DNA of 64,000 nt, taken from a virus. The DNA lies in IMG/VR virus record IMGVR_UViG_3300050343_000182; one strand, given 5' to 3'. How positions within the stretch are numbered: position 1 is the first letter of the stretch; the number at the start of each line of letters is the position of its first letter. A program made the position numbers and the translations under genes. Under the pieces are notes generated by a model that did not search any database, was not told where the DNA came from, and saw only the letters and a list, made by a program, of their open reading frames with translations. This document shows positions 1-64,000 of this stretch, one piece after another.

Positions 1-2
1 CA

Positions 3-200
<198 letters not shown>

Positions 201-220
201 CATATATAATATGCAACTGA

Positions 221-249
221 AGAGACCACCCTGATGGGGGTCTCTTTTT
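221..249 (+). terminator. probable intrinsic terminator after petF
   Basis: AGAGACC...GGTCTCT stem followed by a T run. Confidence 0.7.
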
Positions 250-266
250 GTTTGGAGTTGATTTTA

Positions 267-509
267 ATGAACATGTATGTTAACCTGTGTACTGCATACG
301 CAGAGAAAAGCGAAACACTTACTCTAGACGTGCCACCTGATCAGATGGATACGTTTATGCAGTATGTCCACGTCCTTGCGGAAGAGAAAAACATCTCTGC
401 TCGCCGTGCCTTTCAAGACATGGTGCAAGGCACTTACGAACAACTAATGGAAAAAGATTATGAGCGTAAAAATCGCAAGAATGCAAAGCGGCGAGGACGT
501 AATCGCTGA
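267..509 (+). CDS. hypothetical protein
   Basis: ORF with GGAG upstream of ATG 267; basic C-terminus. Confidence 0.6.
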   Translation: MNMYVNLCTAYAEKSETLTLDVPPDQMDTFMQYVHVLAEEKNISARRAFQDMVQGTYEQLMEKDYERKNRKNAKRRGRNR

Positions 510-852
510 CATTAAAGAAGTCAGGGCGTCCGACGACAGCACTCTGCCTCTCGCGTATCAGTTTAGTCAACCATACTCAGTGGTGATTGAGCAACCAGCA
601 GACAAGATGTTTGATTTCCAAGGGGGAGAGACTGTCCCTGACGAGATGGACCTCTCTGACGTGCAGATCAAACTGTTTCCATGGTCACCACTGACTGTTG
701 GTAACAACATTGTATCTGTAATGTCAGTTGTCAGTCTTGGTGACCCTCACGAAAACGTGACTGAAAGTTACAAGGCTATACTTAAATCTCATAAACCTGC
801 TGGTATGAGTGTTTACTTCGACGAAGAAGATGCATCTGCAAGAGACCTATGA
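460..852 (+). CDS. conserved cyanophage hypothetical protein upstream of gp43
   Basis: ORF 130 aa starting MSVKIARMQSGEDVIAD; ATGA overlap with next gene. Confidence 0.7.
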   Translation: MSVKIARMQSGEDVIADIKEVRASDDSTLPLAYQFSQPYSVVIEQPADKMFDFQGGETVPDEMDLSDVQIKLFPWSPLTVGNNIVSVMSVVSLGDPHENVTESYKAILKSHKPAGMSVYFDEEDASARDL

Positions 853-1094
853 TTAAAGTTTTAATTCTTAAGAACAATCCTGACACTTACCTCATTGGTA
901 AACTGACTGAGATGGATGAAGAACCCAGTCTCCTATTGGAAGACTCTCATGTGATTGATGTAGACACCAGCCTTCATAGGTATCCCCTGCACACTGACCA
1001 ATCATTTCTCTTCTTGACATCTACAGATATTATGTCTATACTGGATCCTGCACCCGCAGTGCTGGCAGCATACCAGAAAGCAGTTAAGGAATGA
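849..1094 (+). CDS. hypothetical protein
   Basis: ORF 81 aa with ATGA overlaps on both sides. Confidence 0.7.
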   Translation: MIKVLILKNNPDTYLIGKLTEMDEEPSLLLEDSHVIDVDTSLHRYPLHTDQSFLFLTSTDIMSILDPAPAVLAAYQKAVKE

Positions 1095-3598
1095 GTGATT
1101 TTTACACAAGTGTCTGTCTACTGGGCGATGACATTCTCATCAGAGGTTACGAGCACGGAGACCCCGTGCAGTATCGAGAGAAGTCTCGCCCTACTTTGTT
1201 TCTAGTGCCTAACGCACAACAGAAGACGAGTAAGTATCGGACACTGGATGGTCGTTATGCTTTCCCTAAGCAGTTTGATGGCGCTCGTGAAGCACGAGAG
1301 TTTATCAAAACGTATGAGGGCGCATCGGGTCTGGAAGTCCATGGATATGAGCGGTATGTTTATCAACATATTGCTCAGAAGTGGCAGGGTGAGATTGATT
1401 ATGACATGTCTAAGATGAAGATCTGGACTATTGACATTGAGGTTGCCTGCGAAAATGGATTCCCAGACGTGCAAGCATCTGCTGAGGAGATGCTTTGTAT
1501 TACGATGAAGAACTTCAATACCAAGGAGACAATCACCTGGGGGACCAGAGAGTTTGTTGCTCCAAAGGATGTTGAATACCGTGTCTTCTGGACAGAGCAA
1601 GAGATGCTACAGGACTTTCACTCATGGTGGAATCAGAATACCCCTGATATCATTACTGGATGGAATAACAACCTGTATGACATCCCTTACATCTGTCGTC
1701 GTATCGAGCGGGTGCTAGGTGAGAAGTGGAAGAAGTCTCTGTCCCCCTGGAATAGGGTCATTGACAGAGAGATCAAGATGATGGGACGCACCAATATAGC
1801 GTATGAAATAACTGGTGTAGCGATCCTCGATTATCTCGATCTCTATAAGAAATTCACTTACACTAACCAGGAATCCTATCGCCTAGACCATATTGCTATG
1901 GTTGAATTGGGTGATAAGAAGTTGGACCACTCTGAGTTTGAAAACTTCAAGGATTTCTACACGTCTGACTGGCAACGCTTCGTGGAATACAACATCCATG
2001 ACGTGAATCTGGTTGACATGCTGGAAGATAAGATGAAGTTAATCGAGTTGGCAGTTACCATGGCGTATGACGCTAAGGTAAACCTTGAGGATGTATATTC
2101 TCAAGTCCGTATGTGGGACACCCTGATCTATAATGATCTTAAAGGTCGTAACATTGTGGTGCCACCTCGCCTAACTACTAAGAAGGATGATAAGTATGCA
2201 GGAGCATATGTCAAAGAACCGATTCCAGGAAGTTATGATTGGGTGGTGTCTTTCGATCTTAACTCTCTGTATCCTCATCTCATTATGCAGTACAACATCT
2301 CCCCCGAGACGCTCATGGATGAGCGACACCCAACGGTTACAGTTGATAAAATACTTAATCAGGAAATAGTATTCGATGGGGATGGTTGTGTGTGTGCTAA
2401 CGGTGCTCAATACCGTAAGGATACACTTGGATTCCTTCCACAAATGATGCAAAGAATCTATGATGAAAGGACCATTTACAAGAAGAGAATGCTTGCCGCT
2501 AAGCAAAATCTCGAAGATGCCACCACACCTGCAGAAACCTTGGCATTACAAAAGGATGTGTCAAAATTCAACAACATCCAAATGGCAAGAAAGATCCAAC
2601 TCAACAGCGCCTATGGTGCCATCGGAAATCAATACTTCCGATACTACTCTCTGGCAAATGCTGAAGCGATTACTCTATCGGGACAGGTAAGTATCCGATG
2701 GATTCAAAACAAAATGAATACTTACCTTAATAAAATCTTGAGGACTACTGATGTTGACTACGTTATTGCTGCTGATACTGATTCCATCTATCTCAATCTG
2801 GGTCCTTTTGTTGACAAGGTATTCCAAGGCAGAGAGAAGAGCGATGAAAGTGTTGTTAGGTTCCTTAACAAGGTGTGTGAAGTGGAATTTGAGAAGTATA
2901 TTGGAAATTCTTATGAAGCGTTGGCGACCTATGTAAACGCCTACGATCAGAAGATGTTTATGAAGCGAGAGAATATCGCTAACCGTGGCATCTGGACAGC
3001 AAAGAAGAGATATATCCTCAATGTATTTGATAGTGAGGGTGTCCGTTACAAGACTCCCAAACTTAAGATCAACGGTATTGAAGCAGTCAAGTCTTCTACC
3101 CCTGCACCCTGTCGCACTGCCATTAAGGATGCTCTGAAGGTCATTATGAATGGCACAGAGGATGAGTTGCAGAAGTTTATCGCTGACTTCCGTGAGAGGT
3201 TTGAGGCGATGCCTGTGGAGGAGATTGCATTCCCCCGTGGATGTAACAACGTGGCAAAGAATTCGTCACCTGCTACCATCTATGGCAAGGGATGCCCCAT
3301 GCATGTGCGAGGAGCACTGCTGTATAACTTCTATATCAAGAAGAGGAAACTGGCACACAAGTATCCCATCATCCAAGAGGGTGAGAAGATTAAGTATGTG
3401 ATGCTGAGGACACCAAACCAGATCAACGAGAACGTGATCTCATTCTTCCAGACTCTCCCAACCGAGTTTGGACTTGACAAAAGCATAGACTATGACCTAC
3501 AGTTTAAGAAGTCGTTTCTTGACCCTTTGACTGTGATCTTAGACACCATTGGTTGGAAACCCGAAAAAATAAACACCCTGGAGGCACTTTGGTCGTGA
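1091..3598 (+). CDS. gp43: family B DNA polymerase (T4 gp43)
   Basis: DIEV exonuclease motif, [23 protein letters not shown]. Confidence 0.98.
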
Positions 3599-4608
3599 AT
3601 TTTCTTTCTGATATCGTAAAGGAGATCGATAATGAATACGCTGGTCTGGTTTCAGACGGAGTTGCAGCAGGTGATACCACCTCTTATATCGATACTGGCA
3701 GTTATATTTTTAATGCACTGGTATCTGGATCGATCTATGGTGGCATCCCGTCCAATAAGATTACAGCTCTGGCAGGCGAGTCTTCAACTGGTAAGACTTT
3801 CTATTGCCTTGGGATTGTCAAGCATTTTCTTGACATGGATCCTGATGCAGGTGTAATCTATTTTGAATCTGAGTCTGCCATCAGTAAGAACATGATCGAG
3901 TCTCGCAAGATTGACTCAAATCGTATGGTCATTGTCCCTGTCACTACAGTGCAGGAGTTTAGGCAGCAGGCAATCAAGATTATTGACAAATACTTAAGTC
4001 TGCCTGAGGAGTCTCGCCAACCTATGATGTTTGTGTTAGACTCATTAGGAATGCTCTCAACCTCTAAGGAGATTGAGGACACCGAAGCGGGTAAAGAAAC
4101 CCGCGATATGTCACGGGCACAGGTAGTTAAGTCTATCTTCCGTGTGCTCACTCTTAAACTGGGTAAAGCAAACGTGCCTATGATCGTTACTAACCACACT
4201 TATGATGTTATTGGATCTTATGTCCCTACAAAGGAAATGGGTGGAGGCAGTGGACTCAAGTATGCTGCATCTACAATCATCTATCTCTCAAAGAAAAAAG
4301 AGAAGGATGGCAAAGAAGTTATTGGAAACATTATCAAGGCAAAGACTGCTAAGTCGCGTCTGAGTAAGGAGAACACTGTCGTTGAAACACGTCTTTACTA
4401 TGACGAGCGTGGACTTGACCGCTATTTCGGACTACTGGAATTGGGTGAGAAGTATGGAGTCTTCCAACGGGTCGGTAATCGTATCAAGTTTGGTGAGACT
4501 TCTGTTTATCCTAAGTCTATTCTCTCTGATCCCGAAAAATACTTCACCCCCGAAGTGATGGTTAAACTTGACAAAGCAGCAGAGCAGGAGTTCTCTTATG
4601 GATCATAA
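3595..4608 (+). CDS. uvsX: UvsX RecA-like recombinase
   Basis: Walker [27 protein letters not shown]; GTG 3595 preceded by GGAGG. Confidence 0.96.
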
Positions 4609-5158
4609 GGAATGGATTAAGATCTATCCCAAAGCACTTGATCCAAATGTATGTCGTAATGCTCTCCTTAAGGCAGACAATACTGACAAGATGATGCGGT
4701 GGGATGATGGTGTCCCACAATATAACATCATCAACATTTCTTTCCTGGCAGACGAGGGTGATCATGAGTGGAATGCAATCCAACAACAGATTGTACCCAT
4801 CATTCAGTGGTCTGCACATGAATACATGAAGCAGATGGACTGCGAGAAATTCTGGGCAACCAAGAATAATCTTGAGCAGATCAAATTGAATAAATACAAT
4901 GTCGAGACTGGGGATAACTTCGGTCTACATATCGATGTTGGTGATGCCGACTCTGCTAAGAGATTCCTAGCATACAAATTCTTCCTTAACGATGTTGAGG
5001 AGGGAGGCGAAATGGAATTCCCGCAAGTGGGTCTCAAGATTAAACCACAGCAAGGTGATGTGGTATTATATCCACCTGGGTGGACGTTTCCTTACTCGGA
5101 CAACGCTCCTATCAGTAATGACAAGTATGAATTGACCACCTATCTACATTATCAATGA
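4598..5158 (+). CDS. 2OG-Fe(II) oxygenase-like protein (distal His replaced by Tyr)
   Basis: HID motif, [24 protein letters not shown]. Confidence 0.85.
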
Positions 5159-6531
5159 GCCTAAAGATCGAAGAGATTGCACTCAGTAAACTTATCCTTG
5201 AGGAAGATTACTGTCGAAAGGTTTTGCCTTTCCTTAAGGATGAATACTTCGATATGTTTACTAACCGTCTGTTGTTTCAGACGATTCAGGAATACATCGG
5301 TGAGTACGATATCAATCCAGAGCCTAACGCTCTGAAGATTGAGATTGAGCAGCGACGTGACATCACGGAGGACACTTACAAGGAGATTGAAACCTTCCTT
5401 GATAACCTAGACCGTGACACATACAACGATGAATGGTTGATGGAGACCACTGAGAAGTGGTGTAAAGAACGTGCAGTCTATCTTGCTCTCATGGAGTCAG
5501 TTAAGATTGCAGATGGACAAGATAAGACAAGGACAAAGGACGCTATCCCCAGCATTATGTCTGAGGCATTGGGCGTCTGTTTTGATGATCATGTAGGTCA
5601 CGATTACATCTCTGATGCATCAGACCGTTACGACTTTTACCACAGGAAAGAGGAGAAGATTCCCTTTGACATCGACTATTTTAACAAAATCACAAAAGGT
5701 GGTCTGCCTAATAAGACTCTCAACATCGCACTTGCTGGCACAGGTGTCGGGAAGTCTCTATTCATGTGCCACTGCGCTAGTGCCAGTCTCCTGCAGGGGA
5801 GGAACGTACTCTACATTACACTTGAAATGGCAGAGGAGAAGATTGCTGAGCGAATTGACGCCAACCTTCTGGACATCCCGATCCAACAACTGAGTGATCC
5901 GATGTTTACTAAAGAGAGATACATCAAGAAGGTGGACTCTCTTAAGAAGAAGACACAAGGTCGCTTAGTTATTAAAGAGTATCCCACAGCGTCTGCACAT
6001 GTGGGACACTTTGAAGCACTCTTGAATGAGTTGTCACTCAAGAAAGGTTTCCATCCTGACATTGTATTTGTTGACTACCTTAATATCTGTGCGTCCTCAC
6101 GATACAAAGGGACTGCAGTCAATTCCTATACATATGTTAAGTCCATCGCAGAGGAATTGAGAGGACTCGCTGGCAAGTTGAATGTCCCTATTGTCTCTGC
6201 TACTCAAACTACCCGAAGTGGATATGGAAATTCTGATGTGGATATTACCGATACTAGCGAGTCTTTTGGACTGCCTGCTACTGCTGATCTTATGGTCGCG
6301 CTTATATCCACAGAGGAGATGGAGCAGCTGGGTCAGATCATGGTCAAGCAACTCAAAAATAGATACAACGACCCCACCCTATTCAAACGATTTGTTGTAG
6401 GGATTGACAGGGCGAAGATGAGGCTGTATGATTGTGACCAGTCCGCCCAGGACAACATCATTGATGCTGGTGACATCAGTGAGGATGCATTCACCGATAC
6501 TAAAAAAAGTTTTGACGGATTCAAAGTATGA
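5155..6531 (+). CDS. gp41: replicative helicase (T4 gp41)
   Basis: AGTGVGKS, YITLEM, VDYL, SATQTTR, KQLKNRY. Confidence 0.97.
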   Translation: MSLKIEEIALSKLILEEDYCRKVLPFLKDEYFDMFTNRLLFQTIQEYIGEYDINPEPNALKIEIEQRRDITEDTYKEIETFLDNLDRDTYNDEWLMETTEKWCKERAVYLALMESVKIADGQDKTRTKDAIPSIMSEALGVCFDDHVGHDYISDASDRYDFYHRKEEKIPFDIDYFNKITKGGLPNKTLNIALAGTGVGKSLFMCHCASASLLQGRNVLYITLEMAEEKIAERIDANLLDIPIQQLSDPMFTKERYIKKVDSLKKKTQGRLVIKEYPTASAHVGHFEALLNELSLKKGFHPDIVFVDYLNICASSRYKGTAVNSYTYVKSIAEELRGLAGKLNVPIVSATQTTRSGYGNSDVDITDTSESFGLPATADLMVALISTEEMEQLGQIMVKQLKNRYNDPTLFKRFVVGIDRAKMRLYDCDQSAQDNIIDAGDISEDAFTDTKKSFDGFKV

Positions 6532-7184
6532 CTGACCCCAACAAGTTTACCCAACAAGGTGAGCCTAATTATGAATTAGAGCAACAGACAGAGAAAATCT
6601 CTGGTGATGCTCAAGAGAAGGTTGAAGAGGAGCGTGTTCGTGCTCAAGAGGTCGCAGACTCTACTCCCAAGACTCCTGAGGAGATGCTCAACAACCCTGA
6701 TGTTGTGGCACCCAAGACCAAGAAGAAAGCAGCAGAGAAGAAAGCTGCTGCCGCTGCAGGAAAGGGTGGGAGTGAGAAGTTTGAAGTGGATCTTGATCGC
6801 TATTGCAGTTTTGTAGATCGTGTTACTTCTCCTGCTAGTAAGGACTACCTGTCTTACATGGAGCGTCTGACTGAGTTGCACAAAGCAGGTTGTAACATCG
6901 AGCGTCTTGACACTGCTGCAGCAGGTATCTGTGCAGAGGGTGGAGAGTTTGCAGAGATCGTTAAGAAGATCAAATTCCAAGGCAAACCTTGGGACACTGC
7001 TAACAAAGAGCACCTGCAGAAAGAGTTGGGTGATATCATGTGGTATGTTGCCAATGCTGCTATTGCACTGGACATGCGACTCGATGAAATCATCTACATC
7101 AACACACTGAAACTGGCAGCACGTTACCCTGAGGGTATGTTTGATGTCAACTACAGTGAGAATCGTGCTCCAGGAGATATCTAA
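6528..7184 (+). CDS. mazG: MazG nucleotide pyrophosphohydrolase with long N-terminal extension
   Basis: AEGGEFAEIVKK...KELGDIMWY...KLAARYP. Confidence 0.93.
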   Translation: MTDPNKFTQQGEPNYELEQQTEKISGDAQEKVEEERVRAQEVADSTPKTPEEMLNNPDVVAPKTKKKAAEKKAAAAAGKGGSEKFEVDLDRYCSFVDRVTSPASKDYLSYMERLTELHKAGCNIERLDTAAAGICAEGGEFAEIVKKIKFQGKPWDTANKEHLQKELGDIMWYVANAAIALDMRLDEIIYINTLKLAARYPEGMFDVNYSENRAPGDI

Positions 7185-7450
7185 TGCAGTTTAGTCAAGA
7201 TGATCTTTGGAATCAGATTGCATCCCTTGGTTGGGATGTAAGGCATGATAACATTCACATCGAGATTGGTGGCACACAGGTATCTGGTATCGAGCAACCT
7301 GAAGGATACAATAAAAAGTGGGCAGCCCAAAAGGGTGACCGCAAGTATAATAAGGATGCATTCATTGTTATCAAGAACCTATCACGCAACGACGACACCA
7401 AGTCTCAACCTATGGACAGGGAGCACAAACCTCATCATCTAAATAGTTAG
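7184..7450 (+). CDS. hypothetical protein
   Basis: ORF 88 aa, TAATG overlap with mazG. Confidence 0.7.
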   Translation: MQFSQDDLWNQIASLGWDVRHDNIHIEIGGTQVSGIEQPEGYNKKWAAQKGDRKYNKDAFIVIKNLSRNDDTKSQPMDREHKPHHLNS

Positions 7451-7467
7451 ATCGAGTCCTAGGTCAG

Positions 7468-8292
7468 ATGGCAAACAAGGGTTTACAATTTGAGCACGCT
7501 GTAATGTATTCTGCTATGAGCAGAGTCACCAGTAAGTCATCACAAAATAAAAAAGATTTTGATGATGCTGCTGGACGCTATGAAGCCATTCCTAATGACA
7601 TCAAGCAAGCAGCAGATCGAGTTGTGCAAAACTATGCTCCATCTGGTCTCGGTGCAAGACAAGAATACTATTCTTCATTCGAGAAGATGTCTGGTGGTGG
7701 AGAAGAACCTAAGACTGATATTAAGTTTAAGTCTGGTAGCACAGTATATAAGTGCTCAATGAAATGGGGAGACTCTTTTCAACTCTCATCAGCGGGGGTT
7801 GATAAGAGTCTTCTTGTTTTACAAAATGTTTTGAAAAAGACTGCAAAGGAAATGGGTGGTAGCACTGATGCTGAGACCCTAGGTTATCTACAATTAGTCC
7901 TGGAGCAGATCGGTAACAAGTGTGAGAATGCAAAAGGCACCATCGCACAACCACAGGCCAAAGCAATCCTCTCTGATATCAAGAAGTCGGGTGGGTTGAA
8001 TGAGCAACTGCAAGAGATCTTAGGATCAAAGCAGAAACCTAATGGTGCAGAAGCATATGATAGATTCAAATATAACTTGACGCACGAGTGTATGACTGGT
8101 GCCCTCCTGTTTAACGGTGATGACAGGGCAGCATCTCATATCCTGACAGAGGACGGGATCAAACCCATAGATGAGAAGGCAGTCCGTGACGTGATGAAGG
8201 TGGCAGGAGTCAGGGTATCCCTCAAGGGCAGGGGCACGGACAAAGTTACAGGTGTCCGTCAGAACGCCATTGTGATCCGATACGAGGTATAA
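7468..8292 (+). CDS. hypothetical protein, possible PD-(D/E)xK nuclease fold
   Basis: EPKTDI...CSMK spacing resembles restriction-endonuclease-like active site. Confidence 0.55.
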   Translation: MANKGLQFEHAVMYSAMSRVTSKSSQNKKDFDDAAGRYEAIPNDIKQAADRVVQNYAPSGLGARQEYYSSFEKMSGGGEEPKTDIKFKSGSTVYKCSMKWGDSFQLSSAGVDKSLLVLQNVLKKTAKEMGGSTDAETLGYLQLVLEQIGNKCENAKGTIAQPQAKAILSDIKKSGGLNEQLQEILGSKQKPNGAEAYDRFKYNLTHECMTGALLFNGDDRAASHILTEDGIKPIDEKAVRDVMKVAGVRVSLKGRGTDKVTGVRQNAIVIRYEV

Positions 8293-8299
8293 TACAGGT

Positions 8300-9484
8300 A
8301 TGGCAAACACACACTTAGAGCACCTAGAGGACGACATCCTCAATGGAGGATCCAAGGGAGGTCACAACGCTATCGCATTCTTGCGCTCGCTAGGCGACAT
8401 GCTTGGCAAACCTCAGTCCAACATGAGGGTCACTACTAAGTGGGACGGTGCTCCCGCTGTCATCTGTGGCATTCATCCTGGCACTGGTAACTTCTTCGTG
8501 GGCACCAAGGGTGTCTTTGCTAAGATGCCTAAGATCTGTGTGACTCATGAGGATGTTGACACATGGTATAGCGGTGCCTTAGCAGAGAAACTTAAAGATT
8601 GTCTTAACGAGTTACCTAAGTTAGGTATCAAAGGTGTGCTACAGGGTGATCTCCTCTTCACTAACGATACGATTGTTAAAAATATTAATGGTGAGAAGTC
8701 CTTGGTCTTCCAACCCAACACCATCACCTATGCAGTACCTGCCGATACAGATATGGCAAAGAAATTGCAAGCAGCGAAGGTGGGCATTGTATTCCACACC
8801 TCATATAGTGGTGGTCCTACCCTCCGTGACATGAAGGCATCCTTTGGTGTTAATGTTAATGGTATGCAGGGTGTGAAGAGTGTCGCTGTATTCTCTTCCA
8901 ACTTCTCAGACGATAAAGGTAAGTCTTACTTCACTAATGCTGAGCGTATTCGTTACAATGCTGCTGTCAAGAAGGCAGAAGGATCTCTCAAGCAGGCATC
9001 TAAGTTCTTAGATATTCTGCAGACGAGTGGTGAAGGTAAGTTTATGCTTGCTCCTATGTTTAAGATTTATTTCAACACATATATTCGACAAGGTAAGACA
9101 TTCCCCAGTGCTGCACAAGTATCCAAGGGATTTGAAGACTTCTATACTGCTGCACTTGATAAGGAGATCTCCCTCAAGAAGCAGGAGACAACCAAGAAGA
9201 AGTATCTTACAATGAAAGAGAATGGTCTGAAGTTTATCAAAATGAATAGCACTGCTATCTACATGACTGTCGCTTCCTACATGAATCTCACTGCTGCTAA
9301 GACTTTGGTCATCAGACAACTAGAGAAAGTCCAAGGCATCGGCACCTATATCAAGACTGATAAAGGTTACAAAGTTACTGCACCAGAAGGATTCGTTGCT
9401 ATCAAGTCGGGCAATGCACTCAAATTGGTGGACCGCTTGGAGTTTTCCAGAGCGAATTTCACCGTCGAGAAGAACTGGGGTTGA
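8300..9484 (+). CDS. ATP-dependent ligase / covalent nucleotidyltransferase superfamily protein (DUF6267-like)
   Basis: KWDG (motif I), LQGDLLF (III), GIVFH (IIIa), PEGFV (IV), KLV (V). Confidence 0.7.
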   Translation: MANTHLEHLEDDILNGGSKGGHNAIAFLRSLGDMLGKPQSNMRVTTKWDGAPAVICGIHPGTGNFFVGTKGVFAKMPKICVTHEDVDTWYSGALAEKLKDCLNELPKLGIKGVLQGDLLFTNDTIVKNINGEKSLVFQPNTITYAVPADTDMAKKLQAAKVGIVFHTSYSGGPTLRDMKASFGVNVNGMQGVKSVAVFSSNFSDDKGKSYFTNAERIRYNAAVKKAEGSLKQASKFLDILQTSGEGKFMLAPMFKIYFNTYIRQGKTFPSAAQVSKGFEDFYTAALDKEISLKKQETTKKKYLTMKENGLKFIKMNSTAIYMTVASYMNLTAAKTLVIRQLEKVQGIGTYIKTDKGYKVTAPEGFVAIKSGNALKLVDRLEFSRANFTVEKNWG

Positions 9485-9496
9485 TAAATAAAGTAT

Positions 9497-10636
9497 ATGG
9501 CTGAGTTTTTTAGTAAACCAATGCGATTTATTACATTCATAAGAGAAGCAGCGGCTGCAGCAAAACCTGCTGCTAAGAAACCTTCCACATCTAGTAAGGG
9601 TAAGTCTCCTGCTGCTCAAGCAAAGATAGATGATAAGCATGTTGCTATCACCTTTGGTAGATTCAATCCACCTCATGCTGGTCATGGTAAACTCCTTGAT
9701 GCAGTCAAGGACCATGGTGGTGACTCAGGTAACTATCGTATCTACCCATCTAGATCGCAAGATCATAAGAAGAATCCACTGACTGCACATCAGAAGGTGG
9801 ATCACATGCGTAAGATGTTTAAGGGGCACAAGGATGCTATCCAGAACAATGAAGCGCACAGAAATATTTTTGATATCCTTCGTGACCTTCATGATGAAGG
9901 GCATGAGCATGTAACTATGGTTGTCGGAGACGACCGTGTGAAAGAGTTTGAAACTCTTGCTAACAAATATAATGGTAAGCACTATGACTTCAAGTCTATT
10001 AACATTAAGTCTGCAGGGGCTCGTGCTACTGACTCTGATGATCCTATCGAGAATCTGTCTGCATCAGCAATGCGTAAACACGCCCAAGGGGGTGACCATG
10101 AATCATTCCACGCTGGGACTGGTGGATACAAGGACTCTAAGAAACTGATGGGTGATGTCCTCACTGGGATGACACCTCCACCTAAAGCGAAGAAGGGTAA
10201 GAAGGGTGAGTCTGTCCACGAATCTGTGTGGTCATACGCTCCTAAACTTGACTTCGATGCCTTCCGTGACTACTATATGCTCAACCAAATCTTTAAGGTG
10301 GGTGCAATCGTAGAGCATGACGACAGTGGTATCCGTGGTAGGGTTGCACATCGTGGCACTAACTACGTTATCATTCGTGATAGTTGGGGTGGCGAGCACC
10401 GTTGCTGGTTGCAGCACATCAGTGAAGTTGCACAACTAGGACCATCAGATCTTAGTCACAAGCAAGAGGTTGCTGCTGATACTACTAAGGATCAAAGCAA
10501 CTATAGTGCCGATGATGGCAGTGGTAACACCTGGAAAGCAGGGACTGATCGCTACCGTGAAGCACTTCAGAACATGACCCCTGGTCAAAAGACAGTTAAA
10601 TTCACAGATTTCAGAAAATCTGCTGAAACTAAATAG
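9497..10636 (+). CDS. HIGH-type cytidylyl/nucleotidyltransferase (NMNAT-like) with C-terminal extension
   Basis: TFGRFNPPHAGH, VVGDDR, SASAMR. Confidence 0.88.
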   Translation: MAEFFSKPMRFITFIREAAAAAKPAAKKPSTSSKGKSPAAQAKIDDKHVAITFGRFNPPHAGHGKLLDAVKDHGGDSGNYRIYPSRSQDHKKNPLTAHQKVDHMRKMFKGHKDAIQNNEAHRNIFDILRDLHDEGHEHVTMVVGDDRVKEFETLANKYNGKHYDFKSINIKSAGARATDSDDPIENLSASAMRKHAQGGDHESFHAGTGGYKDSKKLMGDVLTGMTPPPKAKKGKKGESVHESVWSYAPKLDFDAFRDYYMLNQIFKVGAIVEHDDSGIRGRVAHRGTNYVIIRDSWGGEHRCWLQHISEVAQLGPSDLSHKQEVAADTTKDQSNYSADDGSGNTWKAGTDRYREALQNMTPGQKTVKFTDFRKSAETK

Positions 10637-10666
10637 TATTAGCGAAATTCATTTCGGTTTAGAAAC

Positions 10667-11545
10667 ATGACGTTAGAAATGCTGGTGTCTGCCGCACTCA
10701 TGGATTACAATCCCACTGAGCAGACATACATCCTCAAAGCAATCGAAGAAGATACTCTTCCAAAATCACAGAGACTCCACACAGGTGTCATGAAAGTGAT
10801 GGAAGCATTCGATGCTTACGAGCCTACAGTAGAAGGCTATGCAGGATTCAAAATTGATCGTAACTCCGTCTCAAAGAAGAAGGCAGAGTATAAAGATGAT
10901 CGAAATGTAGGTCGTGTTGTCAGATCTGGTAGTGGTGACTCTATGCTCATCACTGGTAAGAAGGCAGACGGTCGTTACATTGTTGTCGGTAAGAAAGGAG
11001 AGAAGTCAGCGAGAGATGCTGCTGACCTCGGCGTGACCGCCAAAGAAGAAGTGGTCGGCATTGATATCGATGACCTCCATCAAGAAATGCTTGAAGGTCT
11101 CAAGCAAGCACGCAAGAATGTGGGTGCTAGCAAGTGCTGGGACGGATACAAAGCAAGTGGCACTAAGAAGAAGGGTGGCAAAGATGTCCCCAACTGTGTC
11201 AAAGAAGAAGAGTTAGACGAACTCTACAAAGGTAAGCACGGACAGTCCGAGAAAGAGTATCAAGACGGTCGCTCACAAGGTGGCAAGATGGTCTCTGGCG
11301 ATTCTAAAGGGAGTGGTGCAAAATACTCTCACGGCAGAAGAGTTGACGACGGTGGCGCTGGTCCACAACCTGCTGGTGGTTCTAAGAAACCAAAGGCACA
11401 AGGTAGGATGGACAAAGGTGGTCGTGCCGAATTAGTAATGCGTAAAGCAAACCTCAAAGCAAAGAATGAGGACTTTATAAATAAACTATCGGACTCAGGA
11501 TTATTTACTGAGGCTGAATTACAAAAGATGGGTGAGATTGAATGA
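10667..11545 (+). CDS. hypothetical K/G-rich protein, candidate head-internal protein
   Basis: CWDGYK...VPNCVKEE motif; follows CTAAATA late-promoter-like site. Confidence 0.6.
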   Translation: MTLEMLVSAALMDYNPTEQTYILKAIEEDTLPKSQRLHTGVMKVMEAFDAYEPTVEGYAGFKIDRNSVSKKKAEYKDDRNVGRVVRSGSGDSMLITGKKADGRYIVVGKKGEKSARDAADLGVTAKEEVVGIDIDDLHQEMLEGLKQARKNVGASKCWDGYKASGTKKKGGKDVPNCVKEEELDELYKGKHGQSEKEYQDGRSQGGKMVSGDSKGSGAKYSHGRRVDDGGAGPQPAGGSKKPKAQGRMDKGGRAELVMRKANLKAKNEDFINKLSDSGLFTEAELQKMGEIE

Positions 11546-11925
11546 AACCAATCGGTCACAAAGAATCATCTCTAAAGACTACCAAGAAAGGTAACGTCAC
11601 CATCAATCCAAAGAAAGAGGACCTTATGTCTGAACATCTGAGAAGTAGAATCCTGAGTAGCGTAGAAGCACTCAAGGAAGCTGCCAAGAAAAAAGACAAA
11701 CACATCAAAGCCGCCAAGGCAGGTAAGCGTTGGCAGGATTCTGACGGCGATGGCAAGTGGTATGAGCCTGGTCAGGATGTCAAGAAAGAAGAGTGCGACA
11801 CCCCTGCCCCCAAGGTAGACAACGTAGCAGACGACGCTGCAAAGAAAGCTGCTAAGGATCGCATGAAGGAAAAGATGCTACAAGCTACAGCCGATTTCGA
11901 TAGAAAGAAGGCAGGCGGGAAGTAA
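11542..11925 (+). CDS. hypothetical highly charged protein
   Basis: ORF 127 aa; RWQDSDGDGKWYEPG motif. Confidence 0.65.
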   Translation: MKPIGHKESSLKTTKKGNVTINPKKEDLMSEHLRSRILSSVEALKEAAKKKDKHIKAAKAGKRWQDSDGDGKWYEPGQDVKKEECDTPAPKVDNVADDAAKKAAKDRMKEKMLQATADFDRKKAGGK

Positions 11926-11958
11926 ACACATATATAGATCAGTAACCCGTATTGATCT

Positions 11959-12135
11959 ATGTTAGCACTGCTCCTACCTTTAGCAAAGAAAACAATCACT
12001 GCACTACTTGGCAAAGACGAAGTGCGCCACTTTCTTGTGGACGTGCTGCGCTCCCTAGTCGCTACAACTGATAACAAGTTAGACGACAAGGCAGTTGATG
12101 TAGTAGAGTCACTTCTTTTCCAGAAAGAAGAATAG
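11959..12135 (+). CDS. small amphipathic protein (58 aa; below ORF-track cutoff)
   Basis: MLALLLPLAKK...TDNKLDDKAVDVVESLLFQKEE translated by hand. Confidence 0.65.
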   Translation: MLALLLPLAKKTITALLGKDEVRHFLVDVLRSLVATTDNKLDDKAVDVVESLLFQKEE

Positions 12136-12136
12136 C

Positions 12137-12144
12137 TATAAATA
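12137..12144 (+). promoter_or_regulatory. T4-type late promoter TATAAATA
   Basis: exact consensus upstream of gene at 12181. Confidence 0.85.
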
Positions 12145-12180
12145 ACTTATAGGAATATAATCTTCATACACGGAGAAACA

Positions 12181-13005
12181 ATGGCTGTATTTGGAAAAAT
12201 TGATGCCGCAACCTTCGCAAACAATGTAGCGGTCACCAATGGTGACGCCACTGTTACGAAAAACGCTGCGGATACCGTCGTCGTAGGCGACATCTTAGAA
12301 CTCTCTAACGTTGCTTACATCGTTAAAGAAGTTACTAGCACTACTGCAATCGAATTGCACAAAGTATATGCAGGTAGCACTGCTGCTGCTCTCGCTGGCG
12401 CTGTCCGTAGGACTGCACCTAAAGCGGTTGCTGAGTATGTGATCAAGGGTGGCGACAGCAACTCATATGATCTCGTATTTGTTGACACCACGGAAATGTC
12501 ACTCGCTGAGAATAAGTCTCGCGGTATCACAGGTCCTGGTTGGTGGCAGTATCGCACATACACCACTGCTAATGGTGACACCAAGCATAAGGCAGAGTGC
12601 TTAGCATTCGTCCATGCTACTGCTGGTGCTGCTGGTGACGACGCTGATGACACTGTGGTTGCTGATGTAGCATCTGCTGTAACTGTTACAGCACAACCTG
12701 CTGCTTCTACTTCTTCCTCTGGTGCTGGTACGTTTACTCTTACCACATCCACCACAGGAACACCTGGAGCACTTGCATATGTCTGGCAACGTCAGACTGC
12801 TGCCTCAACTAAGAAGTGGACTAACATCACTGCTTCCCTTGACACTGGCATCACCTATGCAGACTTCACGACCGCAACTCTTGCTTACAGTGGTCTCGCT
12901 GGCGACACTCTGGACGGTTACAAGTATCGCGTCAAGATTACCTCAGCAGGTGGCACCGAAGAAGTGATCACCGATGGCGTAGGCGCTCTGACCTTCGGGT
13001 CTTGA
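12181..13005 (+). CDS. virion structural protein with C-terminal Ig-like domain (Hoc-like)
   Basis: late promoter, GGAG RBS; VTAQP...YVWQ...W...LDGYKYRV Ig pattern. Confidence 0.7.
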   Translation: MAVFGKIDAATFANNVAVTNGDATVTKNAADTVVVGDILELSNVAYIVKEVTSTTAIELHKVYAGSTAAALAGAVRRTAPKAVAEYVIKGGDSNSYDLVFVDTTEMSLAENKSRGITGPGWWQYRTYTTANGDTKHKAECLAFVHATAGAAGDDADDTVVADVASAVTVTAQPAASTSSSGAGTFTLTTSTTGTPGALAYVWQRQTAASTKKWTNITASLDTGITYADFTTATLAYSGLAGDTLDGYKYRVKITSAGGTEEVITDGVGALTFGS

Positions 13006-13023
13006 TAACTGACTTTTTACATA

Positions 13024-13395
13024 ATGCATTTTGATCAACTTAGTGAAAAAAACTATTTAATGTTTGCTATTCAGCATTATGATAACCCACAGTCGGTTAC
13101 CGTAGATGATTTTATGGAGGACATGAAGAAATTCAAATACCTTAAGAGGTTACTCAAGAGGTATTTGAAAACGGGTGTCCTCCGTGTCAATCTGATACTC
13201 AATCATCTTATCATTCTGTTTAATGTGTTTAGTGACGGGACGATCCCGCTACTGATGTATAAATTAGAGAGAGAATATTGGTCCCTGATAAAGACCTTTC
13301 TTGTATATCTGAATAGATATCCACAGGTTCCTGCTGGATGTCTTGACCTTGTTGATATCGATAACGACGTAAAAGACTTACTAGAAGATCTGTGA
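13024..13395 (+). CDS. conserved T4-like hypothetical protein
   Basis: MFAIQHYDNP...KYLKRLLKRY...NHLIILFNVF. Confidence 0.75.
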   Translation: MHFDQLSEKNYLMFAIQHYDNPQSVTVDDFMEDMKKFKYLKRLLKRYLKTGVLRVNLILNHLIILFNVFSDGTIPLLMYKLEREYWSLIKTFLVYLNRYPQVPAGCLDLVDIDNDVKDLLEDL

Positions 13396-13781
13396 TGAAT
13401 GAAGACGCACCCACAATGAGCGCAGGCGATGGTGGTTTCAGCAACACTGCTGATGCAACTGGACCCAATGCTGGTTTCACTCCTCTCCTAGGAGGGTCGA
13501 AAAAGAAACCTAAGAAGCGTCGTCGCTATACTATTTCCCAGTCCGACATGTTAGCGACTGAAGGAGCACAGAAAGATACCTCATACCTACCATTCCTTAT
13601 CTCCTATGATGGGGCAGAGCAGTATGTATTGTATAGTAAGTCAGAAGCACAACTAAAGATAGAACTTCGTAAGATCTATCGCCCAGAAAACTTTAAGAAG
13701 TTGGATGTTAAACGTCTTTATCCTAATGATGTAATCCAGTTTTACTGGAAGAAACGACAAGCAGCACTTAGATCCGAATAA
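13392..13781 (+). CDS. hypothetical protein
   Basis: ORF 129 aa, overlaps neighbours. Confidence 0.65.
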   Translation: MMNEDAPTMSAGDGGFSNTADATGPNAGFTPLLGGSKKKPKKRRRYTISQSDMLATEGAQKDTSYLPFLISYDGAEQYVLYSKSEAQLKIELRKIYRPENFKKLDVKRLYPNDVIQFYWKKRQAALRSE

Positions 13782-14212
13782 TGGCCGACATTAACTCAGC
13801 GATTCTAGAAAGATTAGAAAAGGTAGTTGATTCATTACAGGATAATTCTGTAAAGATGGGTCAACTACTTGCAGTACATAACGAAAAACTATCTACACAG
13901 AGTGAAGTTGACGGTATTCTATTTGAAAAAGTAGATAGACTTCATGCAGATCTGAATAAAGAGACAGACACAATCAAGAAAGGTTGTGAGAGAGACATTC
14001 GTTTGGTGGATGATAGACTCAGGATGATGGAGAAAAAGATGTGGACCATCTTCGGTGGTCTTGCTGTGATCTCTTTCCTCGTCAGTGTCCCAGGTCAAGC
14101 ATTGCTTAGGTCATTGACACCTGGCGATCCATCTGCTATGGTGGATGCAATGGACCGCTCTGCATGGATTACGTCGATGACAAATACATCCGACTTCTCA
14201 GCACCAGGCTAG
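13781..14212 (+). CDS. coiled-coil protein with one C-terminal TM helix
   Basis: heptad-rich N-terminus then MWTIFGGLAVISFLVSV. Confidence 0.65.
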   Translation: MADINSAILERLEKVVDSLQDNSVKMGQLLAVHNEKLSTQSEVDGILFEKVDRLHADLNKETDTIKKGCERDIRLVDDRLRMMEKKMWTIFGGLAVISFLVSVPGQALLRSLTPGDPSAMVDAMDRSAWITSMTNTSDFSAPG

Positions 14213-15156
14213 AGAAATACAAACACGTCAAATCAGGACTATATAACTTCCGCTGCCCTTACTGTGGTGATTCACAGAAGCATAAGAATAAGGCACGGGG
14301 GTATTTTTTTCTGAAGAAGACTGAATACATCTTCAAGTGTCACAACTGTGGCATGGGTAGATCGCTGTCTAATTTTCTAAAGGACAATGCTGCTGACCTT
14401 CATGGTGAGTTCGTCATGGAGAAATATAAGCAGGGGATGACTGGTAAAGGTAGGCACACACCTGCTCCTGAATACAAAGGTGCAAAGCCAAAGTTTGCTA
14501 ACAAAGTGACAGATCTCACTCCGATCAGCGAGCTAAATACAACGCACCCCGCCAAGAAGTATCTTCTTGATAGAAGAATCCCAGAAGATCAACTGGGTAG
14601 ATTCTTCTATGTTGACAAGTTTAAGAGGTGGGTTAATACGCAACGCCAGACATTTGACAATCTTCAGAATGACAGACCTAGAATTATTATCCCTCTCATT
14701 GACAAGGACGGTAATTGGTTTGGCATTCAGGGTAGATCTATGGCAGCAACTTCTACGCTACGATACATCACCGTGATGTTTGAGAATCAACTCAAACTAT
14801 TCGGACAAGACCAAGTAAACCCAGAGGAGACAGTGTATGTCACAGAAGGACCCTTCGATAGTACTTTCATTAAGCAATCTGTTGCTATGTGTGGCAGCGA
14901 TGTTGACCACCGCACTCTTCCTTATACACATAGGGTCTGGGTCTTCGACAACGAGCCTAGAAACAGACAGATCGTGTCTAGGATTGATGCGGCAATTGGA
15001 AGCGGCGAAGCAGTAGTCATCTGGCCGAAGTCAGTAAAAGAAAAAGATATTAATGACATGGTGTTGGCAGGACTTGACCCTGCTGCTATAATAAAGAGCA
15101 ACACCTTTTCAGGATTAAAAGCAAAGGTACAACTTACAGATTGGAAAAAGGTATGA
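14164..15156 (+). CDS. gp61: DNA primase (T4 gp61)
   Basis: CPYCGD...CHNC zinc finger, VTEGPFDS TOPRIM, KDIND. Confidence 0.97.
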   Translation: MDYVDDKYIRLLSTRLEKYKHVKSGLYNFRCPYCGDSQKHKNKARGYFFLKKTEYIFKCHNCGMGRSLSNFLKDNAADLHGEFVMEKYKQGMTGKGRHTPAPEYKGAKPKFANKVTDLTPISELNTTHPAKKYLLDRRIPEDQLGRFFYVDKFKRWVNTQRQTFDNLQNDRPRIIIPLIDKDGNWFGIQGRSMAATSTLRYITVMFENQLKLFGQDQVNPEETVYVTEGPFDSTFIKQSVAMCGSDVDHRTLPYTHRVWVFDNEPRNRQIVSRIDAAIGSGEAVVIWPKSVKEKDINDMVLAGLDPAAIIKSNTFSGLKAKVQLTDWKKV

Positions 15157-17474
15157 GCAACACAGTTGTCAAACGCAACGGACAGGTGGAAGAGATCCAC
15201 CTAAGTAAAATCCATGAAATGGTAGAGCACGCTTGCAGAGGACTTGCTGGTGTGTCAGAGTCGGCAATCGAAATGAATGCTAACCTGCAACTATTTGATG
15301 GCATCAAAACCAGTGACATCCAAGAGATTCTTGTGCGCTCTGCTAATGATTTGATTACATTAGATGCACCAAACTATCAGTTTGTAGCAGCACGTCTGCT
15401 TCTGTTTGGTCTTCGCAAGCAAGTATATAATGGACACCCAGACTTGCGTCCTCATATTCAGGAGCATGTATGGGACTGCGTTCATCGTGGTGTCTATGAT
15501 AAAAGTATCCTTACAACATATAGTGATGATGAGTGGGATCAGATTGAATCATTCATTGACCACGACCGTGACTATTTGTTTACATATGCTGGTCTAAGGC
15601 AGGTCGTTGATAAATATCTCGTGCAGGATCGATCGTCTGGGGAGGTGTATGAGACACCCCAGCAGATGTACATCATGATTGCAGCAACTCTCTTCCAAAC
15701 CTATCCACAAGAGACAAGACTCGATTATGTCAGACGATACTACAACGCGATCTCAAAGCACAGGATCAACATCCCAACCCCCATCATGGCAGGGGTCAGG
15801 ACCCCTCTACGACAATTTGCTAGCTGTGTTCTTGTTGATGCTGATGACACCCTCGATAGCATTTTTAGCAGTGACATGGCTATTGGTTACTACGTTGCTC
15901 AAAGGGCGGGGATTGGCATCAACGCAGGCAGAATCCGTGGCATCAACGCTAAAATCAGAGGGGGAGAAGTTCAACACACAGGTGTTATCCCTTTCCTCAA
16001 GAAGTTTGAGAGCACTGTCAGATGCTGTACTCAAAATGGCGTCCGAGGTGGAAGCGCAACTGTCCACTTCCCCATCTGGCACAGAGAGATCGAAGACATC
16101 ATCGTCCTCAAAAACAACAAAGGCACAGAAGACAACCGAGTAAGGAAACTTGACTATTCTATCCAAATTAGTAAACTATTTTATGAAAGATTCATCGGAA
16201 ACGGAGAGATGGCGCTTTTCAGTCCTCATGATGTCCCTGGGTTGTATGACGCTTACGGGACTGATGAGTTTGACGCTATGTATCTTGGTTACGAAGGGGA
16301 TCAGTCGGTCCCTAGACTCACCATCTCTGCCCAGCAACTCTTCCTTGATCTACTAAAGGAGCGAGCAGAGACAGGTCGTATTTACATCATGAATATCGAC
16401 CACTGTAATACTCACTCCTCCTTCAAGGACAAGGTGAATATGAGTAACCTCTGTCAGGAGATCACTCTACCTACTGATCCTATCAATCACATTGATGATC
16501 GTGGTGGTGAGATTGCTCTGTGTATTCTCTCTGCTATCAACGTGGGTAAACTGAAGTCCCTAGATGAGATGGAAGACCTCTGTGACCTCTCTGTGAGGGG
16601 TCTGGAGGAGTTGATTGACTACCAGGAGTATCCAGTCGCTGCTGCTGAGCGTAGCACGTTGGCACGTCGCTCTCTGGGTATTGGATACATCGGACTAGCA
16701 CACTACCTTGCTAAGAACGGTGAGCATTACGATGACAAAGGTGCATTGAGACTCGTCCATGAGTTGACTGAAGCATTCCAATACTACCTGCTGAGAGCAT
16801 CTAATAGACTCGCTCAAGAGCGTGGTCCATGCGAAGCATTCCACCGCACCAAGTACTCTGATGGACTTCTACCATTAGATACATATAAGAAGGATGTCGA
16901 TGACTTAGTAGCACCAGAATACAACTATGATTGGGATTCTCTTAGGCAATCTATCGATGAATACGGACTCAGGCACAGCACTCTGTCCGCACAAATGCCA
17001 TCGGAAAGCAGTTCCGTTGTGTCAAACGCAACAAATGGAATTGAGCCACCTAGAGACTACTTGTCCATTAAAAAGTCCAAGAAGGGACCTCTTAAGCAGA
17101 TTGTTCCTCAATTCAATACACTGAAGAATAACTATACTCTCCTATGGGAAATGCAATCCAACAAAGGATACGTTGAGATTGTTGCAGTCATGCAGAAATT
17201 CTTTGACCAAGCCATCTCAGGCAACTGGTCTTATAACCCAGAGAAATTTGAAAATAATGAAGTGCCTGTATCCGTTATGGCACAAGACCTACTAATGACC
17301 TACAAGTATGGTTGGAAAACTTCTTACTATCAAAATACATACGATGCCAAAAAAGATGTAGACGAGCCTGCTCATTCAATTGGATGGGTTGATGAGACTG
17401 CTTCCAAACTAGACAATCTCTTAGCGGAGATTGATGCAGGCGATGAGTCTGAATGCGATGCCTGCAATGTCTAA
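15153..17474 (+). CDS. nrdA: class Ia ribonucleotide reductase alpha subunit
   Basis: ATP-cone VVKRNG, QFASCV, SNLCQEI, AQMPSESSS, C-terminal ECDACNV. Confidence 0.98.
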   Translation: MSNTVVKRNGQVEEIHLSKIHEMVEHACRGLAGVSESAIEMNANLQLFDGIKTSDIQEILVRSANDLITLDAPNYQFVAARLLLFGLRKQVYNGHPDLRPHIQEHVWDCVHRGVYDKSILTTYSDDEWDQIESFIDHDRDYLFTYAGLRQVVDKYLVQDRSSGEVYETPQQMYIMIAATLFQTYPQETRLDYVRRYYNAISKHRINIPTPIMAGVRTPLRQFASCVLVDADDTLDSIFSSDMAIGYYVAQRAGIGINAGRIRGINAKIRGGEVQHTGVIPFLKKFESTVRCCTQNGVRGGSATVHFPIWHREIEDIIVLKNNKGTEDNRVRKLDYSIQISKLFYERFIGNGEMALFSPHDVPGLYDAYGTDEFDAMYLGYEGDQSVPRLTISAQQLFLDLLKERAETGRIYIMNIDHCNTHSSFKDKVNMSNLCQEITLPTDPINHIDDRGGEIALCILSAINVGKLKSLDEMEDLCDLSVRGLEELIDYQEYPVAAAERSTLARRSLGIGYIGLAHYLAKNGEHYDDKGALRLVHELTEAFQYYLLRASNRLAQERGPCEAFHRTKYSDGLLPLDTYKKDVDDLVAPEYNYDWDSLRQSIDEYGLRHSTLSAQMPSESSSVVSNATNGIEPPRDYLSIKKSKKGPLKQIVPQFNTLKNNYTLLWEMQSNKGYVEIVAVMQKFFDQAISGNWSYNPEKFENNEVPVSVMAQDLLMTYKYGWKTSYYQNTYDAKKDVDEPAHSIGWVDETASKLDNLLAEIDAGDESECDACNV

Positions 17475-17634
17475 GGACATTACTATCACACTCAGCAAGG
17501 ACTTACAAGAAGAATTTGAGTCCTATCTTGACTGCTGTGACTCCCTGGACTTTGCTCCAAGGATCAATGCATTCCTAAATTATATTCACAACTACGGTAC
17601 ATGCAAGAATCCAAGGGAGCCAAAATGGGACTGA
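17467..17634 (+). CDS. small hypothetical protein between nrdA and nrdB
   Basis: 55-aa ORF overlapping both nrd genes. Confidence 0.55.
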   Translation: MSKDITITLSKDLQEEFESYLDCCDSLDFAPRINAFLNYIHNYGTCKNPREPKWD

Positions 17635-18761
17635 CTGTTTTCAACGACAAGAAAGTAGACACCAAAAAACAACCAATGTTTTTCGGAGCTCCCTTGGGGA
17701 TGCAACGATACGATGAATATAAGTATCCTGACTTCGACAAACTAACACAGACACAACTCGGTTACTTCTGGAGACCTGAAGAGGTATCTCTACAGAAGGA
17801 CCGTGCCGATTACAAGACACTGAATGAGCAACAAAAACATATCTACACCAGCAACCTCAAGTATCAGATCCTTCTGGACTCTGTGCAAGGGCGTGGTCCT
17901 GGCATGGCATTCTCACCTTACTGTAGTCTTCCAGAGTTGGAAGGATGCATGGGAGTCTGGGAATTCATGGAGCAGATTCACTCTCGCTCCTATACCCATA
18001 TCATCAAGAACGTATACGCAGACCCATCAGAAGTCTTCGATGCAGTATTAGATAATGAGAAGATCCTTGACCGTGCTACAGCAGTATGCAAAGCATACAA
18101 TGACTTCATTGAGGTAGCAACTGAGTGGTCACTCAGTAACATGTGGAAGGAAGGTTGGAAAGACTCTCCTACTTCACAGTGGACTATCAGAGATGTCAAG
18201 CGTAAACTCTATCTGGCGATTGCTAATGTCAATATCCTTGAAGGAATTCGGTTTTATGTTTCTTTTGCTTGCAGCTTTGCTTTTGGTGAACTTAAACTCA
18301 TGGAAGGTTCTGCAAAAATTATCTCCCTTATTGCCAGGGACGAGTCACAGCACCTCGCATTGACCCAGAAGATCCTCTACAAGTGGAAGAAGGGTGACGA
18401 TCCTGAGATGCAGCAGATCATTCAGGAAGAGGAAGAGACAGTGCGTCAGATGTTCCTTGACGCAGTTGCCCAAGAGAAAGAGTGGGCAAAATATTTGTTT
18501 GAGAATGGTAGTATGATCGGTCTTAACGAGCGTCTGCTTTCTCAATACGTGGAATGGATTGCTAATCGTCGTATGAAAGCAATCGGACTAGCACCCGCCT
18601 TCGATATCCCTGCTAAAAACAATCCTCTGCCTTGGACAGAGCACTGGCTAAATAGCAAGGGTCAACAAAATGCCCCTCAGGAAACTGAGATTGAATCCTA
18701 TGTCGTTGGGGGAATCAAGCAGGATGTTAGTGCGGAAACTTTTAGCGGGTTTAAGCTATAA
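17625..18761 (+). CDS. nrdB: ribonucleotide reductase beta subunit
   Basis: FWRPEEV, EQIHSRSY, LEGIRFY, RDESQH, QETEIESY. Confidence 0.98.
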   Translation: MGLTVFNDKKVDTKKQPMFFGAPLGMQRYDEYKYPDFDKLTQTQLGYFWRPEEVSLQKDRADYKTLNEQQKHIYTSNLKYQILLDSVQGRGPGMAFSPYCSLPELEGCMGVWEFMEQIHSRSYTHIIKNVYADPSEVFDAVLDNEKILDRATAVCKAYNDFIEVATEWSLSNMWKEGWKDSPTSQWTIRDVKRKLYLAIANVNILEGIRFYVSFACSFAFGELKLMEGSAKIISLIARDESQHLALTQKILYKWKKGDDPEMQQIIQEEEETVRQMFLDAVAQEKEWAKYLFENGSMIGLNERLLSQYVEWIANRRMKAIGLAPAFDIPAKNNPLPWTEHWLNSKGQQNAPQETEIESYVVGGIKQDVSAETFSGFKL

Positions 18762-18789
18762 AATTACAACATGGATACGGATACCCAAG

Positions 18790-18966
18790 GTGTATCCAGA
18801 TACACATCACGATGCCGAGAAGAAATTGGAAGAGACAAGCGAGGTCCCTGTATACAAACGAGACACAATCGACTGGTATTCCGAAAACCCCGATACATGG
18901 TATCAGGGACCACTTATCCTTCTTGAAGAAACTCAAGAAGGACTTAAAGAATACCAAGCCCATTAG
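18790..18966 (+). CDS. hypothetical protein (start uncertain)
   Basis: open frame filling the gap after nrdB. Confidence 0.4.
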   Translation: MYPDTHHDAEKKLEETSEVPVYKRDTIDWYSENPDTWYQGPLILLEETQEGLKEYQAH

Positions 18967-19049
18967 TAACACTCCCTACCATCGTCGCAAAAAGAAACGA
19001 AAGAAGTAGGGGGTTGCATAAATAGTAATGTCATGCTATCATGACAACA

Positions 19050-19275
19050 CGTTCATCCCACTCTTGGGTGGGACGCAAGTAAGTCGCGCAACGGAGCGTT
19101 GATCCCATGTTTGAATTACTTCTGTATTCATCACTCACCTGCCAACAAGCTGATACAATCATGCTTAAAATGAAAGCAAATGAGGATCTCTCACATGCTT
19201 TTAAGGTAGAGTTGATAGAGACCGTAAAGGAATCTGTCCCTGAGTGTTATTGGGACGCACACGATTGAAGGAACG
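19050..19275 (+). ncRNA. glutamine riboswitch-like element (glnA/Gln-I fold) with large P3-loop insertion
   Basis: P1 CGTTC/GAACG, P2 TCCCAC/GTGGGA, CGCA-AGTA...GAA E-loop, P3 AGTCG/CGATT; upstream of a DUF4278-type gene. Confidence 0.75.
19107..19268 (+). CDS. 53-aa ORF nested inside the riboswitch-like element
   Basis: MFELLLYSSLTCQQADTIMLKMKANEDLSHAFKVELIETVKESVPECYWDAHD* translated by hand. Confidence 0.7.
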   Translation: MFELLLYSSLTCQQADTIMLKMKANEDLSHAFKVELIETVKESVPECYWDAHD

Positions 19276-19308
19276 GGGATTAAAAACCCTAACTTCGGAG
19301 ACGAACTC

Positions 19309-19476
19309 ATGAACACACTTAACCTCATTCGCAAGCAAATTCACAAGGCATCTGCCTTGCATAACGCACAGATTACTCACACCACATATCGCGGTGTAAA
19401 GTATGACACACGTTGTGTGGAAAGCAAAGAGTCTCACGGGACTTTCTGCTACCGTGGAAAGACCTACAGCAAGTGA
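19309..19476 (+). CDS. DUF4278-type small protein (two YRG motifs)
   Basis: MNTL...TYRGVKY...CYRGKTYSK; GGAG RBS. Confidence 0.8.
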   Translation: MNTLNLIRKQIHKASALHNAQITHTTYRGVKYDTRCVESKESHGTFCYRGKTYSK

Positions 19477-19483
19477 CCTAAGT

Positions 19484-19508
19484 AAGAGGGGGTAACCCCT
19501 CTTTTTTA
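19484..19508 (+). terminator. intrinsic terminator
   Basis: AAGAGGGG-GTAA-CCCCTCTT followed by Ts. Confidence 0.85.
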
Positions 19509-19520
19509 TTATACTTTTAT

Positions 19521-19739
19521 ATGAAACTATTAACGTTAGATGATTACAAGAAAGCAGGAGATACTTTCTGGGAAAAGTATTGGTATGTTGCTAAAGAGTT
19601 AGGCGGTGATGCTAAGACCGAAGACATCCTCAAAGTAATGGAGTCTCTGGGTGCTGTTGCACTTAAGTTGAGACTAGAAGAAGATAAAGTTTCGCCGTTT
19701 GGATTCAAGAAGGAGACTGAAGAAGATGTCATTGAATAA
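19521..19739 (+). CDS. hypothetical protein
   Basis: ORF 72 aa. Confidence 0.7.
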   Translation: MKLLTLDDYKKAGDTFWEKYWYVAKELGGDAKTEDILKVMESLGAVALKLRLEEDKVSPFGFKKETEEDVIE

Positions 19740-19896
19740 GATCGACACACAGGGCATGAGTCTCCCTGGCAAATCAAAGAAACCTAGTAGTTATGCACCT
19801 ATGCCTGTCAAGGTAAGGACAATCTTTACAGCAGAAGAACGTATTGAGTTGAAGCAAATTATTCATGAAGCACTTGATGAGAGGATACCTAAGTGA
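19726..19896 (+). CDS. hypothetical protein
   Basis: MSLNKIDTQGMSLPG...ELKQIIHEALDE. Confidence 0.6.
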   Translation: MSLNKIDTQGMSLPGKSKKPSSYAPMPVKVRTIFTAEERIELKQIIHEALDERIPK

Positions 19897-20249
19897 AACC
19901 ACAGAGTGCGAAAGCAAAGGGTAGAAACTTCCAGAAGTGGGTGAGAGACATGCTCATTGAGCATAGGGATGTCCACCCTGAAGACATTGAGTCTCGCAGC
20001 ATGGGTGCTGGTGGAGAAGATCTCATCATGGCACGAGATGCTAGGAAGAAATTTCCTTTTAGTATCGAGTGTAAAAATGTAGAGAAGTTGAATGTGTATG
20101 ATGCTTACGATCAGGCATGTGCTAACTCTGGAAATTACGAACCCATCCTCTTCATGAAAAAGAATAGGAAGCAAGCACTCGTGGTAGTGGATGCCGAATG
20201 GTTTATCAAACACTTTGGGGTTGACAGTCAACCTATTGAGCATATATAA
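19893..20249 (+). CDS. Holliday-junction-resolvase-like PD-(D/E)xK nuclease
   Basis: KGRNFQ...GEDL...SIECKN. Confidence 0.7.
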   Translation: MKPQSAKAKGRNFQKWVRDMLIEHRDVHPEDIESRSMGAGGEDLIMARDARKKFPFSIECKNVEKLNVYDAYDQACANSGNYEPILFMKKNRKQALVVVDAEWFIKHFGVDSQPIEHI

Positions 20250-20250
20250 T
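20221..20250 (+). promoter_or_regulatory. sigma70-type (early) promoter
   Basis: TTGACA-18 nt-TATAAT. Confidence 0.65.
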
Positions 20251-20279
20251 TAGCAAGTTAAGGGAAGTGGAGACCTACC

Positions 20280-20432
20280 ATGGAAAATCAATTTCTTGAG
20301 GAGATTGATGAGATTAATTACACAATCGAATTTCTAGTAGACCAACTACATGAAGCCTTAGCAGCAGGAGATCTCCTACGAGGTGAAGTCCTTGCAGACA
20401 AGATCAAACAATACTCTGAAGCATCTAAATGA
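20280..20432 (+). CDS. small hypothetical protein (50 aa)
   Basis: GGAG RBS, ORF translated by hand, ATGA overlap with next gene. Confidence 0.6.
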   Translation: MENQFLEEIDEINYTIEFLVDQLHEALAAGDLLRGEVLADKIKQYSEASK

Positions 20433-21019
20433 TTCATTCTTTATTCTCAATTCCGATTGCACACTATGAAATACAGAATTGGAAACAGAATAAAGAAAAG
20501 ATCATGAGTGCTCTGCCTATCTTTGGGCAAGAGCATTTAGATTCTAATGGTGAGCAATACACAGACTTCTTTCATCAGGCAGAATGGGAGTTGCCACCTT
20601 ACGCTGATACGGTAATTGATATTATCGAGCCATACATTGCTGAGTTTACTGAGCGTAGACGCACCGAGTTTACTGACATGTGGTGTCAAACATCATACAA
20701 AGGTCAGAAGCACGGTCTACACAATCATGGACACAGTGGATGGTCAGCAGTAATGTATGTGGACTTTGATCCACAACTCCATCAAGCCACGCAATTCATT
20801 TCACCTTTCAATAATCCTTGGAGCGGTAGGTTACAGTCCTTCGTCCCACCTGTTAAAGAAGGTGACATGGTTATTTTTCCAGCAACCATTGCACATGAGG
20901 CACTACCCAATGAGTCAGACAGACCACGCACCATCGTTTCGTTTAACCTACGAGGCAAAGTTGACAAGGTTAAGAGGACTATGTGGGAGGGTGACCCAAT
21001 CGTTCGTGTAAATGCTTAA
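20429..21019 (+). CDS. 2OG-Fe(II) oxygenase-like protein (TIGR02466-like)
   Basis: HNH...WSAVMYV...EGDMVIFPATIAHE...RTIVSFN. Confidence 0.8.
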   Translation: MIHSLFSIPIAHYEIQNWKQNKEKIMSALPIFGQEHLDSNGEQYTDFFHQAEWELPPYADTVIDIIEPYIAEFTERRRTEFTDMWCQTSYKGQKHGLHNHGHSGWSAVMYVDFDPQLHQATQFISPFNNPWSGRLQSFVPPVKEGDMVIFPATIAHEALPNESDRPRTIVSFNLRGKVDKVKRTMWEGDPIVRVNA

Positions 21020-21093
21020 GGTCCAGTAGCTCAGTGGAATAGAGCAACTGCCTTCTAAGCAGTCGGTCGATGGTTCGAATCCATCCTGGATCG
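21020..21093 (+). tRNA. tRNA-Arg(TCT), CCA not encoded
   Basis: GGTCCAG/CTGGATC acceptor stem, ACTGC-CTTCTAA-GCAGT anticodon arm, GGTTCGAATCC T-arm. Confidence 0.95.
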
Positions 21094-21137
21094 TTGCACC
21101 CTAGGGTGCATGTTGGAAAACCGAATAGGAGTCAGTC

Positions 21138-21362
21138 ATGACTGTTAGAGATCGCTTTGCAGATTCTATGCAAATTCTGAAGGAGACTGTCAATGGTAAC
21201 ATTGCCCTTGACACAGAGTATCCTCCCCTCTTCTCAGCACTCTGTCGCTTTTACAGTGACAAGAGCGCACGTCACGTCCACTTTTGGGGACTGGATGTTG
21301 AGGAGGACTATACGATTCTCATTGATAACATGATTGCCGATGGCGTCCTGGAAATGACCTAA
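21138..21362 (+). CDS. hypothetical protein
   Basis: ORF 74 aa with GGAG RBS. Confidence 0.7.
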   Translation: MTVRDRFADSMQILKETVNGNIALDTEYPPLFSALCRFYSDKSARHVHFWGLDVEEDYTILIDNMIADGVLEMT

Positions 21363-21385
21363 ACTTTACCCTGGTCGGGATACTT

Positions 21386-22009
21386 ATGCTTAAAGAAGAA
21401 ATCACAATTTATAAAGGTAACGTCTGCACCCCACTTAATGATGAGTGTAATGACTTCATCTGGGGTAATTTTATTGATGAATCCGTTGTGACGGGACTTG
21501 AAGATTTCTGGCATAATCAAAACGTCTTGAATTTTCATGAGGGTCAGGTCCTTAGACAAGGAGATGTGACGGTGGATAAGGAGTATAAAGACTCTCTCGA
21601 TCTACATGTCCCTTATCAACTGTCCTGTCCTCAGGTGCAAAACTATATGCACGCACTTCAAGACGTGCTCAATCAATACTTGGAGAGGTTTCCTTTCTGT
21701 GAGACCTCACGATTCCAAGTAAAGGAGCCACTGTCTATGCAGTGGTATCCTAAAGGTGGTGGATTCAAGCAGTGGCATACCGAAAGGTCTAATGCCCTGC
21801 CTGGATCCGTCTATCGACACCTAGTCTTCATGACTTACCTCAATGATGTCCCTGATGGTGGTACCGAATGGTATTATCAGCAGAAGTATGTCCCAGCGCA
21901 GCGTGGATACACTGTGATCTGGCCAGCAGATTGGACATTCCACCATCGTGGTAGAGTCTCTAACGATAGTGAGAAGATGATTATTACAGGTTGGTTTAAT
22001 TTTATCTAA
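21386..22009 (+). CDS. 2OG-Fe(II) oxygenase
   Basis: WHTE...MTYLNDVPDGGT...WTFHHRG...K. Confidence 0.9.
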   Translation: MLKEEITIYKGNVCTPLNDECNDFIWGNFIDESVVTGLEDFWHNQNVLNFHEGQVLRQGDVTVDKEYKDSLDLHVPYQLSCPQVQNYMHALQDVLNQYLERFPFCETSRFQVKEPLSMQWYPKGGGFKQWHTERSNALPGSVYRHLVFMTYLNDVPDGGTEWYYQQKYVPAQRGYTVIWPADWTFHHRGRVSNDSEKMIITGWFNFI

Positions 22010-22017
22010 GGAGTTAC

Positions 22018-22188
22018 ATGGAGACACAGGACGACAAATGGAATAGGGGACTTGACATTTTCATAGAGAGTGTGCTAGAACCTGATCCCAAACTGAGAGC
22101 ATGTGCTCATTCCCAGAAATGTTACCACGAACTGTTGTGGATCCGTGAGGATGTGCTATCATATTTGAAGACACTCAGACGACCATGA
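22018..22188 (+). CDS. small hypothetical protein
   Basis: AGGAG RBS; MET...WNRGLDIFIESVLEPD...CAH...C. Confidence 0.65.
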   Translation: METQDDKWNRGLDIFIESVLEPDPKLRACAHSQKCYHELLWIREDVLSYLKTLRRP

Positions 22189-22466
22189 ATGATCTTGATC
22201 CGCAGTCAGTCGCAACGACCAAGACTACTGTGATTCACGAGAGGTTTCCCTATCGCTATGTGCAGAAGGGTCACATTCAATTGAATGGCAAACCTGATTT
22301 TCGTTTGCAAAAAGCAAACGAGTATACAAAGAAGTATTCTGACATCTATCTCTTTGATAATGGTGATCAGATGCTTCTTGCTATTGAAGACTTTGAGTAT
22401 GCCAAATGGTTAGACCCTGCTGGTGTCCCTTGCTATACACGAGACAGTGTTAAAGCGTCTTCTTAA
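22185..22466 (+). CDS. conserved cyanophage hypothetical protein
   Basis: HERFPYRYVQKG...WLDPAGVPCY. Confidence 0.75.
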   Translation: MNDLDPQSVATTKTTVIHERFPYRYVQKGHIQLNGKPDFRLQKANEYTKKYSDIYLFDNGDQMLLAIEDFEYAKWLDPAGVPCYTRDSVKASS

Positions 22467-22677
22467 CGTCTGGAAGTATTCCCTAGGGTCATTCTCTGAT
22501 GACAAGACAGGACCCTATGATAATTACATTGCAGGTATTCGTACCTGCATTTTTGTATCCTATCTTGTCACCAATTGTTTTATCGTCAGCGGAGTTATCC
22601 GTCACTGGAATTATGAAAGCAGAATTGACAGCAGCAACAGAGGCACTCAAGAAAGCACTGCACAGTGCGATCGATGA
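22423..22677 (+). CDS. small membrane protein (start probably a downstream GTG)
   Basis: WKYSLGSFSD...IRTCIFVSYLVTNCFIVSGVIRHW. Confidence 0.6.
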   Translation: MSLAIHETVLKRLLNVWKYSLGSFSDDKTGPYDNYIAGIRTCIFVSYLVTNCFIVSGVIRHWNYESRIDSSNRGTQESTAQCDR

Positions 22678-22930
22678 CCCTAACTTCAATCGCAGTCACC
22701 TGAGTGAGCTGTGGCGTCACTACAATGGTCTACAGACCATCACTGAGCAGTGTGCTGAGGACGTGCCACAGATCGAATTCCCTAGCAGTCCGATCTATCT
22801 CAACGATAACTATGACTTCCAGAACATTGAGAGCAGTGACACGATCTCCTTCAGTGGGGACACCTTTGCAGCACAACCAGTAGACCTCGGTGGGGTGATC
22901 GGTGGACAGGATGTCATCACATTTTCTTAA
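22613..22930 (+). CDS. hypothetical protein
   Basis: ATG 22613 in the 22499 frame. Confidence 0.6.
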   Translation: MKAELTAATEALKKALHSAIDDPNFNRSHLSELWRHYNGLQTITEQCAEDVPQIEFPSSPIYLNDNYDFQNIESSDTISFSGDTFAAQPVDLGGVIGGQDVITFS

Positions 22931-22936
22931 GGGGGC

Positions 22937-22965
22937 TTGACAAATATTGTAAAGTTATATATAGT
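22937..22965 (+). promoter_or_regulatory. sigma70-type promoter for the hli genes
   Basis: TTGACA-17 nt-TATAGT. Confidence 0.75.
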
Positions 22966-22990
22966 TACAAGAAGTAACATACCTTAACAA

Positions 22991-23209
22991 ATGACTGTTA
23001 CAATCGAAGACGGTGGTCGCACCAACATGTATGCCACCGAGCCCCAAATGTACATCGACCCTAAAGTGGAGAAAGCAATGCAATCAGAAGTATACGAGAC
23101 TCACAATGAGTCCGCAGAGAAACTCAACGGACGCCTAGCAATGCTTGGCATCGTCTCTGCCTTCCTGTCCTATGCCTTCACTGGCAAACTCTTCTTCGGA
23201 GTGTGGTGA
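22991..23209 (+). CDS. hli: high-light-inducible protein
   Basis: AEKLNGRLAMLG motif. Confidence 0.95.
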   Translation: MTVTIEDGGRTNMYATEPQMYIDPKVEKAMQSEVYETHNESAEKLNGRLAMLGIVSAFLSYAFTGKLFFGVW

Positions 23210-23210
23210 A

Positions 23211-23318
23211 ATGACTCCTCAAGCAGAACGTTTTAATGGTTGGATGGCAATGATCGGAATCGTTGCCGCAATGGGCACCTACGCTGTCACAGGACAGATC
23301 ATCCCAGGTATTTGGTAA
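23211..23318 (+). CDS. hli: high-light-inducible protein (35 aa)
   Basis: MTPQAERFNGWMAMIGIVAAMGTYAVTGQIIPGIW translated by hand. Confidence 0.93.
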   Translation: MTPQAERFNGWMAMIGIVAAMGTYAVTGQIIPGIW

Positions 23319-23455
23319 TGAGTCTAGAGGTATTTCAGACGATCGTCTTCTGTTTTACTCCTTTCATTATCTTGCTACTACTAGCAGACACTGATGAGGA
23401 TGACGACGGAAGTGATGGGGGAATGATGATTCCTTCTTATGCTCCAACCTCTTGA
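23318..23455 (+). CDS. small single-TM protein with acidic tail
   Basis: MSLEVFQTIVFCFTPFIILLLLADTDEDDDGSDGGMMIP. Confidence 0.6.
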   Translation: MSLEVFQTIVFCFTPFIILLLLADTDEDDDGSDGGMMIPSYAPTS

Positions 23456-23485
23456 CAACCACGCTAAATACGCTATGATACTCGG

Positions 23486-24103
23486 GTGCCTCTGGCACCC
23501 TTTTCTATTATGGATAGACTAGACATGAGACCACTTGTAATGGTAACAGCAATGCTGCCACTGCTTATGGCATGTACTTCTTCTGCTCCTCACAAAGTTG
23601 AAGCAGCAGGACTGAGACCTACAAAGATCTTAGAGACTAAATGGGAGTGTGAAGATTGCTCCCCTGAAGAGACAAAAGTCGTAGCGTATTTACAAACACC
23701 ATCAGTAAATATCAAAGACAAAAATGCTATTGCTACAATTCTTGGCAACATTAGACAGGAGTCTAATTTCACTGCCAATATATGCGAGGGAGGTGCTAGA
23801 GTTTCTTACCACGATTGTCATCGGGGTGGTTATGGCATCATTCAGTGGACCAGCGTAAACCGCTACGTCAACCTCGGCAAATTTGCCAATAAGTTTGAGT
23901 GTGATCCCTCCACATTCGACTGCCAACTTCGTTACATGGTTAACGAGAATATATTTCAGCGTCAACTTCCATACTTCCAATCGAATGGAATGAGTATTGC
24001 ATACTATATGCAACCTTCTTATCGTTGGTTGGGATGGGGCATCAAAGGTAACCGTGAAGTATATGCTTGGGATTATCTAAATAAACTCAGGTTGGATGCA
24101 TGA
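23486..24103 (+). CDS. phage tail lysozyme-like (Phage_lysozyme2) protein with probable lipobox
   Basis: AIATILGNIRQES...GGYGIIQWT; LLMAC lipobox if start is ATG 23525. Confidence 0.7.
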   Translation: MPLAPFSIMDRLDMRPLVMVTAMLPLLMACTSSAPHKVEAAGLRPTKILETKWECEDCSPEETKVVAYLQTPSVNIKDKNAIATILGNIRQESNFTANICEGGARVSYHDCHRGGYGIIQWTSVNRYVNLGKFANKFECDPSTFDCQLRYMVNENIFQRQLPYFQSNGMSIAYYMQPSYRWLGWGIKGNREVYAWDYLNKLRLDA

Positions 24104-24106
24104 GTC

Positions 24107-24262
24107 ATGTATTGCTTAGAGTTTTACTGGGATGGTAACTGGGTTAAGTTAAAAAACTACTCCAACCTATCCCTACACAAGGCTCAATTTCTTCTGCACC
24201 TGTGTGAAGCAGGGCAGAAGGCATTCCAAACTAAAAAAGAATTCAGGATGATTGCTCAATGA
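24107..24262 (+). CDS. small hypothetical protein
   Basis: 51-aa ORF translated by hand, overlaps next ATG. Confidence 0.5.
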   Translation: MYCLEFYWDGNWVKLKNYSNLSLHKAQFLLHLCEAGQKAFQTKKEFRMIAQ

Positions 24263-24564
24263 TTGAAGACTGGCGCTATGACGACGGCAAGATGGCAGAG
24301 AGACAGATTTGTCTGACTGCATTTATTCATAAGCAAATCCCCATAAATAGAGAAGTGTATGAGTTCTGTCACTACTATGTGTCGAATGGGTTGCTTAATG
24401 TCCCATCCACCCAGCAAGGATTAGAAGAAGCATTGTCTACCCATGGCGGAGACCTCTATGCTTTCGTTGGTGAGAATCTCTTCAAAGAATTTTCTAAATA
24501 TCAATCCATTAATGGAAGAAAAGAAACAACTCTCAACAAAGAAAGCAGTAAAGAAACTACTTAA
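24259..24564 (+). CDS. hypothetical protein
   Basis: ORF 101 aa. Confidence 0.65.
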   Translation: MIEDWRYDDGKMAERQICLTAFIHKQIPINREVYEFCHYYVSNGLLNVPSTQQGLEEALSTHGGDLYAFVGENLFKEFSKYQSINGRKETTLNKESSKETT

Positions 24565-24649
24565 AGGAGCAAAGAAACATCCCAATTGGTATACACCAGA
24601 GGAAGTTTTGTATGCTAAGATGATTAAAAAGACACTGAAAAAAAAGTAA
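24512..24649 (+). CDS. small basic hypothetical protein
   Basis: KKLLKGAKKHPNWYTPEEVLYAKM. Confidence 0.6.
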   Translation: MEEKKQLSTKKAVKKLLKGAKKHPNWYTPEEVLYAKMIKKTLKKK

Positions 24650-24650
24650 C

Positions 24651-26120
24651 ATGCGTATTGTGATTGTCGGTGGTGGTACATCTGGTTGGATGACTGCCGC
24701 CGCTTTTTGTAAAACTTTCCCTAACTGGGACATCACTATGATCAATGGTGGTGATGCCATCGGTGTAGGTGAAAGCACTACGCCACACATCAATCAGTAT
24801 CTTGATTACATGGGGATCACTGATGAAGTATTCCTCCCTGCAGCACGAGCAACATTCAAATCCTCTTCAAGGTTTGATGGTTTCGTGAAGGAGGGTGAAG
24901 TATTTCACTATCCCAATGGACAGTCAGTCGCAAAACATATAAAATTTCAAGAGTGGATGCTCGCCAAAGCATTTCATCCAGAGAATCTACCACCCTTCTC
25001 CCAAGTATTCATGCCATTCACGGCGGTGGCAGAGGCAGGGCGACTACCACTGAATAAAAATATCCTAGGACCATATGACCTCGCTAAAGACAGATCATTC
25101 CATATTAACGGAGCAGCCTTCTCCAACTTTCTCAGAGACACCTTCTGCAAAGATCTTAAGGTGGTTAATAGCACAGTTAAGTCTGTTGCTACTAAAGGAA
25201 GGAACATCGAGCACGTCGTGGTCACAGGTGGACCATACAAACTCGGGGGAGAAAAGATTTTTGGTGATCTCTTTATCGACTGTAGTGGGCAGCAAGCAGT
25301 TGTCGGGGGGGCGCTTAGCAAGTGGAAACCCTACGATTCAATTGTAACTGACAGCGCACTCGTAGTTAAGACTGACTACACTGATCGTGAGACCGAGATG
25401 GTCCCCTACACCAACGCTAAAGCAATGACTGCTGGTTGGCAGTGGACCATCCCTACCTATGACTTCCTCAGCAGGGGATATGTATTCTGCTCAAAGTTTC
25501 AGAGCGAAGAGGATGCCCGTAAAGAATTCGGATACGATGATGCACGTCTGATCAAGTTTGAAAACGGCAGGCATGAGAGAGCATGGACAGGTAACTGTGT
25601 GTCCATCGGACTCTCGTTTGGATTCATTGAGCCGTTAGAATCTACAAGTCTCTTCAACACACACCATGGCATCCTTGCTCTCATGGACCTCCTACAGGAG
25701 GCACCTCTGCCTGGACAATTCCAGCGTGATCGCTTCAACCATAACCTCACTGAGCATATGGACGGATGGCGTGAGTTTGTAGAGGCACACTACTATTACA
25801 GTCGCCGTCGTGACACACCTTTCTGGAGTCATGTCAGCGATGAGATAGAGTATGATCTCACAGGAACCCATGAAGCCATTCAGTATATTATGAATGGCAA
25901 CGAAGCCATTTCCCATGGTGGCACACAGGTCCTTCACATCCTTGCAGGATCAGGTTATACTACAGTCAACAAGCGACTCACTGAATACTTCAAGTATCCA
26001 GAGCTTGTTACTCGTCGCAAAGTCGATGACTGGGCATATGAGCACCAACTTGTGCTACAATATGCCAAGACATGTCCTCCTATGTCGGTTTTCTTGGAGT
26101 CCACCTTCGATTACACTTGA
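24651..26120 (+). CDS. prnA: flavin-dependent (tryptophan) halogenase family protein
   Basis: GGGTSG FAD motif, IGVGEST, GWQWTIP, FIEPLEST. Confidence 0.9.
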   Translation: MRIVIVGGGTSGWMTAAAFCKTFPNWDITMINGGDAIGVGESTTPHINQYLDYMGITDEVFLPAARATFKSSSRFDGFVKEGEVFHYPNGQSVAKHIKFQEWMLAKAFHPENLPPFSQVFMPFTAVAEAGRLPLNKNILGPYDLAKDRSFHINGAAFSNFLRDTFCKDLKVVNSTVKSVATKGRNIEHVVVTGGPYKLGGEKIFGDLFIDCSGQQAVVGGALSKWKPYDSIVTDSALVVKTDYTDRETEMVPYTNAKAMTAGWQWTIPTYDFLSRGYVFCSKFQSEEDARKEFGYDDARLIKFENGRHERAWTGNCVSIGLSFGFIEPLESTSLFNTHHGILALMDLLQEAPLPGQFQRDRFNHNLTEHMDGWREFVEAHYYYSRRRDTPFWSHVSDEIEYDLTGTHEAIQYIMNGNEAISHGGTQVLHILAGSGYTTVNKRLTEYFKYPELVTRRKVDDWAYEHQLVLQYAKTCPPMSVFLESTFDYT

Positions 26121-26145
26121 CAAGGTGTTGAAAACCATATATAGT
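26117..26145 (+). promoter_or_regulatory. sigma70-type promoter for psbA
   Basis: TTGACA-17 nt-TATAGT. Confidence 0.75.
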
Positions 26146-26174
26146 ATGGACGGTCGTTACACAACGACACACTT

Positions 26175-26291
26175 GACGCCTCACCAAGACTAAACAGCGT
26201 CATTAAATAACAGTCTTTCATACCTGCTGCTGAGGGTGCAACAGGCATATTATATTAGTGTTTCCCTGCACTCATACCTACCCTAATTTCA

Positions 26292-26294
<3 letters not shown>
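26175..26294 (+). ncRNA. PhotoRC-II-like structured psbA leader
   Basis: CAGTCTTTCATACC...TGAGGGTG...TTTCCCTG immediately 5' of psbA matches recalled PhotoRC-II pattern. Confidence 0.7.
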
Positions 26295-27372
<1,078 letters not shown>

Positions 27373-27393
27373 TCACTCAACTTGTGGTATAAT

Positions 27394-27422
27394 AAAGGGG
27401 TCTACGGACCCCTTTTCTTTTC
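27394..27422 (+). terminator. intrinsic terminator after psbA
   Basis: AAAGGGGTC-TACG-GACCCCTTT plus T run. Confidence 0.85.
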
Positions 27423-27441
27423 TTCATTACTGTAAAGTTTT

Positions 27442-27663
27442 ATGTCTACTGATCTAATCGAATTGCTCACTTACTATGTGATCGGTGGTGCTTTAATCAT
27501 TGGTCCTCCTGCTATCTTCCTTATCATTGCTATGATGGGTGCTATCCAAAATACAAAAGGTCGCATGGTTGGATACAAAGATCATAAAATGTATGGTGAC
27601 ATCTCATTCTACGAGAATGCACCTAGTGATCAAACAAAATTCTATTTGGAACTAAACAACTAA
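27442..27663 (+). CDS. small membrane protein between psbA and psbD
   Basis: ORF 73 aa with TM segment YYVIGGALIIGPPAIFLIIAM. Confidence 0.7.
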   Translation: MSTDLIELLTYYVIGGALIIGPPAIFLIIAMMGAIQNTKGRMVGYKDHKMYGDISFYENAPSDQTKFYLELNN

Positions 27664-27674
27664 GGTAAAATTCA

Positions 27675-28730
27675 ATGACGACTGCTACACTACAACAACA
27701 ACGGAGGGGTTGGTTTGATATCCTTGATGACTGGCTTAAACGGGATCGCTTTGTCTTTGTGGGTTGGTCTGGAATACTTCTTCTTCCCACTGCTTATCTT
27801 GCCATTGGTGGTTGGCTTACTGGCACAACTTTTGTCACGAGTTGGTACACCCACGGACTTGCTACTTCCTATCTTGAGGGTGCTAATTTTCTTACGTCAG
27901 CTGTCTCAACGCCTGCTGACGCTATGGGTCATTCTCTTCTTCTACTTTGGGGTCCTGAAGCTCAGGGGGATTTCGTCCGCTGGTGCCAACTTGGGGGACT
28001 CTGGGCTTTCGTGGCTCTCCACGGTGCCTTCGCTCTCATTGGTTTCATGCTTAGACAGTTTGAGATCGCTCGTCTAGTTGGTATCCGTCCCTACAATGCT
28101 ATTGCGTTCTCTGGTCCTATTGCTGTCTTTGTCAGCGTATTCCTTCTGTATCCACTGGGTCAGTCTTCATGGTTCTTTGCACCTAGTTTCGGGGTAGCAG
28201 CAATCTTTAGATTCCTACTCTTCCTGCAAGGTTTCCACAACTGGACCCTCAACCCCTTCCATATGATGGGTGTTGCTGGTATACTGGGTGGAGCATTGCT
28301 ATGTGCAATCCATGGTGCTACTGTAGAAAACACGCTGTTTGAAGATGGTGAGCAAGCGAATACTTTCAAGGCTTTTGAGCCTACGCAAGAGGAGGAAACT
28401 TACTCGATGGTTACTGCGAACCGTTTCTGGTCACAGATCTTCGGTATTGCTTTTAGTAACAAGCGTTGGTTGCATTTCTTTATGCTATTCGTGCCCGTCA
28501 TGGGTCTCTGGACTTCTTCTATCGGTATTGTTGGACTCGCTCTTAATCTTCGTGCTTACGACTTCGTATCTCAGGAGATTCGTGCAGCGGAGGATCCTGA
28601 ATTCGAGACCTTCTACACCAAGAATATCCTCCTGAATGAAGGACTCCGTGCTTGGATGGCACCTGCTGACCAACCACATGAAAACTTCATCTTCCCTGAG
28701 GAAGTACTACCAAGAGGTAATGCACTGTGA
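27675..28730 (+). CDS. psbD: photosystem II D2 protein, intact
   Basis: [14 protein letters not shown]...[10 protein letters not shown]. Confidence 0.99.
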
Positions 28731-28972
28731 TTAAATCACTCTTCAGTATTATGTTTGCTGCTCTAATGTGGGTGCAAGTCCCACAGTGGAGTGACGATTG
28801 GTCTAAGTGTGCAGTAGATGTGCCTGACACATCATGTCATTGGTATATCACTGCACCTGATAACACCTTTGGTGAAGGATTCAGTTGGGCTAATGCTCCT
28901 TGGTTTAGTGCCGAGGGTCTTCGTGATGTTGGTGAGTTACACAACACAGTTCAATCTCTTCAGGAGGCATGA
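28727..28972 (+). CDS. conserved cyanophage protein with signal-like N-terminus
   Basis: [13 protein letters not shown]...CHWY. Confidence 0.7.
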
Positions 28973-29175
28973 TGAATAGTTTTGAAGTCTTTCTTTACTT
29001 CACATGCTTCGCTCTCATTGCTGGCGGTGCCTTTGCTCTTATGTATTACAACCTTAAATCTATTTACTGGGGTGCTAGATCTCGGAAACATCCCGAGGCA
29101 CCTCAGATAGGTGAAGAGGTATTGTATGTAGATCTATCCAGAGAAAAACTGGAGAATCTATACAACGATAAATAA
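28969..29175 (+). CDS. DUF2973-like membrane protein
   Basis: TM helix then KHPEAP...LYVD. Confidence 0.6.
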   Translation: MMNSFEVFLYFTCFALIAGGAFALMYYNLKSIYWGARSRKHPEAPQIGEEVLYVDLSREKLENLYNDK

Positions 29176-29259
29176 AGTATCGTCGCCGCTGATGTGGATG
29201 GCAAAATCCATCAAACACATCACACTAAATAGAGGAGCAGCACCCGCTCCTCTTTTTTA

Positions 29260-32200
29260 ATGTCCGAGCATATTCGTAATCTAGTTGCTCGCTGTTACAA
29301 TGTCACGGGTCCGATTGGTCTGACCCCCAACGCATTGGATGGTGAGAATCCTGCTAGTGAATTTAGACCCGCAGGTGGAACCTCCGAGGGTATACCACCA
29401 ACACTAACACCTTCTGAAGTGATTCAGAATCTGGTGGGTAGATGTTATGGTCCTACTGCACCACCAAACAGTCCCAACCCACTGGACTCGCTCAATATCC
29501 CTGAGCGTCCTGATGCTCCTGAATTTACTCCCCCGCCAACACCTAATGAGGTGATTCAAGATCTGGTTGGGAGATGTTACCCTGCCCTTCCGCCACTACT
29601 ACCACCCCGTCCACCTGACGATTTACCTGATCTCCCTACGATTGTTAACATCGATCCTATTATTTGTTTCGTTGTAGATGAATTAGGTATAGAAATTCCT
29701 GGTCTGAAATGCGGCAATCCCATCACCATCCACTGGCCAACTGGTCCCGAGCCTGATGGTCCATGGATAGGCACTGGTGGTAGCACTGGCGGTGGTCCCC
29801 CTGATGACTGTAAGCGTGTCAGTGAGTTAAGAATTCGTGGCAAAGTAAAAGATATAGGTAATGGATACTGGAAAGTAATTGGAAGTGACCCTGAAGAGAT
29901 ATTGTATTGTCCTTTCTCTAAACCAGAGGATGACGATTGGGCACGATGTGTTAGAAAAACTTTAGAATGTACATTCAAACCATACCTAGGTGGTGGTTGG
30001 ACACCTGCCAAGGCAGACTGTGAAGGATTCCACCCTCGTGGATGGTCTGCTAACAAGACGGAAGTTTGTATCAAGAACTGCTTCCCTGAGAGAGTCCCTG
30101 TCTATGAATCCGAGAATGGTAATGAGTACAACTATCACAATGAGATTGCTGGTCCTTCTGGATACTCTCTGACTGATGGTGATGCTGCATGGTGGTGCCT
30201 AAAGGATAAGGTGCCTGGATCAGCAGGTGGTAGTGGACAAAACGTAGAGCTAATCACTGGTAGCAATTCAGGATTCACAACATCAGAAAAGAATCCACCG
30301 ATCAAAACTACTAACAATGAAGGTGTAGGTAATGGCACCTGGGTTTATAATGAGGGTGGTGCTGACTTCTGGCCTAAGAAAAACCTAGGTTTAAGTAGTG
30401 GCAATGGAAGAAGAGGAGATATCGCACAGCACACTATCAGATATGGTGGTGCTGTGATTAACTTTGAAGTCAGACCTGTATATAATGTAGGCAGTGATGG
30501 TAAGGCAGATGATATTGATAGTGAGTGGAGAGTAACCTCTTGGACTGGTAAACTTCCTGAGTCTGGTGTGGAGATTCCATTTACATTCATGCCTCAGCAG
30601 AATGGTAATGACGGTCAGAGGGTGATGAATATCACTGCATCTATCCTTGGATCTGAGACAAGAGATAGAAGTGTGCCTCTGTTTAAGTACAAAGGTAGCA
30701 ATCCTCATGATTATTTCCTGACCACTAACCCTGGTGCTCCTGATACTCAGGGTGCTGGTGAGAGAGACACCATGAATGGTGCTGGCATGGTCTTCCATAG
30801 TATCCTGGGGTATGTCTTCCAGAAGAAACCCGATGGCATTGAATTCATTGCTGATAAGGAAAAACTGTGGGGACTTCATCGCTTCTACAATCCCTCCACA
30901 GGTGACCATAGGTATACAATTGACCCACAGAACAACACCATCCCTCAGAGGGTCTCACGGAGCAGGTTTGCATACCGTATCCCTCAGAAGGTTACTACTG
31001 ATCTTACCGTCCGTCTGGATGTGGAGAAGGGTAAGGCAGGATACGACAATGCATTTGGTTACTACCTAGCAAATAGCAGTGGTCCTCAGTGGGGCAAGAT
31101 CGTTGTGCCTAGTGCTAAGAATGCTGAAGAGGGTGGTGGTAACGAGACCAACGTCGTCACAATCAGTGTGTCTGAGTTGCAGGCATATAAAGGTGGCACC
31201 ATGGGATTCTTCCTGCTGTCTGATGGTGCTGGTCAAAACAGTCTGAGCACCAACCAGACATTTAATATCAACTCACACTCCAACGGTCATGGTTCTGGAT
31301 TCCGTGGTAGTGGTATTGATACCAAGGAGAATGATTACATCCTCTTCTCAGATAAGGAGTGGAATCCTGAGGACAAGAAGGACTACACCAAGTGGAAGGG
31401 TCCCAACAAACAGATGTGGGAAGACCTTATTGATGGTGACGATGACTATGATGACCTGATCCTTTGGCATACTGTAGAGTTTACTGCTTATCCTGGTTAC
31501 ATTTACGAGGGTATTCAGTGCTATGTGTTTGCAGACAACAGACCTGAGCCTGTGATGCTGAAGATTGATCTGTCTAACCCATGTGATCCTCAGTCATTTA
31601 AGAAAAACTTTAAGGATGTTATCCTCCAACGTCAGGGGTGTGGTAACGATTCACCTATCACATTTGGTGAGTGGGATGAAAACCATGAGTGTGGTAAGTG
31701 TGACGGGGACTACTCAATCTCACAAGGTCGTAACCAAACTATTACTACGATCACAGGTGGTAACTTTAAGTTGAAGTCCTTCGGTGGTATCACTGGTGGT
31801 AGCACAGGTGACTGCATCAGATTCAAAATGAGGATGAAAAAGAATGGATCGGAGATCTTTTCGCAGAGGTATGACGCTGGGGACTGGCCGACTATTGGGC
31901 AAGACCTCTATGATGGCACCATTTCCCTCTCGCCTGGAGACAAACTTAACTTCAAACTGCAGTCAATTATCACTGGTCCACCTACAGGAACGATCACACC
32001 ATACTGTGCTCTATGGAATGTAGACACAGGTAAGTTTGAGATGCAGTGGGGTCTCCAGTTGACAACAGTGTCTGGTGATAACCCACTCAGTCCTATGATG
32101 ATGGCAAACACACAGTTACTTAGTATTCAATCTGCTGGTGCTGTGGTTGGAATAAACTTCCAATTCTATCCATCATATGGATCTCAGATCAATGCCAAGG

Positions 32201-33867
32201 CAGATGGCAAGACGAGAGCAGGTAGTATGATTGGTGACACTTGGCATGATCGTGCCAAACCTAACAAGAAATCTGCTGGTCCTAAGCAGGCATCTACCAA
32301 GGTATATGAAAACTCCACCATCACATCGATGCATGGTCTGCTACAGAACAACCCTGCAATTCTAGGTGGCATGGCTAGAGATACTTTCAACCCTCTGATT
32401 CCTAATGTCACGGGAGGGTATTGCGACACAGGATATCCTGAGGACTCAGCATCTGAATATGAAAGAGGAAACTGGCAAGGGTATCGTGTGCAGGTGTTGG
32501 GTGGTGACTATGGTGATTTTGTAAGAAGACATCTAGTCACACGATTCGATCAGGGTGATGGAACAATCCCTCAACGTAACACATTCCTCAACAAGTCTCC
32601 TGTCTGCTTTGCTAGACAAGAGAAACCCTGGTATGTAGTTGCTGACTGTCAGTCAACAGCAGCATCAGTATTCGATGGTGGCACAAACTTCTTTAGTGCA
32701 AATACTTTCACTCAGGACTACTACCTAGATGGTAATGAGTTTGAGAATGATGCTATTGAGAATGTGAGCGTAGCAGCTTCATTGTATGCAAAGGTTAGGA
32801 TTGGATTCACCTTCTACTCCACTAAGGGAATCCCTAACGAGCAGGGCAAACCAGAGGGCGGTGTTGCCAACCCTGAGAGGTGGATGTGTGCCATCACCCT
32901 TATGGAGGTGCTACAGACGGGTATAGGATACTCTCAGGGGCAGGAGTATGATCTTACGTGGCCACCTAGGAGATACGACCAGGGAGCGACGGGCACCCTG
33001 TCTGCATACTTCTTGCCTAATGGCACAGGTATTCAGGTTGAGGGTGCTGGTAGTGGCACCATTACACTTGACTTTGATTGGGATGATCAACCCAGCACAT
33101 CTGGTCAAGCAGTTGGTAAACTGGTTATTGAAGGTCAGACATTTGATCAGGGTAACAGCGAGACTGGCAACCAGACTCGATCCTTCTCTGTTACTGGTGG
33201 CAACAAATATCTTTGGACTATCAATGGTCAGGCTGGTCAATATGCAAATGCTAGAGAGGCATTTAACGCTGGTGACATTACATCACTTTCAAACTTTGCA
33301 AAGGATGTAATTGTACAAGGTTGGGATGATCATCCAGAATACCTTACTGATCCAGAGCTTCACCAACAAGCGGTCGGATATTTCCCTGATCCAGATAGCG
33401 AACATGGTCTACCTGATCGTGGTTTCACTTCACTCTTCCAAGTTGATGCAGACGATGATGAGCAAGGATTTACTTGGTTAGGTGGTGAGCAAAGTGGAGA
33501 TGCTGGTTTCCGAATCAGAGACAGTGGTCAGACGATTCAATGGGATGACAATGCAGCGAATGGATTTGACGTTAATGCTACAATGGTAATTGCAGACCTA
33601 ACTACTAGCGGTGGTGGACAATCTGCTGATGCTGCCTATAATGCAATGGAAGATCCAAACACATCACCTTACTACCCAGACATGAAGGGCAACTTTACGT
33701 TACCACGTAACCTTGCTGCATTCTATGAAAGAGATAGTATGAGGAGGAGTGCGAAGGAAGCATTCTATCAAGAATCACACAACAAAAACTCACCTGTGTG
33801 GTATACTAGCTCTGACAGAGACAAACACCGTGTTAAATTCAAACTAATCATCACACAAACATCGTAA
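29260..33867 (+). CDS. large multidomain virion/host-interaction protein (1535 aa), DUF4114-like and SCP-extension-like modules
   Basis: CTAAATA late site 29225; triple LVxRCY repeat; LHRFYNPSTGDHRYT; YDNAFGYY...MGFFL...WEDLIDGDDDYDD. Confidence 0.7.
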   Translation: MSEHIRNLVARCYNVTGPIGLTPNALDGENPASEFRPAGGTSEGIPPTLTPSEVIQNLVGRCYGPTAPPNSPNPLDSLNIPERPDAPEFTPPPTPNEVIQDLVGRCYPALPPLLPPRPPDDLPDLPTIVNIDPIICFVVDELGIEIPGLKCGNPITIHWPTGPEPDGPWIGTGGSTGGGPPDDCKRVSELRIRGKVKDIGNGYWKVIGSDPEEILYCPFSKPEDDDWARCVRKTLECTFKPYLGGGWTPAKADCEGFHPRGWSANKTEVCIKNCFPERVPVYESENGNEYNYHNEIAGPSGYSLTDGDAAWWCLKDKVPGSAGGSGQNVELITGSNSGFTTSEKNPPIKTTNNEGVGNGTWVYNEGGADFWPKKNLGLSSGNGRRGDIAQHTIRYGGAVINFEVRPVYNVGSDGKADDIDSEWRVTSWTGKLPESGVEIPFTFMPQQNGNDGQRVMNITASILGSETRDRSVPLFKYKGSNPHDYFLTTNPGAPDTQGAGERDTMNGAGMVFHSILGYVFQKKPDGIEFIADKEKLWGLHRFYNPSTGDHRYTIDPQNNTIPQRVSRSRFAYRIPQKVTTDLTVRLDVEKGKAGYDNAFGYYLANSSGPQWGKIVVPSAKNAEEGGGNETNVVTISVSELQAYKGGTMGFFLLSDGAGQNSLSTNQTFNINSHSNGHGSGFRGSGIDTKENDYILFSDKEWNPEDKKDYTKWKGPNKQMWEDLIDGDDDYDDLILWHTVEFTAYPGYIYEGIQCYVFADNRPEPVMLKIDLSNPCDPQSFKKNFKDVILQRQGCGNDSPITFGEWDENHECGKCDGDYSISQGRNQTITTITGGNFKLKSFGGITGGSTGDCIRFKMRMKKNGSEIFSQRYDAGDWPTIGQDLYDGTISLSPGDKLNFKLQSIITGPPTGTITPYCALWNVDTGKFEMQWGLQLTTVSGDNPLSPMMMANTQLLSIQSAGAVVGINFQFYPSYGSQINAKADGKTRAGSMIGDTWHDRAKPNKKSAGPKQASTKVYENSTITSMHGLLQNNPAILGGMARDTFNPLIPNVTGGYCDTGYPEDSASEYERGNWQGYRVQVLGGDYGDFVRRHLVTRFDQGDGTIPQRNTFLNKSPVCFARQEKPWYVVADCQSTAASVFDGGTNFFSANTFTQDYYLDGNEFENDAIENVSVAASLYAKVRIGFTFYSTKGIPNEQGKPEGGVANPERWMCAITLMEVLQTGIGYSQGQEYDLTWPPRRYDQGATGTLSAYFLPNGTGIQVEGAGSGTITLDFDWDDQPSTSGQAVGKLVIEGQTFDQGNSETGNQTRSFSVTGGNKYLWTINGQAGQYANAREAFNAGDITSLSNFAKDVIVQGWDDHPEYLTDPELHQQAVGYFPDPDSEHGLPDRGFTSLFQVDADDDEQGFTWLGGEQSGDAGFRIRDSGQTIQWDDNAANGFDVNATMVIADLTTSGGGQSADAAYNAMEDPNTSPYYPDMKGNFTLPRNLAAFYERDSMRRSAKEAFYQESHNKNSPVWYTSSDRDKHRVKFKLIITQTS

Positions 33868-33869
33868 TT

Positions 33870-34274
33870 ATGGCAGGATTTGGTAATACTGGACACGCAG
33901 AGAGGTCCATGGAGAAAACCTCCCGTGAGTTGAAAGCACTCAGGAGGATCATTGAGAAATACAAAGACGATCCCAAGGGTCGTAAGAAGATGATGAAGAA
34001 AATGCAGAAGTATTGGAGGTCTAACCTTGCAGAGGTGCAGGGTATGGATCACAAACCTGGCAAGACTCAAGCATTTGGTGGTGGGTTCGTGCCTGTTGGT
34101 ATGATAGAAGACCTGGAGGCAGTCCAGAAGTCACTCTCCCCTGCAGAGGACACCCAAGAAGATGTTACTCAACCTGAAGAGAATCTAACGACTGGACAAA
34201 TGTCAGAGATTCGTGATATAATTAGTAAGTCCAAGGAACTTTCAGACCATGATCAATCTGCACCAGAAGTATAA
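33870..34274 (+). CDS. hypothetical protein
   Basis: ORF 134 aa. Confidence 0.7.
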   Translation: MAGFGNTGHAERSMEKTSRELKALRRIIEKYKDDPKGRKKMMKKMQKYWRSNLAEVQGMDHKPGKTQAFGGGFVPVGMIEDLEAVQKSLSPAEDTQEDVTQPEENLTTGQMSEIRDIISKSKELSDHDQSAPEV

Positions 34275-34467
34275 TCACTATCTCAATACGGATAAACTTC
34301 TGGACTCAGATGACGTGCATGAGCGCATAATCACCTATGGATGGACAGATGATGGAGTGGATCTCACTGGATACTATGTCTTGACAGAATGCCATGAGCT
34401 GCACTATGATCTGTCCGAGCAGTTGATCAAGAAGGTTAACCGTTGTCCAACTGGCACAAGGGATTGA
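34249..34467 (+). CDS. hypothetical protein
   Basis: ORF 72 aa. Confidence 0.6.
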   Translation: MINLHQKYNHYLNTDKLLDSDDVHERIITYGWTDDGVDLTGYYVLTECHELHYDLSEQLIKKVNRCPTGTRD

Positions 34468-34486
34468 CATTTGGAGATTAAACTGC

Positions 34487-34494
34487 TATAAATA
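34487..34494 (+). promoter_or_regulatory. T4-type late promoter TATAAATA
   Basis: exact consensus. Confidence 0.8.
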
Positions 34495-34610
34495 ACCAAC
34501 CGTGACCAACTAAGGTTACGGATTGTTACAGACTACACACGGGGAGAGTCGAATCCCCTATCATCTGTGGGTAAACACTCCACAAGAAAACACTAAGAGG
34601 TATTAATTCA

Positions 34611-34988
34611 ATGATCAAAACTGCAATCGCAACTCTCGCCGCCACTGCCGCAATTGTGGCTCCGTCTGCTGCCCTCGCAGGTCCCTACGTTAACGTAGAA
34701 ACCAATGCTGGTTGGACTGGCGCAGATTATTCTGGTGCCGCGACGGATTTTCACGTAGGGTATGAAGGTGCTCTGGGCGAATCCGCTTCATACTATGTCC
34801 AGGGCGGCGCTACTTTGGTTTCTCCTGATGGCGCTGAGAATGACACGGTTCCTTCTGGTAAGGCAGGTGTCGGTGTTTCCCTGAGCGATGCTCTGGGTGC
34901 GTATGGTGAAGTCTCATTCGTGGGCAGTGGCGATGACAACATCGACCGTGGCTACGGTGGGAAACTGGGCGTCAAGTATTCTTTCTGA
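34611..34988 (+). CDS. small outer-membrane beta-barrel protein with signal peptide
   Basis: MIKTAIATLAA...AALA signal peptide, alternating beta pattern, C-terminal GVKYSF. Confidence 0.75.
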   Translation: MIKTAIATLAATAAIVAPSAALAGPYVNVETNAGWTGADYSGAATDFHVGYEGALGESASYYVQGGATLVSPDGAENDTVPSGKAGVGVSLSDALGAYGEVSFVGSGDDNIDRGYGGKLGVKYSF

Positions 34989-35020
34989 TATATAATTTAG
35001 ACGGAATCTGATGCTCTGTT

Positions 35021-35044
35021 GAGGGTCCTTCGGGACCCTTTTTT
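35021..35044 (+). terminator. intrinsic terminator with cUUCGg loop
   Basis: AGGGTCC-TTCG-GGACCCT plus T run. Confidence 0.9.
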
Positions 35045-35064
35045 ATTCTCTCTCATATATTACG

Positions 35065-35313
35065 ATGGCAAAACCTGGCAACACAGCAATTTACACACGA
35101 CCTGGGTGTCCTTTCTGCACTAAAATTAAAGAAGTGTATCGAATGAAAGGTTATCCCTTTGCAGAATTCACATTAAATGTTAACTTTACAAGAGACCAAT
35201 TCTATAAAGAGTTTGGTAATGGTGCTACCTTCCCTCAAGTTCTAATCAATGGACGACAGATGGGTGGATGCACTGAAACTGTTAAGTATCTGAGAGAAAA
35301 CAACTTACTGTGA
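35065..35313 (+). CDS. nrdC: glutaredoxin
   Basis: CPFC, TFPQV, GGCTE. Confidence 0.93.
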   Translation: MAKPGNTAIYTRPGCPFCTKIKEVYRMKGYPFAEFTLNVNFTRDQFYKEFGNGATFPQVLINGRQMGGCTETVKYLRENNLL

Positions 35314-35663
35314 AGACAAAAGACACAACTGAAGTCTATCAACTGGTAGAGCGAGCACTCGATGAGGCAATGCTCAATCAGAAATTTTTATTCAAGATGT
35401 ACAACTATCTCAAGCAAGCGAAGTGGACACGACGTGAAACAAATGATTTCATTGAGTCATCCACTGCAGCACAACTGAGTAACACCGTGGAGGAGTTAAA
35501 TGGTTACATCAAAGGGGGGGACCCAGTGCTACGCGAAGCGTATGGTCACATCCCCAAACCTAAGGCAAGAAAGATCAGAGACTACCTCTACAGCATCCTG
35601 GAGGGCGCTTGGCAGTATCATGCCGAGAGGAAACCTGGAAGGCGTAAGAAGGTTGCTAAATAA
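35310..35663 (+). CDS. conserved hypothetical protein
   Basis: LREAYGHIPKPKARKIRDYL. Confidence 0.75.
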   Translation: MKTKDTTEVYQLVERALDEAMLNQKFLFKMYNYLKQAKWTRRETNDFIESSTAAQLSNTVEELNGYIKGGDPVLREAYGHIPKPKARKIRDYLYSILEGAWQYHAERKPGRRKKVAK

Positions 35664-35688
35664 TTTTAACAAGACTTAAGGAGGCATC

Positions 35689-35925
35689 ATGGCTGATCTT
35701 ACATTTCTGTACATTGCCTTCTTTCTTACCCTAGGATCCTTTCTTCTAGGGTTTATCGCATCATGGAACCTGAAGCATGTGTTTGATCTGTGGTTAGATA
35801 GAGCAGAGTATGCTGCTGTTGTTATGCACCCTGAAATGCAGGGTGAAGATGGCATGGCAGACCCAGCTGAGCTCCTCTACTTGCGGATCGCAGATGAAGA
35901 TGATATGATTGATGACGAAGAGTGA
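35689..35925 (+). CDS. small membrane protein
   Basis: AGGAGG RBS, TM helix, MHPEM motif. Confidence 0.7.
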   Translation: MADLTFLYIAFFLTLGSFLLGFIASWNLKHVFDLWLDRAEYAAVVMHPEMQGEDGMADPAELLYLRIADEDDMIDDEE

Positions 35926-35947
35926 ATGTAAACCTACTATCTAAACC

Positions 35948-36388
35948 ATGAAACTGATGATTTCTGAAGTGCTTCAGAAAGCACATAATGCTAAGACGAA
36001 AGCAGCAAAGATTAAAATCTTGCAAGACAACAACACCCAGACACTAAGGTCTATCTTCATCATCAACTTTGATGAGAGCATAGAACCTCGTGTCCCTATG
36101 GGTGAAGATGTCCCTTATCGTCCTAACGAAGCACCTGTTGGCACTGAGCACACACTGTTGGAGAAGGAGGGTAAGAAACTCTATCGATTCTTCAAGGGTG
36201 GTGACGATACATTGCCTGGGATGAAGATCGAGAGCATGTTTATTCAGATGCTTGAAGGACTGCATGAGAGTGAAGCAGAAGTCCTTATCAAAGCAGTGAA
36301 TAAGACACTCCATAAGAAATACCGCATCACACAGTCAGTAGTTAAGGATGCATTTCCTTCTATTGAGTGGGGGGGACGAGCTCGATGA
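35948..36388 (+). CDS. conserved T4-like hypothetical protein (DUF6433-like)
   Basis: LMISEVLQK...FIQMLEGLHESEAEVL. Confidence 0.75.
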   Translation: MKLMISEVLQKAHNAKTKAAKIKILQDNNTQTLRSIFIINFDESIEPRVPMGEDVPYRPNEAPVGTEHTLLEKEGKKLYRFFKGGDDTLPGMKIESMFIQMLEGLHESEAEVLIKAVNKTLHKKYRITQSVVKDAFPSIEWGGRAR

Positions 36389-36663
36389 GTAGAGGGATTA
36401 AAACCTTACAATCAGATTGTGACCTTCAAGCAGCAGAGGATAGATCGCTACCAACGTCAGCGTTTATCGTTTGCTATCTGATTGAAGGTCAAGAGCACTA
36501 TGACATCGTTACCAGCGGAAAGAATGTTGATATCTTTGACCATTATTGGGACAAGTATAAACATGATCTGAAATGGTACAAACAAGCAGAAGGAAGAATC
36601 AATCCCAAACTATGGCAAGATCCAAACAAACCCCCAGCAAAGGTAACCAAGGGCAAAGGATGA
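36385..36663 (+). CDS. conserved hypothetical protein
   Basis: DIFDHYWDKY...GRINPKLW. Confidence 0.7.
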   Translation: MSRGIKTLQSDCDLQAAEDRSLPTSAFIVCYLIEGQEHYDIVTSGKNVDIFDHYWDKYKHDLKWYKQAEGRINPKLWQDPNKPPAKVTKGKG

Positions 36664-36962
36664 CTAAAGGAGATCAAGTTTACTTCGACCCTAGACAGTC
36701 TGCTGAGCAGCAGATTGAAGACATGAAGGCAGCAGTGGATGCTGCCCTGAAGAAAGAAGAAGAGGAGCAGGAGAAACTGAGCAACATTGAGATGGGTAAA
36801 TCTATTGTTGCAGGACTCGGCACCCTCTTCATCTCACCACTGGTGCTGATGTTTATCTGGAATATGTTTATGCCAGGTTTATTCGCACTACCTGTGCTAA
36901 CCTACTGGACAAGCATGGGACTAATCGTAATCTCTCGCCTGCTTATCCCTAAGAATGACTAA
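36660..36962 (+). CDS. membrane protein, two TM helices
   Basis: LVLMFIWNMFMPGLFALP...YW. Confidence 0.65.
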   Translation: MTKGDQVYFDPRQSAEQQIEDMKAAVDAALKKEEEEQEKLSNIEMGKSIVAGLGTLFISPLVLMFIWNMFMPGLFALPVLTYWTSMGLIVISRLLIPKND

Positions 36963-37692
36963 AATTTCTCCTGTAGAGCACTCCTCTAAGGTGTGTATGG
37001 TATCTGTGACCCCTGATGCTGAGAAGCACATGGGATATGTTGCTCGTGTGAGTAACCCAAACAACCAGGACAACCCTGAGGTTGCTGGTCTACTGAAGTA
37101 TTGCATCAAGCATGGGCACTGGAGTGTCTTTGAGCAAGCATTCATGACGCTTGAGATCAACACTACCAGGGGACTGGCAGCTCAGATCCTGAGGCATAGA
37201 TCTTTCACCTATCAAGAGTTCTCACAACGCTATGCAGATACTAATCTGCTGAGTGAAATGATTGAGGTGCCTGATCTACGACTGCAAGACACTAAGAATC
37301 GTCAGAATAGTATTGACGCTGTAGATGTAGAGCAGAAAGCATTCTTACAGGGACGCATCCATCAATACTTTATTGAGGGAATGGATCTCTACAATGAATT
37401 ACTGCGTGAAGGTATTGCAAAGGAGTGTGCTCGTTTTGTGCTCCCCCTTGCCGCACCCACCAGAATTTTCATGACTGGCTCTGTGCGTTCATGGATCCAT
37501 TACATCCAACTGAGGTCTTCTAATGGCACTCAGCAGGAGCACATGGACATCGCTCAACTGTGTCAGAAGCATTTCATCTGTCAGTTTCCTACTATCTCTA
37601 AGGCACTGGACTGGTGTCCTGAGCAGGACTGTGGATGTAATGATGATGATCAATACTGGCAAGACATACAACCCTGTTTGAGGATTGACTAA
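36955..37692 (+). CDS. thyX: flavin-dependent thymidylate synthase
   Basis: HWSVFE, RHRSFTYQEFSQRY. Confidence 0.97.
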   Translation: MTKISPVEHSSKVCMVSVTPDAEKHMGYVARVSNPNNQDNPEVAGLLKYCIKHGHWSVFEQAFMTLEINTTRGLAAQILRHRSFTYQEFSQRYADTNLLSEMIEVPDLRLQDTKNRQNSIDAVDVEQKAFLQGRIHQYFIEGMDLYNELLREGIAKECARFVLPLAAPTRIFMTGSVRSWIHYIQLRSSNGTQQEHMDIAQLCQKHFICQFPTISKALDWCPEQDCGCNDDDQYWQDIQPCLRID

Positions 37693-37871
37693 TGAGTTTC
37701 AAACTAATCAGATACATGATTACCTATTCGCTACCCGCTACAGGTAATCGTCGTCACCATAAGATCGTTGAAGCACGGTCGCAGTCTGAATCAAAGCAAC
37801 TCTTTGAGTCAGATATACCTACCGCTAAGTATATTAGCAGTCAAGTTATGCCCCAAAGCAGGAGTCTGTAA
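37692..37871 (+). CDS. small hypothetical protein
   Basis: 59-aa ORF translated by hand, TAATG overlaps on both sides. Confidence 0.55.
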   Translation: MSFKLIRYMITYSLPATGNRRHHKIVEARSQSESKQLFESDIPTAKYISSQVMPQSRSL

Positions 37872-38101
37872 TGCCTACATACAATGTAAAGAATCTTAAG
37901 ACAGGCGAGAAACAAGAATTCTCTATGTCAATGGTCAACTATGATCAGTGGCGTAAAGATAATCCCGACTGGGATAAGGACTGGCAAGCAGGTATCGGTG
38001 GGGTAACCTACGGAGAACCTAAGCAGTCCGATGGTTTCAAAGAGGTTATGCAGAAGATGCAAGCCGACCACCCCGTAGCAAACTTGTCCCGTTACACCTA
38101 A
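37871..38101 (+). CDS. conserved hypothetical protein
   Basis: MPTYNVKNLKTGE...WRKDNPDW. Confidence 0.75.
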   Translation: MPTYNVKNLKTGEKQEFSMSMVNYDQWRKDNPDWDKDWQAGIGGVTYGEPKQSDGFKEVMQKMQADHPVANLSRYT

Positions 38102-38113
38102 CCAACACCCTCT

Positions 38114-38878
38114 ATGCCAACATCTGTTAAGTCCAAGACACGCCGTCGCTCCATGAAACTGGAGACACTCACAGCAAAGCAAATGAGAAGAAAGAAACCT
38201 ATTAATCTTGAGCATCTCAAGCAGATTAATCCACTCACAGACAATCAAGAAACTATCTTCAACTCTTTTGCTGAAGGTAAAAACCTAGTCCTGCATGGTG
38301 CCGCTGGCACAGGCAAGACTTTTATTAGTCTTTACTTAGCATTGCGTGAGGTCCTGGACCCAGAGACTCCATACGAGAAGGTCTACATGGTCCGATCACT
38401 GGTGCCTACGAGAGAGATTGGTTTCTTGCCAGGTGATCACGAGGACAAAGCAAACCTATACCAGATACCATACAAGAATATGGTGAAGTATATGTTTGAG
38501 ATGCCAGATGACAATGCGTTTGAAGCACTGTATGCTAACCTCAGAGCACAAGAGTCTGTCTCGTTCTGGTCTACCTCATTCATTCGTGGCGTGACACTTG
38601 ACAGGTGCATTATAATAGTGGATGAGTTTAGTAATCTCAACTTCCATGAGCTTGATTCCATTATCACTCGTGTTGGTGAGGATGCTAAGATCATCTTCTC
38701 TGGTGACTACTCCCAGTCTGATCTACTGAAATCTAATGAGCGCAATGGCGTGCTTGACTTCATGAAGATCCTACAATCTATGCCATCCTTCGACTGTGTT
38801 GAGTTTGGTATCGAGGACATCGTAAGGTCTGGGTTAGTGAAAGAGTATCTTGTATCTAAAATTAACATGGGAATGTGA
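38114..38878 (+). CDS. phoH: PhoH-like ATPase
   Basis: GAAGTGKT, GFLPG, RGVTL, DE, GDYSQSDL, DIVRS. Confidence 0.96.
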   Translation: MPTSVKSKTRRRSMKLETLTAKQMRRKKPINLEHLKQINPLTDNQETIFNSFAEGKNLVLHGAAGTGKTFISLYLALREVLDPETPYEKVYMVRSLVPTREIGFLPGDHEDKANLYQIPYKNMVKYMFEMPDDNAFEALYANLRAQESVSFWSTSFIRGVTLDRCIIIVDEFSNLNFHELDSIITRVGEDAKIIFSGDYSQSDLLKSNERNGVLDFMKILQSMPSFDCVEFGIEDIVRSGLVKEYLVSKINMGM

Positions 38879-39553
38879 ATGTCTTTTAATTATGTTGGTC
38901 CTGCTTCTCCTCTCACTGAGTTAGAGAGCAGGACTCTTCCTCACGGAAGGTTCTATAAGACCGATAGTGGTTGGATGCCTAGCGTCACAACTGTTGTCGG
39001 TCATAATACTAAGGCGGGTATCCTTGCCTGGGAGAAGAGAGTAGGATACACTGAGGCAGAGCGTGTCCGCCGTGCTGCATCGTGGCGTGGCACCCAATAC
39101 CATACCATCGTGGAGCACTATCTAAACAATGACTTGGAGAAAATTAAAGAAAGCAAAGGTCTTCCCAAGTACCTTTTCGGGTTTGCTCGTAAGGATCTTG
39201 ATCGTATTTCTAACATTCATTGTATTGAAGCCCCTCTTCATTCTCTTAAGTTGGGTCTTGCTGGTAGGGTTGATTGTATTGCTGAGTTTGATAACTCTCT
39301 AGCAATCATTGACTTCAAGACCACAACTAGGATCAAGAAGGAGGAGTATCTTAAGTCATACTTTGTACAGGAAGCAGCATATGCTTACATGTATTACGAG
39401 ATGACTGGTGTTGAGGTAGACAAACTTGTTACATTATCTGTGGCAGAGGATGGGCAGATGCAAATTGTAGAGAAGTATGATAAGATACCTTATATGGATA
39501 CCCTAATCAAATGGATCGAAGAGTATCGTTACTATGTCGAGGGACTTAAATGA
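38879..39553 (+). CDS. PD-(D/E)xK exonuclease
   Basis: PSVTT, RGTQYH, GRVDC...IIDFKT. Confidence 0.88.
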   Translation: MSFNYVGPASPLTELESRTLPHGRFYKTDSGWMPSVTTVVGHNTKAGILAWEKRVGYTEAERVRRAASWRGTQYHTIVEHYLNNDLEKIKESKGLPKYLFGFARKDLDRISNIHCIEAPLHSLKLGLAGRVDCIAEFDNSLAIIDFKTTTRIKKEEYLKSYFVQEAAYAYMYYEMTGVEVDKLVTLSVAEDGQMQIVEKYDKIPYMDTLIKWIEEYRYYVEGLK

Positions 39554-39795
39554 AAGAGATTGAAGAAAAATTCATGACTCAGGGTAAGTTTACCTCACTC
39601 GTAGAAATGCGAGTCAAAGACTCCCAAGGACTCATCAACTACATAGAAGCAGTTGCGTCTGTTTGTGAGGAGTTTGAGATTGAAGTTGAAACTGTCAGTA
39701 AACTGATCTCTAAACCACTCAAGGACAAAATCAAATGGGACGCCCAGCAATTAAATTACATTAAACGAACGAGCAAAGCGATCTTGCCCCTATGA
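39550..39795 (+). CDS. gp33: late transcription coactivator (T4 gp33)
   Basis: NYIEAV...CEE...LISKPLKDKI...LNY. Confidence 0.9.
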   Translation: MKEIEEKFMTQGKFTSLVEMRVKDSQGLINYIEAVASVCEEFEIEVETVSKLISKPLKDKIKWDAQQLNYIKRTSKAILPL

Positions 39796-40160
39796 CTGAC
39801 AACGAATTTTTCAAGAGCGACGTAGTAAAAGATGAGGTAGAGCAGATTCAGGAGTGCTATACAGAACTCTTGAAGATGTCTGCTGGTCTTAAAGAGTTTG
39901 ATCCAGAGCAGCGTCTGGAGCATGTAGAGAAAACCCTAGAGTTGATCGCCAAGCAAAAAGTATTTTACTCACGCTTGGCACTAGCATCTCATGGGATGGA
40001 TCCTACTGATGAGAATGACAATGAAGCGAAGTATGTCAAGGATCGTATTGATCTCTTGTCACAGGAGTATTCTGGTGGATTGAATCTCATGATGATCCTA
40101 CAGACAATGGAAGACAAACTACAGGCGTGGCGTAAGGAGTTACGTGATGCCAAATCCTAA
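39792..40160 (+). CDS. DUF1825-like protein
   Basis: FFKSDVV...LIAKQKVFYSRLAL. Confidence 0.7.
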   Translation: MTDNEFFKSDVVKDEVEQIQECYTELLKMSAGLKEFDPEQRLEHVEKTLELIAKQKVFYSRLALASHGMDPTDENDNEAKYVKDRIDLLSQEYSGGLNLMMILQTMEDKLQAWRKELRDAKS

Positions 40161-40299
40161 CCAACTGTACGAGGACATGCAGAAACTCGATGACCTATAC
40201 GAGGAGCTGCTGTGGGGTCCTGATGACGAGTTACAATTCACCCATGACGGTGAGAAGGTCCTGATCATAAACCGCACACAGGCGCTTGACAAACGCTAA
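40147..40299 (+). CDS. small hypothetical protein
   Basis: 50-aa ORF translated by hand. Confidence 0.5.
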   Translation: MPNPNQLYEDMQKLDDLYEELLWGPDDELQFTHDGEKVLIINRTQALDKR

Positions 40300-40359
40300 A
40301 TACTATGCCACTATAATACGGTGGCAAATACAAAACACACAACCACAACGGAGAAACAC

Positions 40360-41298
40360 ATGTCTTTTGCAAGTCTCAAGAAAAAGTCAGGCACGTTTGA
40401 TAAGCTGACTCAACAGATTGAGAAGATGTCCAAACCCCAAGGCGCTGGTCCTGATGAGCGACTTTGGAAACCTGGGGTGGACAAGAGCGGTAACGGTTAT
40501 GCCGTGATCCGTTTCCTCCCTGAGCCTGATGGTGAAGACCTTCCTTGGGCACAGGTGTGGAGCCACGCTTTCCAAGGTCCTGGCGGATGGTATATTGAAA
40601 ACTCCCTCACCACATTGGGTCAGAAAGATCCTGTTGGTGAATTGAATCGCACACTATGGAATAGTGGTCTCGATGCTGACAAAGAGGTTGCTCGTAAGCA
40701 GAAGCGTAAGCTTTCCTACTACAGTAACATCTATGTCGTGAAGGATCAACTGAATCCTCAGAATGAGGGTAAAGTATTCCTGTATAAGTATGGTAAGAAG
40801 ATCCACGACAAGGTGGTGTCCTCTATGCAACCACAGTTCGAGGATGAGACTCCTGTCAATCCTTTTGACATGTGGCAAGGCGCTGATTTCCGTATCAAGA
40901 TCCAAACCATTGGTGGATACTGGAATTATGATAAGTCTGACTTCGCTGCACCTGCTACGCTGGGTGGATTTAGTGATGAGCAACTTGAAGATATCTGGAA
41001 GTCTCAGCATTCCCTCAAGGAATTCACTGATCCTACAGCATTCAAGCCTTATGAGAAGTTGGAAGAGCGTTTGAATATGGTCCTCAACAGGGGTCGTACT
41101 CAGGTCCGCACTCGTGACGAGTCCTTTGAGGATGAGTCTGAGGGTCGTGGCAACTTCAACTCTCCTGACATCATGTCAGTTGCACCACTGTCACAACCTG
41201 ACACCACACCCAGTGGATTCGGTGCTAAGATTGAAGAGTTAAACAAAGCAGACGATGGTCCTGACCTGGACTACTTCGCTGCACTCGCCAACGACTGA
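40360..41298 (+). CDS. gp32: single-stranded DNA-binding protein (T4 gp32)
   Basis: DERLWK...GNGYAVIRFLP, WYIENSLTT, acidic tail DLDYFAALAND. Confidence 0.97.
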   Translation: MSFASLKKKSGTFDKLTQQIEKMSKPQGAGPDERLWKPGVDKSGNGYAVIRFLPEPDGEDLPWAQVWSHAFQGPGGWYIENSLTTLGQKDPVGELNRTLWNSGLDADKEVARKQKRKLSYYSNIYVVKDQLNPQNEGKVFLYKYGKKIHDKVVSSMQPQFEDETPVNPFDMWQGADFRIKIQTIGGYWNYDKSDFAAPATLGGFSDEQLEDIWKSQHSLKEFTDPTAFKPYEKLEERLNMVLNRGRTQVRTRDESFEDESEGRGNFNSPDIMSVAPLSQPDTTPSGFGAKIEELNKADDGPDLDYFAALAND

Positions 41299-41573
41299 TG
41301 AAACTACTTGCCCTTCCCCTTCTGCTGCTACTGTCTGCGGCACCCGCCAACGCAATAACCTGGAAGGAATTCTGGGAGCCGTTTGATGGGGATCGGCATT
41401 ACCATTACCATGATTCACACATCCACAGGGACTATTACAGACCCCGTAGACGCATGTGTGAGGTGCAAGTAACCCGACGTGTTTGGATCCCTGGCTATTG
41501 GTTAGGGCATCACCAATACATCGAGGGTTACTACGAGAAGCAGACACGTCTGAAGTACAGACCGTGCCGTTGA
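41298..41573 (+). CDS. secreted His/Tyr/Trp-rich small protein
   Basis: signal peptide MKLLALPLLLLLSAAPANA; HYHYHDSHIH; VWIPGYW. Confidence 0.7.
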   Translation: MKLLALPLLLLLSAAPANAITWKEFWEPFDGDRHYHYHDSHIHRDYYRPRRRMCEVQVTRRVWIPGYWLGHHQYIEGYYEKQTRLKYRPCR

Positions 41574-41682
41574 CCTCATATATTATTTGACTTTTGAGTT
41601 ACAGGATCGGCGGAAAAAAATTCGGGGTAATTTTTAGTCTCCAGGGTTTTTCCTAAATATCAAGTGATAAAGGATGTAATTA

Positions 41683-41997
41683 ATGTTATCAACTGCTTAT
41701 CGCCTACGAATGGAATTCATTTGTAAGCGCATTGCTAACGGCGAAGAAGTCAAACTAGACGACATGATCTGGGCAAACAAACTTGCAAAGGCAAATACCT
41801 CTGCTAATGAAATGTTGAAAATCGCACGTCGCCAGATTACATACAATATTGAAGAAGGCAGCACAGACGATTTTCTGAATAGGATGGGATTAGGTGATCC
41901 CGACCCATCCAACCACAAAAAGGGATTTACTGACGCCGACGACATTAAGAGTTGGTTTCATCAAGAAAAACCTGATGATTGGAGACAACGTGACTGA
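41683..41997 (+). CDS. conserved hypothetical protein
   Basis: MLSTAYRLRMEFICKRI...KPDDWRQRD. Confidence 0.8.
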   Translation: MLSTAYRLRMEFICKRIANGEEVKLDDMIWANKLAKANTSANEMLKIARRQITYNIEEGSTDDFLNRMGLGDPDPSNHKKGFTDADDIKSWFHQEKPDDWRQRD

Positions 41998-42121
41998 TTA
42001 TGTCTGTGTCCAAACATGGGATCCTATTTTTGAGTGTATGCGCTATCATTGGGTACACAAGTCAGAAGAGGATCCAGTGCAATTCGTGAAAAACCTCAAT
42101 CCAGAGCAAAACGTGCTATGA
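41990..42121 (+). CDS. small hypothetical protein
   Basis: VTDYVCVQTWDP...RYHWVHKSE. Confidence 0.55.
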   Translation: MTDYVCVQTWDPIFECMRYHWVHKSEEDPVQFVKNLNPEQNVL

Positions 42122-42417
42122 GTAGCAAGATGATGTTCTTGGTTGACACTGGCAATGGCAGGTGTGTCAGTCATGATGGATATATTCAACTTGGTAGTTT
42201 CTCTCATAGTGTAGAGAAGCACCTTGAACTGTGTCCTGAGCAAGAGTGGCAAGTGACCTATTGGATGCCTGATCCATTTCGTATCAGATATCCAAGACCA
42301 AACTATCAACATACCATGAAGGCGAATGAAGGATCCCCTAGGACCGATAACGCTACTGATAGCAGACCAAGAGACTTCCCTGATCAACCAACTGAAAGAC
42401 TGGAAAGGACATTATGA
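42118..42417 (+). CDS. conserved hypothetical protein
   Basis: HDGYIQLGSFSHSVEKHLEL...YWMPD. Confidence 0.7.
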   Translation: MSSKMMFLVDTGNGRCVSHDGYIQLGSFSHSVEKHLELCPEQEWQVTYWMPDPFRIRYPRPNYQHTMKANEGSPRTDNATDSRPRDFPDQPTERLERTL

Positions 42418-42728
42418 ATGATGCGAATATCACACCAGAAACTTATCAAAAGATGGAAGATGAGTTTCGCGAAGAGGGACTTGCTTTTACCATTACTATT
42501 CCTACACAGGAAGCAATTGATGAGTGGTATAACGCTCCTGCACTGCCTTACAACACACCAGAACCTGTCGATATGGTTGCTGAGATGTGGAAGAAGCATA
42601 GAGAGCAACCTGAATCTGGTCCTGAAGCAGATAAAATTGCAGGACTTGCTCTTATCAGAAGAGCAGGTGGTTTATTGAATGCTCAAGTTGAATACCTAGA
42701 CAACAAAATTGTGATTACTTATGGATGA
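42414..42728 (+). CDS. hypothetical protein
   Basis: ORF 104 aa, ATGA overlap. Confidence 0.6.
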   Translation: MNDANITPETYQKMEDEFREEGLAFTITIPTQEAIDEWYNAPALPYNTPEPVDMVAEMWKKHREQPESGPEADKIAGLALIRRAGGLLNAQVEYLDNKIVITYG

Positions 42729-42912
42729 CTTTAACCAACCACAGGAAAGACCAGGGATTGATGACAATTTTAAGAAGTTTGCAGTTCAGATACAACTAGA
42801 TAATATATGCAGAATATTGGGTGGCGAAGCAACTCATTATATTTGCACCGATAAAAAGACTCAACATCAAAAATTTGTAATTACCTACGATCGTAAGGAG
42901 AAACAATCATGA
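42721..42912 (+). CDS. hypothetical protein
   Basis: ORF 63 aa. Confidence 0.6.
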   Translation: MDDFNQPQERPGIDDNFKKFAVQIQLDNICRILGGEATHYICTDKKTQHQKFVITYDRKEKQS

Positions 42913-43151
42913 TCCCTCAGACCGCTGTAATCTATTCAAATGGAAGTCAAGAATGTGAAAGGGCAGCACAACTGCTACTATCACTAGATGGCGAATATCT
43001 CGAATATCGCCTAAATCAGCATTTTACGCAAAAATCGTTTGAAAACGAATTTGGTCAAAAAGCAGAATACCCACAAATCGCACTTGGAGCGCAACATGTG
43101 GGTAATTTGAAAGATTTGCTACATGTAGCAAAAGAGAAAGGACTTATCTAA
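42909..43151 (+). CDS. glutaredoxin-like protein with SQEC in place of CxxC
   Basis: IYSNGSQECER...F...FG..AEYPQI...HVG. Confidence 0.75.
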   Translation: MIPQTAVIYSNGSQECERAAQLLLSLDGEYLEYRLNQHFTQKSFENEFGQKAEYPQIALGAQHVGNLKDLLHVAKEKGLI

Positions 43152-44101
43152 TATCCACCACCGCTGTAGGACGATCCTGAGGACTGTTGACCACTAGATG
43201 ATCCAGCAGACCCATACTGATTAGTTTCAGTTGTATCCATTTGTCCTGCCTGCTCAATAGTTGCACTGCTAGTTCCTGTAGAGACGCTAACTGAAACAAC
43301 GGTGCTACCATCAGCAAGTACATCACCTTCAGAGATAGTAGGATCGGAAGATCCGAAACTTCTGGAGGTGTATTCTGCTGAAGAGGCAAATTGAATTGAA
43401 GGTATTTGTCCCACAAGAGTCTCATACGTGGGTTTGACATTGGTAAATGCCTCTGCAACAGCTGCTGCAGTCTTCTTAATACCTGTAGCAGGATCAACTT
43501 CATTAGAAGGAAGGTATTCAACCAATTTCTCAAATTCTTCAACAAATGCATCGATATATTGAGGTTTGAGTAGGTGTATACCTCTCTTATAGTCATTTAA
43601 TGCCAATTCATAGTCATAGTTGGACACAGGTCTAACTAACTCTTCTTTGGGGATAAGTGTGCCATCAGGACGTGAGTATTCAAAGTCTTGAGCAACCTCA
43701 AATCCATCTCTAAGGATTACATCACCCCTTGTGCTTTTAATCTCTTGTGTTACCCAGTGGTGAATGCTTTCTACGTGTTTCGCACCGTATTTACGAACCA
43801 TATATGCATACATCTCCTGCTCAGTCATAGGCCATTCATCATATACGTTGATGATGTTATTAGTGAGTAGCACGACCCAATCATATTCAACGTTACCATA
43901 TACCCTATCAGCAATCTGATCGGGTCTTTCGTTGTGTTGAATGATGTATTTTTCAAATCCAAGAATGATATCACTTATATCATCTCGTATCTTAATACGA
44001 CGGAATAGATTTTTTGCCTGGACGTAAGGATCATTATTACCTGTGCGATAACTAGATGTCCTTACGAATACGTCAGGTAAGTATGAGAAGTAATTTGACA
44101 T
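43148..44101 (-). CDS. gp53: baseplate wedge subunit (T4 gp53)
   Basis: NLFRR, ERPDQIADRVYG...WVVLLTNNI...WP. Confidence 0.9.
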   Translation of the reverse strand: MSNYFSYLPDVFVRTSSYRTGNNDPYVQAKNLFRRIKIRDDISDIILGFEKYIIQHNERPDQIADRVYGNVEYDWVVLLTNNIINVYDEWPMTEQEMYAYMVRKYGAKHVESIHHWVTQEIKSTRGDVILRDGFEVAQDFEYSRPDGTLIPKEELVRPVSNYDYELALNDYKRGIHLLKPQYIDAFVEEFEKLVEYLPSNEVDPATGIKKTAAAVAEAFTNVKPTYETLVGQIPSIQFASSAEYTSRSFGSSDPTISEGDVLADGSTVVSVSVSTGTSSATIEQAGQMDTTETNQYGSAGSSSGQQSSGSSYSGGGY

Positions 44102-45030
44102 TATTCGTCCTTGAAGTCCTCGCGAGTACGGTATTTGGTCTCTTGGAAAGTGAGAGACATGTTATAGACGGCAAAACCGAAGTCTTTATTTTCCAGTCCA
44201 GGCGTATGGGTGCGAATTGCAGTTGAATCGCCAAAGTCAACGCTCATGTCCTGTAACACCATTTTGTGAGGAAAGCGTAGTAGGGCATTCATATACCCAC
44301 CTGACCTTTTTCCTTTACCTAGTTTTTCATCGTCACCACTTGATTCATACCTAACAATCTCTGCCTTGAACTTGTCAGGGATGAGCAACCAGTCGTTTCC
44401 TTCTTTCGCTGGGTGCATAGATTGTCTAAGACAACTAATGATCTCATAGATCGTCTGCACATCTGCAGCACTCTTAGGCACGAAACTAAACTTAAAACTA
44501 TGAGAGATAAATCCGACACCTTTGAAGAGCATCTCTTCATAAGGGTTGAATACTTTACCTTGCGTTAGTTGGGAAAGATCGTTAGAATCAATGTTGAATC
44601 CATAAGGTGACACTTCACCCACCACCGTGTTGATTGCGGTAGCACCAATCTTAAATCCTAGAGCAGGTTTTGCTGCTTTTGCCGCCGCTGAAACATTGTC
44701 ACCGATATTATCAAGAGATCCACCACTACCAACCACGTCAGCAGCAGCACCGATTACGGCATTACCAACTGCACCAAGGTTCTTACCTTCATACTTAGCA
44801 GAATACCTCTCATTCAAACCAGGAGGGAGGTATAAGTAAAGTTGCTTATATCCTTCACCACTACCTTTATCAGATCCTTGAGATCTCTTTTTGTGTTTAT
44901 AAATATTTAACTTAAGGTAGTCTACAACTTCTGTAGGATACGAGGCTTTGTCTCTTACAGACGCCCTGCTACTACTTGATGTGCCCATAGGTTTGACCCT
45001 AGGGAATACTAACAAATTTGACTTCGGCAT
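44101..45030 (-). CDS. gp48: baseplate tail-tube cap (T4 gp48)
   Basis: LYLPP, FNPYEEMLFKG...HSFKFSFVPKS. Confidence 0.85.
   Translation of the reverse strand: MPKSNLLVFPRVKPMGTSSSSRASVRDKASYPTEVVDYLKLNIYKHKKRSQGSDKGSGEGYKQLYLYLPPGLNERYSAKYEGKNLGAVGNAVIGAAADVVGSGGSLDNIGDNVSAAAKAAKPALGFKIGATAINTVVGEVSPYGFNIDSNDLSQLTQGKVFNPYEEMLFKGVGFISHSFKFSFVPKSAADVQTIYEIISCLRQSMHPAKEGNDWLLIPDKFKAEIVRYESSGDDEKLGKGKRSGGYMNALLRFPHKMVLQDMSVDFGDSTAIRTHTPGLENKDFGFAVYNMSLTFQETKYRTREDFKDE
44898..44905 (+). promoter_or_regulatory. late promoter TATAAATA for the gp4 operon, inside gp48
   Basis: exact consensus about 125 nt upstream of gp4 ATG. Confidence 0.7.
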
Positions 45031-45463
45031 GAGTTATTCTGGCAAATACAGACCATCAAATAGACATAAGTATAAGGGTGATCCCACTAATATTATTTAT
45101 AGGAGTTTGTGGGAAAGAAAGTTTATGGTCTGGTGCGACAAAAATGTAAATGTAATGGAGTGGGGAAGTGAAGAGATCGTTATTCCATACATCAGTCCTG
45201 TTGATGGTCGGATTCACCGCTATTTTCCCGACTTCTACGTCAGAGCACGAACTAGAAACGGAGGGACTCAGAAATTCATTATCGAAGTTAAACCGAAAGT
45301 CCAGTGTGCGCCCCCGAAGAGACCGAAGAGGCAGACTAAAAGATATATAACTGAAGTGAAAACTTACGGTGTCAACCAAGCAAAATGGAAGGCAGCAAGA
45401 GAATACTGTAAGGATCGTCGTATGGAATTCCTAATTCTCACAGAAAAAGAGTTAAACGTATGA
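45029..45463 (+). CDS. gp4: head completion protein (T4 gp4)
   Basis: YKGDPTNIIYRSLWE, RYFPDF, IEVKP, NQAKW. Confidence 0.93.
   Translation: MSYSGKYRPSNRHKYKGDPTNIIYRSLWERKFMVWCDKNVNVMEWGSEEIVIPYISPVDGRIHRYFPDFYVRARTRNGGTQKFIIEVKPKVQCAPPKRPKRQTKRYITEVKTYGVNQAKWKAAREYCKDRRMEFLILTEKELNV
45094..45101 (-). promoter_or_regulatory. late promoter TATAAATA for gp48-gp53, inside gp4
   Basis: TATTTATA on plus strand about 65 nt upstream of gp48 ATG. Confidence 0.7.
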
Positions 45464-45930
45464 GCATCTTCACTGATGTTAAGGATCTTGCAGAAGGCAA
45501 GTCACAATCTAAAGAGTGGTATCGCTCTCAACTGCAATATGGTATGGAACCCTATGAGGGCACCTTTGCAGTTGGTGACATCATCTTTTTTGCATATTCT
45601 GCATCAACTGAGAAATTGTCATTTTATGACAGATTCCCCATGGTGCAAATATCCGATCTGGATAAACGTAACATGCAATTCTCAGGTGGTAACTTACATT
45701 ATCTACAACCATCAGCAAGAAGGACAATCGCTGCACAGTGGTCTATGGGCAGTCCCGCATTTCCTGCCCGTTGCTATCATAAATACTTTATGTCAAATGC
45801 TACCAACATTTACACTGTTAAACCGATTGATCTGCAGGATATGACTCCATTGCCTATCGAGCAATTCTTATTTAATGCAGCAGGTCGCTGGATCGAAGTC
45901 CCTAGCAGTCACATCTGGAGTCGAGTTTAA
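45460..45930 (+). CDS. gp2: DNA end protector-like protein (T4 gp2)
   Basis: FYDRFP...GGNLHYL...HKY. Confidence 0.7.
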   Translation: MSIFTDVKDLAEGKSQSKEWYRSQLQYGMEPYEGTFAVGDIIFFAYSASTEKLSFYDRFPMVQISDLDKRNMQFSGGNLHYLQPSARRTIAAQWSMGSPAFPARCYHKYFMSNATNIYTVKPIDLQDMTPLPIEQFLFNAAGRWIEVPSSHIWSRV

Positions 45931-46682
45931 TGAGTTACAGAAATCCCAATAGTTTTCTCCGATTTGCTGATCTAGTCGCAAGTGGCGAGAAAGATATTGC
46001 AAAGTCGAATCTATTCTCGGTGGAGATTACTCTCCCCGTAATGATGTATGCTACTGGAACACAACCCGATTTCAAAGAGCATTACGAATCTATCAACTAT
46101 TTTGCTGACAGTGTAACTATCCCTGCTAGAAGGATTAAGACACAATCAATCAAGACTGTTGGTATGCCATATGACTATGCATACGGTCAGCAGAAGCAAG
46201 AAGTCCGAATGTCCTTTATTATGACAAAGGACATGTATCATCGCCAATTCTTTGAGAATTGGATGAATATGACTGCTAATGATGCTGAAAATAGAGTATC
46301 ATTCTATGATGAGTATACATCAAGCATTCAGATCCTGAAATGGGAGAATGGTGCTAACGTTGTATATAAAGGTAGAGCTAATAATGGTGCTGGAAAACCA
46401 GTTAAATTTGAGCAGAGGATGAATAGATCCACTGCAGTCTGGCAGATGTATGGTGCATATCCATTTGACATCTCAGCAATGACTCTTAATAATGGACCAG
46501 CAGATCTGCTGAAGATTGATGTTGACTTCAAATACGAGAGATTTAGATTTGACACAACTGCAGAGGATGTGCTGTCATTCAAAGCTAGTGCCAATGATAA
46601 AGTCATTCGCGATTTTGATAAAGTATTCAGTCGCTTAGGATTCTCCAACGATCAGATAGATTCGTCGTTCTTTGGCACCTAA
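45930..46682 (+). CDS. gp54: baseplate tail-tube initiator (gp54 / tube-protein family)
   Basis: SVTIPAR, FFENW, GAYP, VDFKYE. Confidence 0.7.
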   Translation: MSYRNPNSFLRFADLVASGEKDIAKSNLFSVEITLPVMMYATGTQPDFKEHYESINYFADSVTIPARRIKTQSIKTVGMPYDYAYGQQKQEVRMSFIMTKDMYHRQFFENWMNMTANDAENRVSFYDEYTSSIQILKWENGANVVYKGRANNGAGKPVKFEQRMNRSTAVWQMYGAYPFDISAMTLNNGPADLLKIDVDFKYERFRFDTTAEDVLSFKASANDKVIRDFDKVFSRLGFSNDQIDSSFFGT

Positions 46683-46707
46683 ATAAATTTAATAGTTATG
46701 GAGCATT

Positions 46708-47412
46708 ATGCCTTTACCTAAGCTCGCTATCCCCGAGTATGATTTGACACTGCCTATTACTGGCACTAAAATCACATATAGACCTTTCCTCGTTAAGGAG
46801 GAAAAACTGCTGTATCTCGCTATGGAGTCGCAAGACGACAAGCAGATGATCAAGGCAGTTAAGACCATCATCAAAAACTGCACCAACCTGAAAGGTAAGG
46901 TTGAAGATCTCGCAACATTCGAGATCGAATACATCTTCCTTCGCATTCGTGCTACTGCTGTTGGTGAAGCAAGTGAATTCAAAATCACCTGCCCTGATGA
47001 TAATGAGACCCAAGTAGAAGTGATGGTCCCTCTAAATCAAGTTGAGGTTGTTGTTCCTGCAGATCATGAGAAGAAAATGCTTCTCGATGATAATGTAGGT
47101 ATTGTTATGAAGTATCCGTCGATTGATGTATTCATCAGTCAAAATATGTCGGAGGATCCTAATATCGAGGATATCTTCGAGTTGGCAGCAGGGTGTATTG
47201 AAAGTGTTTACGATAAGGAAGAGGTCTATGACAGCTTCACTAAGAAAGAAGCACTTGAATTCTTGGAAGACTTGAATTCCGAGCAGTTTGCTAAAGTCCA
47301 GAAATTCTTTGAGACTATGCCCAAACTGTCATACACACTTGAAGTTGTTAACCCCAACACTAAAGTCGTATCCGATGTTGTGCTTGAAGGACTAGCGAGT
47401 TTTTTCGCATAG
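46708..47412 (+). CDS. gp26: baseplate hub assembly protein (T4 gp26)
   Basis: YRPFLVKEEKLL, FDIEY-like FEIEYIFLRIR, LEGLASFF. Confidence 0.93.
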   Translation: MPLPKLAIPEYDLTLPITGTKITYRPFLVKEEKLLYLAMESQDDKQMIKAVKTIIKNCTNLKGKVEDLATFEIEYIFLRIRATAVGEASEFKITCPDDNETQVEVMVPLNQVEVVVPADHEKKMLLDDNVGIVMKYPSIDVFISQNMSEDPNIEDIFELAAGCIESVYDKEEVYDSFTKKEALEFLEDLNSEQFAKVQKFFETMPKLSYTLEVVNPNTKVVSDVVLEGLASFFA

Positions 47413-47603
47413 CCCTACTGCACGATAGTCTTGAAAACTACTATAAGACAAACTTTGCCTTGATGCAGCACCACAAGTATTCGCTAACAGAATTAGAGAA
47501 TATGATACCGTGGGAACGTGATGTATATGTGAATCTTCTCCTCGCACACATTGCTGAGGAAGAAAGAAGACAAAACCAAGATCAGTCACGCATGTCCCTC
47601 TAA
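47406..47603 (+). CDS. gp51: baseplate hub assembly catalyst (T4 gp51); reading frame open from the -1 frame of the gp26 end (first ATG 47463)
   Basis: YYKTNFALMQHHKYSLTELENMIPWERDVY. Confidence 0.85.
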   Translation, partial: RIALLHDSLENYYKTNFALMQHHKYSLTELENMIPWERDVYVNLLLAHIAEEERRQNQDQSRMSL

Positions 47604-49615
47604 TGGCAGCAATCCGCAGTTTCATAAAAATTCAACCGATAACTGGTAAGTCAGGTATCGCTCAAAACATGGATCAGGTGCGTAAGGGCATCAATCGCAT
47701 GGGGAGCGTGACGGATGGCATTGCCAAGAGTTTTTATGATACTACTGAGCTTCTAAAGTTTGAGAAAGAGTATCTTACAGACACTTCCAAGACAGAAGTC
47801 ACGACGATTAAGAGGAAAGATAAGAAGGATAAGACCAAGTGGACTACATCCATGCGGGATTTCCGAAGAACTTTCCGAAAAAAGAAACGTGGTAAATTAG
47901 AAGACGAAGCAGAGAAGGGCGTAGAAGAAGGCAAAGAGGAAGGTAGGAAGGCAGTTGAGAAGCAGAAACCCAAGTTAAATATGCTTGGTGGACTTTTCAA
48001 TGGTCTATTCAAAGTCTTCAAATATATGATTATATTTGGAGCATTAAACTGGTTAAGTAACCCCAAGAATGCTGAGAGTGCCGTAAAGGTATTCAAGATA
48101 CTATTCACGATAGGTAAGTTTGCATTCAAAGTTACTAAATTTGGGGTTGGTCTGCTCCTTGATGGACTGACTAATGTAATTGGTAATTTTAAGGAAGAAG
48201 GTCCGATCAGACGTGCATTCCGAGGCATACTCGGAGTCGTGCAACTGATGGGTGGTCTTGCTGCGCTTAGGACAGCACAGTATCTGATCATGCCTTGGAA
48301 GTTGATGAAGGACGTTAATCGTCTGAGAATGATCTTCAACATGTCCAACCAGCAGTCTGCAGAGCAGGATGCTAACCAGAAGGTAAGAAAGAGCGGGTTT
48401 AGAGATAAGAAGACTGGAGTTATCTACTCCAAAGAAGAATACGAAGCGATGAAGAAGTCTGCCGCAAAGGCAGAACGCAAGAATCCTGGTGCTGGCAAAG
48501 CATTTGAGGATAGATTTGGCAAAGAAAGTCGTTTCTCTAAATTCAAAGGTAAAGCATCTGCAGCACGCAAGAGATTTGGTGCTGGTGCTAACAAAGCATT
48601 TGGTAAGCTCGGCGGTAAGTTAAACGTCGGCATGAGCGTCGTAGGAGGCGCTGGAAGGATCGCAGCAGGTCTTGCAAGCGGTGAGAAAGCATCCTCTGCT
48701 GTTGGTGCTGGTGTCGGTCAGGGTGTTGGTGGTTTAGTTGGCGGTATCGCTGGCACAGCACTCCTAGGACCCTTCCTAGGACCCTTTGCACCTATCGTTG
48801 GTAATGCGATCGGTAGTTTCTTAGGTGAGTGGGTAGGTAAAGAGTTAGGTCCGATCATGGAACCTATCTTTGGACCTATTGGTAAAGCATTTAAGATGAT
48901 GTTTGAGGTGGTCAAGATGACCATCGGACCTCTCTTCCAACAACTCGCTGAGCCCTTAGGGTTAATATTTGGTTTCATAGGTCAACTTGGCAAAGTCCTA
49001 ATGGATGCTGCTAAGATTCTCGGAGACTTCGCTGGGTTTATCTTCGGTGGAATGATGGATGCCATTGGTGGCACCGTCCAATTTGTCGTCAATAATGCCA
49101 AGCGTCTGATGAATCCTGCCTCTGTGGCAGGTGGTATTGCTGATGCGTTGACATTCAACCTGTTTGACTTCGACAAAGAGAATAAGAAGGCAGCAGGCGG
49201 TCCTGTACAGATGGCAGCGGGTGGTGCTCTACAGTTTGGTAGTCACCCTGACATGCTGGGCATGGTGGGTGGTCTCTACCTCAAGACCATAGTAGGATCA
49301 TTTGGTGCATTTGGATTTGTTGGTAATAAAGTAAAATCTGTCCTAGCACCTGACATTCAAAAGATTGCTGGTGGACTAGGTGTGCAGGTCAGTACTGGTG
49401 GTGGTGGCACTGCTGGTGGTGGCGTAAGTAATAGTGTACAATTCCAAGCAACTCAGACTGAAAAGAAAAAGGCTGAGGCAGTCAAGACTTTCGCCTATAA
49501 AGAGAATATTTACAATGCGATTGATAAGGGGTTAAACAAACTACTCATCAGTGGTATCAAGATCTTCGATCCTGCATTGGCAAAGCAGATTGAAGAGAAG
49601 AAAAGCGGTGGGTAG
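47603..49615 (+). CDS. tape-measure-like / gp29-like protein, paralog 1 (N-terminal part)
   Basis: coiled-coil N-terminus, Gly-rich hydrophobic GxxxG stretches, position after gp26/51. Confidence 0.65.
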   Translation: MAAIRSFIKIQPITGKSGIAQNMDQVRKGINRMGSVTDGIAKSFYDTTELLKFEKEYLTDTSKTEVTTIKRKDKKDKTKWTTSMRDFRRTFRKKKRGKLEDEAEKGVEEGKEEGRKAVEKQKPKLNMLGGLFNGLFKVFKYMIIFGALNWLSNPKNAESAVKVFKILFTIGKFAFKVTKFGVGLLLDGLTNVIGNFKEEGPIRRAFRGILGVVQLMGGLAALRTAQYLIMPWKLMKDVNRLRMIFNMSNQQSAEQDANQKVRKSGFRDKKTGVIYSKEEYEAMKKSAAKAERKNPGAGKAFEDRFGKESRFSKFKGKASAARKRFGAGANKAFGKLGGKLNVGMSVVGGAGRIAAGLASGEKASSAVGAGVGQGVGGLVGGIAGTALLGPFLGPFAPIVGNAIGSFLGEWVGKELGPIMEPIFGPIGKAFKMMFEVVKMTIGPLFQQLAEPLGLIFGFIGQLGKVLMDAAKILGDFAGFIFGGMMDAIGGTVQFVVNNAKRLMNPASVAGGIADALTFNLFDFDKENKKAAGGPVQMAAGGALQFGSHPDMLGMVGGLYLKTIVGSFGAFGFVGNKVKSVLAPDIQKIAGGLGVQVSTGGGGTAGGGVSNSVQFQATQTEKKKAEAVKTFAYKENIYNAIDKGLNKLLISGIKIFDPALAKQIEEKKSGG

Positions 49616-50237
49616 TGTCTTCAAAGCACACCCATACGATCAAAGATCTGGTGTTGCCCACACATATCTAAGAAATAGTCAGGGTATTGGCATGAGTATT
49701 GCTGCCATGGGCGGCGATCCAGACTATTGGACTGTCCCTGTTAAGGATGTCCAGATTGAGGCTTTAGCGAAAGAGATTGCAAATGCTGCTAAAGCGTGGG
49801 GTTGGAGTGCTCATGATATTACTGTTAAGAATGTGATGACTCACGCTGAAGCAGCGTCTGGTAAAGATGGTCAACTACCTCGTAATGATAACTATGGTCC
49901 TACTATGTGGGGTGGTGATGGCACTCGATGGGACCTCTTACGTTTGACTAAGGGTGGTGAAGACGGATCAGGTGGTAACATCTTGCGTGCTAAGGCACGC
50001 GGGTATATGGGTGGCGACTCCACTGTTAGGGAAACAGATGGTAGTACGTCCTCCTCCTCTAGTAATTCAGGTGGTGGTGGTGGTAGTGACAACCAAACGC
50101 AGTCACCACAATCAAAACAAGATGCTAAAGATATAAAACCCGCAAAACCCAAGACTCTTGAAGAGATGCTGGAGGCATTCAAGACAGGTTTAACATCTGC
50201 CTTGACAAAGATCAGCACCAACGTGCCCAAGAGCTAA
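49608..50237 (+). CDS. N-terminally truncated amidase_2-like domain plus linker; probable frameshifted continuation of the 47603 gene
   Basis: AHTYLRNSQGIG...QIEALAK...VMTHAEAA; begins in the +1 frame at the upstream stop. Confidence 0.55.
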   Translation: MGSVFKAHPYDQRSGVAHTYLRNSQGIGMSIAAMGGDPDYWTVPVKDVQIEALAKEIANAAKAWGWSAHDITVKNVMTHAEAASGKDGQLPRNDNYGPTMWGGDGTRWDLLRLTKGGEDGSGGNILRAKARGYMGGDSTVRETDGSTSSSSSNSGGGGGSDNQTQSPQSKQDAKDIKPAKPKTLEEMLEAFKTGLTSALTKISTNVPKS

Positions 50238-50511
50238 TCCTACTAAATCTGCAGAAGAACTCCCTGGAAACCCTGTTGCTACTAATCCAACAGTCTCCGC
50301 CCCTTCTGAGATTAAGCAGCTAGGATCTGTCCGAGATAAAGCTGTCAAGGATCTTAAATCAATTGGAGACAAAGCACAACGTGACGAGGATGCAAACTTT
50401 CTCCCCGTTATTACAGAGCGTTTAGTAATACAAAAGGTCAGACAGACGATAAATACAAAAGGGAGCACTAGCGCAGTGTATACCAAACCTTCGCCACTTC
50501 TCACTAAGTAA
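50206..50511 (+). pseudogene. start-less open frame, probable C-terminus of tape-measure paralog 1
   Basis: about 100 open codons (PRANPTK...KPSPLLTK*) ending in TAATG overlap with next gene. Confidence 0.55.
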
Positions 50512-53500
50512 TGGCATCACCAAAAGCACCATCAACTAAGGTCTCAAAACCAAAACTTTATAAGATGATATCTTATAAGGGCACTGGTGGTGGCAAGAAG
50601 TTTACGCCTCTTACTGCTGCTGATGAGTTAGGTAAGATTGTCAAGGATCAGAATAAAGCATTTAAGACTATCACCTCAGGTATGAATTCCTTGGGTGCAT
50701 CTATGAACGGTATTGCTCTCCAAGTGGAGGCAATGACTCAAGCGATGAAGGATAGAGTCTCTGCTAAGATCAGAGGCGACAATATTACTAAGAAGCAAGA
50801 GGTTGCTGCAGATAAACTAGAGCAAACAAGAGAAAAGAAGAAGACTGCTGAAGAGAAGCGTAGAGAATTAAAGAAGAAGAGAGAAGAGTTAGAAAATAAG
50901 AGCGAGAAGAAGGAAAAGAAGGCAGGATCTCAGGTAGTCCAGAATTTTAAGGAGGCAGCAAAAGGTGCCTTCGGTGGATTCCTTGGTGCTATTGCTAGAT
51001 TCTTAGGTGGTATCTTTAAGATCTTCATTGCATTTGCTGCATTGGATTGGATCTCTAAGAATCCAGATAAGGTCCAGAAACTTGTAGAAGGACTTGCTGC
51101 TATTGGTAAGTTTGTCTGGAAGATAACGTCATTCCTAGTGGGGTCGGCGTTTGATGGACTGGTGAAGTTTATGGAGAATCCTATATCTCTGAAAGGGATT
51201 ATAGGATTAGGACAGTTCCTGCTGTCTGCTGCTCCTATATTCCTGGGGATAGCATTCCTCAAGAATCCATTAGCGACTGCTAAGACTGTCGGATGGGTTG
51301 TCAGTAGTCTGATCAAAGGTATCCTAAACATTGGTAAGGCAGCGAAAGCTGGTGCCAAGATTAGGAAGTTTGCAGGCAGTAAACTCGGTAAGGGTTTGAT
51401 TGCTGGTGGTCTAGGTGTTAGTGCATTCATAGGCGAGAAAGCTGCTGGTGCTAGCACTTCAGAGGCGGTTGGTGCTGGTGTAGGCACCGCTGGTGGTGCC
51501 ATGGTTGGTGAAGCTATTGGTAGTAAACTCGGTGGTCCCCTTGGTGGGATGATCGGTGGTGCTGCTGGTGCATTCGTTGGCGGTAAAGCAGGTAAAGCAA
51601 TCGGTGGGTTTATGGAACCCATCTTCAAACCAATCGGCAGATTCTTCAGCATGATTGGTGATGTCTTTAAGCAGGTGATGGCACCTATTAAAGATAATCT
51701 GAGTGGTTTCTTTGAAGTCCTTGGGTCAGTAATGACTCAGGTGCTTAACTTCATCGAGCCTCACCTCCCAATGATCAGTAAGATCCTGGGTGTTGGCATC
51801 CAGGTCATGTTTGCTCCTCTATTCTTAGGACTCAAAGCACTGACTGCAGTGCTGAAATTCTTTGCACCTAAGACAGATGAGGTAGATAAGGAGAAGAGTA
51901 AGGCAGGTAAGGCAGCAGGAGGGTCCTTCCAGACCGCTAAGATGGTCCAACCTAAGATGGCATCTGGTGGGTCATTTAACCTGCAAGATGAGATGGCAAA
52001 GCAACTTCGCAAGACTGCGAAGGTTGCTAAAGCTTTCGGTCAGTTGATGCAACTCCCATTCAAAGCACTGGGTGTTGGCATTATGACTGCCATCGGTGGT
52101 ATTGGTAAAGTATTCGGAGCATTCCTCCCTGCACCTATTAGGAACATGCTAGGTGCAATGATCGCACCTCTTGCTAAGATCTTTGGTGTATCAACTTCTG
52201 TTATTGGTGGTAGTGCTGCCAATAAAGAAGATATGAAGGGTGAGGATAAAGGAAAGGCAGCGAAAGATCCAGGAATGACCTGGGATGAGAAACTCCTAGA
52301 GGTTATCGCTGGTGATAATGGCACTATCGGACTATTAGGTAAACTATTCACAGCAATTGTAGAGCATCCCATCTTCAAGGGTGTGAAGGCAGTAGCAGGA
52401 GGTATCCTGGGTGCTGTTGGTAACTTCTTTGGATTCGCTCAAGGTGGTCAGGTGCCACAGTCGTTACCACAGAAGTCGATGGGTGGATGGATCTCTGGTC
52501 CTCAGTCTGGTTACCCTGTGTCACTAGATGGTGGTGCTAGCACGTCATTCATTGGTCATGGCACTGAGTGGGTTGGTATGAAAGGATTTGCAGGTGGTGG
52601 CGCATTTGTTGTGCCATTTGACACTCCTGCAACCAGAACTAATCCTGGTCTTACTCATCAGAGAATAGGTGAGGCATCTCGTGGTGGATACTCCATGCCT
52701 TTCTCTAGGGGTGGATTCCTACCTCAGTTTGCTGATGGTGGTAAGTTTGACCCTGTAAAGTATAAGAAAGATAGTTTCCAAGCAAGTAGAGTTGTCCTAA
52801 ATGACAAGTCATACTATGTAACTTATGGATATAATGAGGGTAATGTAACTATCAAGTCAATGTCCAAGAGGACAAAGGCAGGTAACTTATTTGGAATGGG
52901 TGAAGAGAGAGCTGGTGTTAAACCAGACAGTGATGAATTTAAGGCAGTAATGAATTCAGGTGGTCTGAAGTCTGACATTGCCAATAGACATAAGACCCAA
53001 GGCACGAAGGGGACATCTACAGCAGCAAATATCAAAGAGATTAAGATTCATCCAAAGGCAGATACAGCATACTGGTTTAATAAATCATTCCAAGATCATA
53101 AAGCAGCAGGTGCTAGTAATCAAAATGCAGCGAGGGCAGCAACAGAGGGTTATCAGATTGACCCTGTAACTAAGATGTCAGTCAAACCTGGCGCTGACAA
53201 TGAGTTTGCAGCACCTGAGACTATGAAGGATGCTGTCGTAACCGATAAAGAACGTAAGGTAGAAGAGAAAGCAGCAAAGGATGCTGCTAAAGATAAGACA
53301 GACAAGAAAGGAGAATCTGCTGATGATATCATCGATAGACTCTTTGGTAAAGAAGTAGATGGTAAAAGAGATGGTGGGTTCCTTAAGAAAGGTCTTAAAG
53401 AATTAGATAAGGCTCTGCCTAAAAATACTTCTGGCACTAAAATGGAAGAGAGTCAGCAGAAGAAGGCTACAACTAAGATAGATACATTGAAGGCAATGAC

Positions 53501-53681
53501 CGCCCAACGTGATGCTGCAATGCAACCTTTTGTAACCAATAAAGAAGAAGCACCTATCATGGGTGGTGAAGATAATGAAATCATTGTCCCTGGTCTCGAT
53601 AAGAATGACGCTGATGACTTCTTGATGCCTAAATTTGGTGTCCTCACTGAGTTTAATTCCACCCTTAGTAACTTAATGTAA
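50511..53681 (+). CDS. tape-measure-like protein, paralog 2 (1056 aa)
   Basis: same architecture as 47603 gene: coiled coil, ALDWISKNP, GAGVG/AAGG repeats. Confidence 0.65.
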   Translation: MASPKAPSTKVSKPKLYKMISYKGTGGGKKFTPLTAADELGKIVKDQNKAFKTITSGMNSLGASMNGIALQVEAMTQAMKDRVSAKIRGDNITKKQEVAADKLEQTREKKKTAEEKRRELKKKREELENKSEKKEKKAGSQVVQNFKEAAKGAFGGFLGAIARFLGGIFKIFIAFAALDWISKNPDKVQKLVEGLAAIGKFVWKITSFLVGSAFDGLVKFMENPISLKGIIGLGQFLLSAAPIFLGIAFLKNPLATAKTVGWVVSSLIKGILNIGKAAKAGAKIRKFAGSKLGKGLIAGGLGVSAFIGEKAAGASTSEAVGAGVGTAGGAMVGEAIGSKLGGPLGGMIGGAAGAFVGGKAGKAIGGFMEPIFKPIGRFFSMIGDVFKQVMAPIKDNLSGFFEVLGSVMTQVLNFIEPHLPMISKILGVGIQVMFAPLFLGLKALTAVLKFFAPKTDEVDKEKSKAGKAAGGSFQTAKMVQPKMASGGSFNLQDEMAKQLRKTAKVAKAFGQLMQLPFKALGVGIMTAIGGIGKVFGAFLPAPIRNMLGAMIAPLAKIFGVSTSVIGGSAANKEDMKGEDKGKAAKDPGMTWDEKLLEVIAGDNGTIGLLGKLFTAIVEHPIFKGVKAVAGGILGAVGNFFGFAQGGQVPQSLPQKSMGGWISGPQSGYPVSLDGGASTSFIGHGTEWVGMKGFAGGGAFVVPFDTPATRTNPGLTHQRIGEASRGGYSMPFSRGGFLPQFADGGKFDPVKYKKDSFQASRVVLNDKSYYVTYGYNEGNVTIKSMSKRTKAGNLFGMGEERAGVKPDSDEFKAVMNSGGLKSDIANRHKTQGTKGTSTAANIKEIKIHPKADTAYWFNKSFQDHKAAGASNQNAARAATEGYQIDPVTKMSVKPGADNEFAAPETMKDAVVTDKERKVEEKAAKDAAKDKTDKKGESADDIIDRLFGKEVDGKRDGGFLKKGLKELDKALPKNTSGTKMEESQQKKATTKIDTLKAMTAQRDAAMQPFVTNKEEAPIMGGEDNEIIVPGLDKNDADDFLMPKFGVLTEFNSTLSNLM

Positions 53682-55051
53682 TGGCAGACAATCAGTCAAG
53701 AGAATTCAAGTGTAATAAGATTACTCTAACTACACTCAGAGATGAGAAAGAGTATAACATTAAGGAGATGGTGGGAAACTTTCTCTACTATGAGTCTATT
53801 GAGGCACCATTTGTACGCATTGAGCTTACGATGATTGACTCTATTGATTTTAACTTGAATCTCCAGGGTGGTGAGAAAGTTGAAGTCAACCTAAAGACCT
53901 TAGCAGCGGATGGTAAAGGCATCTTAAAGTTGGACTTCAAAGTCTATAAGATTGGTGACATCATCAAATCTGAGAGAGGACAGATGTATAAACTCTTCTG
54001 TTGCTCACCAGAGATGTATAACAATGAGTTGAATAAAGTTTTCAAAGCATTTGGTCCTATTGACGAGGGTTCATCTAAGGATGCTGAGAATATTCCCAAG
54101 TTTGTTACAAAGAAATACTTAAAAGCACCTAACAAGAGAGTTAAGGAAGAGAATTTTGAAGCACACTCTAGAGTTATGGTTGTATCTCCTAACTGGAGAC
54201 CTGTGGACCTTATCTCATATGTCTCTGACAAGGTTACTAGGGTAACAGAAGGTAAGGGGAGCGAAAAGCAATCTGGATTCCTGTTCTTTGAAACTAATAA
54301 CGGATATAACTTTAAGTCTATTGACCTGTTGTGTAAGCAGGGGGTTACTTTTACATATACATACAAACAGCAGGGTCAACTAGAAGACGGTGACGCGGGG
54401 TATTACAATATTGAATCTATTCAATATCCCGATAAGGCAAACCATCTCAGACATATGAGACTGGGAACATATAAAACAGTTACCACTGGTATCTGTGTAA
54501 CTATTCCTACCAATAGTAATGCCACACAGTCAGGTGCTAGTAACAATAAAAAGTCTGCACCCTCAGGCACGGTATATGGTGCTAGAGAGACTGCCTTTGA
54601 TACTATCTTCGGAAGAGCTACGACCCTTCATAATGCACCCCCATTTGATATGCCTGAGGAGGTCAAGGGGGAAGGTGCATCTCCCACTAGACAGAAGATG
54701 AGAGTGATCCCTATGCTTGCCCATCAACAGGGCGACACAGGTAAACCGCAAGGAGATCCTGACAATGGGACTCAATCCTTCGACACATTGGCAGTTGCAG
54801 AATACGCAGCAGCTAGATATAATCTAATGAAAGCAATTCAGTTAACCATCACGGTACCTGGAAACACTGCACTCTGTGCAGGTGACATTATCAAGTTAGT
54901 CATACCTGGATCTCGCGAGAAGGGTAAGAGTGTTACCAAAGATAGGAAATTTAGCGGGAAGTATCTCATTGCTGCCCATACATTTACCTACACTAAGAAA
55001 GGTTGCACTTCTGAATTGCTTTTAGTTAGAGACTCAATTCCCAGCAAGTAA
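53681..55051 (+). CDS. baseplate hub protein (gp27-like)
   Basis: YYESIEAPF, FLFFET..GYNFKSID, GD.I.L...SGKYLI. Confidence 0.7.
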   Translation: MADNQSREFKCNKITLTTLRDEKEYNIKEMVGNFLYYESIEAPFVRIELTMIDSIDFNLNLQGGEKVEVNLKTLAADGKGILKLDFKVYKIGDIIKSERGQMYKLFCCSPEMYNNELNKVFKAFGPIDEGSSKDAENIPKFVTKKYLKAPNKRVKEENFEAHSRVMVVSPNWRPVDLISYVSDKVTRVTEGKGSEKQSGFLFFETNNGYNFKSIDLLCKQGVTFTYTYKQQGQLEDGDAGYYNIESIQYPDKANHLRHMRLGTYKTVTTGICVTIPTNSNATQSGASNNKKSAPSGTVYGARETAFDTIFGRATTLHNAPPFDMPEEVKGEGASPTRQKMRVIPMLAHQQGDTGKPQGDPDNGTQSFDTLAVAEYAAARYNLMKAIQLTITVPGNTALCAGDIIKLVIPGSREKGKSVTKDRKFSGKYLIAAHTFTYTKKGCTSELLLVRDSIPSK

Positions 55052-55056
55052 CTGAA

Positions 55057-55284
55057 ATGGAAAGCATCGAAAAGCACATCCAAAAAGATAAAGAGATCCT
55101 AGACAATCCTATGATCTCACCTAATCAACGTCGCCACATTGAAGGCGAGTTGCATGAATTGGAGGATTATGCTGAGCATCACAAGAAAGAGATTGAAGAA
55201 GGAGATCATCATGATCCCACATACCTAGAGCTCTTCTGTGATCAGAATCCTTCTGAACCTGAGTGTTTGGTTTACGAGGATTGA
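55057..55284 (+). CDS. cp12: CP12 Calvin-cycle inhibitor
   Basis: LELFCDQNPSEPECLVYED C-terminal motif. Confidence 0.92.
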   Translation: MESIEKHIQKDKEILDNPMISPNQRRHIEGELHELEDYAEHHKKEIEEGDHHDPTYLELFCDQNPSEPECLVYED

Positions 55285-55330
55285 CAAAGATCTAATAATT
55301 TATTATAATAACCATGTAAGGGTTGAAGAG

Positions 55331-55792
55331 ATGAATAACTTTGAAGAGCTCTTATATGGGCACTATCGTAATAAACTGCAGGCACAGAGTAATCCCTCTC
55401 AATGGCCACAGATAGATATCAGGATTTGGCAAACATCATCTGGAATTTTTGAATCCAAATCCTGGTACAAGTATAAAGGTGAGAAAGAACCATATAATTG
55501 GTTAAGGTATAGGATCACCGAGTTTACTGAGGATACTGTTAAAACAGATATCTATAACTACTTGAGCACAGAGGACAGTTGTCCTTTTATCTGGACTTGG
55601 GATGGTAAATGGTGGACAGGTATTCCTGATGGTTGGTGTCAAGTAGGTAAGTTTTTAATCAAGTCTAGGATTCGATTCAACGGATTAGACTATAGGTCCT
55701 TGGATCAAGGATGGGATACTGAAACAGATAAACAAGCATGGGGTAAACCTGAAGCGGAAGGAGAATTCCAATTCGTATTACTCGATAAATAA
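55331..55792 (+). CDS. cpeT: CpeT/CpcT-like bilin lyase family protein
   Basis: GHYRNKLQAQSNP..WP, PY, SLDQGWD...WG. Confidence 0.8.
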   Translation: MNNFEELLYGHYRNKLQAQSNPSQWPQIDIRIWQTSSGIFESKSWYKYKGEKEPYNWLRYRITEFTEDTVKTDIYNYLSTEDSCPFIWTWDGKWWTGIPDGWCQVGKFLIKSRIRFNGLDYRSLDQGWDTETDKQAWGKPEAEGEFQFVLLDK

Positions 55793-55813
55793 TCACATAG
55801 AATTATTATTCAA

Positions 55814-58570
55814 ATGAGAGAACGCACTGATTACCTAGGACGGGACGGTTACACTTGGTGGATCGGGGAAGTTGAGAATATCAAGGACCCCTCTGAGATA
55901 GGTCGTGTCCAGGTGCGTATTCTCGGTTGGTATACTGGTCACAAGACAAAGCAGGCATATACCAAAGAGCTACCTACAAAGGTGCTGCCCTGGGCACAGG
56001 TGTTGTTACCTACGGACAAAGCACAGACTAAATCTGTTGGATCCACCACTGGATTGCAACCTGGCGCATGGGTCATGGGATTCTTCCTTGATGGTGATGA
56101 GGCACAGTTGCCTATTGTCATGGGTGCATTCCGTGGATTCCAAACAAAGGAAGATCCTAAGAAGAAAACGACTACTGCTGATGGCACAGTTGCAGAAGAG
56201 TTGAAGACCGAGAGTCCAACGAAGAAAGACTTAGCAGGTAATGAAAGAAATGATGGTAACCCATATCCTAAGAAGCAGACATCCACACCTGCACAACCTG
56301 GAGCGCCAGGTGGAGAAGAGGCTCGCGGCGTTATCTCTGCTGCTGAAGAAACTCTGCCTGGTAATGCTGTTACTAATCCTACTAAACCTCCTGTAGAGAA
56401 GCAGTCTATTGCTGACGGTGTTGCTGGTCCTAGTGGTGAAGGTTTCTCGACTGACCTAGAACGTATGCTCACAGAGTTGGGCAACATGGCAGCGACTCTT
56501 GCTAGTGGTCCTGGTGGATTCATCTCCCTTGCAACGGGTAAGAAGATTGCAGGCGATAAGGTGATGGAGCACATGGGTAAGATCATGAATTTCCTTGCTG
56601 GTGGTATCGCTGGTATTCTTGCACCATTGAAAGAATTACTTGCCAAACTCATTGCTGAGGTTGTTGGTAAGATTGTGCAAATCATCTCTAGTTTTGTCCC
56701 TCTGGTTGTGATCAACACAATCATGATGTTCCTTGAGATGATCTTTGATATCTTCTGCATGAAGAAACCGATGTGGTTGGGGCTAGTGCAAGCCGCAATA
56801 TCGGATGTCTCTGCGTTCGCTAATAATATAGCGTCGCAGATTGTGGATAAGATTGCTGATAAACTTAAAGGTGTTGACTCTGCTGTTAAGGGCGTTACTA
56901 ATCGTATCCTTAGTGGTATCACCAAGACAATGAATCGTGTTAAGGATATTGCTGGAGATGTGATCGCTGCTGTTGATATGGCAAAGGGTATTGCTGGTCA
57001 AGCAAGAGCACTTGGTTCCACAGTACAATCAATCTTTGAGTTTGACTTTACTCAACTCAACTGGGCAGGTCTAATTAAACTCCTGTTTGCCCTCCTGCAG
57101 GCATTCTTCAAGAAAGATTGCGGGAGGAAGATTAAACGACCGAAATCAAAGTCGTGGTATCCGTTAATCGGGACCACGGAATGTAACAATGTCAATGAAG
57201 CAATCGTTGGCACACCATACGCCAGTTATGATGATGCTGTCACTGGAAGCGGTAACAGCGGTAGTTACATCGATCAGATGTTTAGTAAGATCAATGTAAA
57301 CCTCATGGAGGTTGTTACCCAACTAAATGGTGCTAAGGAGATCAACGATGCGACCCCTGGTATTGAGAAACAAATCAAACAGGGTCCTGGTGGTGTTACT
57401 TCTTTCCAAGATGGACATGGTAACGAGCACAAGAATATCCCTAATAACGAAACTAAGATCGTTGCTAAGGATAAGTGTGAGACCATTAAAGGTAACTATG
57501 TGTTGACAGTTGAGGGTGACTTCTATCTGAAGGTCATGGGTAACTATCATGAGGAAGTAACAGGAGCTAAGAATGATAATGCTTCTCAGGGTCCTCAAGC
57601 AAAGTCTAAGGGATCATCTAAGAAGGCAGATAAGACTGAGGCAAAGAGTGACCTTGATGCTCAGGCAATCAAGTCAACTCAACGTTTCGACAGTCAGACT
57701 GGCACTGGCAGAAAGTCAACTAAGATTTCTGCTGCAGGAACTGATGTTACTTCCAGTTTAGATACTGGTGGTGCTGATAAGTCTTCTACTAGGAAGAAGA
57801 ATAAGAAGCAGGACATGATTAACATGGTCCATATTCAGCAGACTGAGCGTGATCAATACTTCAAGGCATTGCCTGGTGGTCACTTCTATCCTGTTGATGA
57901 GATTCCTTTCCATCCTGAGGCAGATGAACAGGGTAGAGTGCCATGGGGTAGTCAACTATCTGGTAACTTGGAAGACAAGAAAGAGCAGAAGTCTGCATCT
58001 CGTAAAGAGGGTGATCATGACATTGCATACACTGGTGACGTTAGTATTCAGGGTGCAAAGGTTAAGATCACTGCAATTAACTCACTAGCATTTAACTCTC
58101 AGACTATTAAGTCTGAAGCAAACACGATTGAAAACGTGGCATCTGGTGAGATTACTAACGAAGCAAACTGGATCTCTTCCTTCCTCAACAGTGGTAGATT
58201 CGAGATCGTTGCAGTATTCAACCCACTCAAAGCATTATCGGGTCAATTCACCTTTGTGAATGGTGCTATCATTGATATCACTACTGACCTTCCTATCCCT
58301 GGTCTTGCACCACCAACACAGACTAGGATCTGTCTGGGCACATCAATGCCTGCATCCATGAATGATATCATCATGGGATCTACTGCAGGTGTCCACTCAA
58401 CCTTCATCGCATCTCCTACAGGTGTGATCGCTGAGTTCGTGCCCACGGGTGCCCTGCTGAATCAGGTCGCTACTGGACTGATCCACACGGGTGTTGGCAC
58501 GGGTTACATGGCAACAGGTTGCGGACTCGGACCCCATCAGGTCTATGGCTTGCCATTACTGCTGAATTGA
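55814..58570 (+). CDS. gp5: baseplate hub / spike protein (T4 gp5 family), no recognisable lysozyme domain
   Basis: WWIGEVE...DP..GRVQVRILG, LPWA, WVMGFFLDG..AQLP..G OB domain; beta-helix repeats. Confidence 0.88.
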   Translation: MRERTDYLGRDGYTWWIGEVENIKDPSEIGRVQVRILGWYTGHKTKQAYTKELPTKVLPWAQVLLPTDKAQTKSVGSTTGLQPGAWVMGFFLDGDEAQLPIVMGAFRGFQTKEDPKKKTTTADGTVAEELKTESPTKKDLAGNERNDGNPYPKKQTSTPAQPGAPGGEEARGVISAAEETLPGNAVTNPTKPPVEKQSIADGVAGPSGEGFSTDLERMLTELGNMAATLASGPGGFISLATGKKIAGDKVMEHMGKIMNFLAGGIAGILAPLKELLAKLIAEVVGKIVQIISSFVPLVVINTIMMFLEMIFDIFCMKKPMWLGLVQAAISDVSAFANNIASQIVDKIADKLKGVDSAVKGVTNRILSGITKTMNRVKDIAGDVIAAVDMAKGIAGQARALGSTVQSIFEFDFTQLNWAGLIKLLFALLQAFFKKDCGRKIKRPKSKSWYPLIGTTECNNVNEAIVGTPYASYDDAVTGSGNSGSYIDQMFSKINVNLMEVVTQLNGAKEINDATPGIEKQIKQGPGGVTSFQDGHGNEHKNIPNNETKIVAKDKCETIKGNYVLTVEGDFYLKVMGNYHEEVTGAKNDNASQGPQAKSKGSSKKADKTEAKSDLDAQAIKSTQRFDSQTGTGRKSTKISAAGTDVTSSLDTGGADKSSTRKKNKKQDMINMVHIQQTERDQYFKALPGGHFYPVDEIPFHPEADEQGRVPWGSQLSGNLEDKKEQKSASRKEGDHDIAYTGDVSIQGAKVKITAINSLAFNSQTIKSEANTIENVASGEITNEANWISSFLNSGRFEIVAVFNPLKALSGQFTFVNGAIIDITTDLPIPGLAPPTQTRICLGTSMPASMNDIIMGSTAGVHSTFIASPTGVIAEFVPTGALLNQVATGLIHTGVGTGYMATGCGLGPHQVYGLPLLLN

Positions 58571-58601
58571 TGTATGATATGGGAGTCTTCATCATGCTCC
58601 C

Positions 58602-58796
58602 ATGTCCACTGACGAAACCTACCTTGAGCACATCTGGGTCAACATCTCTCAACGCACCATCAGAATGATGGACAACGAGGGTGTGGATGAGTTGATCAAA
58701 TGGAAGTTTGATGAAGAAGGTGCCGAGGGATTTCAGGAGACTATTGTTTCCTTCAATGAAAACCTTCCAAAAGATCTAATCACTTATCTCGCATGA
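58602..58796 (+). CDS. hypothetical protein
   Basis: ORF 64 aa. Confidence 0.7.
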   Translation: MSTDETYLEHIWVNISQRTIRMMDNEGVDELIKWKFDEEGAEGFQETIVSFNENLPKDLITYLA

Positions 58797-59041
58797 ATAG
58801 CATTATTACGTTATCCTGTGCAGAAGTCCAAGAAAACTTTGACTTCGTATTCTCTCTTGTTGAGAGAGGTCACACCATCAAAATCATCCATGACGGAGGA
58901 GTTTGTATGATGACCCCGCTTATCACAAAGGATAAAGGATCTGAGATAAATATCCCAGACCCTGAAGAATTTGTGCCTGATCCTGCTGCGGTCAGTGCAT
59001 ACGTTACAGAGTCACTAGGAGAAATGACGCAGAACTTCTAA
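58793..59041 (+). CDS. Phd/YefM-like small protein
   Basis: ITLSCAEVQENFDFVFSLVERGHTIKI. Confidence 0.5.
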   Translation: MNSIITLSCAEVQENFDFVFSLVERGHTIKIIHDGGVCMMTPLITKDKGSEINIPDPEEFVPDPAAVSAYVTESLGEMTQNF

Positions 59042-59042
59042 A

Positions 59043-59315
59043 ATGAATAAGATTCGGATCACAAGCTCGTTTCATCATTTGCAAGACATAGGTATAGTCC
59101 AGATGTATTTCATCCAGGGTATGCCGTTTACATTTGAAGAGCTTCCGAAGTTTATGAGTGAATTAGATGAAGTCAAACTCGATGCAGATACTGCACGAGA
59201 GTATACGTTAGACGATCTCTATACAGCATCAGATTATCTGGTGCTGGAAGGGTGTCATCCTATCTTGTTTGATCTTAGTGATTGGATTGAAAATTATGAG
59301 GAAGTCCCTGACTGA
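59043..59315 (+). CDS. conserved hypothetical protein
   Basis: MYFIQGMPFTF...YLVLEGCHP. Confidence 0.7.
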   Translation: MNKIRITSSFHHLQDIGIVQMYFIQGMPFTFEELPKFMSELDEVKLDADTAREYTLDDLYTASDYLVLEGCHPILFDLSDWIENYEEVPD

Positions 59316-59499
59316 ATATGATTTCGGTGGGAGACCTGTCACAGCGGTGGGTCTTCTGCTCCTAATTAGTGAGATGGAAGGTACATCCCAACATCTCAAA
59401 TATATGGGATTCCAGGAAGACATGGACACCATTAATGAAATGAAGAAGAGGTATTATAAACTCTACTTCAAAACAAAAAAGGAGGAGAAAAATGCCTAA
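59296..59499 (+). CDS. hypothetical protein
   Basis: YDFGGRPVT...YMGFQED...YYKLYFK. Confidence 0.65.
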   Translation: MRKSLTEYDFGGRPVTAVGLLLLISEMEGTSQHLKYMGFQEDMDTINEMKKRYYKLYFKTKKEEKNA

Positions 59500-59579
59500 G
59501 AAACAGTTTATCTCAAAAGGTGGAGACACCTGGGAATGGGAAGAAACTCCCGCTGTAGTTAAAGCAGTTAAAAAACTCT

Positions 59580-60065
59580 ATGACTCAAGCACAGCTGTCA
59601 AAAAGAAAAGTTGATGTAAGTAACATCACTTGGGAAGATGTATTTGATAAGTTAGAATATGACAGGGCACAAAAAAACTTCACGGTCATAGCACCAAAAG
59701 TGAAACCTGAAGAAATTCTTAACGAATCTGAAGATGTCATCCTACACAGAGGTGCCATGAATACCATGGTATGTGAGGGAAACTATACTCCATGGAGTAT
59801 GCGTCCTCTTGCAGAGCATATGAAACTCAACTATGGTATGAGAGATTTCCACCAATACGTTTCACTTAGTGGTGGGTCTAGTACATTTGGTAGGCATAAT
59901 GATGAAGTAAATGTCATGATTGTGCCAGTTATCGGAGATATAGGTTATACTGTAGATGGTCTTGGTGAAGTTTTTATGGAACCAGGCGATATACTGTATA
60001 TACCTAAATATGTGTATCATGAGCCTATGGTATTAGGACCAAGGGCAACATTGAGTTTTTCTTGA
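59580..60065 (+). CDS. JmjC/cupin-like protein
   Basis: FGRHND...MEPGDILYIPKYVYHE. Confidence 0.8.
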   Translation: MTQAQLSKRKVDVSNITWEDVFDKLEYDRAQKNFTVIAPKVKPEEILNESEDVILHRGAMNTMVCEGNYTPWSMRPLAEHMKLNYGMRDFHQYVSLSGGSSTFGRHNDEVNVMIVPVIGDIGYTVDGLGEVFMEPGDILYIPKYVYHEPMVLGPRATLSFS

Positions 60066-60075
60066 GGATTTTACA

Positions 60076-60402
60076 ATGTATGATACCATCCTATGTCATT
60101 ATGATCTTGGTGCAGGTTTTTTCAAAAGATCTCTGCAAACAAAAGATCTTGACGGATGGGCATATACATTTTTCTTAGATCCTGTGGGACGGTTATGGGA
60201 AGTTGATTACACAGAAACTCAGGACTTTTCAAGAGAAGATCCTAAAGGTTATGTGCCCAACGGTTTGCATGGTAAGGTAAAACCTTATTTTGTTACGAAA
60301 AGTATTGAAATCTATCCTTCAGTCTGGGATGCACATTATGCACCCTTTCCTAGGATGATGCTTCACTTTATCAATGGTCAATTAAACCGAGTATTAGTAT
60401 GA
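60076..60402 (+). CDS. hypothetical protein
   Basis: MYDTI...LQTKDL. Confidence 0.7.
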   Translation: MYDTILCHYDLGAGFFKRSLQTKDLDGWAYTFFLDPVGRLWEVDYTETQDFSREDPKGYVPNGLHGKVKPYFVTKSIEIYPSVWDAHYAPFPRMMLHFINGQLNRVLV

Positions 60403-61076
60403 AATTTCGCAATGTATTACTGGCAGGAGCACTGCTAGGATTGGCAACTTTGCCAGTTAATGCCAAACCACTCAAAGATAGTGAGTACTTCACTAATCAT
60501 TCTATGGGTTGTATGCTCCTGCAGGAATGTACTGAGGGGGTATCAGAAGTCTTTTCACTTCTAGATGTCTCGTCTCAGTATGATAGTCCCGATAGGTTTA
60601 CCTTCGCTTCTAATGAATTCAACCAAATGCTTGTAGCATTGAATCAGGTTGGAGTCCGAGTATATCTTGCAGATTCAAAATACTTCCCTGTTGGACATCG
60701 TGGTGTATACCACACTGTGAGCAACAACTTCTACCTCAACCGAGCATTCATGCATCGTCCTGAGACTTTGATGAGTGTGATGCGTCATGAAGGATGGCAC
60801 GCTGCACAAGATTGTATGGCAGGCACTATCAACAACTCCATGATTGCTATCATTATGGATGAGGACAAAGTTCCTAAGATCTGGCAAGAGATTGCTGCTG
60901 ATACTTACAGATTTCAACCAGGAGCAATTCCCTGGGAGAAAGAAGCATTCTGGGCAGGTAAGACTGAAGGAATGACAATGAGTGCCCTCCAAGCATGTGC
61001 GCGGGGTAATATGTGGGAAGTTTATCCTCCTACACCCATGACGAATGAATGGTTGGAGAAAAACGGTTATAAATAA
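60399..61076 (+). CDS. secreted zincin-like protein (HExxH)
   Basis: signal peptide, MRHEGWHAAQ, downstream EKEA. Confidence 0.7.
   Translation: MKFRNVLLAGALLGLATLPVNAKPLKDSEYFTNHSMGCMLLQECTEGVSEVFSLLDVSSQYDSPDRFTFASNEFNQMLVALNQVGVRVYLADSKYFPVGHRGVYHTVSNNFYLNRAFMHRPETLMSVMRHEGWHAAQDCMAGTINNSMIAIIMDEDKVPKIWQEIAADTYRFQPGAIPWEKEAFWAGKTEGMTMSALQACARGNMWEVYPPTPMTNEWLEKNGYK
61068..61075 (+). promoter_or_regulatory. T4-type late promoter TATAAATA
   Basis: exact consensus in the last codons of the upstream gene. Confidence 0.8.
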
Positions 61077-61102
61077 AACTGTAGCAATTGTGCTGAGATT
61101 TC

Positions 61103-62440
61103 GTGGCAACTAAACGTATATCCCAATTAGATACGATTGCAGACGCCCTCGTTACTGGCGAGGCAATTCTGCCTATCGTTATCTCTGACCCTCTGATTCC
61201 AAACCGTAAGGCAAAGGTCAATCAACTATTCCGTGGTGTGAGCGCAGGTAGCGCAACAGCACCAGGATTAGCTTTTGACTTGGACCGAGACAGTGGGATA
61301 TATCAGTCAGCGATTAATGAGATTGGTCTAGCATTTGGATCAGCATCTCTCTATAATACTAGAAGAGAAAACACTGATGGATCCTCTACCCTGATCATTC
61401 GTGCTGTTGACAGTGCATCTGCAACGTCAAGCATGGAAATGACTCCACAGGGTAGTGGATTTTTTACTGTTAATGGTCCTATCATTCAGACTGATGCACA
61501 GTTCTTCTTGCAAGGTGATCAAAACCCTGCAAAGAGAGTGCAATTCAACGTTGATACAATCTCAACTCAGTCTGGCACCCGTCGTTTCGATCTACCTAAC
61601 GTAGGTACAAACACAAGCACCACTATTCTGGCGAATGATACTTTCCAGACTGTTACAAACAAGACGATCATTATTAAAGACGGTGAGTTGCAGATCACAG
61701 GATCTACTTCAACTGATAAGATCGCAAAATTTGAGTGTGACGCTTGGGAAAGTCCTGGTCAGCACACTTACAAGTTGCCTGACTTTGGTGCTGCTAATAC
61801 TCAGTCTACTTTGTTGGACGACATCTCTGACCAAAATGTTTTCAACAAAAACATGGTCAACCCCACATTCTCTAACACTCCCTCAACAGATGAAGAGAAT
61901 GACCCCACAAGGTATGTGATCTTTGACTCTTCACTGTTAAGTAATAACCGTGTGGTGACTTTCCCTGATATGAATATTAGGGTAGTTGGTGAAGCATCGT
62001 CACAGACACTTAGTAACAAGATTTACAAAGGTGCAATCTTTGCTGACGTTGGTGATGATACTAGAAAGATCCAATTGGATCTCAGTAACATTGAGGACAA
62101 CCAAACCTATGCGTTTAGTTTCCCTGATGATGATCCAGCAGCACCTTTGAATAACGGCACAGCATCTAACATGTTGGTTGCTGAAAGGAAGACACAAACT
62201 CTTTATAATAAAACGTTAGAACTGGCGAAGATAAATAACCCAGAAGACGTTAACGGCATCATGACTATTGATGCCAGCAACTTGACTGGAGCACGCTCCA
62301 TTCAGTTCCCTGACGCTGATGCAACACTTCTATCCACTAATAACATTAGTGATGTTGCAATTAGTTTCGGTGGAGCACTTGCCGCACCTGTGTTAGGTGG
62401 GCAACTAAGACTACAATCATTTTTCCAAGCAGGTTGGTAA
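61103..62440 (+). CDS. virion structural / fibre-associated protein with internal repeats
   Basis: TKRISQL start; about five R..(F/L)PD...QT.TNK repeats. Confidence 0.7.
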   Translation: MATKRISQLDTIADALVTGEAILPIVISDPLIPNRKAKVNQLFRGVSAGSATAPGLAFDLDRDSGIYQSAINEIGLAFGSASLYNTRRENTDGSSTLIIRAVDSASATSSMEMTPQGSGFFTVNGPIIQTDAQFFLQGDQNPAKRVQFNVDTISTQSGTRRFDLPNVGTNTSTTILANDTFQTVTNKTIIIKDGELQITGSTSTDKIAKFECDAWESPGQHTYKLPDFGAANTQSTLLDDISDQNVFNKNMVNPTFSNTPSTDEENDPTRYVIFDSSLLSNNRVVTFPDMNIRVVGEASSQTLSNKIYKGAIFADVGDDTRKIQLDLSNIEDNQTYAFSFPDDDPAAPLNNGTASNMLVAERKTQTLYNKTLELAKINNPEDVNGIMTIDASNLTGARSIQFPDADATLLSTNNISDVAISFGGALAAPVLGGQLRLQSFFQAGW

Positions 62441-62447
62441 TTAACAA

Positions 62448-64000
62448 ATGACAGCAGGAAGACTCGCAGCTAAAAAACCAGGAGCGACCGCTAATACGGT
62501 CCTCTATCGTTGTCCTACTACCGTAACTGGCAGCACAGTTGTTAATGTGTGCAACCAGTCTGGTAGTGGTGCCACTTATCGGATGGCATTAAGGGACTAC
62601 GATCAGGTGCTGCACCTAGATGGACCCGAATCTGAGAATGGTGGATCGGCATCTACTTATAAATTTGCCAAGGGAAATCCCATCTCGGCATATAAAGTTA
62701 CTCTAAACCCTGGTTTTAGCTTTGGTGATGCTATTCCTGGCACTGAGTTTACTACCACCAACAACTCAACTGGTAAGATCCTTGATATTTTCAAGGCATC
62801 GGGTGAGGTTGTCTACTATACACAGGTAAAGGAGATCTCCAACACTCAATTTACTCCTGACAGTATTGCAGGTGAATTTGTTGGTGGTGAGACTGTAACT
62901 GGAGGTGGATCTGGTTATACTGCTGTATATCGTGGTGGTGACTCAGTTGGAGCATATTTTGAATATACTCCTTATGCTACTGGTGTTACAACCATGGCAT
63001 TCTCCCGCACAACGGGTCTTGCTGATGGCATGTATGTGACTCTAGGTGAGTTGGGTGATACAGATGCTGAAGTTGTTGTGATCGCTGCATCTGGTATCAA
63101 TGATCTTGTTGACCAAGTAACTGTTACCCGTGCTCAGTTAAATACCAGTGCTCGTGTAATTCCTGCTGGTCTTGCATCTAATGCATGGTCTGCATCTGCT
63201 GTTGTTACAACTATTAACGAGGGTGCAACTTTTGTCACTGGTGACTCAACTCTAACTGTTACTGACTCTACTGGATTTGTATCTGGTGGTGTTGTCCTAA
63301 TTGACAACGAACTCTGCGCTATTGATCAGGTTAACGGTAACGACCTTACTCTGACTCGCTCTAGATATGGCACTGCTGATGTTGATCATAACGATGGTGT
63401 TAACGTTACTCTGCTGACAGATAACGGCACCTATCTGGTCAACTACTTCCAAGAAGGAGAATCAATTACTGGATCCACATCCAATGCTTCTGCTGGTCTT
63501 AGTTTCTTAACTAACCAGAGTGCAGTTGTTGAAAATAGGTATGTAAGTAGTTTAACTGGAGCTTCTGCTACTGATCATGTTTATGTCGGTCAGTTATCGC
63601 TTAACATTGACCTTACTTATAAGTTTGATCTAAGTAATGCTTCTAATGCAAACTATCCTCTGAAATTCTCTGGTGATGCTGTAGAGGGTCCTAATGACGC
63701 TACTCCTGGCACAGAATATACACAGGGTGTTAGTAAGGTAGGTACTGCAGGTCAAGCAGGTGCATACACATCGATTTCTATCGATGAGAATACCTCAATT
63801 TCACTGTTTGTATACGCAGATGGCACTGTTGGTAGTCCTCCTGCTGCAACAACTGGTATCGGTTTTAATATTGGCGTCCAAACTGATCCTTCTTACGAGC
63901 AAGTCTATATCTATGATGTTGGTGGTGAGCCCCTGATTGCAGGTGATAGTTTCACTGTTAACAACGTAACCCAAACTGTCCAACAGAGTGGCATTGTTGC
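62448..64000 (+). CDS. large virion structural protein, runs off window end
   Basis: MTAGRLAAKKPG... frame open as far as checked by eye; T/G/S/V-rich; TR..YGT repeats. Confidence 0.7.
   Translation, partial: MTAGRLAAKKPGATANTVLYRCPTTVTGSTVVNVCNQSGSGATYRMALRDYDQVLHLDGPESENGGSASTYKFAKGNPISAYKVTLNPGFSFGDAIPGTEFTTTNNSTGKILDIFKASGEVVYYTQVKEISNTQFTPDSIAGEFVGGETVTGGGSGYTAVYRGGDSVGAYFEYTPYATGVTTMAFSRTTGLADGMYVTLGELGDTDAEVVVIAASGINDLVDQVTVTRAQLNTSARVIPAGLASNAWSASAVVTTINEGATFVTGDSTLTVTDSTGFVSGGVVLIDNELCAIDQVNGNDLTLTRSRYGTADVDHNDGVNVTLLTDNGTYLVNYFQEGESITGSTSNASAGLSFLTNQSAVVENRYVSSLTGASATDHVYVGQLSLNIDLTYKFDLSNASNANYPLKFSGDAVEGPNDATPGTEYTQGVSKVGTAGQAGAYTSISIDENTSISLFVYADGTVGSPPAATTGIGFNIGVQTDPSYEQVYIYDVGGEPLIAGDSFTVNNVTQTVQQSGIV

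Follow-up and report, generated by a model that had tools for sequence, protein, structure and literature searches.

Riboswitch aptamers are usually regarded as compact, untranslated leader elements. Can such an aptamer also be built around a translated gene? The question is raised by positions 19050–19275 of a 64,000-nucleotide stretch of DNA (the window) from IMG/VR record IMGVR_UViG_3300050343_000182, a T4-like cyanomyovirus, i.e., a marine cyanophage. The original prediction for this locus was a glutamine aptamer of the glnA type, whose P3 helix is opened by a very large insert holding a complete open reading frame. Comparison with homologous sequences indicates that this architecture is a real, conserved variant form of the glutamine riboswitch, with a predicted aptamer function. 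A metabolite aptamer would here be built from halves 175 nt apart, with a translated gene between and within them.

The cassette and its distribution

Upstream of the locus is the ribonucleotide reductase subunit B gene, which ends at 18761. The cassette itself probably runs in the order promoter, riboswitch with ORF1 inside it, DUF4278 gene, terminator, and thus contains two genes:

19014..19042, + strand: promoter-like TTGCAT-17 nt-TATCAT, read from the sequence
19107..19268, + strand: ORF1, 53 codons (T4-GC_430 / phrog_504), small helical-hairpin protein (as predicted) with two conserved cysteines
19309..19476, + strand: ORF2, 55 codons, DUF4278-like (T4-GC_937, phrog_545)
19484..19503, + strand: intrinsic terminator, an 8-bp stem followed by a T run, closing the two-gene cassette

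From the promoter-like site, the RNA would start at approximately 19049–19050, at the edge of the aptamer. In the alignment of relatives, TTGACT-17-TATAAT is found at the same distance from the aptamer; a scan of the window for the strict sigma-70 consensus called no promoter. The sequence CATAAATA at 19017–19024 resembles a T4-type late promoter, and 107 of 163 relatives carry TAAATA about 32 nt 5' of the aptamer, overlapping the sigma-70-like promoter. Given this overlap, the cassette may have both early and late starts. An inverted repeat, TGTCATG-CTAT-CATGACA (19029–19046), spans the -10-like TATCAT just 5' of the aptamer. Inverted repeats of at least 6 pairs occur at the same place in 145 of 163 unique upstream regions of relatives with quite different sequences; since the repeat varies in sequence and stays paired, it covaries as a hairpin or a dimer-binding operator would. 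Further upstream, a box of the NtcA type, GTA-N8-TAC, is located at 18966–18979 (-84 from the aptamer) in the window, where it may be due to chance. Such boxes are present in 81 of 165 unique upstream regions compared to 11 of 165 shuffles, and 62 of them start at -52 to -61, which suggests that the nitrogen regulator controls the cassette in addition to the riboswitch. Between the reductase gene and the cassette there are two overlapping ORFs, one of 98 codons (18670–18966) and one of 65 codons (18812–19009), the latter with a tail rich in Lys/Arg.

The stretch 19017–19476 is conserved in 404–417 phage records. Almost all are myoviruses of Synechococcus or Prochlorococcus, and the stretch is also present in the S-TIM5 group, which is unrelated to the other carriers. 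Hundreds of IMG/VR contigs carry homologous units as well. When 185,579 species genomes were scanned for the exact pattern, 6 matches turned up, none in a clear host chromosome. All six are on contigs of metagenome bins or of a contaminated assembly, two of about 190 kb. The contigs are filed as bins of Synechococcus, Verrucomicrobiales and Euryarchaeota, as an uncultured bacterium and as an isolate assembly of Nonlabens, and have the appearance of cyanophage DNA that entered these records by mis-binning or contamination. The homologue set that was parsed consists of 176 unique complete units from cyanophage isolates and IMG/VR contigs, i.e., 169 long forms and 7 forms without ORF1.

Elements of the aptamer

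The type 1 glutamine riboswitch is the glnA RNA motif (RF01739), which was first described in PMC2864571. The following elements of such an aptamer were identified in the window:

19050..19054, + strand: P1 5' strand CGUUC, pairs with 19271–19275 and matches the RF01739 consensus
19056..19073, + strand: P2 hairpin, UCCCAC (19056–19061) with GUGGGA (19068–19073), loop 19062–19067, supported by covariation
19074..19081, + strand: joining strand CGCAAGUA (DNA CGCAAGTA), junction plus loop-E 5' strand, invariant in the alignment
19078..19081, + strand: loop-E 5' strand AGTA, read from the sequence
19082..19086, + strand: P3 5' strand AGUCG, pairs with 19262–19266, including one G:U pair
19089..19101, + strand: inner hairpin (P1'), CAACG (19089–19093), GAG, CGUUG (19097–19101)
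19093..19096, + strand: ORF1 ribosome-binding site GGAG, within the inner hairpin
19103..19107, + strand: P2' 5' strand UCCCA, pairs with 19251–19255; its last base is the A of the ORF1 ATG
19251..19255, + strand: P2' 3' strand UGGGA, inside ORF1 codons 49–50
19262..19266, + strand: P3 3' strand CGAUU, covers the last two codons of ORF1 and the first base of its stop
19267..19270, + strand: loop-E 3' strand GAAG; G19267 and A19268 complete the UGA stop
19271..19275, + strand: P1 3' strand GAACG, pairs with 19050–19054

By sequence count, the helices, the ORF at 19107–19268 and the overlap of its TGA (19266–19268) with GAAG all lie where the original prediction placed them. Both strands of the E-loop are likewise present, but AGTA had been assigned to 19077–19080 and is actually found at 19078–19081. 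P3 is split by 175 nt, and its distal end is a junction with no closing loop. Compared to the RF01739 consensus CGGAAGUA, the joining strand CGCAAGUA has one departure, a C for G which is fixed across the phage family, while the loop-E 3' strand agrees with the consensus GAAGGAACG.

At the gathering score, Rfam called no glutamine riboswitch in the window; the families that it did call are PhotoRC-II at 26162–26258 (49.9 bits) and a tRNA at 21020–21093 (69.3 bits). Local-mode searches with RF01739 and RF01704, which had been proposed together with the original prediction, did not recover the whole aptamer. RF01739 gave only a partial match to the 5' part (15.3 bits against a gathering score of 35), and RF01704 reached 24.8 bits against 33 over 19047–19100, with several unpaired positions in the second hairpin. 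RF01739 misses the full aptamer in the window because the 175-nt insert exceeds the reach of the model.

Natural relatives without the ORF are informative here. In 7 of the 176 units, e.g., in Synechococcus phage ACG-2014f, ORF1 is replaced by a short hairpin, and the aptamer core is the same as in the ORF-bearing forms. Six of these relatives were scanned and five of them passed the gathering score of RF01739 (41.1, 43.6, 42.9, 40.3 and 38.4 bits); the long forms scanned alongside them were undetected. All five matches take the nested parse, in which the 5' CGUUC, P2 and CGCAAGUA are aligned with the distal GAAGGAACG, and they bridge 38–48 nt inside P3. The inner unit of ORF-less relatives scored 32.1 and 34 bits with RF01704 (gathering score 33), and the RF01739 score of the nested parse was higher than that of either single unit. 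To judge from these alignments, the natural ORF-less forms settle the choice in favor of the nested fold.

Covariation of the nested fold

Covariation was assessed in the 176 units and in a MAFFT alignment of 130 sequences, with 500 shuffles and slid controls. In the alignment, 98.0% of the cells of the nested structure are paired and 11 pairs have changed on both sides. These counts overstate the number of independent events, since the sequences share ancestry and many of them were gathered by a pattern in which much of the 5' core is fixed. None of the 500 shuffles reached the observed values, and the slid controls paired 29–51% of the cells.

The helices differ in how much they tell. The original prediction called for covariation in P1 and P3, which was found for P3 only. 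P3 is 100% paired in the 130-sequence alignment. Among the 176 units, its second pair is G:C in 170, A:U in 2, U:A in 1 and G:U in 3, and its third pair U:A in 174 and U:G in 2, with 0 mismatches at both positions. P1 has 99.8% of its cells paired, with one G:C cell broken and otherwise unvarying. As P1 never varies it carries no covariation of its own, and is therefore consistent with the fold and uninformative. Infernal chose the same P1 pairing in the ORF-less relatives. P2 has compensatory changes at all four tested pairs, and its inserts in relatives reach about 230 nt.

Additionally, the inner elements covary. The outermost pair of the inner hairpin is G:C in 148 units and C:G in 28, the window being among the latter, with 0 mismatches. 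The long-range helix P2', which spans about 145 nt, has compensatory changes at all five pairs and few mismatches in the 176 units. Some phages have a wholly different P2' helix at the same place, e.g., UCCUAUG/CAUAGGA or GAUUAUGG/CCAUAAUC. The original prediction included a glnA-type aptamer with a very large P3 insert, an inner hairpin, a second P2-like stem enclosing a complete ORF, and a stop codon that forms part of P3 and loop E, and the homologues bear out all of these. The recurrence of the layout in so many phages, together with the covariation of its helices, puts it far beyond chance. CGTTGA was considered as the start of five units and rejected; the motif lies inside P2 loops, and the real 5' strand is CGTTCA in all five.

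The nested gene

ORF1 is an annotated CDS in most isolate genomes, where it is listed as a hypothetical protein of T4-like gene cluster 430. It is full in 159 of the 169 long forms, from the same ATG, approximately 10 nt 3' of the inner CGUUS, to a stop U(G/A)A in P3, i.e., UGA or UAA in relatives. Of the remaining ten, seven are four codons shorter, ending at a UAG within the P2' 3' strand; in two the stop precedes that strand by eleven codons, and the ATG is missing from one. That the ORF is absent from all ten was considered and discarded, as most merely end those four codons earlier. The family comprises 149 distinct proteins of 49–66 residues, some very divergent, with in-frame indels, and all share an N-terminal hydrophobic stretch and two conserved cysteines. 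The entropy in codons 3–47 is 0.80, 0.38 and 1.15 at codon positions one to three, and dN/dS is about 0.24. The inner ORF is conserved, as the original prediction required, and by its pattern of substitution ORF1 is a real coding gene.

The end of ORF1 behaves differently from the rest. Codons 49–53 (W-D-A-N/H-D) show almost no third-position variation, because the same bases also serve as the 3' strands of P2' and P3 and as the CGCA junction, and the protein ends in D-A-N/H-D whatever the rest of its sequence. As far as the alignment can tell, the last five codons and the stop are held fixed by the aptamer core. At the other end, the inner hairpin has a GAG-type loop in 154 of 169 long forms and in none of the 7 ORF-less forms, where the loop is GAU, GAUU, GGUA or GAA, never GAG. 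The GGAG upstream of ORF1 is missing in about 15 of the 169 long forms.

AlphaFold2, run on the family alignment, predicts a helical hairpin with helices at 12–24 and 30–43 (pLDDT 80), and the two cysteines are at its open end. A Foldseek search with this fold against the PDB returned nothing at E <= 0.001. ORF1 matched no Pfam family, only phrog_504 of 'unknown function' in PHROGs, and in the Atlas only unnamed 'hypothetical protein' clusters without a Pfam family. The CAA-CAA (Gln-Gln) codon pair, which the original prediction had pointed out, does not hold up as a sensing cue. Codons 13–14 vary freely among homologues and the family consensus there is x-D; this lack of conservation rules the pair out.

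In 35 of the 176 units, the outer P2 hairpin encloses an extra ORF of 65–75 codons (T4-like cluster 936, phrog_6471). It starts with an ATG approximately 10 nt 3' of CGUUC and ends at a stop within either the P2 3' strand or the AAGUAA of loop E. It is intact in 34 of the 35 units (examples are L085:150-350 and L106:283-462), and its family is homologous to ORF1 with the cysteines aligned (hhalign probability 95%, E-value 3.9e-8). The window itself has no ORF in the outer P2 hairpin.

Alternative explanations

Could the locus instead hold a tandem pair of ordinary type 2-like aptamers which act as a pseudo-cooperative doublet? Unit 1 would then be 19050–19094, with P1 19050–19054/19089–19093, and unit 2 would be 19097–19275, with P1 19097–19101/19271–19275 and ORF1 in a hairpin. 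The RF01704 match to unit 1 and those to the inner unit of ORF-less relatives fit this arrangement, 157 glutamine doublets have been published (PMC9481103), and in the common G/C variant the four strands can pair either way. However, each of the P1-like helices is unpaired in 13 of 130 sequences (10%), including the window, and neither covaries, whereas P3 and the inner hairpin, with which they compete, are 100% paired and carry compensatory changes. Furthermore, unit 1 has no loop-E 3' strand, unit 2 has neither a loop-E 5' strand nor a P3 of its own, and RF01739 prefers the nested parse to either unit. We consider a simple tandem pair quite improbable. A switch among the four strands, in which both folds are used and glutamine or a ribosome shifts the balance like an attenuator with pairings 1-2/3-4 versus 2-3/1-4, seems unlikely. 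Its strands are mutually complementary in 148 of 176 units (84%), both Rfam models give partial matches, and a local fold must form first during transcription, since the polymerase reaches the 3' strand about 170 nt later than the other three. Yet the C/G variant (28 of the 176 units, and the window) weakens both tandem helices at no cost to the nested fold, and there is no covariation specific to the tandem state. Of the competition between nested and tandem folds in the original prediction, the possibility stands, but covariation backs the nested fold only, the tandem helices being mismatched in 13 of 130 sequences.

The same data bear on whether the aptamer or the gene is functional at all. 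If a small gene had been inserted and had destroyed the aptamer, the flanking halves would be relics, in line with a window that Rfam does not call and with halves 175 nt apart. Relics would not be expected to look like these, which are nearly invariant, are joined by helices that covary across many cyanophage genera, keep the same core with and without the ORF, and freeze the last five ORF1 codons at synonymous sites; a dead riboswitch is very improbable. We give almost no credence to ORF1 being untranslated and its 160 nt being a structured RNA expansion of P2'. Nucleotide conservation is high in parts among close relatives and the region is folded with a z-score of -2.6, but the codon-position pattern, the dN/dS of about 0.24, the whole-codon length changes and 149 distinct proteins with two conserved cysteines all speak for a coding sequence, as do the paralogous ORF family in the other hairpin and a reasonably confident fold prediction (pLDDT 80).

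Probable expression platform

The DUF4278-like ORF2 matches Pfam PF14105 with 22.8 bits (E-value 1.2e-4), below the cut-off of 25.3, and phrog_545 with 119.9 bits; in isolate genomes it corresponds to cluster 937. It looks like the gene that is regulated by the switch, judging from the elements around its start:

19265..19298, + strand: sequestor helix, UUGAAG (19265–19270) with CUUCGG (19293–19298), supported by minimum-free-energy folds and covariation
19275..19290, + strand: small hairpin, GGGG (19275–19278) with CCCU (19287–19290), enclosed by the sequestor helix
19297..19300, + strand: ORF2 ribosome-binding site GGAG, 8 nt before the ATG at 19309, read from the sequence

The first two bases of the ORF2 GGAG, which is AGGAG in relatives, sit in the sequestor helix, and this helix excludes P3, loop E and P1. 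In thermodynamic folds of the window and of the ORF-less form, the loop-E 3' strand pairs with CUUCRG just 5' of the ORF2 ribosome-binding site. Among 172 units, the pair formed by the second stop-codon base is G:C in 84, G:U in 45 and A:U in 43, and never A.C. As these pairs indicate, the helix between the loop-E 3' strand and the ORF2 ribosome-binding site covaries; it is the probable expression platform, which the original prediction had overlooked. The helix hides part of the ORF2 ribosome-binding site, and the arrangement looks like a glutamine-ON platform. An ON switch has been established by experiment for the Synechocystis gifB leader, for which pairing of the aptamer 3' end with the ribosome-binding site was proposed (PMC6212724).

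In some phages, the aptamer is separated from the next gene by an additional conserved piece, which consists of AAAACGGAUCC, a small hairpin and then GAGAAGGUU (L093:575-640, L099:654-720 and L105:684-750 are examples). The GGUUC of this piece could pair with the aptamer GAAC, and would then be a different expression platform.

Proposed mechanism

The explanation that we regard as probable is one type 1 (glnA-class) aptamer around ORF1, with an ON platform that sequesters a ribosome-binding site, and coupling to ribosomes. The sequence comparisons directly support the helices, the compensatory changes within them and the status of ORF1 as a coding gene. In the proposed structure, P3 would open into a second three-way junction, formed with the hairpin at 19089–19101 and the long-range helix P2' which closes around ORF1. 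The ribosome-binding site and start codon of ORF1 would be made from this inner junction, and the 3' core of the aptamer would be the last codons and the stop. Without glutamine, the loop-E 3' strand would pair with CUUCGG (19293–19298) and conceal part of the DUF4278 gene's ribosome-binding site; glutamine would let the aptamer take up the loop-E 3' strand, and the DUF4278 gene would be translated.

From this structure we infer ligand binding, the polarity of the switch and ribosome coupling. A ribosome on ORF1 would unwind the inner junction, followed by P2', P3, loop E and P1, as well as the sequestor helix. Since the ribosome must unwind aptamer helices, translation of ORF1 and folding of the aptamer would be mutually exclusive. 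Folding should in turn hinder initiation on ORF1, because base pairing in the folded RNA would occupy both its ribosome-binding site and its start codon. A ribosome ending at 19266–19268 would cover 19262 to about 19280. It would thereby melt the 3' half of the aptamer and the sequestor helix, so ORF2 should be coupled to ORF1. From the geometry, the melting of the 3' half by a ribosome, as in the original prediction, is plausible.

A more elaborate reading, which is possible but somewhat doubtful, has two glutamine cores at the two ends of a shared P3, i.e., a pseudo-symmetric double sensor with genes in its P2 arms and mutual gating. The inner core would be a circular permutation of the outer one, CGUUS-A-P2'-CGCA...P3...CG-SAACG. 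The P2 arms would house the genes, one in the phage of the window and two paralogous ones in some relatives, and ribosomes on a nested gene and glutamine in the cores would gate each other. The aptamer would assemble only around an untranslated ORF, and termination on the ORF would open the next gene.

With the aptamer around ORF1, the same nucleotides would serve as codons, as stop codon, as predicted ligand-binding core and as the strand opposing a ribosome-binding site. This widespread cyanophage cassette appears to read the nitrogen status of the host and to set the levels of an IF17-like protein and of a small two-cysteine protein. It is also a direct test case for ribosome traffic versus ligand sensing on one RNA.

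Comparison with known systems

Glutamine riboswitches are already known in cyanophage genomes (PMC9602691, PMC9964418), and so are tandem glutamine riboswitch arrangements (PMC2864571; PMC9481103). Among the papers searched, we found no description of an ORF inside a glutamine aptamer or of the nested fold. A text search of PMC9481103, where glutamine doublets and triplets are given only as tandem arrangements, did not find the word 'nested' or any ORF mentioned in connection with glutamine riboswitches. In a preprint on the cyanophage cve gene, the only riboswitch mentioned is a theophylline riboswitch that serves as a tool. Split aptamers in phage genomes would be systematically missed by covariance-model scans, and the published glutamine 'doublets' may include nested forms.

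The cyanophage element shares the P1 sequence, the P2 hairpin, the loop-E AGUA/GAAG and the P3 helix with type 1 riboswitches (RF01739). Like the type 1 leader of Synechocystis gifB (IF17), it precedes a DUF4278 gene and has a 3' aptamer strand able to pair with the ribosome-binding site, an arrangement that points to an ON switch (PMC6212724). However, P3 does not end in a short hairpin but opens into a second junction with a hairpin and a gene-enclosing helix, and the stop and last codons of the nested gene belong to the aptamer core. The joining strand also has C where the consensus has G, and the Rfam model misses the window. With type 2 riboswitches (RF01704, the Downstream-peptide motif of marine picocyanobacteria) it shares CGUUCA, a hairpin, CGCA and then GGAACGG, and type 2 riboswitches are located upstream of short DUF4278-type ORFs in the phages' hosts. 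The second hairpin of type 2, whose loop holds GGAACG, is absent here; the window score of 24.8 bits is under the threshold of 33, and covariation joins the 5' CGUUC with the distal GAACG and not with the local one.

Both the nested form and the tandem glutamine doublets (PMC9481103) have two aptamer-like cores per leader. While the cores of doublets are side by side, those described here are nested and share P3, and there is a gene in one arm, in some relatives in two. A parallel may also be drawn to leader-peptide attenuators and coupled small ORFs, in which translation of a short upstream ORF likewise remodels the RNA that controls the next gene. In the cyanophage cassette, however, the ORF encodes a conserved protein of 49–66 residues instead of a string of regulatory codons, the Gln-Gln pair is not kept among homologues, and the structure to be remodeled would be a metabolite aptamer.
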